NCBI GenBank assembly: GCA_964016885.1
Contig: OZ024757.1
Location: forward strand, 41,788,001-41,852,000
Direction: 5' to 3'
Source of the DNA: Eledone cirrhosa
Lineage: Eukaryota
Length of the DNA stretch: 64,000 bases
Part shown: one piece after another, positions 1 to 64,000 of the stretch
Layout: every line of letters starts with the position of its first letter
Position numbering within the stretch: position 1 is the stretch's first letter
Notes under the pieces: model-generated
The model's input: only the letters and a program-made list of their open reading frames with translations
Database searches by the model: none
Told to the model about the DNA's origin: nothing
Program-made: the position numbers and the translations under genes

Positions 1-26
1 TGAACCAACATTCTCGTTAGCAAATA

Positions 27-68
27 CTTCCTGATAAGTTTTAATTACAAGAGCGAAAGATTTACAAG
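27..68 (+). ncRNA. Degenerate type I hammerhead-like motif
   Basis: cttc-CTGATAA-gtttt(aattac)aagagc-GAAA-gatt-TA-caag. The core has G8>A and stems I/III carry mismatches. Confidence 0.4.
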
Positions 69-430
69 ACAAAAAAAATATATAAAATAAAATAAAAATA
101 AAAATAAAATAAAATAAAATAAAATAAATTAAACTAGAAATAAATTAAAATAAAATAAAATAAATTATAATAAAATAAAAATAAATTAAAATAAAAGGAA
201 GCCATGAACAGTAAAATAAATATAAATAAATATTGAATCAATAAAATCTCGGTGTAAGATTTATTTCTATGATTTCTATTTACTATGGATTGTGTTGTGA
301 TTTTTATATAATATCTCACTCTGATATCTTCTACTCCTGTGTAATATATATCTACATAAACATGGAAAGGGCCTCCATCGTCTTGAGTGGTGATTGCTCT
401 AGTTGTTGGATCAACAGAACAGCCATCTTA

Positions 431-913
431 GAAGTGGCATATGGTTTAGTGGTTAGAGAGTTGGGTTTGTAATCTGGAGGTTGTGAATGTGTTTGATTCT
501 TGGATCAGGGTTGATGTGATGTGTTGTGTCCTTGAGCAAGAGACTTTATTTTTCATGTTGCTCCAGTTTACTCAGCTGTAGATATGAGTTGTAACGTCAC
601 TGATGCCAAGATGTATCAGCCGTTGCCTTTCCCTTGAACAAAGTCATATATAGTGTGTATATACTGTATATATATATATAATATATATAATGTGTATACT
701 ATAAATAATATATATGTAATGTATATATATGTTGGTGGTGCTAAGCTGTATTAGCGATTGCCTTTCCCTTGAACAACATCAGTGGCATGAAGAGGGGAAA
801 CTGGTATGTATGGGCGACTTCTGGTCTTCCACAAACAACCTTGCCCAGACTTGTACCTCGGAAAAGAACTTTCTAGATGCAAAACCTTTGTCATTAGTGA
901 CTGATAGGGGCTT
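431..913 (+). mobile_element. tRNA-derived SINE with CORE-like domain, split by a TA tract (about 645-730)
   Basis: A-box-like TGGTTTAGTGG at 442-452, then GTGTCCTTGAGCAAGAGACTT...CTCCAGTTTACTCAGCTG. The head is shared with copies at 3667, 13329 and 42279. Confidence 0.75.
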
Positions 914-1045
914 TATATATATATATATATATATATATAACAGAAATGATAAACATTGATTGCCAGATAAATGAACTATGGAGATATAAAAGGTACAGAA
1001 GTAAAAACCAATCCAAACAAAACAGTGAGTGTGTTTTATTATTAT

Positions 1046-1083
1046 TTCTGGCAATATTATAACAATATGACCCTCCCCAAATA

Positions 1084-1119
<36 letters not shown>

Positions 1120-1254
1120 TTATTCATTATAAGAACAGATAAAAGTTTAAGCAAAGAATCTGTTCTTATAATAAATATTTGCTCTACAGGTTTAAATATT
1201 TATTATAAGAACAGATTCTTTGCTTAAACTTTTATCTGTTCTTATAATGAATAA

Positions 1255-1294
<40 letters not shown>

Positions 1295-1332
1295 TATTTG
1301 GGGAGGGTCATATTGTTATAATATTGCCAGAA
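1046..1332. repeat. 287-bp nested fold-back palindrome (family A 3' end, TA tracts and flanking arms)
   Basis: 1046-1087 is the reverse complement of 1291-1332, and 1117-1180 is the reverse complement of 1194-1257. TA tracts lie between the arms. Confidence 0.95.
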
Positions 1333-2184
1333 CACACCTACCCATCCTCTCCCCTGTCCACCACACCTCCGCACACACTGACACACTGACTTTCTCCACC
1401 TGCCATTCTCCTCTACTGCTGCTATGCCTTGACCCTCTGACCACTTCTCCGCACACACAGACACACAGCCCTCTCCACCTGTCATTCTCCTCTACCCTCC
1501 TCCTGCCTTGACCCTCAAACCACTTCCTGTTGCGCGTGCACCCCACATCTCCCCTCTTCTGACCAACACAACCACGGATTACACACCATTGGCCATCGTT
1601 CCCACTATCAACTCCATCACATGGAAAATATCCGGCATCTCACCACACCCTCTATGGAACTACCTTAGGAACTTACCCACGGACATACACTGACAAAAAT
1701 ATTTTTTCGAACTACGCCACCTACATCCACAATATGTATAAACACCACACACATGTGCGTACCCCCACATATATACACACTCAGCCTCCGGAATCCCCCT
1801 CCCCTCTGACCCCTCCCCATCCACACGCGCACACACCGACCTACACCCCACCCCCCACACACACCTTTTCCTGAACATGGAACCTCGTTCTTCCCCCAAC
1901 TCTCACATACATACACACACACACACACGTACACCTACACACATACACCACCTTCAGCCATCCCCGCTCGGACACCCCGCCTCCCTCTCCCCACTTCTCC
2001 CGCCACCACCCCTACACGCCCCACACCCTTCCACCACTTGTTTATCTTCGTTTATTTTTTTTTTTTTTGTACCCCTTCCACCGTTTTTCCTCCCTTTCCT
2101 CCCCCCCCTCCACTCTCAAGAGCGTGAAACTAATAAACCTTTGTTCGTACTGCCTCTCTGTTTTGTTCCCATTCCATTTTTCAC
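1291..2184 (+). mobile_element. TA-flanked C-rich insertion ending in a family F-like 3' terminus
   Basis: Bounded by (TA)n on both sides. Its 3' end (aagagcgtgaaactaataaa...ttttcac) resembles the termini at 40975-41046 and 63505-63590. Confidence 0.5.
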
Positions 2185-2216
<32 letters not shown>

Positions 2217-2221
2217 ATATT

Positions 2222-2457
2222 AGAAGGATCGAGTATTGAAAAATCGGCGCACGAGTTCATGATAAACAAGATTCGAAATGAGCGGCAGAGGGCTCAATAA
2301 TTCAGATGAATCAGAGCTATAACTATCGTTAAAATACCGTCACACATAGAACAAGTCTAAAATCAACCATACGATAAAAAATCGATAATAGAAGATTCGG
2401 GACAATCAGATAAAAAATATCAATAAAACAATACATCAATAATTTAAATGAATGTAA

Positions 2458-2458
<1 letters not shown>
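2222..2458. mobile_element. Family G fragment in (TA)n
   Basis: Homologous to 37497-37722 (atcgagta..gaaaaatcggcgcacgagttca..gataaacaa). Confidence 0.8.
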
Positions 2459-2490
<32 letters not shown>

Positions 2491-2491
<1 letters not shown>

Positions 2492-2533
2492 ATCCTTATC
2501 GAGCCCTCTTCAGATTTTGGTCTTCACATTACT
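2491..2533 (-). mobile_element. Family D ~45-bp micro-insertion containing CTGAAGA
   Basis: Reverse complement of the units at 6787-6828, 17387-17426 and 17484-17525. All copies are TA-flanked. Confidence 0.75.
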
Positions 2534-2581
2534 ATATATATATATGTTGAAAATTGCAAACTTGACTGTCACCACACATTA

Positions 2582-2620
2582 TGAACCTGAAGATTGCGAA
2601 AGCATGAAAGTACTTGTTCA
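2582..2620 (+). ncRNA. Minimal type I hammerhead ribozyme motif
   Basis: Stem I tgaac/gttca; core CTGAAGA 2587-2593; stem II tgc-GAAA-gca; GAAA 2606-2609; palindromic stem III AGTACT. Predicted cleavage after 2615. Confidence 0.8.
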
Positions 2621-2773
2621 ATTAACATTTAATATTCTATCATACTATTTCATTATAATACCATTATAAATTTTAAAGGATTGTAAATAAAACGAGTAAA
2701 TCAGACAAAGTTGGAATTCCTTTTATTAATATAATCTTCTATACACAATCATACACACCCGTGTATATTTATC

Positions 2774-2805
<32 letters not shown>

Positions 2806-2838
2806 TATTTATATATATATGTGTGTATGTATACATAC

Positions 2839-2871
<33 letters not shown>

Positions 2872-3306
2872 TACACCTATACCTATACATATATATACCT
2901 CCACTAAACACGTACTTTAATATAATATATTATTTAAACCATTCTTTGACCATTTACTCTAAACAAACACGTTCATGGCACCAATTTTTTACCTACAATC
3001 AAATACTTTAATTACGTCAGTTCTTCACCATTTCTATTGAATCAAGCATAAAATATTTCAAGAAAGACAATAATTTTATCGATTCAACAAAACACTTAGA
3101 ATAAATTTGATAATTACCTATTAAATTAATCTAAAATCTCTTATTACTTTCAATTGAAATCATAAAATTAAGCATAATTCACACATTGTCTTATCTTTGT
3201 AACTTTTCTATAAAGATTAAATAGAAAATATATTTTATTTTATTATTTCTAATGTAAAACTTTAATAGCAATGATTTATAACTTGTAAGTATGCATGCGT
3301 ACACAC

Positions 3307-3351
<45 letters not shown>

Positions 3352-3387
3352 ATTAATAAATGGAAACTATATTTATAAAACCATATT

Positions 3388-3452
3388 TATTTCATTATAC
3401 ATATTTCAAGGATACCATGTTAAATTATGGTATGCCTTCATCAGACAAAATA
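3388..3452 (-). ncRNA. Hammerhead motif, family E
   Basis: Minus strand: tattttgt-CTGATGA-aggcataccat...atggtatcctt-GAAA-tatgta-TA-atgaaata. Homologous to 6116-6176. Confidence 0.7.
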
Positions 3453-3497
3453 CAATATATACCAGTTTTATAAATAAACATTGACGTACCCTTTCAA

Positions 3498-3573
3498 AAT
3501 GCGACCGTTACTTTTGGAAGACATCAGGATAGTGATGACTATCGTGATGTCTTCCAAAAGTAACGGTCGCATT
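3498..3573. repeat. Fold-back hairpin, 36-bp arms, 4-nt loop
   Basis: aatgcgaccgttacttttggaagacatcaggatagt-gatg-actatcgtgatgtcttccaaaagtaacggtcgcatt, with one mismatch. Confidence 0.95.
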
Positions 3574-3666
3574 GTTTCTGCGTCATTACCCTTCATTACA
3601 TTTATGTATCAGCTGTGTTAGGACGAGAAATAAAATTCTAATTTATAACTTGTATATCATAGAAGT

Positions 3667-3820
3667 GGAGGCACTTGGCCCAATGTTAAGGGTGTTGGAC
3701 TTCCGATCATAATGTCGTGGGCTCGATTCCTGGACCAAGTTGCGTTGTTGAGTTCTTGAGCAAAACACTTCATTTCACGTAGCTCCAGTATACTCAGCTG
3801 AAAGTGAAATGAGTACCAGC
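3667..3820 (+). mobile_element. tRNA-derived CORE-like SINE (truncated)
   Basis: A/B-box-like TGGCCCAATG and GGCTCGATTCC, then TTCTTGAGCAAAACACTT...ACTCAGCTG. Confidence 0.75.
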
Positions 3821-3954
3821 AATATGTCATAAATTAGAAAATATACATTGATAGGTTGAAAGGATATTCACAGATTTTGACTAACAAGATTTTTACCACA
3901 TAGTCATAATAATGAGTATATATGTGTGTGTATAGATGTCTATATATGTATATA

Positions 3955-4003
<49 letters not shown>

Positions 4004-4084
4004 CTTGAAGCATGGAAAATGGACACAAATGATGATGATATATATTCATATGTATTTACATTTATATATATACATACATATATA

Positions 4085-4122
<38 letters not shown>

Positions 4123-4151
4123 CATATATATATTTATATATATATATATAT

Positions 4152-4338
4152 AGCTTTAATATAGATGAGATTCTACAGGACTAGAACTGTTTCATTCTTT
4201 AGAAATCATCAGGAATCTGGGTATCAAAATGAAACAGTTCTAGTCCTGTAGAATCTCATCTATATTAAAGCTTTTATACTCTGCAATGTATTGAGTACCT
4301 TACTTACTGTGGTTACCTCCGATTCAACCCGGAATAAC

Positions 4339-4340
<2 letters not shown>
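4152..4340. mobile_element. Family B HHR element with fold-back (4152-4272)
   Basis: 4152-4196 is the reverse complement of 4228-4272. The tail is homologous to 18690-18770 and 45892-45970 and abuts (TA)n. Confidence 0.85.
4168..4218 (-). ncRNA. Type I hammerhead ribozyme motif, family B
   Basis: agattc-CTGATGA-tttctaaaagaat-GAAA-cag(ttctagtc)ctg-TA-gaatct, with all three stems paired. Confidence 0.85.
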
Positions 4341-4383
<43 letters not shown>

Positions 4384-4459
4384 AACATATATCTATCTAT
4401 ATATATATATATATAATTCTTATTCAGTGTATTTATTATCGTTGCTCGTTATATTTAAA

Positions 4460-4690
4460 TCACTCAGGAGACAGAAATCTGTGTTAGTCTTCATGCTTTC
4501 TCCTTTCTAATTTACATTTAAGCAGCACCAAAAATAGTCTCTTTTCAGACTCTTGCTAATAGAAGATAATAGAAGCATACATGATTCTACGTGGAAATAC
4601 TGGCTACAAATATTTACATAAACAGACTACAGGCCGTAGAAACTTTGGGATAAACAAGTCTATATTTGTCTTTGATATGTTTAGTTTCGC
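4460..4690 (+). pseudogene. Possible decayed Penelope-like GIY-YIG endonuclease C-terminal fragment
   Basis: Frameshifted translation gives KSVLV..H..AAPKIV...KIIEAYMILRGNTGYKYL, resembling the K-I-I-E-A-x-x-I...N..G..L end of PLE GIY-YIG domains. TA-flanked. Judged by eye only. Confidence 0.35.
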
Positions 4691-4762
4691 ATATATGTGT
4701 GTTTTCATATATATATATATACCCATCTAGAATGTATCTATACATACACACATATACATACA

Positions 4763-4796
<34 letters not shown>

Positions 4797-4889
4797 ACAA
4801 AGGAATTGTGGAAAGGAACCAGAGGGACCATAACGCACCAGAGTACTCAATACTTTGGGTAGTAGATTGGGAAATAGGAAAAGGTATGA

Positions 4890-4984
4890 CCCCGACGGCA
4901 GAGCTCAAGCCGTTCTGACGGCTATTTCTGGACTAAATTAGAATTTTTAGCCTGGTGAATAAATAGCTGAACTTGTCAAGGGGG
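4890..4984 (-). ncRNA. Hammerhead motif, family H, U3-A8 core variant (GAAA decayed to AGAA in this copy)
   Basis: cccc-TTGACAA-long stem II (gctattt/aaatagc, ggctaaa/tttagtc)-AGAA-cggc(ttgagctct)gccg-TC-gggg. Sister copies at 25117-25150, 5600-5632 and 63316-63350 keep GAAA. Confidence 0.65.
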
Positions 4985-5041
4985 TACTTCCTTATATGGG
5001 AAGATTGTAGCTGTCAAGAGGAAATATATATATATATATAT

Positions 5042-5143
5042 GAAAAGTTTCAGGACCCCGACAGCTGAGCTCTGTCCGTTTCAACAGCTAGATCCCAACT
5101 CTTACATTATGCTCCACCTGGTATCTTACCACACCCTCTTTGT
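5042..5143. mobile_element. Family H rearranged fragment
   Basis: HHR 3' half (ggaccccgacagctgagctc..ccgtttc) joined to an inverted piece of the family tail. TA-flanked. Confidence 0.75.
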
Positions 5144-5592
5144 TATATATATATCAAAGGTATATATAAATATATATCAAAGGTATATATAAATATATAT
5201 CAAAGGTATATAAATATATATCAAAGGTATATATAAATATATATCAAAGGTATATATATTGAGTTAGGAACTCAAAATAGTCTCTTACAATAAAATAGAA
5301 TTAAGAAAGAGATATTTCCGAGCCGTATATTATAATTGAATATAAAAGAAACACGAACACAGATATATACATATATGTGTTGAAATCGTAAGGGACCAGA
5401 TTCACTAAGGTGAAAAGAATACTAACTATAGACAATAGGGTTTGCCTGTCTCAATTTAAGAATAAATCAAGAAAATAAATACAAACCGGAATTGTGGTAA
5501 CTACCAATCACCTAGGCAACTCTTGGTGCTGTTTCGCAATGTTAATTGTGAATAGAATTACCAATTCCTGCTATATATATACATATGTATAT

Positions 5593-5731
5593 GAAGGACC
5601 CTGGTGGCTGAGCCCCGGCCGTTTCGACAGCTAGTTTGGGGCTCCTTCATATTACCACACTGTATTACTCCAAATATCAAGTACTCTGGTGAGTAATGGT
5701 CTAACAGGTTTTTACTGCATCCATTCTGATT

Positions 5732-5733
<2 letters not shown>
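5593..5733. mobile_element. Family H rearranged fragment
   Basis: ggaccctggtggctgagccccggccgtttcgacagcta followed by the inverted tail (aagtactctggtg...). Confidence 0.7.
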
Positions 5734-5768
<35 letters not shown>

Positions 5769-5982
5769 GCATAAATATGTATATCTTTCTCTGTATATAT
5801 ATGTTTATATATATATATATATATATATACAGGCATAAATATGTATATCTTTCTCTGTATATATATATATATATATACAGGCATAAATATGTATATCTTT
5901 CTCTGTATATATATATATATATATATACAGGCATAAATATGTATATCTTTCTCTGTATATATATGTTTATTTATATATATAT

Positions 5983-6243
5983 AAGCAAAAGGGATATACA
6001 ATTTGCTGGTAATTCAACAAATATAAATGTTTATAACTGATTCGAAACACTCGACAGGTTTTCTGGAGTATAATATTCAATGATATTAAATAAATGGAAA
6101 CTATCAAACCATATTTATTGTATTATATATATTTCAAGGGTACCAAAACTTTGGTACGCTCTCATCAGATAAAATACAAAGTGTGTTTTATAAATATTGA
6201 CATAACCAAGAAAAAATACCTTAACTATTCAAGTTTTTCCTGG
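5983..6243 (-). mobile_element. Family E HHR element
   Basis: TA-flanked. Its 3' end (aagcaaaagggatat on the plus strand) matches 41295-41311 inverted. Contains the HHR at 6116-6176. Confidence 0.8.
6116..6176 (-). ncRNA. Type I hammerhead ribozyme motif, family E
   Basis: tattttat-CTGATGA-gagcgtaccaaagttttggtaccctt-GAAA-tatata-TA-atacaata, with palindromic stem III ATATATAT. Confidence 0.8.
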
Positions 6244-6318
6244 ATATATATATATATATATATATCATCATCATCATCATCATCATTTTACGTCTGCTTT
6301 TCCCCGCTTGCAAGGGTG

Positions 6319-6445
<127 letters not shown>

Positions 6446-6823
6446 TGTACGTATTTCCAAGACATAACTTATGTAATTATTCATACTGCAGTATGTTCAG
6501 TGTAACTGTTTTCAATGTTGCCATCTCAGGCCTAGTAAACATATATATATATAAATATATAATATATAATATATACATATATATACATATATATAGAGAG
6601 AGAAAAAAAGGTATTGCTGGAAGTAGCACAGAAGTATATTTAAAGAATCTGTTTTTCTTCTTTAATCCGACAAAGTGATTATTGAAAACAGGAGTCAAAC
6701 CTTTTGTTTCTATAACCTTTGTTTAGAACCTTACCTCCTTTTCATATATATATATAATAATAATAATAATAATAGTAATTATAATGAATGTGAAGACTAA
6801 AATCTAAAGAGGGCTCGATAAGG

Positions 6824-6867
<44 letters not shown>

Positions 6868-6868
6868 T

Positions 6869-7011
6869 AAACCATAGAGCAAATATTTATTAAAATAACA
6901 GATTAAAGTTTAAGCAAAGAATCGCTGCTTTCACCCATAACAGGATTTTCAGAACAGAAGATCCCATTAAGGGTGAAAGCAGTGATTCTTTGCTTAAACT
7001 TTAATCTGTTA

Positions 7012-7019
<8 letters not shown>
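6869..7019. mobile_element. Family A fold-back with two opposed HHR halves
   Basis: Arms about 6887-6945 and 6960-7019. Plus strand reads CAGAAGA-tcccattaagggt-GAAA-gcag..ttgc-TT-aaact. Confidence 0.85.
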
Positions 7020-7067
<48 letters not shown>

Positions 7068-9226
7068 AAGAAGTGTAAGTCAACAGGTTAAAATTAAATT
7101 CGTTTATTCATATTTGTCATGATATTTATATATATATATATACATATATTGTCCATAAACACAGCTTTGTTACAATTTAGGGAAGAATACTAACAATATT
7201 TATCTTATCTATGAAACAATGTGTTACGTACTAGCAGGATATGGGGAGGGAGAGGCGGGACATTAATAAAATTTAGCCACAAAAATACAACAAACAATAA
7301 GATAAGATAAAACCAACATGAAGTGATTTGTTCAAATATGTTGTCAAAAAAAATGGATCGGTTTAAGATGAAAATAAATGTAGAACATATATAGAAGATT
7401 CTCTTCACAAGATACAGAGAAAAAAAACATGTTTTATTCCAAATAAAAGCAAATATCTATGAAATGAAGAATGATAAATGGTGAATGGTGATACTTTAGT
7501 CTACAGTTTTCATTTAGGGTGGTGTGGGGTGAGGTGGAGTAAGGTTGGGTGAGGTTGGGTGATATATCTGATTGACTGATGCAAGGAGGGGTGCCATCAT
7601 TGAAATTACGGTTATTTGGTTGTATGTATTTATATATATATTCACATTGACAGATGATATCTATATATATATATACAAATCTATACACATGCACATATAT
7701 ATACGTATGATGATGAGATATATATATATACATATTTATATTCTGACTTATATTGAGCTGTGTAGTTTGGTGTTGTTATTGTTGTGTCCAAATATAGATA
7801 CACATGTATATCGTGACTCATACACTGTTCACTTTCCTGATATTTGTACATTATTCTATGCACTATACATGCACCTTTGATCAGTTGTAGTGCACCTGAG
7901 CACTGTACACAATAATTTCATTATTGCCATTATTATTTATATGTTAGGCAGACCTAGATACATTGATAGGTGTTGTTGTTTTTATTGCTCTAAGATAAAT
8001 ATCTAAAGCTAGCAGCAGTTGACCACTGACCAGCTTGTCAACACTGTGAGAGAATGAGAAATCTTGGCAGGAAGGTAAATATGAAATTACAATTTCCCTG
8101 TTAAAGTTAACACAAATGGTTTTCTTATAATGATATATATTTTGAGAGTATGTCAGTTTATTGTAAGCTGATAGAATGCAGACACATCTCACTTTTTTCA
8201 GCTTAATAGACTGAAGTAATGGGAAATAAAGTGTCTTGCTCAAGGTCACAATGTACTACCTGGAATCAACCTTTCAACCTTATGAATGTGAAACAAATGC
8301 CCTCATTAATAAACTACACACCTTCATATAAGTACATATATACATACACACATACATACAAAAATACACATATATACATACACACATATACTTACAGAGA
8401 TACATATACATACACATATTTGTACACACACGTATACATACACATAGATATATAGACAGACACACGCATAAATATATACATATACACATACACACATATA
8501 TATAACACATATATACACACGTATATACATGCATACATACACACATATATATAACACATATATACACACGTATATACATGCATACATACACATATACATA
8601 TATACATATACACACAGACTCACATATTCACACATATATACATAAATACATACACACATAAACATACATACCATAACCCATGCTAGCATAGAAAATGGAC
8701 GTTAAAAGATGATAATAAATACATACTCATACATACATATATAATCATACATATACATACTCATACATACATACGCACACGCACACCCATACATGCACAC
8801 ATACATACTCACACACATTCACACATATATACACACACATACATATATATACACATTCATACATACTCACGCTCACACACATACTCACTCATACACACAC
8901 ACACATATATACATAGACACACATATATATAAGTTGTTTATTATTTAAACTAAAACCTCTATAACTAGGCAACCTGTCAGAAAACTATTTCTATTCAAAA
9001 CAATTTTTCCTCAGTAAATCCTTCTTTTTATATATTTTTCTCTTCTATGACAGTATATCAAATAATTTGACATCCTACTTTGATATCTTTATATACACAT
9101 GTTTGAATAAAATATATATATTATATCTTTATATACACGTTTGAATAGTAGAGCTATTATATATATATATATTATATCTTTATATACACATTTGAATATT
9201 CTAACTATAAAATGTATTTCTAGGAA

Positions 9227-9274
<48 letters not shown>

Positions 9275-9366
9275 TAAAGAGTTAAACAAGATTCAATGAG
9301 TACATCAAAGAATGAGTTTTACAGTAGATTGGAAGCACTCTACAGAAAATATTTTCCAGAGTTATT

Positions 9367-9623
9367 AATATTAAATTCAAATATTAACAAAATAGATGTT
9401 CTTGTGATCAATTAAATTTTATTATACATATTTTACATATTTCAGAGGTACTTGAATCAGGTTCAACAGTACGTCATCATCAGATAAAATAAAATCATTT
9501 TATTTTATCTGATGAGGACGTACTGTTGAACCTGATTCAAGTACCTCTGAATATGTAAAATATGTATAATAAAATTTAATTGATCACAAGAACATCTATT
9601 TTGTTAATATTTGAATTTAATAT
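9367..9623. mobile_element. Family C fold-back (~125-bp arms) with HHRs on both strands
   Basis: Near-perfect palindrome centred at about 9496. Minus HHR 9416-9490 has an intact core; plus HHR 9502-9575 has GAA instead of GAAA. Confidence 0.9.
9416..9490 (-). ncRNA. Type I hammerhead ribozyme motif, family C
   Basis: attttat-CTGATGA-..gtac..ttgaa(cctga)ttcaa gtac..-GAAA-tatgt(aaaat)atgta-TA-ataaaat. Confidence 0.75.
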
Positions 9624-9630
9624 ATATATA

Positions 9631-10602
9631 TTAAAATAACAGATTAAAGTTTAAGCAAAGAATCGTTGCTTTCACCCTTAACGGGATCTGCTGAAACTAA
9701 AAAAATCAATCTGTGAACACAGAAGTAAATATTTCGAAAAACGTTGCAACCGAAAGAAGACAGGAAGACGATACTTTGGTTCGTGGAAACGTTCCCTGGC
9801 AAAGAACGGGAAAAAAACGAAGATAATACGTCATTATTTGGAGTGGTGAAAACAATTACACGCAAAGACAAAACCACGTTTATGGTATAAATGAAGTTGT
9901 AGACTAATATTCTATTAGATGGTTCATGGAGACGTTCCCTGGCAAAGAACGGAAAAAAGCGAAGATAATACATCATATGTGGAGCGACACACAAAGACAA
10001 AACCACGTAAATGGTATAACTGAAGTCGTAGACTAAAATTCTAACTAGGAAACCGAATGATTCTCGGCTTCAGAGTTAAGAATAATGAAGTCGAGAATCA
10101 TTCAGTTTCCTAAATAGAATTTTAGTCTACGACTTCAGTTATACCATTTACGTGGTTTTGTCTTTGTGTGTCGCTCCACATATGACGTATTATCTTCGTT
10201 TTTTCCGTTCTTTGCCAGGGAACGTCTCTATGAACCACCTAATAGAATATTAGTCTACGACTTCATTTATACCATAAACGTGGTTTTGTCTTTGTGTGTA
10301 ATTGTTTTCACTTCTCCAAATATTGACGTATTATATTCGTTTTTTCCGTTCTTTGCCAGGGAACGTCTCTATGAACCACCTAATAGAATATTAGTCTACA
10401 ACTTCATTTATACCATAAACGTGTTATATTCGTTTTTTCCCGTTCTTTGCCAGGGAACATTTCCACGAACCAAAGTATCGTCTTCCTGTCTTCCTTCGGT
10501 TGCAACGTTTTTCGAAATATTTACTTCTGTGTTCACAGATTGATTTTTTTAGTTTCAGAAGATCCCGTTAAGGGTGAAATCAGCGATTCTTTGCTTAAAC
10601 TT
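9631..10602. mobile_element. Family A long inverted-repeat element (~970 bp) with HHRs at both outer ends and internal ~128-bp tandem units
   Basis: 9647-10065 pairs with 10088-10602. HHR motifs lie at 9648-9698 (minus) and 10551-10601 (plus). Confidence 0.9.
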
Positions 10603-10975
10603 GGTATGGTCTGGTTCAATCCAGTCTGGTCTGGTTCAATCCAGTCTGGTCTAGTTCAATCCGGTCTGACCCAGTCCAATCCAGTCTGGTTTGGTCTAGT
10701 TCAATCCTACTGACCCAGTCCAATCTGGTCTGGTCTGGTTCAATCCGGTCTGGCCCAGTCTAATCTGGTCTGGTCTGGTCTGGTCTGGCCCAGTCTAATC
10801 TGGTCTGGTCTAGTTCAATCCTACTGACCCAGTCCAATCTGGTCCAATCTGGTCTGGTTCAATCCAGTCTGACCCAGTCTAATCTGGTCTGGTCTAGTTC
10901 AATCCTACTGACCCAGCCCAATCTGGTCTGGTGTGGTCTGGTTCAATCCGGTCTGACCCAGTCCAATCCAATCTG
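10603..10975. repeat. TCTGG/CCAGT/TCAAT pentamer-based degenerate satellite
   Basis: Visible 5-bp periodicity. Confidence 0.9.
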
Positions 10976-11534
10976 CTTTGTTGAGACCTGGAAAAGGACG
11001 AACTCTGTCAGGTTTAAGATGTCCAAGACATGCTGTTTGTCAGAACACTACTCCCACTCCCAACTGAGGAGTTATGAACCCTACCTTTACCTACCTTTGT
11101 CGTTTAGGGTCCAGCATGTCATGTGGTCTTTTTATTAATGTATTATCAGCACTCCAGATATTTTGACCTTCGTTTAACCATGTCGATGTCACACAATGAA
11201 TACAAACATATATATATATATATATATATTTATCTATATACACACATCTTTATTTATAAACATATTTGTATATATATATATATATTTATCTATATACACA
11301 CATATCTTTATTTATAAACATATTTGTATATATATATATATATATATATATTTATCTATATACACACATATCTTTATTTATAAACATATTTGTATATATA
11401 TATATATATTTATCTATATACACACATATATTTATTTATATACATATTTGTATATATATATATATATACATTATTTATTTATATATAAACGTATACATAT
11501 TTATTTATATATACACACACACACTATATCCATT

Positions 11535-11581
<47 letters not shown>

Positions 11582-11892
11582 ATATATATATATATGTTTG
11601 TGGTGGGGGATGAGAGCCTTATCTGAAAAAGACATGAATCACCATGAATTTATGTAGAGAAGATAATCTTTTCTTTGAAAAGTAATAAGCTTAAAGTTAT
11701 CCAACAATTGACTTGATCAGCATGCAGATATATTTAGAAATCCTCCCTGTATTTCTAAACAGAGTTTATAGACTTTTATAAATGGACGTAGAGATTCACA
11801 AAGGCATGATTCTTATGGATATACACAAATGTATGTGTACATAAACTCTTGAACACACATACATACATATATATATATATATATACATATTA

Positions 11893-12089
11893 TAAAGAGT
11901 TGGGACCCGACAGCTGAGCTCTTGCCATTTCGACAGCTAGATCCGAAGTATCGAGTACTTTGGTGGGTTATGGTCTACCTGGTTTTTACCATACCCTATC
12001 TGAGATATATATATATATATATATATATTATAAAGAATTGGTACCCGACAGCTGAGCTCTTGCCATTTCAACAGCTAGTTCCAGGCTCA
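11893..12089. mobile_element. Two family H fragments separated by (TA)n
   Basis: acccgacagctgagctcttgccatttc occurs twice; the first copy is followed by the inverted tail. Confidence 0.75.
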
Positions 12090-12120
12090 TATATATATCA
12101 GTGAGCAATGATATTGTTTA

Positions 12121-12272
12121 ACCAGTGTATTACTGGTACTTTATTTTATTGACCCCGTAAGGATGAAAGGCAAAGTTAACCTCAGCAGGTTTTGAACTCA
12201 GATTGTAAAGGTAAAGGGCCGTAACCCTATGCCGTATAGCATGTTGTCTGATACTGTACCAATTCTGCCAAT
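12121..12272 (-). mobile_element. Meta-domain-like tRNA SINE
   Basis: GCCTTTCATCCTTACGGGGTCAATAAAATAAAGTACCAG on the minus strand. Many copies in the window. Confidence 0.75.
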
Positions 12273-12914
12273 CCCTGATGATGATGAGGATAACTATGAT
12301 GATGATGGGGATAATAATGATGATGATTACCATGATGATGATTGTGATCATGTTGATGATGGTGTGGTGATGGTGATGATGATGATGATGATGATGATAA
12401 TAATGACCATGATGATGACGATGATGATGATAACAATCGTGGTGATGATGATGACTGATGATCACAATGATGATGATGTTGATAATCTCATTCCCAACCC
12501 ATTTCTAACACATGTCAGTCTAAATGTTGTTACATATATATATGTTATATATACATACATTATATATACATATGTTATATATACATACATTATATATACA
12601 TACATTATATATACATACATTATATATACATATGTAAATAACTGTAACAACTGAGACAAAAGCTTGAAATTTTATTCTCAGATCAGAAAAGAATTTATTG
12701 ATTGATTTTGACTAAAAATAAAAATAACTGTGAATAAATTGTGAGAAAATTTACTGTAATAATCTGCATTTAATGGTCAGTCGGACATTCGGACATATTG
12801 AAGAGAAGACGTGAGAGGAAATGGACCTTGAAAAGGACATGAAAACATTTAACATTTATCACAGACTGGTCAAGAGAAATTATAAAGTTTCTACTTATTT
12901 CATTATTATATATA

Positions 12915-13327
12915 TTAACCCTTTAGCATTTACATTACTCTATATATACTATTGTATATTTGTGGTAAAGGCTTTATCTTACATAATATCTCATAACATT
13001 TACATTACTCTATATATACTATTGTATATTTGTGGTAAAGGCTTTATCTTACATAATATCTCATAACATTTATATTACTCTATACATACTATTGTATATT
13101 TGTGGTAAAGGCTTTATCTTACGTAATTATCTCACATAATATTGAATCTATGAGAGTTTGATAGTATTTAATTTGAGAACAATACCTTAACATCAGTACG
13201 AGTGGTTGGTTATGGCTGGTTTGAGCAGAAAGTGGTGAGAGAATTCTGGCCAGATATGGCCAGTTTGAACAGAAAGAGGTGAGAGAATTCTGGCCGGATA
13301 TGGCCAGTTTAAATGCTAAGGGGTTAA
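12915..13327. mobile_element. piggyBac-like MITE with internal ~70-bp tandem repeat (about 3 units)
   Basis: TTAA-CCCTTTAGCATTTA ... TAAATGCTAAGGGG-TTAA, giving a TTAA TSD and CCC/GGG TIRs. Confidence 0.8.
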
Positions 13328-13328
13328 G

Positions 13329-13627
13329 TGAAGGCATGTGGCTGAGAGGTTAGAGAACTGGATTCGCAATCGTGAAGTTGTGAGTTCAATTCCTGGATCG
13401 AGCAATGTGCTATGTCCTTGGGCAAGACACTTTATTTCATGTTGCTCCTAGTACATGCAGTAGAGGGAGACTCAGGAAGACCAGGGTAGAGGTGATGAAA
13501 GCTCATCTTAAATTGATAAAAGACACAGGGGAGAGGATGAAGGGCCATAAATAGTGGAATGTAGCTGTGCTGGGAAAGACCCATCCAACCCATACAAGCT
13601 TGGAAAGATGGATGTAAAGGTATCATG
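13329..13627 (+). mobile_element. CORE-like tRNA SINE with degenerate RTE-type tail
   Basis: TGGCTGAGAGG A box, GAGTTCAATTCC B box, GTCCTTGGGCAAGACACTT; ends ccaacccatacaagcttggaaagatggatgtaaa. Confidence 0.7.
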
Positions 13628-14774
13628 ATTGTCTGTGTGTATGTATGTATAACGATTGTGCATGTGTCTGTGTGTGTGTGTATAATGATTGTGCATGTGT
13701 CTGTATGTGTGTCTACGTGTCTGTGAGTGTATGTGTCTGTGTGTGTGTGTGTGTTTAATGATTGTGTGTCTGTGTGTGTGTCAGCGTGTGTGCAATTTGT
13801 TGGTCATATTACAATGCTAATGTATCTGTGCGTATGTGTCTATGTCACTGTGTGTATAATGATTATGTGTGTATAATTTGTTGGTCATGTAACAATACTA
13901 AAGTATCTCTGTTTACCAATAACTGGTCATGGAATGTGCATTTTAAAATATGATTAAAGAAATTAGGTTTCCAAGAAAAAATAAATACCAAAATTTACTT
14001 TAATAACACAAAATAAAATAAAATGAAAAATAAAAAAAAAAATTTTTCCATTTATAATAACAATAATAACAGCAACAATAATAACAATAACAACAATAAC
14101 AACAACAATAATAATAATAATAATAATAAAGGAAAAAATAATGCAATTGAAATCTTATCAGTTCGAATTATTGCTGAATGGGAAACTAAGAGCATAGAAA
14201 GATACATATATATAAATATATATAGATAATTATAAACATATATATATAAACACACATAAATAATTATAAACATGCATATATAAACATATATCAATAATTA
14301 TAAACATGTATAAACACATATAAATAAATATAAAGATATATCAACACTTATAAATAAATATCAACACATATAAATAAATATAAACACATACAAATAAATA
14401 TAAACATATGTATACACATATAAATATCCAATTCTTTATCATTATCAATATTATTATTATTATTATTTCGATTTTATTTTAAATATTTTTTCAGCCAAAA
14501 TAATGTTAGGGTGGGTGTGTTGTTATATTTTATTTTTCATAAATGATTGATTACCATATTTCCTTGATGTAGAAATTTATCTCAAAAATTTTCACAACTT
14601 ATTAAGAAGTGATTGATTTTTGCTAAATAAAAAAAAATCGTGATAATAAGTAAATAAATAAAGTAAAGATTAAAAAAATAACAAAGATAAAAAATTAAGC
14701 CAATGATAATTTGTAATGTTGTTATAAGGCAGTGACTGGTGTGTTGTCCTATTAAATATTAATGTTTAACACAC

Positions 14775-14815
<41 letters not shown>

Positions 14816-15345
14816 ATGTATATATATGTGAGTGTATATATATATATATATGTGTGTAGAAACATGTGAGTATGTATGTATATATATATATATAAAGAAA
14901 TCCTTCACATAGACATATATTCCTTCAACATGTGCGTATATATATATACATATATATATAATCATATAACGCACACATATGTGTGTGTGTGTATATAGAT
15001 ATATATATAAATGTCTCACCATGAATATATTAAAGCACAATAAAATATATATAGCCATAGAGACATGCGAAGTTACAGTTTCACACTGACCCCATATATG
15101 GCAACATTTCATGCTTAACTACAAAATAATCTTCGCAGTAAATAATTTTAAAAATAAATAAAGAAACTAAAATTTAAAATAAATTTAAATAATTTCAAGA
15201 TAAAGATCTCATTGGAAAATTATTTGTTGCAGTAATTTATTATTTATATCATTCTATATATTTTTTTAATTGTTGTTGTTGCTGTTGTTTTGTTTTGTTG
15301 TTGAAGGTTGTTGCTCTTTCTGATGCTGTTGTTGATAATGATATG

Positions 15346-15407
<62 letters not shown>

Positions 15408-15566
15408 AGCATGGAAAAGCAGACATAAAAACGATGATATGATGATGATATATATAGACATGTATACATATATATTCATCTATATATATATATAATAAAC
15501 AGAGGCTGTATATGTAAAACTGTATCTCTTTGCTTTTTTATAATATATACATATATATATATGTAT

Positions 15567-15785
15567 ACTCATCCCAGTGTGGAGTACCAGTAGCAACAGC
15601 TAGGGAAGTAACTCTATGATGGACTAGCGTCCCATTCCAGAAGTGAGTATTAGCAGTAAGAGCTAGGGAAGTAACTCTATGATGGACTAGCACCCCATCC
15701 CAGAAGTGAGTAGTAGCAGTAAGAGCTAGGGAAGTAACCGTTTGTTGGACTAGCATCTCAGCCAGGAAGGGTGTCCAGTACTCCT
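15567..15785 (+). repeat. 63-bp tandem repeat (~3.5 units) of a SINE-body-like segment
   Basis: agctagggaagtaactctatgatggactagc recurs every 63 bp. Confidence 0.75.
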
Positions 15786-15965
15786 TCTCAATGTATGCCC
15801 CTACACTTAATAATCCTGGGAGAAACTCCAGATGATATTAAAGTTTGGAACAGACTTCAACATTTTTTTTGAAGTGTTGTAATAATTTCTCCTTCTGGGA
15901 ATATTGATATTTGTGGTGAAATATCTTCTGTCTTGAAAGTTATCTCATTAACACTAAATACATGA

Positions 15966-16005
<40 letters not shown>

Positions 16006-16248
16006 ATGTATGTATGTATGTATGTATGTATGTATGTATACATGTATATATATATATATACATACACATATATATATAGAAATAGGTATACATTTACATA
16101 TATATTTATTACATAAATATATACAGAGAGAGAGGGTCATACGTTTTCATATGTCTATATATGTATATATATCATCATCTTCATCATATGTGTGTGTGTG
16201 ATATATCTGTGTGCATGTGTATATATATATATATACATATATACATAC

Positions 16249-16351
<103 letters not shown>

Positions 16352-16760
16352 AATACATACACATATATATATACACACACACACAGCAATCTTTGGTACA
16401 TTTGCTTGCGTGTGTAATGGACATTGATTTTGTTCCCGTGTGTAATTTTTGGTTGTCTAATATGTCTCGCATTGAAAATACACAGAACACTGGATATATT
16501 CTCAGAGGAAACAACTGGGATATATATATATACACATATATATATACACACATATATTATATATATATATACACACACATATATATTATGTATATATATA
16601 TATATATATACACACACATTTATATTATATATATAGAGAGAGAGATATTATGTGTATATATATATATATATATATACATAGATATTATATATATATATAC
16701 ACATAGATATTATATATATACACACACATTTATATTATATATATATATATATATACATAG

Positions 16761-16792
<32 letters not shown>

Positions 16793-16881
16793 TAGATATT
16801 ATGTATATATATATATACACACATAGATATTATGTATATATATATACACATAGATATTATATATATATATATACACATAGA

Positions 16882-16912
<31 letters not shown>

Positions 16913-17313
16913 TAGATATTATATATATATATATGATAACTGCAGTATTACATATATAGTGAAGTGTGTAATTCATATAAAGCATGCTATTAGAATATTA
17001 ATCTTAATTTTCATCAAGATCTTCACATTTCTATCATCAACCTCTGTATGGAGAACGAGAGAAAGAAAGAAAGGACGGGTGGAAGTAAGGCAGAGAGAAG
17101 GATGGAAGGCTGCTGTATGTCTATCTTCTTGTCCAGACAATCTTTTACACCCAATAGAATCTACTGAAATAATTCACAGCATTCCATTTATATTATTTTG
17201 CTCGTGTCTGGAATACATATATATATATATATATTTGTATGTGTGTATATATATATATATATATCTGTATGTGGTTATATATATATATTTGTATGTGTGT
17301 ATATATATATATG

Positions 17314-17358
<45 letters not shown>

Positions 17359-17532
17359 TTGTGTGTGTATATATAGTAATAATTATTATGAAGACCCAAA
17401 TCTGAAGAGGATTCGATAAGGATTATTACTATATATATATATATTTATATATATATGTGTGTGTGTATATAGTAATAATAATAAATGTGAAGACTAAAAT
17501 CCAAAGAGGGCTCGATAAGGATAATATATATA

Positions 17533-17866
17533 TCATCATTTCATTTTACGTCCGCTTTTTCCCTGCTTGCAAGGGTGGGACGGGAACTGATTCTGGCTTG
17601 ATTTCTACAGCTGGATGCCCTTCCTAACACCAACCTCATTTACAGTGAGTGCTGGGTGCTTTTTTGCCATGGCACCTGCACGACCACTTTGCAGTGGAAT
17701 GATAGGGATCCCAGTCCCTATCATCTCATTTCTACAGCTGAGTAAACTGGAGCAATGTGAAATAAAGTGTCTTGCTCAAGGAAACAACACATCACCCGGT
17801 CTGAGAATTGAACTCACAACCTTTCGATTGCAAGGCCAATGCTCTAACCACTAAGCCATATGCCTC
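17533..17866 (-). mobile_element. CORE-like tRNA SINE with RTE 3' tail
   Basis: Reverse-complement homologue of 42279-42720. Confidence 0.85.
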
Positions 17867-17879
17867 TATCAAAATATAT

Positions 17880-17923
17880 AAAACCATAGAGCAAATATTT
17901 ATTAAAATAACAGATTAAAGTTT
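17880..17923 (-). mobile_element. Family A 3' fragment starting at the predicted HHR cleavage site
   Basis: Minus strand reads aaactttaatctg...ctatggtttt, between TA tracts. Confidence 0.75.
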
Positions 17924-17967
17924 ATATATATATATATAAAATCCATAGAGTTATTAGTACAGATTAA

Positions 17968-18019
17968 AGTTTAAGCAAATAATCGCTACTTTCACCCTTT
18001 TCTGAGATCTTCTGAAACT
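17968..18019 (-). ncRNA. Hammerhead motif, family A, U4A core variant
   Basis: agttt-CAGAAGA-tctc(agaaaa)gggt-GAAA-gtag(cgattat)ttgc-TT-aaact. Confidence 0.7.
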
Positions 18020-18055
18020 GAGAAAATATATGTATGTGTGTATATATATATATGA

Positions 18056-18154
<99 letters not shown>

Positions 18155-18344
18155 CATCATCATCGTTTAATGTCTATCTTCCACGCTAACATTGGTTAGA
18201 CAGGAATTGTCCTCCTTGAGGCAAGATTAATCAGGTGACCATGTCTCGCTCATATAGGACTATCTGGTGAGTTTTCTATGGCTGGATGCTCTTCCTAACA
18301 CCAACCACATTTACAGTATGTGTATATGTATATATATAATTTTA

Positions 18345-18430
18345 AAAAATGATTGTTATTAGGTTCACGCTTTGGATAAAAGAGAGAAAAAGTTCTATGT
18401 ATCGGATGTTAATCTTTCATCGGGGAGAAC
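18345..18430 (-). mobile_element. Family F fragment with decayed HHR (CCGATGA...GATA)
   Basis: Homologous to 40921-40995 (..gatgaa.ga.ta.catcc..aagcgt.aa.ctaata). Confidence 0.55.
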
Positions 18431-18689
18431 ACAAGTAGAAAGATTAGTTCTTTTTAGTTCTCCACATCCTATTATAGTTTCAATGGTCTTACTTGTACCA
18501 GTCACCAAAGACTTAACACAGAGCAACAACAAACGGTTCGGTGAGTAAACTCAGCTTCTTCAACTTATTCAGCCTGTAAGTTGAATAAGTTGAGTTTAAT
18601 CAAGGAAACATGTGTCCTTGCATTCCTCCATGTGATGTTTATATTGTTGTATTGAAGTTAATAATAATTATATATATATATAATGTTTA

Positions 18690-18880
18690 TAAGTTTATCC
18701 CGGGTTCAATCGGGGCTAACCACAGTAAGTAAGGTACTCAATACATAGCAGAGTATAAATATTTCATATAGAAATGGCTTCTACAGGACTAGAACTGTTT
18801 CATTCGGTAGAAATCATCAGGAAGCCTGATGATTTCTACCAAATGAAACAGTTTTAGTCCTGTAGAAGCCATTTCTATAT
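18690..18880. mobile_element. Family B element with fold-back 18766-18880; complete HHR at 18776-18826 (minus)
   Basis: ggcttc-CTGATGA-tttctaccgaat-GAAA-cag..ctg-TA-gaagcc. The mirror plus-strand copy at 18826-18870 lacks the 5' strand of stem I. Confidence 0.88.
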
Positions 18881-19025
18881 TAAATATGTTTATATATATA
18901 TAATGTTTATATATATATGTGTGTGTTTATAGATATACATATATATGTTTATATATACATATATATATAGACTGAAAGAGAGAGAGGTACACATATATAT
19001 CGATATATATACACATATATAGTAG

Positions 19026-19061
<36 letters not shown>

Positions 19062-19319
19062 ATCCATGTTTTTTGTTAGCCAACTAATCGGTGACAAATC
19101 TATCACCACAGATGCAACAGTATCGATTTTCACCAGTCAAACTCCAGACGTCACAATACACTTCTAGATAGAAGTGTATTGGTAGAAGTAGTAAACAAAG
19201 TGTATCAATATTTGGAAGTAGACAGAAGCAGATGTTTCCTCTTAATATTTCTCACTGTATAGCTCCTATCTAGGAATGAAATAACATGTCTGACAGTCCT
19301 GTTTGTGTGAGAGAGTAGG

Positions 19320-19437
19320 TACATGGGTAGGTTGTAAAGTTCATTGACTGACTATGAAGGAGCAATGCAAGCGCTGTGAAATCTTGATTAGCTTATAAAC
19401 ATTTTAGCTGTCCCTCAAACTTTTCTACCAACCCTTG

Positions 19438-19471
<34 letters not shown>

Positions 19472-19569
19472 CATTTATATAATCATGAGGGTAGGCTGGA
19501 AAGTTCATAGGCTGATTATGAAGGAGCGATGCTAGAACTGTGAAATCTTGATCAGCCTATGAACATTTC

Positions 19570-19608
<39 letters not shown>

Positions 19609-19680
19609 CACATACTATGAGTAGGTTGACTATGAAGGAGTGATGCTAGAACTGTGAAATCTTGCATGCATTGATTGGCC
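19320..19680. mobile_element. Cluster of three mariner-like mini-MITE fragments
   Basis: TIR-like GAGGGTAGGCTGGAAAGTTCATAGGCTGA / TCAGCCTATGAAC in TA context. Related to 23436-23613. Confidence 0.65.
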
Positions 19681-19711
19681 TACAGTTAAAAATATAATGT
19701 AAATATAGTTT

Positions 19712-19753
19712 ATCAAAGTTCTTTTGTCACACATCTGTGACATCTTCAGTGAT
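19712..19753 (-). ncRNA. Decayed hammerhead motif (G12>A)
   Basis: atca-CTGAAGA-tgtcac(agatgt)gtgac-AAAA-gaac-TT-tgat. CpG decay of cGAAA is plausible. Confidence 0.6.
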
Positions 19754-21849
19754 GATTATCACTGCATTTCTTCTCGTATTCTTACAAGTTTTTTTGTGTG
19801 TGTGTGGTTGTCTCTGTTTGCGCATGCGTTTATGTGCATGTATTCTGTTTGGTGTGTGTATCTGTGATTTTATTTAAATTAAACTTTATTTTATATTTTC
19901 TTAGCTATGATATCTTTTAACCACATTAAAATATTTTTTAAATGTGAAAAATAATTTTCAATATTTTTTTTTATACTTTCTAAGATATTTTTCATTTTCT
20001 GCCCTCAAACCCATTTAAATACAATATGGTAGGGTTTGTGTTTTTTAACCATCTTTGCTATTTTCAGCACTAGCAGGCTTTCACAATTAAATGGTCCTTC
20101 GTCTGTTGCAACAATGGATGATTCAATTGTTTGATAAACAGACCAAGTAGGCTATCTATGAAATTAATGTGCAAATGTCTAAACATTACATAAATATGTG
20201 TAACCCTTAAAACATACATATATATATATATACATATATATACATACATACATACATACATACATACATACATACATACATACATACATACATACATACA
20301 TACATACATACATAGTTATAAACACATGCATGTTTCTGTTTATTTGTAATTATATATACATATAGATAAATAGATAGATAGTTAGGTTAGAAGATAGATG
20401 GATTGGTAGATAGATATAAAGATATTGTTTGATAGCTAAATATATAGAGAGACAGAACGATCAATAGATAAATAGATAGATTGGTAAAGATATAGATAGA
20501 CAGATATATAAAAAGTTAGCTACATAGTTAGATACAATAATGAGAAAATGAGAAATAGGCATTAAGAGACAAGAAAGTTAGAAATATCGGTACAAACAAC
20601 TGTATATTAATATTATGAATAATTGATGGATGCTGCACATTTCTAAGAAATGCTAAAAATGGGGAAATATAAAAAAAACTATAAAAATAAAAACCCAAAA
20701 AAAAATGTGAAAAGAAAGAAAACACAAAAATGAAAAATAAAACAAAATTAAAATTACATGGAAAAAATTATTATTAACATTTTTCTTTTTATATATAATA
20801 ATAATAATAATAATGATGATGATTAATGATTAAAATTAATAATGATGATAATAATAATATTTATACATTATTTATGATTGCATATTGACACTTGTGGAGA
20901 AAATTGCATCAAGAAGCTAATGTTTAATACATAACAACTGTACATTCCTTTTTTTTATGTCTTTACCGTTTTACGCTAGACTTTTCACACCTCCTAATGG
21001 CAAACGTTGAAGAACAACACCGACAACAAGAAAATGACGGAGAAAAAAATAATATAAGAAATAAGAAGAAAAAATATAAGAAATGCGAAATAATAATAAT
21101 TATAAAAATAGAAATGAGATAAAAAGCAATAATAAAAAAAAATAGAAATAAATAATAAAATATAAAATATAAAATATCTAAATATATACAATTGATCTTG
21201 AAAAGCAAGCAACATACTAACTTTTAAAAATTGCCTTCTGGAATCTAATCAAAGATTATTGATCGATATGTTTCATAATTATCAATATTGTTTATTGTTT
21301 ATTTTTATTATATTTGTATATATATATTTGTATTATTATTTTTATATATTTGTATTATATATACTTGTATTATTATTTCTATCAATATTATATATATATA
21401 TAATATATATATAATATATATATATTATCGTTATTATTGTTGTTATAATTATTGTTATTGATGTTATCATTAGTATCTTTATCATTATTATTGTTATTAT
21501 TGGTTTCATTTATTGGCCACAAGGGCCGACATATAGGGGAATTATTATCATTATTATTGTTTTGTTTTCTTTTCTTCTTCTTCTTCTCCTTCATCTTCTT
21601 ATTCTTCTTCGTCTTCTTATCCTTCTTCTTCTTCTTCGTCTTCTTATCCTTCTTCTTCTTCTTCGTCTTATCTTTCTTCTTCTTCTTATTATTATTATTA
21701 TTATTCTCCTTCTTCTTCTCCTCCTCTTTCTTCTTCTTCTCCTTCTTCGTCTTCTTCTTCTCCTTCTTCTCCTTCTTCTTCGTCTTCTTCTTCCCTCAGT
21801 TATTCTTGACGTTGTTGTTGTTGTTATCCTCATTACTGATATTATTATT

Positions 21850-22218
21850 ACCAATATCATTATTATCAACATTATCATTACCAACAATATCATTACCAAC
21901 ATTATCATTACCAACATTATCATTACCAACATTATCATTACCAACATTATCATTACCAACACTATCATTACCAACACTATCATTACCAACATTATCATTA
22001 CCAACATTATCATTACCAACACTATCATTACCAACATTATCATTACCAACATTATCATTACCAACATTATCATTACCAACATTATCATTACCAACATTAT
22101 CATTACCAACAATATCATTACCAACAATATCATTACCAACAATATCATTACCAACACTATCATTACCAACATTATCATTACCAACACTATCATTACCAAC
22201 ACTATCATTACCAACACT
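21850..22218. repeat. 15-bp minisatellite (ATTATCATTACCAAC), preceded by a (CTT)n tract
   Basis: About 24 tandem units. Explains the TLSLP/IITN ORFs. Confidence 0.95.
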
Positions 22219-22665
22219 ACTACTATTGTTGTTGTAGTTGTTGTTGTTACCAAGTTGTAGCTTTATGTAGAAGATTGTGTGATTAATTATTCTGGTGTTT
22301 GGTTTACTTTGTTGTCCTTGTATGTTGTTGGTGTTGTTGACGGGATAATGATGGGGGGTAGGGGAGAGGTAGGGGTAGGATGATAGGGAGGGGAGATGAA
22401 GAGGGTAGGTGGGGTAGGAAGATATGTTGGGAGAGGTAGGGGTTAGGTAGGCATAGGACGATAGGTATGGGGTGGTAAGAGGCAGTAGGGGGGGGGAGCA
22501 AATTAGGTAGGAGGTAAGGGGGAGGCAGGGGGAGGATGATGTAATTTTTGTTGTTTGCTTGTTTGTTTGTTTATTTGAAACATTTTCAAACTGTTTTGTT
22601 GATTATTATTATTGATCAGATATATAGAAACTGTATCGAATCCTGGTATATGAGGGTAGCTTTGG

Positions 22666-22707
<42 letters not shown>

Positions 22708-22894
22708 TAGGTATAAGATTATTCTAGATGCAGTAATGGTTAATTACTACACTGGATAGAGTTGACGTACGGTAACAGGTTACTCAACGAGTTATGGAAG
22801 AATTGTTGAAGAAACTTACTTCCTGATCCTTCTGTATTCCGGAGTGTAGATAAAGAATGAATAATAACAGGTAGATATCATAAAAAGGTAATTT

Positions 22895-23018
22895 ATTCCG
22901 TGTGCTTACAAATGTTTCCCCGGTGGTTATACAGCCTAGTTATGCTATGTGCAAATTTGTAACTATTTGCAAAACTCAATTATCAAATGCTGTGACCACT
23001 GTATCATCAGAGCAGAAT
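22895..23018 (-). ncRNA. Hammerhead motif with extended (~85 nt) stem II
   Basis: attctgct-CTGATGA-tacagtggtcacagc...gctgtataaccaccggg-GAAA-catttg-TA-agcacacggaat. Confidence 0.65.
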
Positions 23019-23435
23019 GGTTAAAATGTACAATGTAAATACCCTTAAGTGGGGTTGTTGGGGAAGATAGAGTAGAAAAGGGAGAGAGAAAAGAAGGGGA
23101 GAGGAAGAGAGAGAGAAAGATATGCAGGGGTTGGAGAAATGGGAGAGAGTGGTTTGTTCATTCTTTATATATATATATATATATATATATACATACATAT
23201 ATATAAATGGATATATGAGAGGGATGAACACAGATACAAGTATACATGTGTTCCAATTACAAATGACCAAGTTAGCTAGGTTGAAAAAATACTAATTTAA
23301 AACAATATGGTTTGCCTGTCTCGATTTAAAGTGATAAATCAATAAAAATAACAAACCTATATCGGGCAATAGCCTATGATACCCGTATCAAAGGCCATTG
23401 CCCAATATAGGTTTGTTATTGCCCAATATAGGTTT

Positions 23436-23613
23436 GTGAAATCTTGCAGGCATTAATTTCAACTCTTCTTATTAATAACATAATAACTGCATTGTGTCAT
23501 TATTTCTTTCCAGAAACTATGTTGAAAAATCAACCTCATTTGGTCATTCCATGAGAGTATCTTAGTCAGCCTATAAACCTTTCAGATTATAAACTTTTCA
23601 GCTAACCCGTGTA
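23436..23613. mobile_element. Mariner-like MITE, right part
   Basis: Shares tgtgaaatcttgca with the copies at 19320-19680 and ends aacttttcagctaacccgtgTA. Confidence 0.6.
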
Positions 23614-23958
23614 AGTAAATAAGATTTCAGCTAATAAATGGAAACTTCATATTTATATAAACAATCAACAATACATGTATATAAATTAAGCAATCATTAA
23701 ATAATATTAATTAGAAAGTAATTTTTCCATTCCAATCTAATGGCTTTATTTTATCCTATTACTGTCGATTAATTTTAGTGGGTTTTTTTAATTATTTTCT
23801 CAATTTAATTTGCTATATTAGAAAATACAGTAAGAAAAATCTGAGAAGCAAATGTTTAGAAGTCTGTTTGGGAAGTATTCACAAGTTTTAAATGGTTATT
23901 CTGTGTGTATATATATGTGTGTGTCATATGTATATATATACATATACATACATGTATG

Positions 23959-24013
<55 letters not shown>

Positions 24014-24020
24014 ATACATG

Positions 24021-24101
<81 letters not shown>

Positions 24102-25021
24102 ATATATATATATGTATACATATATATATATCATATATATATGTATGTATATATATATCATATATATATATAAGTATGTATATATATTTATATATATATA
24201 TGTATATATATATATATTTATATATATATGTATATATATACATATATATATCATATATATATATATATATGTGATAAGTATATATATATATGTATTTATA
24301 TATTCATATATATATATCATATATTGTCTAAGCCACGCAATCATGGAAAGTAGATGTAAAACAGGGCTGACATATATATGTGTGTGTGTGTGTGTGTGTG
24401 TATGTGTGTATGTGTGTGTGTGTAGGCATGTATGTTTGTACATGTGTGTGTCTATATATTTGTTCTTACATTTACAACACCAACAACAGCTGTAACACCA
24501 ACACCACCAACAACACCACCACCACCACCAACAACACCACCACCACCACCATCAACAACAGCAATGATTTAAAAGAATGCAAAACTGCCAAAAAAATACA
24601 CAAAAAATAAGAAAAAAAGCTCATAAAATTAATGGACGTAATAATGATGATACGAAAATTAAGGAAAAATTAACGAGGGCACCAAACTCCAATTAGTATA
24701 ATACAATATATTTATTTATTAATATATTTAACACATTATGGCGTGTTTGTTATTGTTGTTTTCTTGTTTTTCTATCATTATATTTCTATGTCTACAGTAA
24801 TCAAACTTATTGGATTGCTATGTATGATTGGTTGAGAAACTTGTTTAAGAGTAGCACGTGCTATTTTTAGAGGTGTCAATAAGTTTGACTGGTTTTTCAA
24901 ATTGATTAAATGAATTTCTCGTTTATTTTCTTATTTTGCTCTGTGTGTGTTCGTGTATATATATGTGTGTGTGTGTAATTTTCATTGTGTATATTAATAT
25001 ATATATATATATATGAATATA

Positions 25022-25163
25022 TAACGGAAGAAATGTGGTAAGGAACCAGGTGGACGATAATGCACCAAAGTACTCAATACTTAGGGTAGTAGAGTGGGTA
25101 ATAGGAACGAGTAGGACCCCGACGGCTGAGCTCAAGCCGTTTCGACGGCTAATTCTGGACTAA
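25022..25163 (-). mobile_element. Family H element (HHR 3' half plus tail)
   Basis: Homologous to 4797-4937. Minus strand reads gtc-GAAA-cggc(ttgagctca)gccg-TC-ggggtcc. Confidence 0.8.
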
Positions 25164-25384
25164 AAAAAAAAAAAAAATATGAATATATATATATATATAT
25201 ATATATTACTATACAATATAGAAATGGCTTCTACAGGACTAGAACTGTTTCATTCAAAGGAAAGAACCCGGGTTACATATATATGTATATATTTATGTAT
25301 ATATATATATGCAAGCAGGGAAAAGCGAACATAAAATGATGATGATGATATATATATATTTATTTATTTCTATTTATATAATGG

Positions 25385-25740
25385 CTGCATCTTGAGGTCA
25401 AGAATTGCCATCCTTTGACCATTTTCTCATACATGGGTGGCACAAACATGACTTTTTAGTCCTCCCAAGGACTTAGATTCCTTTCTGCATATGCTGCAGT
25501 AAAAGAGAAAAGAAAAGACTGTGCTCACGCCACATACGTGAATATTGTTTAGGTCAAGTGATTCCTGTGTTTGAAGTTTCTTAATTAAAGCAAGGCCTTG
25601 CACTGGACCTAACCCTCTCTCTGAACAACAATGACAGGAATCCAAAACGTTGTCATGGTTTCTATAGCGGGATGTCTCCTCTAACAACAACCACGTCCTA
25701 ACATATACCAGGCTTGTTTTCACATAATAGTATCTTCACA
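25385..25740 (-). pseudogene. Decayed non-LTR retrotransposon ORF2 C-terminus
   Basis: CSICRKESKSLGGLKSHVCATH C2H2-like tail, typical of RTE-type ORF2 ends. Confidence 0.55.
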
Positions 25741-26065
25741 ACTTGACAGAGTGGACTGGGTGCATTTCTGAAGTGACACTTTACAGTGTGGACTGTGTGC
25801 ATTTTATTGTGGTACCAATACTACCATCTTCCAGTGGGGACTGGACACTGAGACCATTTTATTGTCACACCAGTACTACCACCATTTCAACACTATTCTA
25901 CTTGCATCCTTGGCTGAGCTGGGAGGTCAATGATATGGAGTGAGGATGAGGGAGGTGTGAATGTGTGTAAACTTGTCTTCTGCATCACCTTTATTTATTT
26001 CCTTCTTCCAGTCACTTCTGTGCACTTCTCCTTGTCCTCCTCTTTCAATCATTTCTATATTTCCT

Positions 26066-27446
26066 CTGCCTGTCACCCACCTTGTGTATTATCTCTCTGT
26101 CGACCACTGCCTGTCACCCACCTTGTGTATTGTCTCTCTGTCGACCACTGCCTGTCACCCACCTTGTGTATTGTCTCTCTGTTGACCACTGGCTGTCACC
26201 CACCTTGTGTATTGTCTCTCTGTTGACCACTGGCTGTCACCCATCTTGTGTATTGTCTCTCTGTTGACCACTGCCTGTCACCCACCTTGTGTATTGTCTC
26301 TCTGTTGACCACTGCCTGTCACCCACCTTGTGTATTGTCTCTCTGTAGACCACTGCCTGTCACCCACCTTGTGTATTGTCTCTCTGTTGACCACTGCCTG
26401 TCACCCACCTTGTGTATTGTCTCTCTGTCGACCACTGCCTGTCACCCACCTTGTGTATTGTCTCTCTGTTGACCACTGCCTGTCACCCACCTTGTGTATT
26501 GTCTCTCTGTCGACCACTGCCTGTCACCCACCTTGTGTATTGTCTCTCTGTCGACCTCTGCCTGTCACCCACCTTGTGTATTGTCTCTCTGTCGACCACT
26601 GCCTGTCACCCATCTTGTGTATTGTCTCTCTGTTGACCACTGCCTGTCACCCACCTTGTGTATTGTCTCTCTGTCGACCACTGCCTGTCACCCATCTTGT
26701 GTATTGTCTCTCTGTAGACCACTGCCTGTCACCCACCTTGTGTATTGTCTCTCTGTTGACCACTGCCTGTCACCCACCTTGTGTATTGTCTCTCTGTCGA
26801 CCACTGCCTGTCACCCACCTTGTGTATTGTCTCTCTGTCGACCTCTGCCTGTCACCCACCTTGTGTATTGTCTCTCTGTCGACCACTGCCTGTCACCCAT
26901 CTTGTGTATTGTCTCTCTGTTGACCACTGCCTGTCACCCACCTTGTGTATTGTCTCTCTGTAGACCACTGCCTGTCACCCACCTTGTGTATTGTCTCTCT
27001 GTTGACCACTGCCTGTCACCCATCTTGTGTATTGTCTCTCTGTCGACCACTGCCTGTCACCCACCTTGTGTATTGTCTCTCTGTTGACCACTGCCTGTCA
27101 CCCACCTTGTGTATTGTCTCTCTGTCGACCACTGGCCACTGATCTCTGAGGCATTAAATATCATCTGCCTGTCACCCACCTTGTGTATTGTCTCTCTGTT
27201 GACCACTGGCCACTGATCTCTGTCCTCTGAGGCATTATATATCATCTGCCTGTCACCCACCTTGTGTAGTGTCTCTCTGTTGACCACTGCCTGTCACCCA
27301 CCTTGTGTATTGTCTCTCTGTTGACCACTGCCTGTCACCCACCTTGTGTATTGTCTCTCTGTTGACCACTGGCCACTGATCTCTGTCCTCTGAGGCATTA
27401 TATATCATCTGCCTGTCACCCACCTTGTGTAGTGTCTCTCTGTCGA
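26066..27446. repeat. 41-bp minisatellite (~30 units)
   Basis: CTGCCTGTCACCCACCTTGTGTATTGTCTCTCTGT(T/C/A)GACCA head-to-tail without spacers. Distal units are interrupted by 30-40-bp inserts. Confidence 0.97.
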
Positions 27447-27756
27447 TCGCTGTTCTCTGTCCTCTGAAGCATTTTTGCCCCTCGCTGTCATTAACAGCAT
27501 TTGAATGTTAGTCTAGTGATGAGTTTTCTCATCTTTTATATGAAATTAATATAATAATAATAACAATAATATTAATAATAATGATTTTTTTTCTGTAAGA
27601 TTATAATGGGAATTTCAAAACATTTCATATTGATTGGGATTATTGAAGATTGGTATCAAAGAATCTTTAATTACAGGCATAGATTTTTAAGAAAGGAAAT
27701 AAATTTAGACACAGAAAAATAATTTATATTTAAACTAAATATATTAAATTAACATA

Positions 27757-28338
27757 ATAATAATTGTTTCTACTATAGGCACAAGGCCAGCAATTTTGGG
27801 GGAAGGGAAAGTCGATTAATCGACCCCAGTACGTTACTGGTACTTTATTTTATCGACCCCATAAGGATGAAAGGCAAAGTTAACCTCGGCAGGATTTAAA
27901 CTCAGAACTTAAAGGGCCGTAACTCTATGCCATGAAACAGGGTGTCCGACTCTCTACTGATACTGCCAATCCACCGCCGTAATATAATTATATAATCATA
28001 TTAATAATTGTTTCTACTTTTGGCACAAGGCCAGCAATTACCCCATTGTATTACTGGTACTTTATTTTATCGAACCTGTAAGGATGAAAGGTAAAGTTAA
28101 CCTCGGCAGGAATAATAATAATAATTGTTTCTTATATAGGCACAAGGCCAGCAATTTTGGCGGAGGGGGAAGTCGATTAAATCGACCCCAGTGCGTGACT
28201 GGTACTTTATTTTATCGACCCCGTAAGGATGAAAGGCAAAGTTAACCTCGACGGGATTTGAACTCAGAATGGCAAGGGCCATAACTCTATGCTGGAAAGC
28301 ATGGCGTCCGACCTTCTACCGATACTGCCAATCCACCC
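27757..28338 (-). mobile_element. Three adjacent Meta-domain-like SINE copies
   Basis: Copies at 27757-27978, 28005-28112 (partial) and 28113-28338, with (TTA)n tails. Confidence 0.85.
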
Positions 28339-28664
28339 GTAATAATAATAATATAACCCTCCCACAAACATCCACATATCCATATAAAAAAACAAAACAC
28401 ACAAAAGAAACTCCTTGATAAAAAAAAACTGTCGAAATATTTAAAATGAAGATTTTTCTAAAATCTAAGTCGTTTGATGTGATTCATTCGACACTTTCTT
28501 CTGTGAATTAGGAATTGTGTTGTATTGTTGAACAGTGACGTGCCAGAAATATGGGGGGAAAGTGTCAAAGACATCCCACCCCATCCCCACCACACCACCA
28601 CAGAACATCTTACCTCCACCCCTTCTCTCTAAAAATAGGTAAAAACAAGAACTACAACAAGATC

Positions 28665-29525
28665 ACCAATAATACCACACCAACAACACTACCACCACCA
28701 CCACCATTAACAACACCATCATCACCACCACCACCAACACCACCATCATCATCACCACCACCAACACCACCATCATCACCACCACCACCAACACCACCAT
28801 CATTAACAACACCACCAACACCACCATCACCACCACCAACAATAACAACATCAATAAGAAATCAAACCCCACCAACATCACCACCACCATACCAAACCCA
28901 CCACCACCCTCACACGACCACCAACATCACCACACCACCACCACCACACCACCATCAACATCACCACCACCACCACACCACCACCACCACCACAACCACC
29001 AACATTACACCAACACCACCCTCACCACCACCACCACAACCACCAACATTACACCAACACCACCCTCACCACCACCACAACCACCAACATTACACCAACA
29101 CCACCCTCACCACCACCACCCTCACCACCACAACCACCACCCTCACCACCACAACCACCACCACCACAACCACCACCACACCACCAACACCACCACCACC
29201 ACACAAACACCACCACCCTCACCACCACAACCACCACACCACAACACCACCAACAACACACCAACACCACCACCAACAACACCACCACCATATCACTACC
29301 ACCACCACCACCACCACCACCACCACCACCACCACCACAACCACCACCACCACCACATCACTACCACCACCCTCACCACCACCACATCGCTACCACCACT
29401 ACCACCACCACCACCACCACACCACCACCACCACAACACCACCACACCACCACTATCACCACACCACCACAACCACCACAACCACATCACCACCACCACC
29501 ATCAATAACCAATCAAACCTCACCA
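28665..29525. repeat. (CCA/CAC/CAA)n low-complexity tract
   Basis: Trinucleotide degenerate repeat. Source of the Pro/Thr/His ORF. Confidence 0.9.
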
Positions 29526-29811
29526 TAATATTGATTACTCTACAATTCTACATTTAGTTTTTATCAATCAGAAAATGGATTAAATAATAACTTTTTTTTT
29601 TTTCTATTTTATTTTTCTGTGTTCAATAATAATTGTATCGATATTTTAACTGTCAATTTGTCACAGCTTAGAGAAGTGGCTTCTTAACAGTCTGAGAGAG
29701 GTTATAGGGTTCACTGTGGGGGCAGGGGGAGGGTGGGGTGGGAGAGGTGTGGGGGGGGGGGGGGGTCTTTTGAACAGTCAACATCTATTTCATCTTCATC
29801 ATTGATGACAG

Positions 29812-30207
29812 TGAGGAGAGGTGTCAGGGAGAGGAGAGAGAGAATAGAGGTGTCAGGAAGAGGAGAGAGATGAGAGAGAGGTGTCAGGGAGAGGAGAGAG
29901 AGGTGTCAGGAAGAGGAGAGAGGTGTCAGGGAGAGGAGAGAGAGGAGAGAGGTGTCAGGGAGAGGAGAGAGAGGAGAGAGGTGTCAGGGAGAGGAGAGAG
30001 AGGAGAGATAGAGGTGTCAGGGAGAGGAGAGAGAGAGGAGAGAGGTGTCAGGGAGAGGCGAGAGAGAGAGGTGTCAGGGAGAGGCGAGAGAGAGAGAGAG
30101 AGAGAGGAGAGAGGTGTCAGGGAGAGAGAGAGAGGGGAGAGAGGTGTCAGGGAGAGGAGAGAGAGAGAGAGGAGAGAGGTGTCAGGGAGAGGAGAGAGAG
30201 GGGAGAG
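29812..30207. repeat. GAGAGGTGTCAGGGAGAG minisatellite with variable (GA)n
   Basis: About 14 GGTGTCAGG cores. Confidence 0.9.
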
Positions 30208-30256
30208 ATGACAACTTTGTTGTTGACTGTCAGAACATGGAAAAAGGTATGACTGT

Positions 30257-30652
30257 GTTGTTAGGACCCCCAGCTATTGCTGTGTGGTGAGGTTGTTAGG
30301 CCCCAGGTGTGGCCATGTGGTGAGGTTGTTAGGACCCCCAGCTATTGCTGTGTGGTGAGGTTGTTAAGCTCCAGGTGTGGCCATGTGGTGAGGTTGTTAG
30401 GACCCCCAGCTATTGCTGTGTGGTGAGGTTGTTAAGCTCCAGGTGTGGCCATGTGGTGAGGTTGTTAGGACCCCCAGCTATTGCTGTGTGGTGAGGTTGT
30501 TAAGCTCCAGGTGTGGCCATGTGGTGAGGTTGTTAGGACCCCCAGCTATTGCTGTGTGGTGAGGTTGTTAAGCTCCAGGTGTGGCCATGTGGTGAGGTTG
30601 TTAGGACCCCCAGCTATTGCTGTGTGGTGAGGTTGTTAAGCTCCAGGTGTGG
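30257..30652. repeat. 68-bp dimeric minisatellite (~6 units)
   Basis: Two alternating ~34-bp subunits sharing TGTGGTGAGGTTGTTA. Confidence 0.95.
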
Positions 30653-31026
30653 TTGTGATGTTAAAGAGTTCACTTTGCTTCACAACCACACGTTTTCTGG
30701 TTTAAATCTCATTCCAAGGTGACACCTTCAACAGGTATTTTTACCAATAGTCTCACATTGACTAATGCCTTGTGAGTGAAATTTGGTAGACAGAAACTAA
30801 ATGGAAGCCTGTCATATATATATATATATATATGTGTGTATGTATATATATATGTGTGTATGTATATATATATATATAGAGAGAGAGAGATACATACATA
30901 TAATGCAGAATGCGAATGAATTTTTACATGTAGAATTGTGTTTTGTTGGAAAATGTGTAAATCGGACACAATTTCATATATATATACATTTTTATATACC
31001 ACACACACACACACATATATATATAT

Positions 31027-31070
<44 letters not shown>

Positions 31071-31171
31071 CCATAATTATATATTGACTTACTTTTAACA
31101 TAGATGTATCTTTAATCACACACATGCATATATATATATATATATTATATGTATGAATTTTTATGTATATT

Positions 31172-31207
<36 letters not shown>

Positions 31208-31808
31208 CTGATATGTATATGTATATATTTGTTTTTTTTTTGTCATGTTGTTAAAATGTGACAACAGTTATGAAGAATGTATCACATGATTTCATGGTCC
31301 AGTGAACATGTCTTAAAGAATGGGTTCCCTCCACATCATGTCATGGTAGACTTACTTCAGTGTAAATACAGAGATCTTTGACACTTTCAATATCTATTTC
31401 TTGGTGACATATCTCACAAGAATTAATGGTATTACATCTTAGACTCCATTCCACCATTCCACAGCAGCAGCTGATAGTTTTGGTTTGAATATGAAGGAAT
31501 ACAGTGTATGTGGTGGGGGGGTGTATTATATACGCACACACACACACACACACTTATATATCATCATCATCATCATTTAACGTCCGTGTTCCACGCTTGC
31601 ATGGGTTTGGATGGGGGTTTTCCCACTTGAGGCAAGAGTGATTGTCTTGCTCGCATAGGACTGTCTGGCAGGTTTTCTACAGCTGGATGCCCTTCCTAAC
31701 ACCAACCACATTTACAGTGTAGGACTGGGAGGTTTTTACCGTGTTGCCTACATGGCCACATTACAGCGTGGACTGTGTGTTTTTTTGTCGTGACACCTAC
31801 ACGATCTC

Positions 31809-31847
<39 letters not shown>

Positions 31848-32740
31848 TCATCATCATCATCGCTTAACGTCCAATTTCGACGCTAGTATGGGTAGGCCGA
31901 GCCGTCCCTTTATGAAAGATCAGGTCTGGAGACGATGTTTCACTCACACAGAACTGATTTGGACTTGGTTTCTATGGCTGGATGCCCTTACTAATGCCAA
32001 TATATATATATACACGAACACACAAAAGAGGTGCTGAAAAGTTTCTGGCTTTGTGTGTGTGTGTGTGTGTAAATGAGGTTGGTGTTAGGAAGGGCATCCA
32101 ACTGTAGAAACCAAGCTAAAACCAGTTCTATTTGAGTAAGACATGGTCACCTGACCTGGTATTGCCCAGAACAGGACAACTCATCTAACCCATGCTAGCG
32201 GGAAAAAATGGACATAAAACGGTGATGATGATGATGTATATATATATATATTTATATGTATGTATATATATTATGTTCATACCTAGAACTAAGGTGCTGG
32301 GTGTGTTTATCAAGTAGATCACCAACATTGGGAAGGTTGTCATGTCCTTCACACAACTGATGGATCTTCTGGCAAGATTTCTATGGCTAGAAACCCTTCC
32401 TATGACCAAAAACTTTACAGAGTGTATTGGGTGCATTTATTGCATAATAACCACCAGAACCACAATGAAATATTGGGTGAAAAGTGACTTTTTAAAAATA
32501 CTGTTGTTACCTCAAGTACGGATAAAGAAAAAAATTGGAGTTTCCAATCAATATTTATCTGAAGTAGCATTACATAAGTCAATGACATCGATATATTGTT
32601 CATATATTGATTTTGGCTTTCACATAGATCACTTATTCAATGATTGATTTAGTTACTTGTGATTCCTTGCGGTGACAAATGATTAAGAAGGCCTGACTAT
32701 CATAGCTATCATGGTTAATTTCCCAGGAGGGACTACTAGG

Positions 32741-32787
<47 letters not shown>

Positions 32788-32913
32788 ATATATATATAAA
32801 AACCTAGTAGTCCCTCTATCTATCTATCTATATATATAGATAGATAGATAGATATATGTATATATATATATATGTGTGTATGTATGTATATATATAAATA
32901 TATTTATATATAT

Positions 32914-32951
<38 letters not shown>

Positions 32952-32976
32952 ATATATATATATCTATATATCTATA

Positions 32977-33056
<80 letters not shown>

Positions 33057-33301
33057 TATATATATACATAGAGAGAGAGAGATGTGCCCAGCTTAGAAAC
33101 TAAATCAAATCAAATGCCTACAATATAACAATATATTAAAATTCCTATCCACCTGGATATTCTTGGATATTTTTTGGATATTTGTGGCAGTGCAGGCTAA
33201 AAGTTATAAGAAATACCAAACCAATCTTTGTCACATCTGTCACTGTTGTGGACAGCAACAACATCGTGTTAGACATACTTTAGCTCATACAAACTTTCAA
33301 C

Positions 33302-33589
33302 TTCACCCTTTACCATTTACATTACTCTATATATACTATTGTATTTTCACAGTAGAGGCTTTACCTCACATAATATCTCACATAACATTTACATTACTCT
33401 ATATATACTATTGTATTTTCACAGTAGAGGTTTTACCTCACATAATATTGAATCTATGAGATTTTGGTGTTATTTATTTTGAGAACAATACCTTGATGTC
33501 AGTATGAGTGGATTGTTATGGCCGGTTTGAACAGAAAGAGGTGAGAGAATTCTGACCGGTTACAATCGGTTTAAATACTAAAGGGTTAA
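33302..33589. mobile_element. piggyBac-like MITE (2 internal units)
   Basis: TTCA-CCCTTTACCATTTA...TAAATACTAAAGGG-TTAA. Homologous to 12915-13327. Confidence 0.75.
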
Positions 33590-33767
33590 ACCACACAAGA
33601 AACTGAAGAGTTAATATATTGCCTGTAGCAATGTAAGTTTTCTCTGGCTTCTTATGATATTCCATGTCATAGGTTTCTTGATTGTTTTAATGAAAGTGGA
33701 TTTCACTTCTGTCATGTGACAATTCCCACTAATGTCAGTTAATTCAGCTTAAACCAGAAACCATTAT

Positions 33768-34250
33768 TATTTGGCAGTATCGGTATAGGGTCGGACGCCA
33801 TGCTTTCCAGCATAGTTACGTCCCTTTACAGTCTGAGTTCAAATCCCGCCGAGGTTGACTTTGCCTTTCATCCTTACGGGGTCGATAAAATAAAGTACCA
33901 GTAATGCACTGGATAATTGCTGGCCTTGTGCCTAAAGAAGAAACAATTATTATTTGTTTTTGAGTTCAAATCCCTCCGAGGTTTACTTTGCCTTTCATCC
34001 TTACGGGGTCGATAAAATAAAGTACCAGTAATGCTCTGGGTAATTGCTGGCCTTGTGTCGAAAGTAGAAACAATTATTATTTGTTTTATTGTGTTGTCTA
34101 TTATTATTATTATAAATCCCATCAAGGTTAACTTTGCCTTTCATCCTTACGGGGTCGATAAAATAAAGTACCAGTAATGCACTGGGGTCAATTTAATCGA
34201 CTTTCCCCTCCCCCCAAATTACTGGTCTTGTGCCTGTAGTAGAAATCATT
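33768..34250 (+). mobile_element. Three tandem/partial Meta-domain-like SINE copies
   Basis: GCCTTTCATCCTTACGGGGTCGATAAAATAAAGTACCAG occurs three times. Confidence 0.85.
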
Positions 34251-34870
34251 ATTCATGATGATGATGATGGTGATGATGATGGTTATGGTGATGGCGGTGA
34301 TAATGATGATAGTGGCGATGGTGATGATGGGGGTAACGATGATAGTGGTGGTGATGATGATGATGATGGAGGATGTATTTCTACATACAGTTAAGTAAAT
34401 ATATAAGGAACTATATTTCTGTGTGGGTTTGACTGAATACTGTAATATTTCAGGGAAGTAGGAGAGGGGGATGGGGTCGTACGCATGTGTGGGCGGGGGG
34501 GGGGGGGGGGGGGGGTGTAGCATTAATTTAGTTGAATTAATATAATTCTTTGATTGTCTAACTGCAATTAGACAGATGTAAAACGGTAAAACTATAATTG
34601 ATGGCAAACTTCAATAAATTCCATCCATTTTTGGTTCTTGTGAAGAGATTTTCTATAAACGGTTGGAACTGGAATGAAAGCAATCACTATATCCATATTC
34701 ACTTATAATTACAGAGAAATAATTAGGACTTAAAATAGAAATTGTTAAAATCTCTTTCCAACTTTTGCTTTCTGGCAATTAGCTAAAATGATTAGTTGTT
34801 GATATAATTTTGATTGAGACTGTGCTTAGGAATATGAGGAGAAATATAAGGTCATATATATATATATGTA

Positions 34871-34912
<42 letters not shown>

Positions 34913-34924
34913 TATATATATATA

Positions 34925-34966
<42 letters not shown>

Positions 34967-36093
34967 TATATATATATATATATATTATATATATATATTA
35001 TATATATATATTATATATATATATATATTATATATATATATATTATATATATATATATTATATATATATATATTATATATATATATATTATATATATATA
35101 TATATATTATATTTATATATATATATATTATATATATATTATATATATTATATATATATTATATATATTATATATATTATATATATTATATATATTATAT
35201 ATATATTATATATATTATATATATTATATATATATTATATATATATTATATATATATTATATATATATTATATATATATTATATATATTATATATATATT
35301 ATATATATTATATATATATTATATATATATTATATATATATTATATATTATATATATTATATATATATATATTATATATATATATATATATAATATATAT
35401 ATATATATTATATATATATATATATAATATATATATATGGTAACTTGATATTCTTGAAATAGCAACCAATTTTCTCTTACATCAACCCCACCTGCCTTTC
35501 TTCTGTTTTCCACGTACTATCAATGCAACCTGTATGTTAGGAATCTTAAACATGGGACTTGCAAACCACTTTTTTATTGCCTGCAGCAAAACAATTTTCA
35601 TGACTATATATATATTATATATATTATATATATATTATATATATTATATATATATATATATTATATATATATTATATATATATATTATATATATATATAT
35701 ATTATATATATATTATATATATATATATATTATATATATATATATTATATATATATTATATATTATATATTATATATATATATATATTATATATATATAT
35801 ATATTATATATATATATATTATATATATTTATATATATATATATTATATATATATTATATATATATATATTATATATATATATATTACATATATATATAT
35901 ATAAATATTACATATATATATATATAAATATTATATATATATAAATATTATATATATATATATATTATATATATATATTATATATATATATATATTATAT
36001 ATATATAAATATTATATATATATATATATTATATATATATATTATATATATATATATATTATATATATATAAATATTATATATATATATATAT

Positions 36094-36167
<74 letters not shown>

Positions 36168-36180
36168 ATATATATATATA

Positions 36181-37371
36181 GCAGGGACTAGAGAGAAAGG
36201 GCCTCAAAGTCAACATGACAAAGACTAAGGTCCTTGTAAGTAGACGAGAAAACAGAACCCAGATCCCCTCAGGGAAATGGCCTTGCTCAGTATGTAGGAA
36301 AGGTGTAGGTAGGAACTCCATTCTCTGCCCCAAATGCAAACAATGGGTACACAAGAGATGTAGCGGGATCTCAGGAAGCTTAATTAAGAATGTAGGATTC
36401 ACATGCAGCAGCTGTGCTGAAACAGCAAGCAAACAGCCACAGGAAACAAGTACCACCAATCTCTGGGAGGGCCCTGTAGAAACAGTAGACAGCTTCTGCT
36501 ACCTAGGTGACCGAATTAGCAATGGAGGTGGGTGCTCAGAAAGTACAATAACTAGGGTAAGAACGGGATGGAAGAAGTTTAGGGAACTACTACCACTGCT
36601 AGCTGCAAAAGGCTTCTCCCTCAGAATGAAATGCAGACTGTATGATGCGTGTATCCGAACAGCGATGTTGCATGGTAGTGAGACCTGGGCGCTGAAGGTG
36701 GAAGACTTACGTAGATTAGAGAGAAACGAAGCCTGCATGCTCCGATGGATGTGTAACAGTAATATACGTGAACGACAAAGCATAAAGGAATTGAGAGAGA
36801 GACTGAGCATAAGAGGAATCAAATGCTGCGTGCAGGAGAGGCGGTTACGCCGGTATGGACATGTGATGCGTATGAAGGATGACAGCTGCATAAAAAGGTG
36901 CAGAGCACTAGAAGTTGATGGAAACCGCGGAGTGGGGAGACCCAAGATGACTTGGGATGAGGTGATAAAAGCCGACCTTACCCAACTACACCTCTCAAAG
37001 ACAATGACACACGACCGTGACTTCTGGCGTCACGCAGTAATACAGGGTACCCGACCTCCCATGGGTACATGCTGAAGCATATAAACAATATGCCCCCACT
37101 CCCCCCACCGCAAGGTGGTCGTGGAGGTGCCACGGCAAAAAAGCACCCAGCCCACACTGTAAAGTGGACGTGTAGGCGCCACGAAAAAGCACCCAGCACT
37201 CACTGTAAATGAGGTTGGTGTTAGGAAGGGCATCCAGCTGTAGAAATCAAGCCAGATCAGTTCCTGTATGAGCAAGGCATGGTCAGCCGACCAGACACTG
37301 CCCACAACAGGACAACCCGTCTAACCCATGCTAGCGTGGAAGAACGGACGTAAAACGGTGATGATGATGAT
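36181..37371 (+). mobile_element. 5'-truncated RTE-clade LINE (ORF2 C-terminal part 36215-37075, 3' UTR, (GAT)n tail)
   Basis: Nearly identical to the 54176-55380 copy. Motifs NMTKTKVL, FCYLGD, LRRYGHVMRM and GRPKMTW. Confidence 0.95.
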
Positions 37372-37402
<31 letters not shown>

Positions 37403-37463
37403 ATATATATATATATATATTATATATATATATAGTATATATATATATAATATATATATATAT

Positions 37464-37494
<31 letters not shown>

Positions 37495-38188
37495 GTAGAA
37501 TAATCGAGTATCGAAAAATCGGCGCACGAGTTCACGATAAACAAAATTCGAGATGAGCGGCAGAGGGCTCTATAATTCAAATAAATTAGAGCTATGACTA
37601 TCGTTAAATACCGTCACACGTAGAATATGTCTACAATCAACCAAATAACCGATAAGTTCGATATGGAAGATTCGGGACACTCAGATAAATTATCAATAAA
37701 TCAATAAATGAAATGAATGTAAAATGCATACCCGGACCCACTAGAGAGATGGAATATCTAGCTTCTTGGGTTTCTGTAAATCCTTAAACCGCCATCTATC
37801 AGCTCATATAAAAATATAAGACTTACAGATAGCGGGGGACTGGAGTTACTTTATCAACGAGCTTCATCCGAATGGATGGAAAGACAAGACCCAGGCTTAA
37901 AATACGCACATGGATTTCAGCAAGGGAGATAACCTTTATATCCGCAAAAATATTCGGAAAAGTGTGGCAAAAACACATATCGAATAAGAGTGCTCAATAG
38001 ACATGTTAAAATAAACAGGGGCTATTAATCATTTAATAGAATCGACAAAAAATGAACAATAAAATTAACTGGTCAATAGCTAGTCTAGAGCTAAATATAG
38101 TAGAATAATCGAGTATCGAAAAATCGGCGCACGAGTTCACGATAAACAAAATTCGAGATGAGCGGCAGAGGGCTCTATAATTCAAATA
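37495..38188. mobile_element. Family G element: 605-bp unit with identical 89-bp terminal direct repeat
   Basis: 37495-37583 equals 38100-38188. TA-flanked, no ORF. Confidence 0.88.
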
Positions 38189-38193
38189 TATAT

Positions 38194-38225
<32 letters not shown>

Positions 38226-38272
38226 ATATTATATATATATATAATATATATATATATTATATATATATATAT

Positions 38273-38439
<167 letters not shown>

Positions 38440-38440
38440 A

Positions 38441-38510
<70 letters not shown>

Positions 38511-38520
38511 ATATAAATTA

Positions 38521-38748
38521 AAAGTATAGAAATTATTGTAGCAAGAAACCAACAGTATTCCATAATATATAAGTGACTATAGCGTCAAAATGGAAAAATA
38601 GTTAACGTAAGATGTGGGAAAATAATTCAAACTCAATTCAAAAAGAATCAGGATATAGATTCATCCACAGAATTTGGTGAAATCCAGGGAAAAATCAATA
38701 GAGCCTTAACTCAGAGTAAAATAAAATTTAAAATACTCATCCTTCAAT

Positions 38749-38780
<32 letters not shown>

Positions 38781-38905
38781 ATATTATATATATATATTTT
38801 TTTTTTCCCACATCTTACGTTAATTATTTTTACATTTTGACGTTATAGTCACTTATATATTATGGAATACTGTTGGCTTCTTGCTCACAATAATTTCTAT
38901 ACTTT
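38521..38905. repeat. Inverted repeat with ~100-bp arms
   Basis: 38521-38622 is approximately the reverse complement of 38803-38905. Confidence 0.9.
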
Positions 38906-39419
38906 CATTAATATATTATATTATATATACATACATATATATATATATTATATATATATATTATATATATATATTATATATACATACACAAGGCATGTGA
39001 TTTGGTGGTTTGATAGTTGGATTTGCAATCGTGGGGTTGTGAGTTCAATTCTCGGACCGGGAGATGTGTTGTGTTCTTGATTAAGACACTTTATTCTTCA
39101 CGTTGCTCCTTCTGGCAGTTGTCAGCAATGGAAAGACCTTAGCAGCTGATCACTACTGAGGTGTTGATTAAAAAGATTCAAAGGTTAGTCTTCCATCCTC
39201 TACAGATTCGATCTTAGATCTTCTGATGTAGAATAACCCTTGCTAGAAGATGTCACATACTTGAGATTGAACCCTCAAACCTGTGGTATGATCTTCAAGT
39301 GTATTTCTTAAACATTCGACCAGGCTGCATCCACATTATAGACACACACAGATGAACAAACACACACACATACACACTTGGAAGAATACAGAGATTATAT
39401 AAGTTGTAAAAACAATTAA

Positions 39420-39477
<58 letters not shown>

Positions 39478-39666
39478 TTAATTGTTTTTACAACTTATAT
39501 ATATATATACAACTTATATATATATATAAGTTGTATATATATATAATGTATATATACATATGTGTGTGTGAGTGTATATATATATGTGTGTGTGTATATA
39601 TATGAATATGTGTGTGTATATATATATATGTGTGTGTGTATATATATGTGTGTATATATATATATA

Positions 39667-39705
<39 letters not shown>

Positions 39706-40514
39706 GAATATGTGTGTATATATATATATATGTGTGTGTGTTGTAAGACAAAAATAGACAGGTAGATGTTTTTCAACAATCTACAAAAGTAACTGTTTTT
39801 TTTTTATTTGTTATATTTTTTTTGTTTTTTTTTAGATTTTCTTTCATTTTTTTTTTTTTAATTATACCAGAAGCTTCAAGATGCACAAGTTTTTTTTTTA
39901 CTGGATTAAAAATATTATTATTATTATTACTATTATTATTATTATTATTTACAATTCCCTATATTTTTTTTTTAAATACAGAGTTTAACTTCTTCCGTTT
40001 TCTCTAGCAAGTCTTACAATATCATCTCCCCAGGGGTTTTGAAGGGGAGGGGGTCGGTTATTTCACTTTTGTTATTTTTTGTTTTCTGGATTTGTATATA
40101 TATATATATATATATTCTTTTTTTTTTTACCTGGTTGCTGGTTGTTGTTTAAGTATTTCTCCTATTTGTGGGTATATATATGTGTGTGTGCGTGTGTGTG
40201 TAGATATATATAGATATGTGTGTGTGTGTAGATGTATATATATATATACATACATCTACACACACACACATATATCTATATATATCTACACACACACACA
40301 TGTGTATATATATATATATATATATACATGTGTGTGTAGATAAATACGCATGTGTGTGTGTGTGTGCCTGTGAATATATTTATATATGTATGTATATATT
40401 TATGAATGTGTACTTATACACTTGTACACACACACACACGTGTGTGTGTGTGTACATGTGGGTGTATTTGAATGGATGTATAAATGTGTATCTATGTAAA
40501 GATTTGTAAACATA

Positions 40515-40816
40515 TATCATCATCACCATCGTTATCATTATCATCATCGTTATCATCACCATCATCATCATCATCCACAGTATCAGCAGTATTTTCCTTG
40601 TTTGCATGAGTTGGATGGGAGTTCTCTTTCAGTACACCATCTCTCCATTCATAGTGATCCTTCGTCATCTATCACAATCTCTGCCCAGGTCTTCCATGGT
40701 CTTCTTCTACTGCAGGTCTTCCTCTACTTCCATGGTCTTCCTCTACGGCACTTCTTCATCCAGTGATAATCATAAGCATCACATGTCCAAACCACCAAGT
40801 TTATCTCTCCTGCACA

Positions 40817-40820
<4 letters not shown>
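40515..40820 (-). pseudogene. Decayed RTE-like ORF2 3' fragment
   Basis: Minus strand tggtttggacatgtgatg (WFGHVM), CRRGRPWK, and a (GAT)n tail. Confidence 0.6.
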
Positions 40821-40871
<51 letters not shown>

Positions 40872-40920
40872 ATTTTTTTCAGATTCTGCCCTGCCCATCC
40901 CCTCAATCTTTCTAATTTCT

Positions 40921-41046
40921 TTGTTCTGATGAAGGACTAGCATCCAAAACGTTAAGACCCTCTTCTTGCTATTTCAAGCGTTAAACTAATATATTCCTTT
41001 CATGTACTGTACTGTTTGTTTTGTTTTTTTCTGTTTACCTTTTACA
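40921..41046 (+). mobile_element. Family F 3' end with decayed minimal HHR (40921-40958)
   Basis: CTGATGA-agga(ctagca)tcc-AAAA-cg-TT-aagac. Tail homologous to 63505-63590. Confidence 0.65.
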
Positions 41047-41064
41047 TACATATATATATATATA

Positions 41065-41311
41065 CAATGATATTAAATAAATGGAAACTATATTTATAAA
41101 ACCATATTTATTCTATTATATATATTTCAAGGGTACCAAAATTTTGGTACCCTTGAAATATATATAATAGAATAAATATGGTTTTATAAATATAGTTTCC
41201 ATTTATTTAATATCATTGATATTATACTCCAGAATATCTGTCGAGTGCTCTGAATCAGTTATAAACATTTATATTTGTTGAATTACCAACAAATTGAATA
41301 TCCCTTCTGCT
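41065..41311. mobile_element. Family E element with perfect 154-bp palindrome (41065-41218)
   Basis: The palindrome centre 41141/41142 lies in the HHR stem II loop (gtaccaaaa/ttttggtac). Confidence 0.92.
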
Positions 41312-41579
41312 TATATATATATATATATCATCATCATCATCATCGTTTAACATCCATATTCCACGCTTATATATATATGTGTGTGTATGTATATATTCTC
41401 TTCCAAACATTGTCCATTGATAGCTCTGAAATATTAACAATGTTTCTTTGTCCAAAACTCAGGTGTACAAAGTGTTTGTGTGAAAAGCAAACACATACAT
41501 TGGCCAGCCACAAAATTCATTTTATTTGACCAATTTTCAAAGAACAACATTAAGTTAGTTTATATTTATTATTTAACTC

Positions 41580-41945
41580 ATAAGATAATACAATTTCAAA
41601 ATGGAGGTTCGAATATTTGGATTGTGATGCTGTGAATGTCCATTAGGGGGTGCTCATAGTATATATTTATTATTTCCTGTCTAAGATAAAACATTTTTCA
41701 AAATGGAGGTTCGAATATTTTGGACTGTGATGTTGTTAGTGTACATAAGGGGGTGCTTATGGTATATGTTTATTAATTCCTGTATAAGATAATAACATTT
41801 TCAAAATGGACTGTACAATATTTCTATTGTGATGCTGTGAATGTCCATAAGGGGGCGCTCATGGTATATATATTTATTATTTCCTGTACAAGATAATAGG
41901 ATTTCAAAATGGAGGTTTGAATATTTGTGATGCTGTAAATGTCGA
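41580..41945. repeat. Degenerate ~100-110-bp tandem repeat (~3.5 units)
   Basis: ttcaaaatggaggttcgaatattt...gtgatgctgt recurs. Confidence 0.8.
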
Positions 41946-42050
41946 TTATTTCTTCATAGATTTCAGAGCCCTTTGCTAATCTTTTACCTGCTTCAGTATT
42001 TCTTCTCTTTATCACCTTCTTCTGAACTTTCTTTCATTATACACTCTATG

Positions 42051-42096
<46 letters not shown>

Positions 42097-42207
42097 TATA
42101 TATATATGTGTGTATGTATACATCTTCATTTTAATGTCCACTTTCCCTGCTAGCAAATATCACACACTGATAGTTATACATATATATGTGTGTATATGTA
42201 TAAATAT

Positions 42208-42278
<71 letters not shown>

Positions 42279-42282
<4 letters not shown>

Positions 42283-42720
42283 GGCGCATGGCTTAGTGGT
42301 TAGAGCATTGGGCTTGAAATTGAAAGGTTGTGAGTTCAATTCTCAGACTGGGTGATGTGTTGTTTCCTTGAGCAAGACACTTTATTTCACATTGCTCCAG
42401 TTTACTCAGCTGTAGAAATGAGATGATAGGACTGGGGTCCCTATCATTCCACTGCAAAGCGGTTGTGGGGGTGCCACGGCAAAAAAAGCACCCAGCCCAC
42501 ACTGTAAAGTGGATGTGTAGGCGCCACGGAAAAAAAAGCACCCAGCACTCACTGTAAATGAGGTTGGTGTTAGGAAGGGCATCCAGCTGTAGAAATCAAG
42601 CCAGATCAGTTCCTGTATGAGCAAGACAAGGTCAGCCGACCAGACACTGTCCACAACAGGACAACTCGTCTAACCCATGCTAGCATGGAAGAACGGATGT
42701 AAAACGGTGATGATGATGAT
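42279..42720 (+). mobile_element. Full-length tRNA/CORE-like SINE with ~250-bp RTE-derived 3' tail
   Basis: A box TGGCTTAGTGG, B box GAGTTCAATTCTC, CCTTGAGCAAGACACTT. 42468-42720 matches the LINE 3' UTR at 37125-37371. Confidence 0.9.
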
Positions 42721-42782
42721 ATATATATATATCAACTTCACATTTTCCTCATTCTAGATATATATATAGAGAGATAGATATG

Positions 42783-42821
<39 letters not shown>

Positions 42822-43101
42822 CTGTATGTGTTCTCTTATGTCTATTTTAATAGGTTTTGATAAAGCAGGAAGGAATACCTGGACGGACTAAGCAACTCAA
42901 TGCTGAATAGATTTTATAACTGTCGCTATCATCCTACATATAGCTTGTATCAAACGGTCTACATAGAAATTACTACATATATATATTTATATCTATATAT
43001 AAATATATATATTAAGTGTTTCCCTAGGAAGGGTAAAGGAGAGTGCTCTATGTAAGCTACAGAGCTATTTAGTTATGTAATAGACAACATAAGACAATTA
43101 T

Positions 43102-43173
43102 TCCATTTACCAAAGGTTTCACGAAGACAGAGGAGCTCGACACAGACGTCTGAAATCGCTCATCAGAATCAGA
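43102..43173 (-). ncRNA. Hammerhead ribozyme motif (singleton family)
   Basis: tctgatt-CTGATGA-gcga..agac..gtct..tcgt-GAAA-cc(ttt)gg-TA-aatgga. Confidence 0.6.
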
Positions 43174-44139
43174 TTCACACTCCCAGAATGGGAGTGAGCG
43201 TGATTGTCTTTATTTTTAACATCAAAACAACATCAGTGAATGACTGTGGAATGGATGGGGGGGGGGAGAAAGAAAAAGAAAGAACAAGAAGGAAAAGAAA
43301 GGAGATGGAAAATAAAGGAAGAAAAAGAGGAAGAAGGAAAAGAAGATGAAGAAGAAGAAAGAAGGAAAGAATGACATACTGACATGCATGAAGAGATATC
43401 GATATGGATGAAGAGATATCGATATGGATGAAGAGATATCGACATGCATGAAGAATTTTTCCTTCATATTAAAATGACAGCTTCCATTTAACACGTCTTT
43501 ATTCTATGACAATTCTTCAGCACAAAACTTGAAGAAAACACTTCGAAACTACAAAATAGTTGGCAGAAACGTTGCATATCCTCCAGGAATAAAATAAAAT
43601 TAAAAAAAAACTATTGTTAAAAGAGTGGAGGTTGGGGAAGGGGGGTCATTTTTTTTTTTTTGTATCTCACATGAATTCCCATTTACCAGATGAATGATAT
43701 TCTGCAAATGTTGCACATTTTTATGTAGGACACTGTATAGAATAATAATAGTAGTAGTAGTAATAATAATAATAATAATAATAATGGTAAAAATAGTTGT
43801 AAAAATAGCAGTAGTAACAGTATATTAAAGCTTCAGAAAGGTTTCGGGAATTAAAATGTGGTTTTAGGGTATCTGGTTTTTATGATGTAAACTTCAATGT
43901 GTATGTGTCATAAAGAAATTTAATCGTGTATTTTTTTTAAAAAAAAGCATACATGAGCAGATTTAAATTTAAGAAAATACGTATCTTTAAGCATACATGT
44001 ATTACAAATGTAATGGAAGAGAATAGATGATGTGAGGCTGTGATAGACAGAGAGCGAGAGAGAGGGAGTGAGAGAGAGCTAGAGAGTGAGATAGACAGAG
44101 AAGCAGCTAGAGAGAGAATGGAGTAGTGATGCATGTATA

Positions 44140-44315
44140 GTATTAGTATCGGTAGAGGGTCGGACGCCATGCTTTCCAGCATAGTTATGTCCCTTTACGA
44201 TCTGAGTTCAAATCCCGCCGAGGTTGACTTTGCCTTTCATCCTTACGGGATCAATAAAATAAAGTACCAGTAATGCACTGGGTAATTGCTGGCCTTGTGC
44301 CTAAAGTAGAAACAA
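44140..44315 (+). mobile_element. Meta-domain-like SINE, followed by older degenerate copies to about 44635
   Basis: Matches 33768-33950. Confidence 0.8.
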
Positions 44316-44847
44316 GTATTATCATATTAGACATTTCAACATTCTTCCATTTGCAGATGTTGAATTGTTTAAACTCAGCAGAACATTCGACTAAATATGT
44401 TGGTATTCGTTGTATTCTGAGTTCAAATCCTGCTGAGGTCAACTTTTCCTTTCAAACTTTCAAGGTTGATAAAGGAATTACTAATCCTGAGGTTAAGATA
44501 GATTGTAGGAATTATCAAAGAGTTGTGGGCCTGATTACCTGATCCTATAGTGTGTCTGTTCCATCTCTATCCATTCTGAGTTCAAACCTTTCATCCTTTC
44601 GAGGTCGAAAAAAATACTACCAGTTTAGTACTGAGGCACACAGCCATACCTACTCCTCTAATAAATATACTTACATTGATTTACAATCACTGTTTATATT
44701 GGTTTTTCATATTTTATATATTTCATATATTTTATACATTCTCTCTTTCTCTCAATCTATATATATATACACACATATATAATGTATATATATATACATT
44801 CTATACATATATAAATATAAATGCACATATATATATAAATATTCACT

Positions 44848-44905
<58 letters not shown>

Positions 44906-45498
44906 CATATATATATATATATATATAATATTTTAATATAGAAGAGCTTCTACAGGAATAACTTATATATATATTATATATATATATATATATAGTGTTA
45001 TTTGTCTGCTGCTCATCTTGCAGTTTTCACACTTAATTTTTTCGTAATTCTTTAAGATATCTTTGGGGTTTTTTTCCTCATCTTTTAAAATTCTTTAGAA
45101 ATTCTTTTGAAGCTAAAAAAATTCATTCCGAAATTAGTTCCTGCAAAATTTAACAGATACCATATTTCTCACATTTGCCTGCCATTTTTAGGGGATTTTA
45201 TCTTTATATATTTATTATTATTATTATTATTATTATCACCATTGTTTATTTAGCGGGGTTTTTTTTGTTGTTGTTTCGTAGTGGGGATGAAGGAGGTGTT
45301 GTTATATATTTTCATATTCTCACGTGGATTTTCCTTGTTGAAAGTTTATATACATCTTTTGTAAATAATTGCTTGTTATATGCATGTATATATATATGTG
45401 TGCGTGTATATGTTTGTGAAAAATGCATTGTTTTTATATTATATATAGATAGAGATAGATACATAGATAGATATGTCTGTGTATATATGTATTTATGC

Positions 45499-45532
<34 letters not shown>

Positions 45533-45891
45533 TTACATATAAATACATACATATGTGTATATATATATATATGTGTGTGTGATTTAAGACAACAATTATA
45601 AATATGTTATGAGAAAACAGCAGATATAACAGGTGCTGCTCATTGGTGGAAATGTGTTACCATGGTTTCACCTCCTGACATTCTTGGTTCACCTCTTGCT
45701 TTGAATAGAAAACACATACACACGCACCTGTATACATATATACATACATACACATATACACATATATATATATGTACACATACGCATATATATATACAAA
45801 TATATATATATATATATACGTACACTCACGCATATATATATACAAATACATACTTACCCACACACACACACACACGTATATATATATATAT

Positions 45892-46060
45892 AAGTTTATC
45901 CTGGGTTCAATTGGGGGTAACCACAGTAAGTAAGGTACTCAATACAAAGCAGAATATAAATATTTAACATAGAAAAGGCTCCTACAGGACTAGAACTGTT
46001 TCATCCTAGTGATTTTTCCCGAAAAAAACAGTTCTAGGTCTGTAGAAGCCTTTTCTATAT
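45892..46060. mobile_element. Family B fold-back with HHR core deleted
   Basis: atagaaaaggct..ctagaactgttt / aaacagttctag..agccttttctat. Confidence 0.8.
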
Positions 46061-46091
46061 ATATATATATATAAATGAAATTTCATTTTTT

Positions 46092-46122
<31 letters not shown>

Positions 46123-46125
<3 letters not shown>

Positions 46126-46688
46126 AAAAAATGAAATTTCATTTCTCACTCTTAGTATGGCTGATACTTAAATATAAGTATGTATCCAAACATACATATA
46201 TGTATACCGATGTACAGAGGTATATATATATACATACATGCACACACATATATATGTATGTATGGGTTTACCGAACATTTATTATAATGCTCGGTTTGTT
46301 TGTAAACAAACATCCCGAATTAAGCCGTACAGTGTTCAGCAACCATCGTCGCCCTTTTGTTCAACACTGACAAAGGAACGATGAACTAGTTTCTAGCTTA
46401 TTAGCTGTCATCAGCACCATATACCTTCCTGTCAGTCGATTGAACGTTTGAAAGTATATACTTTCCTTATGCATATTAACGGCCGAGCAGCCTAATTTGC
46501 ATATTGAGTGAGTTAGTCGGCCAGGCGCATCGAAAACGATAAATGGAAAAAATGAAATTTCATTTCTCACTCTTAGTACGGCTGTTACTTAAATGTAAGT
46601 ATGTATACGTACATACATATATACATACAGACGTACAGTAGTATGTATATATATATATACATGCACACATATATATATATGTACGTAC
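46123..46688 (-). mobile_element. Family I: ~140-bp direct repeats (period 421 bp) flanking an HHR-bearing core
   Basis: 46123-46262 is similar to 46544-46688. HHR at 46380-46418. Confidence 0.7.
46380..46418 (-). ncRNA. Minimal type I hammerhead ribozyme motif
   Basis: ggtg-CTGATGA-cagct(aata)agcta-GAAA-ctag-TT-catc, with palindromic stem III ACTAGT. Confidence 0.75.
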
Positions 46689-47171
46689 CATCACCAACAC
46701 CATCACCACCACCACCACCATCACCACCACTACCACCACCATCACCACCACCACCACCACCATCACCACCACCTTTATCATCCCCCTCCCCCGCCTGTCT
46801 CAACCATTATTCTTTATTATTTTCACTCTCACCTCAACACCAAAGGCAACATTTTTTTTATTATTATTCTCTAATGTATTATTTTCATTACAAATTGTTT
46901 GTTTTGTTTTCAATGTTTCTGCCCCACCTCAACCTAACCCCAACCTAACCTACCCTCACCCCCCACCTAACCTACCCTCACCCCAACCTAACACCAACCT
47001 TAACCCTCACTCTAACCCCTACACTTTTTTTTTATACCTTTTATCTTTTATCTGTTCCCCTAAGGTTTTTATTTTAACAATTTTTTTTAATAATTTTATT
47101 TCATCTTTGTCAAATTATAAAGTCCATTATTTTAGATACTAATTACTAATTCACAGCCACCAAAATATAAA

Positions 47172-47212
<41 letters not shown>

Positions 47213-47365
47213 TCATCATCATCATCATCATTTTACGTCCGCTTCTCCCTGCTTGCAAAGGTGGGAAAGGTCCTATTCAGCACACCATCTCTCCAGCAAT
47301 CTAACGTCTGCTCTCACCACCTCCGCCCATGTTTTTCGTGGTCTTCCTCTACTGCGTCTTCCTTC

Positions 47366-47396
<31 letters not shown>

Positions 47397-48091
47397 GTGG
47401 TGATGGTGTGTGGCTGAGTGGTTAGAGATTTGGATTCGCAATTGTGAGGTTGTGAGTTTGATCCCCAAACCAAGCAATGTGTTAGGTCCTTATTTGCACC
47501 ACACCATTCCACATCACTCCACTCCACATCACACCACTCCACACTACGCTACGCTACACTACACAACAGCACACCACACCACACCACACTGCACCACAGC
47601 ACACATCACTACACTACACCACAACACACCACACCATTCCACACTACTCCGTGCTACACCACTCCACACTACACCACACCACCACTCCAACAACCCACCC
47701 ATGATACCAAACCAACATATTAAATTTATTGACGTGTGGACAGTTGCTTATGAAAAGTTGTATCTTCTATTTTCAGTATCAGTAAGATGTGACTATTAAC
47801 TGCCAAATATGTGAGTACCTTCATATTTCATATGGTTGACAATAGAAAATAGTGTTTACACTTCATCGCTTTCAGGAATTGATTGAAACAAATGAAATAT
47901 CTGCTGCCTGAAATATGGTTTCTTTAAATATAGATTAGAGACGGGTATAACCTATGAAATATTGATTATTCATATGAATGTGTGTGTATGTATATATATA
48001 TATGAAAATATATATATATATATATATTTAAATGTATATACATATATATATGTCTACATATGAAGATATATATATACACACATATATCGAG

Positions 48092-48222
48092 TGTTTCTGA
48101 AGAAAATGGCCGATTTAACAGGGATTTTGAGACTAGAAATAGGGTGTAACTTAACTACTACCATGTTAGTCAATATATTGATCTCCACCAATCTATTGAT
48201 CCTCTGAAACGATCGTAAAACA
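48092..48222 (+). ncRNA. Hammerhead motif with ~100-nt stem II region
   Basis: tgttt-CTGAAGA-...cctct-GAAA-cgatcg-TA-aaaca. Stem III is the palindrome ACGATCGT; the base of stem II is poorly paired. Confidence 0.6.
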
Positions 48223-48274
48223 TTTAACTAACTCTCTACCTACATCTTTCTGTTTTTAGTGTTCAAACACACAT

Positions 48275-48308
<34 letters not shown>

Positions 48309-49454
48309 GATCATCATCATCGTGGAAGATGGACGTTAAATAATGATGATATATATATATGTCTGTATGTGTATATATATCATCATCATCATCATCGTTT
48401 AACGTCCATCTTCCACGCTTGCATGGGTTTGGACGGGAATTTTCCCACTTGAGGCCAGATTGGTTGTCCTGCTCGTGTAGGACTGTCTGGAGGGTTTTCT
48501 TCAGCTGGATGCCGCCCTTCCTAACACCAACCACGTTTACAGTGTGGACTGGGAGGTTTTTACCGTGTTACCTCCACGGCCACATTACAGCGTGGACTGT
48601 GTGTTTTTTTGTCGTGACACCTACACGACCTCATTTGTTTCGGACTGGATGTTGTGGTACCAACATAACTTTACATTGAAAGGGGGTGGTGTAGATGGGG
48701 GTGGGGGTAATGGGACGGGGGTGTATTTTGTATATATATATGCTAGTGTGGAAAATGGACTTTAAACGAAGATGATATACATACATATGTCAGCTGTTAT
48801 CGTGTATTGTGCTGATTTGTATAAATGTTTAAACAGTTCTGCTTCACTGAGTTCCCCAAATTGTGATATGCTGCACGTATATACATATATAATGAGAAAT
48901 GAGATAGATGTATATGTAATATGTATGTAGCTTGAATGTATGTTAGTGTATATATAAATGTGTGTGTGAGTGTATATATATGTGTGTGTGTGCATGCCAG
49001 TATATCTATTTGTATTATGTATTATATACATGTGTGTATGTATGAATATGTATAGGTGTATATATATATATATATAGGTGTATATATATATATATATGTA
49101 TGTATATATATATGTATGTATATACACACATATATACACACCTTTCTGTAACTATGTTAATCATTGAGGCATGTACACTCACTTGTGAATACTAAATGCA
49201 TATTTGTATATATTTATATATATATATACATATCCGTGTGTGTGTGTATGATTATCATGTGTGTTTAATTATTACACTACTTATAGTTTTCTGTAATGCG
49301 ATGCTTACTGACACACATACACATATATACACACACTCACACACACATATACACACCTGCGTGTTAGTGTGTGTACATAGAAATTAAAAATATAGGTGTG
49401 ATAAATAAAAACTTGACAGATGGATAAATATGCATACATATGTGTATATATATG

Positions 49455-49527
<73 letters not shown>

Positions 49528-49528
49528 G

Positions 49529-49637
<109 letters not shown>

Positions 49638-49829
49638 AAGAGGCATATGTTAGAAACATACATAAACAAATAAATAGATAGATAGATAGATAGAGAGAGA
49701 GAGGGGGGGGGGGAGATATAGACAGACAGACAGACAGACAGATAGATAGATAGATAGATAGATACACTGGTAGATAGATAGATAGATAGAGTGAGAGAGG
49801 AGGGGGAGATATAGATAGACAGATAGATA

Positions 49830-50138
49830 AAAAAATTTATTAGCCACAAGGGCACAAAAGAAGGGGACAAATACAAATGGGGAGTTTACATACAGGTATA
49901 TGAAAATAAAACTATTAATACAATAACAAATAACAATTGAAATCCCCAATAGGGGGGAGGTGTTACGCAGGGGTGGTACACACCCCGAAAAAATGTACAA
50001 CCCTCATCTCCAGGAGCACCAAGAGTGAGTACTCCCTTCCTCTTTTTCCTCAACTTACAGGCTTATAGAGAGAGAAGGCCCAACCACTCGGGCCATCTTT
50101 GCAGCATTCACCCACCTTTTATAAAATTTGCTGGGAGA
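49830..50138 (-). mobile_element. 3' end of an L1/Tx1-like LINE in a (GATA)/(GA) microsatellite
   Basis: Minus translation LSPSKFYKRWVNAAKMARVVGPSLSISL* (F-x-K-R-W end), then a 3' UTR with AATAAA running into (TCTA)n. Confidence 0.5.
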
Positions 50139-50154
50139 GATATAGACAGATAGA

Positions 50155-50194
<40 letters not shown>

Positions 50195-50422
50195 AGAGAT
50201 TATTGAATTTCTGTACAGATATAAATCAATGATATTATTAGGAAAGCAATTACAATCATTAAAAGTTCATCTGAGGCAGTCATTTGCTCAATATTAATGG
50301 AGTCTCAGGAGATTGAAGACATGGAGGTGTCAGCACTGAGAAACTCTACAAGACTTTTATTGAGAGAGCTGTTATGTAGTATTATATACATAGATGTGTG
50401 TGTATATATAGGTGTGTGTATA

Positions 50423-50466
<44 letters not shown>

Positions 50467-50568
50467 TATATATATATGTATGTGTGTGGATGTATACATA
50501 TATGAATGTGTATATATATGTATACATATATGTGTGTGTAGATATATATATATATATTTACATAGTGC

Positions 50569-50600
<32 letters not shown>

Positions 50601-50677
50601 ATGTATACATATATGAATGTGTATATATATGTATACATATATGTGTGTGTAGATATATATATATATTTACATAGTGC

Positions 50678-50709
<32 letters not shown>

Positions 50710-51086
50710 ATGTATACATATATGTATGTGTATATATATGTATACATATGTGTGTGTAGATATATATATATATATTTACATATATACATATATATATACA
50801 GATATATAGAGACATACATATATATATACACACATACAGAGATATATATGTGCTTATTCAGATACACAGAGACATTAACACATATATACAGTCTTTTATT
50901 GAGTGAGCTATTACATAGAGAGACACACACATATATATATCATCATATGTATATATATGTATATATATATATACATATACAGACACACTCAGACATACAC
51001 ACAGAGTTGTACAGACAGAGAGACACATACATATATGTAGACAGACACACATATATATATATATATATAAATATAGACTGATACAG

Positions 51087-51121
<35 letters not shown>

Positions 51122-51132
51122 GACAGATAGAG

Positions 51133-51176
<44 letters not shown>

Positions 51177-51184
51177 TGATACAA

Positions 51185-51223
<39 letters not shown>

Positions 51224-51234
51224 GACTGATACAA

Positions 51235-51282
<48 letters not shown>

Positions 51283-51290
51283 TGATACAA

Positions 51291-51338
<48 letters not shown>

Positions 51339-51346
51339 TGATACAA

Positions 51347-51377
<31 letters not shown>

Positions 51378-51983
51378 GACTGATACAAACACACACACAC
51401 ACACATACAGACATATACAGGCACATACACAAACTTATAGACACAGTCATCATCATCATTGTTTAGCATCCATTTTCATGCTAGCATGGGTAGTATGGGC
51501 TGTCCTGCTATGTTAGATCCAGGTGAAAGGACTCACAGGGAACTGATTTGGGCTTGGTTTCTACAGCTGGATGTCCTTCCTAACACCAACCTCATTTACA
51601 GTGAGTACTGGGTGCTTTTGCCATGATACCCACGCTCACATTACTGTGTGGACTGGGTGCTTTTGTCATGGCACCTACACGACCACATTACAGTGAGTAC
51701 TGGGTGCTTTTTGTTTTGTCCCCAACACAACCACTTTACAGTGTGGACTGGGTACTTTTTGTCATATAATATCAAAAATCCTTTAAGATCTGAAAGACTC
51801 TTCCGAATTATTTTATTAGTTATATATATATGTATGTGTGAGTGTGTGAATGTGTATATGTATGTGTGAGTGTGTGAATGCGTATATGTAAGTGTATATA
51901 TATATATATATGTGTGTGAGTGTGTGTGTGTGTATATGTATATGTAAGTGTAAGTGTATATATATATATGTATATATATACAC

Positions 51984-52058
<75 letters not shown>

Positions 52059-52255
52059 GGTATAAAGTGTGTCAGATCAGTTCAATTGTGTTGAAATGGT
52101 TAAAAAGTTTATATGTAATCAATTTTATTGTCGTGTGGGAAATTAACAATCTCTCTCCCAGAGTTAAAATGTTGGGTTTTACAATTGTGACTGAAAATAA
52201 CACAATACATAGTCATATACATTACAAGCATGTGTATATATGTATATATATACAT

Positions 52256-52313
<58 letters not shown>

Positions 52314-52817
52314 CAGAGATACATACTCACAAATACATATTCACATATACATACAGATCTGTACACATATAAACATATATATACATACATTTACACATTC
52401 ATACATATGCATATACATACATTCATGCATATACACTTATGTACATACATGTATATATAGATACATACACACACATATATACCTACATACATACACGTAC
52501 ATATGCACATATCCTATAAAAGGATTAAACATTTTTAAAAATATAATTTGACAGTGTGTAATATAATTTAACTGTTGATAATATAATTACTCTGCAATAA
52601 TGCTAATATAATAATTTTGATCTGACTCAATAATTTGATTTTAAAACCAAGTTTCGATAAAAATTTTCCATTTTGCTTTGAGCATATTTCTGAACGAGAG
52701 CAGAAAACGAAAGAATTTCATAATTTTCATTGGTAAATTCTAAAAATAATGTTTATCTTTTTGTTGTCATCCATTGTTGCTTCACAAAATTGGATAAATT
52801 TCTCTTCTTCTCACACT

Positions 52818-53062
52818 TATTCCTGAGAGGGATGAAGGTCGTGGGAAGGTAAAGTCCTCAAACAGTCTTTCCAGCAAGTCCTGTCAAAAGCAATCATCTC
52901 CAACTGATCCGGCTGGATCTCCAAGTGAGACCAGCCAAGCCCATGGATGTTATCCAACCATCTTGCTTGGGGTCTACCCCTGGGTCTCCTACCTGTTGGT
53001 TTTGCCTGTAAAATCTGTCCAGCGGTTCTTTCCTGAGACATTCTAGCCATATGTTCATTTCT
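52818..53062 (-). pseudogene. Non-LTR retrotransposon ORF2 C-terminal fragment
   Basis: HMARMSQERTAGQILQAKPTGRRPRGRPQARWLDNI...DRTCWK. Confidence 0.75.
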
Positions 53063-53938
53063 CTCTCTTGAATAATAATAATAATAAACTAGTTTCTGTG
53101 GCATTGAATAAATATGTTTCAAGTTTGTCTCAAGACCAGAGACTCATCAAACAGGTGATTTCCATGGCATGAAGCCACTGGTAGTACAAGACATCCCCTG
53201 GATAGGACACCAGTCCATTGCAGAATTAAACTCACAGCTACTGCTGGTAATTATCCCGGGTTTCTGTGATGTGAAGCAACTGAGAGTACAAGACTCCCCC
53301 ATGGACAGGATGTCAGTCCATCACAGGGTTAAACTCACAGCTACTGCTGCTACTTATCCCAGTTTACATGGCATGAAGCAACTTAGAGTACAAGACTTCC
53401 CACTGGACAGGACACCAGTCGTTTTGCAGCATTAAAACCTGCAGATATAGCTGGTACTCATTTTTCAGCTGAGTATGTTTTGCCCAAGAACACATACCCC
53501 AGTCCAGGAATCAAACTCATGACATTAAATCGTAAGACCAACACCCTTACCACAATTCCAGGAATTGAACTCACAACATTATAATGATAAAGCCAACACC
53601 TTTACCACTAAGCCATGTACCTGTACATAATAAATATATGGTCAGTTTCTAAATGTAAAGCTTGGCAGATTCTTCTGCAAAAATAATATCAAGCAGAACA
53701 AAGAGAATTATCCGATGTTCGGTATTTGCCGATGGTAATTGTTCCATCTCGATACTGTCGATAGTATTGATGCCTCTCACGATATGGTTTGTTTAGCATC
53801 GATTTTTCTAAGAAGATATGAAGACATTATCATTATCAGAGTCTTATCAAATGGATCAGCGATTCTGAAGAATTCAATTGGCTTTTAGCTCCAAGCCAAC
53901 ACTGTGTAGAACGGTTAGTAATTTATTGGCTGCGAACC

Positions 53939-54012
<74 letters not shown>

Positions 54013-54175
54013 TGGGTGGGTGTGTATATATAAATATATATATACACACATATATATATTTATATATATAGGTATATATTTATATATCTATATATATATA
54101 TATATATACTTATGTAACTTGGTTAAGATGCGCTATCTAATTAGTTACTTCAACAATCTATTTCCGTCGAATTAT

Positions 54176-56460
54176 ATCATCATCATCATCATCATCACCG
54201 TTTTACGTCCGTTCTTCCACGCTAGCATGGGTTAGACGGGTTGTCCTGTTGTGGGCAGTGTCTGGTCGGCTGACCATGCCTTGCTCATACAGGAACTGAT
54301 CTGGCTTGATTTCTACAGCTGGATGCCCTTCCTAACACCAACCTCATTTACAGTGAGTGCTGGGTGCTTTTTCGTGGCGCCTACACGTCCACTTTACAGT
54401 GTGGGCTGGGTGCTTTTTTGCCGTGGCACCTCCACGACCACCTTGCGGTGGGGGGGGGGGGGGGGGGGCATATTGTTTATATGCTTCAGCATGTACCCAT
54501 GGGAGGTCGGGTACCCTGTATTACTGCGTGACGCCAGAAGTCACGGTCGTGTGTCATTGACTTTGAGAGGTGTAGTTGGGTAAGGTCGGCTTTTATCACC
54601 TCATCCCAAGTCATCTTGGGTCTCCCCACTCCGCGGTTTCCATCAACTTCTAGTGCTCTGCACCTTTTTATGTAGCTGTCATCCTTCATACGCATCACAT
54701 GTCCATACCAGCGTAACCGCCTCTCCTGCACGCAGCATTTGATTCCTCTTATGCTCAGTCTCTCTCTCAATTCATTTATGCTTTGTCGTTCACGTATATT
54801 ACTGTTACACATCCATCGGAGCATGCAGGCTTCGTTTCTCTCTAATCTACGTAAGTCTTCCACCTTCAGCGCCCAGGTCTCACTACCATGCAACATCGCT
54901 GTTCGGATACACGCATCATACAGTCTGCCTTTCATTCTGAGGGAGAAGCCTTTTGCAGCTAGCAGTGGTAGTAGTTCCCTAAACTTCTTCCATCCCGTTC
55001 TTACCCTAGTTATTGTACTTTCTGAGCACCCACCTCCGTTGCTAATTCGGTCACCTAGGTAGCAGAAGCTGTCTACTGTTTCTACAGGGCCCTCCCAGAG
55101 ATTGGTGGTACTTGTTTCCTGTGGCTGTTTGCTTGCTGTTTCAGCACAGCTGCTGCATGTGAATCCTACATTCTTAATTAAGCTTCCTGAGATCCCGCTA
55201 CATCTCTTGTGTACCCATTGTTTGCATTTGGGGCAAAGAATGGAGTTCCTACCTACACCTTTCCAACATACTGAGCAAGGCCATTTCCCTGAGGGGATCT
55301 GGGTTCTGTTTTCTCGTCTACTTATAAGGACCTTAGTCTTTGTCATGTTGACTTTGAGGCCCTTTCTCTCTAGTCCCTGCTTCCAGGTTTGGAATTTATT
55401 CTCTAGTTCTACCATAGATTCAGCTATGAGTGCGAGGTCATCAGCATACAGGAGTTCCCATGGGCATCCGGTCTTAAACTCCTCCGTTATTGCCTGCAGG
55501 ACTATGATGAACAGGAGAGGGCTAAGAACAGAGCCCTGGTGGACCCCAACCTGTACGCTAAATTCCTCGCTATACTCATTGCCAATCCTAACTTTGCTGA
55601 CTGCTCCCCTATACATGGCTTGTACCGCTTTCACAAGCCATTCATCTACTCCTAGTTTTCTAAGAGCCCACCAGATTACTGCACGTGGAACTCTGTCAAA
55701 GGCTTTCTCAAGGTCGACAAATGCCAAGTAGAGTGGCTTACTTTTAGCTAGGTACTTTTCCTGTAATTGCCTCACAAGGAAGAGCGCATCAGTGGTGCCT
55801 TTCCCTGGTACAAACCCAAATTGCATCTCGTCTATATTCACCCGGTCCCTAATCAGCTGTGCTATAACTCTTTCTGTTACTTTCATGACCTGGTCCATCA
55901 ACTTTATACCTCTATAGTTTCCTCTATCTAGTGCATCGCCTTTACCTTTGTAGCAGTTGACAATGATGCTACTGCACCAATCTTTTGGTATGGCCCCCTC
56001 TAGTATTACCTGGTTAACGATACGTGTGGTTATAGTGTGACCTACAGACCCAGATGCCTTCAGCATCTCGGCAGCTATACCCGATGGACCGGTTGCCTTC
56101 CCTATCTTCATATCTCTGATTGCCTTACTTACTACGCTGCCGCTGACTTGTACTGCTGGTCCCTCTATAGGGTCTACGTGGGGTAGGGTCTCTTCTTCCC
56201 ATGCATTCTCCTCATTTAGTAATCTATCATAATGACTCTTCCATGCATCTTTCTTCTCAGCACTTGTGAGGGCAAGCTCACCTTTATCATTCCGGATACA
56301 CTTCTCTCCAATGACATCACAACTATCTCTGACACACTGCCTCGCAATCTTGAATACCTCCTGTTTCTGGTCCTCACGTTGTAAAACATGCTTGAATTTT
56401 CTATCCTCTGCTTCCCTCCTAGCTAAGTATACTTGTCGCCTAGCTTCCCTCTTGGTCTCT
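54176..56460 (-). mobile_element. 5'-truncated RTE-clade LINE, recent insertion
   Basis: Uninterrupted RT ORF, ~310-bp 3' UTR, (GAT)n tail. The 5' junction is in (TA)n. Confidence 0.97.
54486..56459 (-). CDS. Partial ORF2: reverse transcriptase with PHD-like Cys/His finger; endonuclease domain missing
   Basis: KGKGD..NYRGIKL, QFGF, FVDLEKAFD, GVHQGSVLSPLLF, LLYADD, C4HC3 motif. The N-terminal residues of the listed ORF derive from microsatellite. Confidence 0.95.
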   Translation of the reverse strand, partial: ETKREARRQVYLARREAEDRKFKHVLQREDQKQEVFKIARQCVRDSCDVIGEKCIRNDKGELALTSAEKKDAWKSHYDRLLNEENAWEEETLPHVDPIEGPAVQVSGSVVSKAIRDMKIGKATGPSGIAAEMLKASGSVGHTITTRIVNQVILEGAIPKDWCSSIIVNCYKGKGDALDRGNYRGIKLMDQVMKVTERVIAQLIRDRVNIDEMQFGFVPGKGTTDALFLVRQLQEKYLAKSKPLYLAFVDLEKAFDRVPRAVIWWALRKLGVDEWLVKAVQAMYRGAVSKVRIGNEYSEEFSVQVGVHQGSVLSPLLFIIVLQAITEEFKTGCPWELLYADDLALIAESMVELENKFQTWKQGLERKGLKVNMTKTKVLISRRENRTQIPSGKWPCSVCWKGVGRNSILCPKCKQWVHKRCSGISGSLIKNVGFTCSSCAETASKQPQETSTTNLWEGPVETVDSFCYLGDRISNGGGCSESTITRVRTGWKKFRELLPLLAAKGFSLRMKGRLYDACIRTAMLHGSETWALKVEDLRRLERNEACMLRWMCNSNIRERQSINELRERLSIRGIKCCVQERRLRWYGHVMRMKDDSYIKRCRALEVDGNRGVGRPKMTWDEVIKADLTQLHLSKSMTHDRDFWRHAVIQGTRPPMGTC

Positions 56461-56655
56461 ATGTATATATATATATATATATATATACATACATACATAC
56501 ATACATACATGGAGTGTACAACTGCATGCATGTATGTATATATATATACCCATGAAATGTATGTCTGCATTTATATATATGTATATTTTTATATATACAT
56601 ACATGGAGTATACGACTGCAAGTATATATATGTATGTTTATATGTCTATACATAC

Positions 56656-56686
<31 letters not shown>

Positions 56687-56884
56687 GTGAGAGAGGAAGT
56701 GAGAAAGAAATATAGAGGAACAATTGACCCCACTAGTTTACTGGTACTTTTTTGTCAATCATAAATGGATGAAAGGTAAAGTTGACTTCGGTGGGGATTT
56801 GAACTCAGAGACCAGAGATCAGAATCAAATATCACAAAAATTGATATCAGCTCAACTGAGCTCCTGAAAAGCTGCTGATTGATG

Positions 56885-57187
56885 ACTTTGAGGGTGTGAT
56901 TCACACGAGATGCATGCACTGGTACATCCATGTTGAGTGTAGAGAGTGCTGGATCAGTAAAGTGATGAATGTCAGTCCAGGAGGAAGTAGAAGCCCAGGA
57001 AGACCAAAAAGGACTTGGATGGAGGATGTCCGTCGGTATCAAGCTAGGCTTGGCCTGGCCCAAGTGAGACCGGTGAACAGAAACACATGGAGCGGGACAC
57101 TAGAGAGAACTGTCAGGCAGGACCCACCCCTACTTAGGGATTAACTGTGTCCTGCATAATCAAAAACTAGATGACGATGATGATGAC
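56885..57187 (+). pseudogene. Decayed RTE-like 3' fragment nested in a Meta-like SINE (56715-57235)
   Basis: WYIHVE...GSRSPGRPKRTWMEDV, with a (GAT) tail. Confidence 0.65.
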
Positions 57188-58381
57188 AAAGTACTCCTCT
57201 ATCTGATGCTCTAACAACTCTGCCAAGTCGTCCTCCTACATCAAACCTATGACCGACACCCTAAACACTGAGCCACACAACTCCTACTCTAAAATATAAC
57301 AGCTTTTCAGGCAAGTAATTTGTTATTCTCAGTCGTAATGAAAAATTAGTTTGCTAAAATGATCGCTAGTTTAATTAATTAGTTTCTACATAATTGAATA
57401 TGTCTAAGCTATAACTAATTGACATAAGATTTGGGTTTTATTTTTAAAAAAATAACCTTTATAAAAAAAACAACAGAAAAACAAGAAAAAAATACAATAA
57501 AATATAATACAATTTTTTTAAAGATGTTTATTAAAAGTTTAACAATTTTTCTGAAGAAAAGAAAATATTTTTACAAATATTTGAAAAAAAAAATTTTTTT
57601 TTTGTTGTTAGGTGGGAGGGTTGGTTTTTTTAAATGATTATTTTTAAATTTCTGTAGTAAAAATACATACGTTGTTGGTTTGTAGGAATTTCTTCTTTAG
57701 CTTTTTTTGACATTCTGAGTAAGATTAATTCGAAAAGGTTCCTTGTAGGAGATTCTAGGGTCAAATATAGAACACAGAAATGTTATAAGACATTCTACCC
57801 AGTAGTTGTAAATTATATTGTATATGGCAAAAGTGTTGGAAGGACCTTTTAGTTTTCTCAAGGACAGCCTCACTAGTGTTGGTGACATGAAGGGCATCAA
57901 GCCAGAAAAAGTTTGCCAAACAAAGGATTATCTGCATGATAAATGACCACCCAGTACATGCTGTAAAGTGGTTGGTGTTAGGGGGGAGGGTCTCCAGCTG
58001 TAGAAAGCTTACCAAATAAAGGGTCAGGATGACCTTTTAGTTCTGACAAAGACAAGACAACCTTCGTAGAGTTATGATCTACATGATAAATGACCACCCA
58101 GTACACTCTGTAATGTGGTTGATGATAGGAGGGGTCTCCAGCAGTAGAAAACTTGCCAAAGAAAGGGTTGGGATGACCCTCAGTTAGTAGCAAGGACATG
58201 ACAACCTTCCTAGTGTTGGTCATCTACATGATAAATGCACCCAGTACACTCTGTAAAGTGGTTGGTGAAATGTTGGAAACGAGTTCATAGCTTTGAAGTT
58301 ATGAACTGTTTGAAACAAGTTCAAACATGTTGGGATGAGTTATCTCATTTGCAGCACTGAAGAGGTTAATGGGCAACAGTT

Positions 58382-59029
58382 TTAACCTTTTAGCATTTAC
58401 ATTACTCTATATATACTATTGTATTTTCACAGTAAAGGCTTTACCTCACATAATATCTCACATAACATTTACATTACTCTATATATACTATTGTATTTTC
58501 ACAGTAAAGGCTTTACCTCACATAATATCTCACATAACATTTACATTACTCTATATATACTATTGTATTTTCACAGTAAAGGCTTTACCTCACATAATAT
58601 CTCACATAACATTTACATTACTCTATATATACTATTGTATTTTCACAGTAAAGGCTTTACCTCACATAATATCTCACATAACATTTACATTACTCTATAT
58701 ATACTATTGTATTTTCACAGTAAAGGCTTTACCTCACATAATATCTCACATAACATTTACATTACTCTATATATACTATTGTATTTTCACAGTAAAGGCT
58801 TTACCTCACATAATATCTCACATAACATTTACATTACTCTATATTTACTATTGTATTTTTGTGGTAAAGATTTTATCTCACATAATATTGGATCTACGAA
58901 ATTTCAATGTTATTTATTTTGAGAACAATACCTTAAAGTTAGTATAAGCAGCCAGTCATGGCCAGTTTGAACAGAAAGAGGTGAGAAAATTCTGGCCAGA
59001 TATGTCCAGTTTAAATACTAAAGGGTTAA
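58382..59029. mobile_element. piggyBac-like MITE with ~7 internal 72-bp units
   Basis: TTAA-CCTTTTAGCATTTA...TAAATACTAAAGGG-TTAA. Confidence 0.82.
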
Positions 59030-59423
59030 TGGTCAGTATATTTAATGGTTAATAAATTTAATAGCTACGTACTACAATGTTTAAAGGTCAACATATTTGT
59101 TCGTCTTCTCTACAAAATAAATATAAATTCAATGGAACATTCCACTTGGTTTTCCTGATTTTCTAATTAACCCTTCCAGAGTGGGGGGGGGGGGTTCTTC
59201 CCCTACCCCACCCCCACCATGTATCAACATCTTTCCACTCTTATCTTTTAATTAATTTCTCTACATATCTGTTTAGCTACGTTTCTTCTCTCTCTCTCTC
59301 TCCCTCTCTCTCTCTCTCTCCCTCTCTCTCTCAATATCCTCTCCCTCCCTCAATCTCCTTTCTTCTCTCTCTCACTCTTTTCTCTTCATCTTTCTCTTTT
59401 AATCTTTAATTTATATATTTATA

Positions 59424-59464
<41 letters not shown>

Positions 59465-59515
59465 GTATATATATATATTTATATATATGTATATATATAT
59501 ATATTTATATATATG

Positions 59516-59546
<31 letters not shown>

Positions 59547-59547
59547 G

Positions 59548-59583
<36 letters not shown>

Positions 59584-59848
59584 TATATATATGTATATAT
59601 ATATATTTATATATATGTATATTTATATATATATGTATATTTATATATATGTATATTTATATATATGTATATTTATATATATGTATATTTATATACATGT
59701 ATATATATATATATATACATGTATATATATTTATATACATGTATATATATATGTATATATATTTATATACATGTATATAAATATATATACATGTATACAT
59801 GTATATAAATATATATATATACATGTATATAAATATACATATATATAC

Positions 59849-59900
<52 letters not shown>

Positions 59901-61457
59901 GTATATAAATATATATATATATATATACACATGTATATAAATATACATATATATACATGTATATAAATATATATATATATATATACATGTATATAAATAT
60001 ATATATATATATATACATGTATATAAATATATATATATATACATATATATACATATATATAAATATATATATATATATATAAAATTATATATTTTATTTT
60101 ACTTTACTATCTTCACTTAAAATTCTATTAAACTTCCAACTTTCAACTTTACTTCAACTCCTTTTGATGTTTGTTTTCCTTTCATTTCATTCATTACTTA
60201 ACTAACTTTCCTTTAATTATTTCATTTTTAACAATCTTTTATTTCTAGAAATTTTTTTTCAAATTTATTTTAGTTTTTTTTTTACGTTTACAATACTTTT
60301 TAATATCTTAACTTTTAATTGCTATTTTTATATATATATATTTGTGTGTTAGTGTGTCTTAGTGTGTGTGTGTGTGTGTATAAGCTACTTAAAAAGTTTA
60401 CTTTACCCACAAAAAAAAAATGAAATTCATGTAAAGTTATTTAGTGCAAATTATGACATGACAAAAACCACCCAGTCCACCTTGTAAGGAGGTTATGCTG
60501 GTACCACAACAAAAAATACCCAGTCCACTCTGTAAGGTGGTCATACTGGTGGCATGACAAAAACCACTTAGCCTACACTGTAAGGTTGTTGTGCTGATGT
60601 CAATAAAAAGCACCCTATACTCACTGTGAATGAGGTTGGCATTAGGAAGGGCATCCAGCTTTAGGAACTAAGCCAAAATCAGTTCTGTATGAGCAAGACA
60701 TTGTCACCTGACCTGGCATTGCCCACAACAGGATAACTCATCTAACCCATGCTAGCATGGAAAAATGGACATAAAACGGTGATAATGATATATATATATG
60801 CTGGCTGCAGAGGAAGACCATGAAAATCATAGGCAGATGTGGTGAGAGCTGTACAGTGCTCAGGTGCACTACAACTGTTTTAGAAGTGGCAACAACACAG
60901 GTGAGGCCTAAATATTTGTTATTTTATCATAAAAGTAATTCTTTCAACAAACATCTGAGTAGGAACTGGTCTCTCTTATATTCTTAGGTAAATATTGGTT
61001 TTATGTCTGCCGATATGTGTCTAGTGTTGTTATTGTTGGTGGTGGTGGTGGTGTTGTTGTTGGTGGTGGTGTTGGTGTTATTGGTGGTGGTGGTGTTATT
61101 GTTGGAGGTGTAGGTGTTGTTGTTGTTGTTGGTGGTGGTAGTGTTGTTATTGTTGGTTTTGTTGGAGGTGGTGTTGCTGTTGTTGTTGTTGTTGGGGGTG
61201 GTGGTGGTGTTGTTGGTGTTATTGTTGTTGTTTTTGTTGTTGGAGGTGGTGGTGTTGTTGGTGGTAGTCTTATTGTTGTTGTTTTTGTTGTTGGAGGTGG
61301 TGGTGGTGTTGTTGTTGGAGGTAGTAGTGGTGGTTTTGGTGTTGTTGTTGTTACTGGTAATGGCAGGGGAGTGTAGATGTTGTAGTGGTTGTTGTTGTTG
61401 TTATTGTTGCAGATTTTTTTTTACTGTTGCTACTGCTGCTGTTGATGTTATTTCACA

Positions 61458-61543
<86 letters not shown>

Positions 61544-61805
61544 TGTTGTCCCAAATGGCTTTAAAATGGAAATTACATTAATAACATGAATATTATGGAT
61601 GGTTAGATATGTGGATGGGTGGTTGGGTGGTAGGGTGGTAGGGTGGCTGGGGGGACCCTTAATCGACCTAAAGAGACCGAGGTTGTTGTATTTGGTTCTT
61701 CTGTCACAAACATCAGAGAATTCACACAGATGGAATGGTTTTTCATCTGCAGATAGATTTTTCAAAGCAACATTTTCACTTGCATCAAATGTGTATATAT
61801 GTGTG

Positions 61806-61862
<57 letters not shown>

Positions 61863-61905
61863 ATGTGTATATATATACATATCTGACTAGCATCAAATAT
61901 TTATG

Positions 61906-61936
<31 letters not shown>

Positions 61937-62253
61937 CTGTGCATATATGTATATATATATATGTGTGTGTATGAGTGTGTGTGTGTGTGTGTATATATAT
62001 ATGTATGTATATATATATATATAGTAAGATCAACACAATCATGTTCCCTTTATCCTATAGTGGAATGTAGAGAGAATGAAGCAGTTTTCAGCAATAAGTG
62101 AAATACATTAAATAAATTGACTTAACTTGGACAAATGTAATCTTTTTGATTCCAATGATTGAAGTGTTGAGGCAAGTAACAGGGAGAAAAAACAATTATA
62201 TATATATATATATATATATATCTTGTGTATATTATATATATATATATCTTGTG

Positions 62254-62348
<95 letters not shown>

Positions 62349-62352
62349 TGTG

Positions 62353-62396
<44 letters not shown>

Positions 62397-62757
62397 TGTG
62401 TATATAATATATATATATATATATATATATCTTGTGAATATAATATATATATATATATTGTGTATATATTATATATATTGTTGATAATATACAATGTGAA
62501 CAATATATATAATATATATAGTACATGTAATATATACAATACATATGATATATATATAATATATAACTTAATATATATATAATATAATATATATAACATA
62601 CTAGATATAATATATAACATAAAATATATATAATATATGAAATATACAGTATATACAATATATATATAATATATACAATATATATATATATATATATACA
62701 CATACATTTAGGTATATACATTCATGTATGTGTATACATGAATGTATATACATTCAT

Positions 62758-62788
<31 letters not shown>

Positions 62789-63298
62789 ATGCTGGTAATA
62801 CTCAAATGTAAAACTCCATGATTAATCACTATATAATCGATTTTCTCTCCACTCTCCCTCCCTCTCACCCTTCTCCTTCCCTCACTCCCCTCTCCCTCCC
62901 TCACTTCCATTTCCCTCCCTCACCCCTCTCTCCCTCCCTCACCCCCTCACTCCCTCCTCCCCATAAATTACTGGCCCTGTGACAATGTTAGAAACAAAGA
63001 AAAATTCTTCTTCTGACATATTATGTCATTGATGTCCCCTTAGTGGAACTCTTTTGTACTTGTTCCGCCTTCTTTCAATGGCACCACCATTACAGTGTCT
63101 AGTATTGTTGGTTATATTTTCTTGTCATGGTTTATTGTAGGAAGGGAATTAGCAGAGTCTGATGAGATTTAGTTAAGAATATCAACTGGGATATGATCTG
63201 TCTGTTGGTCTCTCTCACTTCTTCTGAATTCAATTGCTGCCAACAGCTGAAAATAACTTGGCTTTTCATGTGAGTTATATATATATATATATATATAT

Positions 63299-63414
63299 AG
63301 AAAAAGGTTCAGGACCCCGACAGCAGAGCTCAAGCCGTTTCAACGGCTATTTGAGTTCAGAAATAGTCGTCAAAATGGCTTGAGCTCTGATGTTGGGGTC
63401 CTAAACCTTTTCCT
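63299..63414. mobile_element. Family H fold-back (two opposed HHR 3' halves)
   Basis: 63299-63352 is approximately the reverse complement of 63361-63414. TA-flanked. Confidence 0.85.
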
Positions 63415-63690
63415 ATATATATATATAGAGAGAGAGAGAGGTTTAGGATCTTGTCGATTGATTCCATCAATATATATATATATATGTATATATATGTGTG
63501 TGTCCTCTTCCTGCTATATCAAGCATTAAACTAATATATCCCTTCCATATACTGTACCGATTGTGTTGTCATTTCTGTTTACCTTCTACATATATATATA
63601 TGAATGTATATGTATGTTTATATATGCATATGTATGTATATATATGTATATGTATGTATGTTTATATATATATATATATATATGTGTTTA

Positions 63691-63749
<59 letters not shown>

Positions 63750-64000
63750 TCATATATATGTATGTTTATAATATATAGGTGTATATGGCTATATCAATGT
63801 TTGCATTATTCCACTTTAAGTTCTCATCAACAACATCTCCATGGTAATATGTCATTGTATATTTACTTTAATATCTGCCATTAATATGACAGTGAAAGAG
63901 CTTCCCTTTTTCAATCCACCATTTTCAATCCATTTTCTCGTGTTTATAATTCCAGACATTCTCATCAAACTATTTAAAATTCCTTCTACAATCTTACAAT

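Follow-up and report, generated by a model that had tools for sequence, protein, structure and literature searches.

The closest described relatives of the motif analyzed here are the type I hammerhead ribozymes (HHRs) of PLE pLTRs, for which the accessible parts of PMC4209133 describe a short helix I, an additional base following the first core box, a palindromic helix III, U3-A8 variants, a location within the terminal repeat of RT-GIY-YIG elements, and copies that are mostly solo or on opposite strands. These traits are all shared by the copies described below. The same source reports the G10.1-C11.1 pair as highly conserved, though not universal, among PLE type I minimal HHRs, and it sets out a dimer model for HHRs with a palindromic helix III, together with weak cleavage of dimeric constructs and a low activity in vitro. 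Its supplement gives a consensus that names the palindrome and lists two molluscs; no cephalopod term was found in one supplement of that paper. The accessible text of PMC6765202 gives the same dimer model, citing Lunse et al. The original prediction for this locus, that minimal HHRs with a palindromic helix III cleave as dimers, is therefore an already published model and by itself adds a genome and no mechanism. A literature search on octopus and hammerhead found nothing by title or abstract start, in a collection that scarcely covers subscription papers.

Amphibian satellite HHRs and non-LTR retrozymes, as described in the available part of PMC7229834, are similar in their weak palindromic helix III, and theirs cleave faster as dimers. 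Retrozymes are non-coding tandem units of 170-400 nt with one HHR each, whereas the focal motif derives from a coding element of 4.2 kb. Neptune PLEs, in the part of PMC8557442 at hand, combine a C-terminal GIY-YIG domain with a CX2-5CxxC linker (common to Neptune, Nematis, and Naiad), (TA)n targets, a frameshift-separated upstream ORF, inverted 5'-truncated arms, and an HHR near the 3' end, and the parent element of the focal motif is alike in these respects. For a lizard PLE, Poseidon of Anolis, the accessible portion of PMC11167929 reports that the HHR cut only upon addition of protein and that uncut RNA is the main template, as it may be here, and insertions of both elements have two preferred 3' ends. 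That source describes no RNA-seq reads ending at the cut, whereas in the present element a few insertions start there, joined to RNA.

The window, meaning the whole 64,000-nt stretch of DNA that was analyzed, comprises positions 41,788,001-41,852,000 of contig OZ024757.1 from the 3.0-Gb genome of Eledone cirrhosa and is AT-rich, with abundant microsatellites. Its repeats and a divergent 18S piece have an octopod appearance. A strict descriptor detected 5 HHR loci in it compared to a mean of 0.03 in 30 shuffles, indicating that these motifs exceed chance. An Rfam scan of the window gave no hammerhead among the matches listed (150 of 340), only (TA)n-driven miRNA matches. The focal motif, of family A, displays a 5-bp helix I, an intact core (boxes at 2587-2593 and 2606-2609), a 3-bp helix II with a basal U-U, and a 6-nt palindromic helix III (2609-2614), with a cleavage triplet at 2613-2615 that does not end in G and a predicted cut between 2615 and 2616. 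The U-U that family A carries in place of G10.1-C11.1 sets the focal motif apart from the description in PMC4209133, as do palindromes that here reach 8-18 nt. However, a U-U helix II base has been described for an axolotl HHR (PMC7229834, available part), and the absent G10.1-C11.1 pair thus does not exclude membership of the PLE type I class. The surrounding pLTR fragment is the sole family A copy in the window and is 93% identical to a natural full-length family A unit in locus L184. Coordinates are collected in Table 1.

Table 1. HHR motifs and related fragments in the window (positions counted from its first nucleotide).
Feature	Position	Strand	Details
Solo pLTR fragment, family A (Neptune-like PLE)	2546..2789	+	244 nt; -70 to +183 around predicted cut; flanked by (TA)n tracts
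Type I minimal HHR, family A	2582..2620	+	Descriptor, fold energies, pattern matches
Type I minimal HHR, family B, intact; 6-nt palindromic helix III 46385-46390	46378..46420	-	Descriptor
Family C HHR, very young subfamily; not cited in the original prediction	3388..3452	-	Descriptor
Family C-related HHR; AT-only 8-nt palindrome 6125-6132; helix I broken	6116..6176	-	
Family D HHR-like motif; helix II ~100 nt; 8-nt palindrome 48209-48216	48092..48222	+	
Family E minimal HHR; 4-nt palindrome 40949-40952	40922..40957	+	G12 = A
Family H fragment; helix III 5-6 bp, palindromic loop 25127-25134; ends before first core box	25050..25170	-	
Family F HHR inverted pair (18826+, 18820-); 16-nt interrupted palindrome; not cited in the original prediction	18766..18880	both	
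Further family F copies	4159-4265; 25216-25254; 45969-46060		

The original prediction had named five helix III strings and a palindrome in the family H loop, and these were present at their positions in six of six cases, those at 46385 (family B), 6125 (family C), and 25127 (family H) as part of minus-strand motifs. As ribozymes, two of the six examples (2587+ and 46414-) pass the strict descriptor and the other four fail it, three of the six being decayed or core-less. Helix I is broken in 6168- (family C-related), the ~100-nt helix II of 48097+ (family D) is decayed, the first core box is absent from the family H copy, and G12 is lost in 40926+ (family E), where its replacement by A predicts an inactive copy. 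The cited strings are all palindromes, as stated in the prediction. Three descriptor-passing motifs that it had omitted are not strictly palindromic: 3444-, self-complementary only if two G-U pairs are allowed, and the family F motifs 18820- and 4212-, with their interrupted 16-nt palindrome. No HHR copy has a same-strand partner less than 2.7 kb away within the window. Tandem partners sought there were not found for families A, B, and D; where a family has further copies in the window, these are inverted or partial, or lie 2.7 kb or more away. The copies in the window are fragments, either solo or inverted and in several cases decayed; they have no plausible cis partner and are predicted to be inert. 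The window also holds a self-inverted family C-related fragment (41091-41192), a minisatellite of 41 nt x 26 copies with 96% matches (26066-27134), and an inverted duplication of ~1.2 kb with 98-99% identity and 17 kb between its arms (36180-37383 and 54173-55381).

Relatives of these copies vary in preservation. Helix III is identical in 27/29 rows of family B as read by eye, and the very young family C subfamily represented in the window, 26/51 of whose matches are 100% identical, has an 8-nt helix III that is self-complementary only with two G-U pairs. Family C-related copies with an intact helix I and the palindrome of 6125-6132 occur at loci L174, L180, and L192. Family D is old and decayed, with relatives 81-86% identical and the palindrome intact in 11/20 full rows (by eye). 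For family E, the palindrome was seen by eye in 17/22 rows and G12 in 7/22, in a row set biased by the query.

The parent element was characterized through family A, whose search pattern left the four central helix III bases free and gave 6,020 matches. At locus L024 the HHR lies 3' of an RT + GIY-YIG frame in the same sense, and at L024, L184, and L185 it is found in the pLTR in ORF sense. The unit at L182-L185 is 4.2 kb with one HHR each, and successive HHRs are spaced 4,202-4,211 nt apart on one strand. ORF2, a 775-aa frame, matched RVT_1 (E 2.9e-06; 27.6 bits, just below the 29.6 cut-off) and GIY-YIG (E 3.2e-06), and a CX4CxxC linker was read in its translation. A protein search scored 150 matches, of which many lie in 775-aa open frames and some belong to arrays. 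A PDB sequence search with ORF2 gave 0 matches, Pfam gave no match on partial RT frames, and ORF1 (449 aa from the first Met) had no confident Pfam match. ORF1 overlaps ORF2 by ~90 nt (L185:2995-3085), and this overlap carries a run-of-U slippery heptamer, which we take to be of the HIV type; the arrangement suggests a -1 frameshift. The flanks show (TA)n targets and inverted truncated arms, units are tandem or partially tandem, and insertions have two preferred 3' ends, at +127 and +188. On the basis of its (TA)n targets, inverted arms, and CX4CxxC linker, family A fits Neptune-type PLEs by description rather than by an RT tree, and the element is apparently active. The focal motif does not match a non-LTR retrozyme, being a solo copy derived from a coding parent. 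Elsewhere, L198:281-3381 (G000:C3, 190.00 Mb) holds an array of at least 11 units, 309-311 nt long, all with an intact type I HHR and a 6-nt palindromic helix III; this array, alone among the loci, looks like a non-LTR retrozyme.

To address helix III across families, a descriptor requiring the core, helix I, and helix II, with no demand on helix III, was applied to 1.19 Mb, made up of the window and 113 stretches of 10 kb at round coordinates (two of which adjoin the window). This yielded 146 matches compared to 15, 9, and 12 in three shuffles, and strict palindromes were present in 68/146 compared to 0, 0, and 2. The density of ~110 descriptor-passing HHRs per Mb above shuffles corresponds, by rough extrapolation, to ~3 x 10^5 per genome, compared with 4,000-9,000 given under another descriptor in the accessible text of PMC4209133. 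Grouping placed 113 matches in 19 multi-locus families; the remaining 33 formed 30 single-locus groups, which the family test did not include. Classified by their most frequent string, the 19 families comprise 12 strict palindromes (one on a 1:1 tie), 1 that needs G-U, 4 interrupted palindromes, 1 four-way tie, and 1 that is non-palindromic. Among pairs enclosing <3 nt, which are too tight for a monomer hairpin, 31/35 are Watson-Crick against a chance of 0.269, and the four pair types are even (8, 8, 8, and 7), with G-C or C-G accounting for 16/31. The nominal P of 3e-14 for this 35-pair test is overstated because families share ancestry. When only the innermost pair is counted, 13/15 distinct strings are Watson-Crick (by eye; P ~2e-6, by hand). 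Furthermore, families with an identical helix I differ by two compensatory changes at the centre of the 8-mer.

These results support selection on helix III self-complementarity across families, as judged from sequence. The original prediction had argued for selection from independent recurrence, and across families (68/146 and 31/35) that argument stands; within a single family, recurrence is mostly shared descent. The palindrome is kept in 91 of the first 100 family A matches listed. We rejected within-family conservation as evidence of selection. The family A copies are identical by descent, so their identity cannot show selection, and the 9 variants are scattered, with none compensatory.

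Family J is the clearest exception. It is represented by 9,138 very uniform matches in two subfamilies, with tandem copies ~4.1 kb apart (e.g., L162 and L181), and the centre of its helix III was Watson-Crick in none of the first 100 listed (57 A-A and 43 G-A type, by eye). A strict palindrome is thus not universal among families. A duplex can accommodate tandem G-A or A-A pairs closed by G-C and be stabilized by them, and family J may accordingly dimerize non-canonically, or act otherwise. The family H pattern gave 45,303 matches, and its loop carried the 8-nt palindrome in 51 and the 6-nt centre in 92 of the first 100 listed (by eye). A core-like box, atypical in form, was found upstream in 1/43 sampled family H copies, and family H is consequently not an established ribozyme. 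Families F and H can form monomer helices of 4-6 bp, the helix III of family H being 5-6 bp.

We consider it likely that the focal motif is a PLE pLTR HHR, solo here, and that tandem HHRs of this kind pair via helix III and cut slowly, probably aided by protein. The firm basis for this model is the motif itself, its place 3' of a same-sense RT-GIY-YIG frame, the tandem spacing, and a helix III pairing that cannot form as a hairpin. Transcription would start ~70 nt before the cut site, and the two HHRs that engage each other would be carried by one tandem transcript, the assisting protein probably being that of the element. Reverse transcription may start internally at ~+127 or +188, mostly on uncut RNA, and such copying would scatter solo and inverted end-pieces like those of the window; a minority of templates would be cut beforehand. 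Fold energies favor the dimer, as a lone helix III pair in the monomer of the focal motif is calculated to cost 5.3 kcal/mol and a double hammerhead reaches -13.8 compared to -8.4 kcal/mol for two monomers. The cofold minimum (-16.4) is another duplex, in which the cleavage-site base is paired. The predicted dimers of tandem copies find a counterpart in the layout of the parent element, with HHRs 4.2 kb apart, but not in the solo or inverted window copies. The dimer prediction is hence partly supported, appearing to fit the parent element and the families overall and not the stranded window copies. A limit of the model is its requirement that the partners locate one another across 4.2 kb.

Helix III could instead pair in trans between two element RNAs held by a dimeric element protein, with the palindrome linking two templates. 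Such linkage would explain the frequent inverted two-armed insertions, and several observations are consistent with it: of the 40 presumed-start junctions sampled, 35 abut an antisense arm, three events (L276/277, L323, and L328) have each of their arms beginning precisely at +1, the lizard PLE protein is a predicted dimer according to the accessible part of PMC11167929, and families F and H retain a palindromic loop centre though able to fold alone. However, the same inverted arms arise from one RNA copied twice, Naiad PLEs, described in the available part of PMC8557442 as being without canonical HHRs, still make inverted insertions, and at -4.8 kcal/mol a 6-bp duplex is a weak link between separate RNAs. 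We regard pairing in trans as unlikely.

A monomer chaperoned by the element protein, with the palindromes as leftovers or a minor aid, would account for the protein-dependent cutting of the lizard HHR (PMC11167929, accessible part) and for the success of family J without a Watson-Crick centre. This appears quite unlikely to us, given that 31/35 pairs are Watson-Crick, in all four types, at positions that a monomer cannot pair, and family J may still dimerize through purine pairs. As for the palindromes being a product of chance or AT-richness, or of a selective choice of examples in the original prediction, the prediction did omit the three non-strict window cases, one of its examples is AT-only in a (TA)n-rich genome, and A15.1-U16.1 is fixed by the core. 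Yet this is contradicted by the 68/146 strict palindromes, where shuffles gave 0, 0, and 2, and by the 16/31 pairs that are G-C or C-G, and we consider it very improbable.

If paired HHRs on tandem transcripts do cut, some insertions might begin at the cut, and these were analyzed post hoc. Junctions exactly at the predicted cut numbered 40 pattern matches, compared to 9 at -10 and 24 at +14, and 670 lay at a fixed upstream point, a count obtained with a looser pattern; this point is probably the transcription start. The 5' ends did not show a narrow maximum at the cut: 427 junctions fell in the interval from -5 to +8, and the first 100 of these were spread out (by eye, 16 at -1, 8 at +1, 7 at +2, 15 at +3, and 9 at +5), many of them being fold-backs with microhomology. 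A count test for family B gave 13 at +1, 11 at +8, and 8 at -31, with no excess at the cut.

The 40 cut-site matches correspond to 39 loci, which were reduced to 28 insertions by merging four pairs (one event each) and dropping 7 intact-motif indels. Fusion to sense RNA was found in 5/28 insertions beginning at +1 compared to 0-1/77 control junctions (Fisher P 0.001-0.005). In four of these, at L264, L272/273, L275, and L283, one insertion connects +1 to sequence of matching sense from far within the element, and at L272 the same 845-nt junction is passed twice. At L328:1531-1819, 289 nt of 18S rRNA in sense orientation are flanked by two element arms, each of which begins at +1. The 77 controls, drawn from 40/670 start-site, 9/9 at -10, 22/24 at +14, and 30/427 mixed loci, contained one low-complexity false match and no true fusion; they were left unmerged, whereas +1 insertions were merged into events. 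Of the mixed control loci, eight that begin at -1 may in fact be +1 cases, and these show no fusion. L325/L326 and L268 were excluded from the RNA fusions, their upstream DNA being without identity. In the 4.8-kb inverted pair at L325/L326, one and the same coding-like sequence with 83-nt repeats adjoins +1 in each arm (upstream of 1504), and at L268:1407-1503 a 97-nt spacer, which may be a host RNA fragment, separates the (TA)n target from +1.

The +1 fusions hint at HHR cleavage in vivo. Tentatively, and with slightly more doubt than confidence, we propose that the dimer-type PLE HHR cuts in the germ line, that its 5'-OH product is ligated by RtcB, and that family J dimerizes via purine-purine pairs. 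Ligation by RtcB before reverse transcription would explain the +1 fusions, and parallels are given, in the accessible parts of the respective papers, by RtcB ligation in U6/LINE-1 chimeras (PMC6789731) and by circularization of retrozyme circles with RtcB in vitro (PMC7229834). Alternatively, the RT might switch templates whenever it reaches a free 5' end, but no fusion was present among the sampled start-site junctions. A search for literature on cut-site chimeras in PLEs found none by title or abstract start, again with subscription papers scarcely covered.

Cutting in vivo is left open in the accessible parts of PMC4209133, PMC8557442, and PMC11167929, and cut-site insertions provide a cheap genomic probe for it; the cut-site fusions are, in our view, the one lead worth following. 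If germ-line cutting and RtcB ligation do occur, the junctions to internal element RNA and 18S rRNA, together with the repeated circle-like junction, would constitute fossil proof of cutting in the germ line. The 19 or more HHR families of this genome, along with the identical tandem copies of one apparently active family, form a natural series for a test of the dimer model, and this series includes a family without a Watson-Crick centre, family J.
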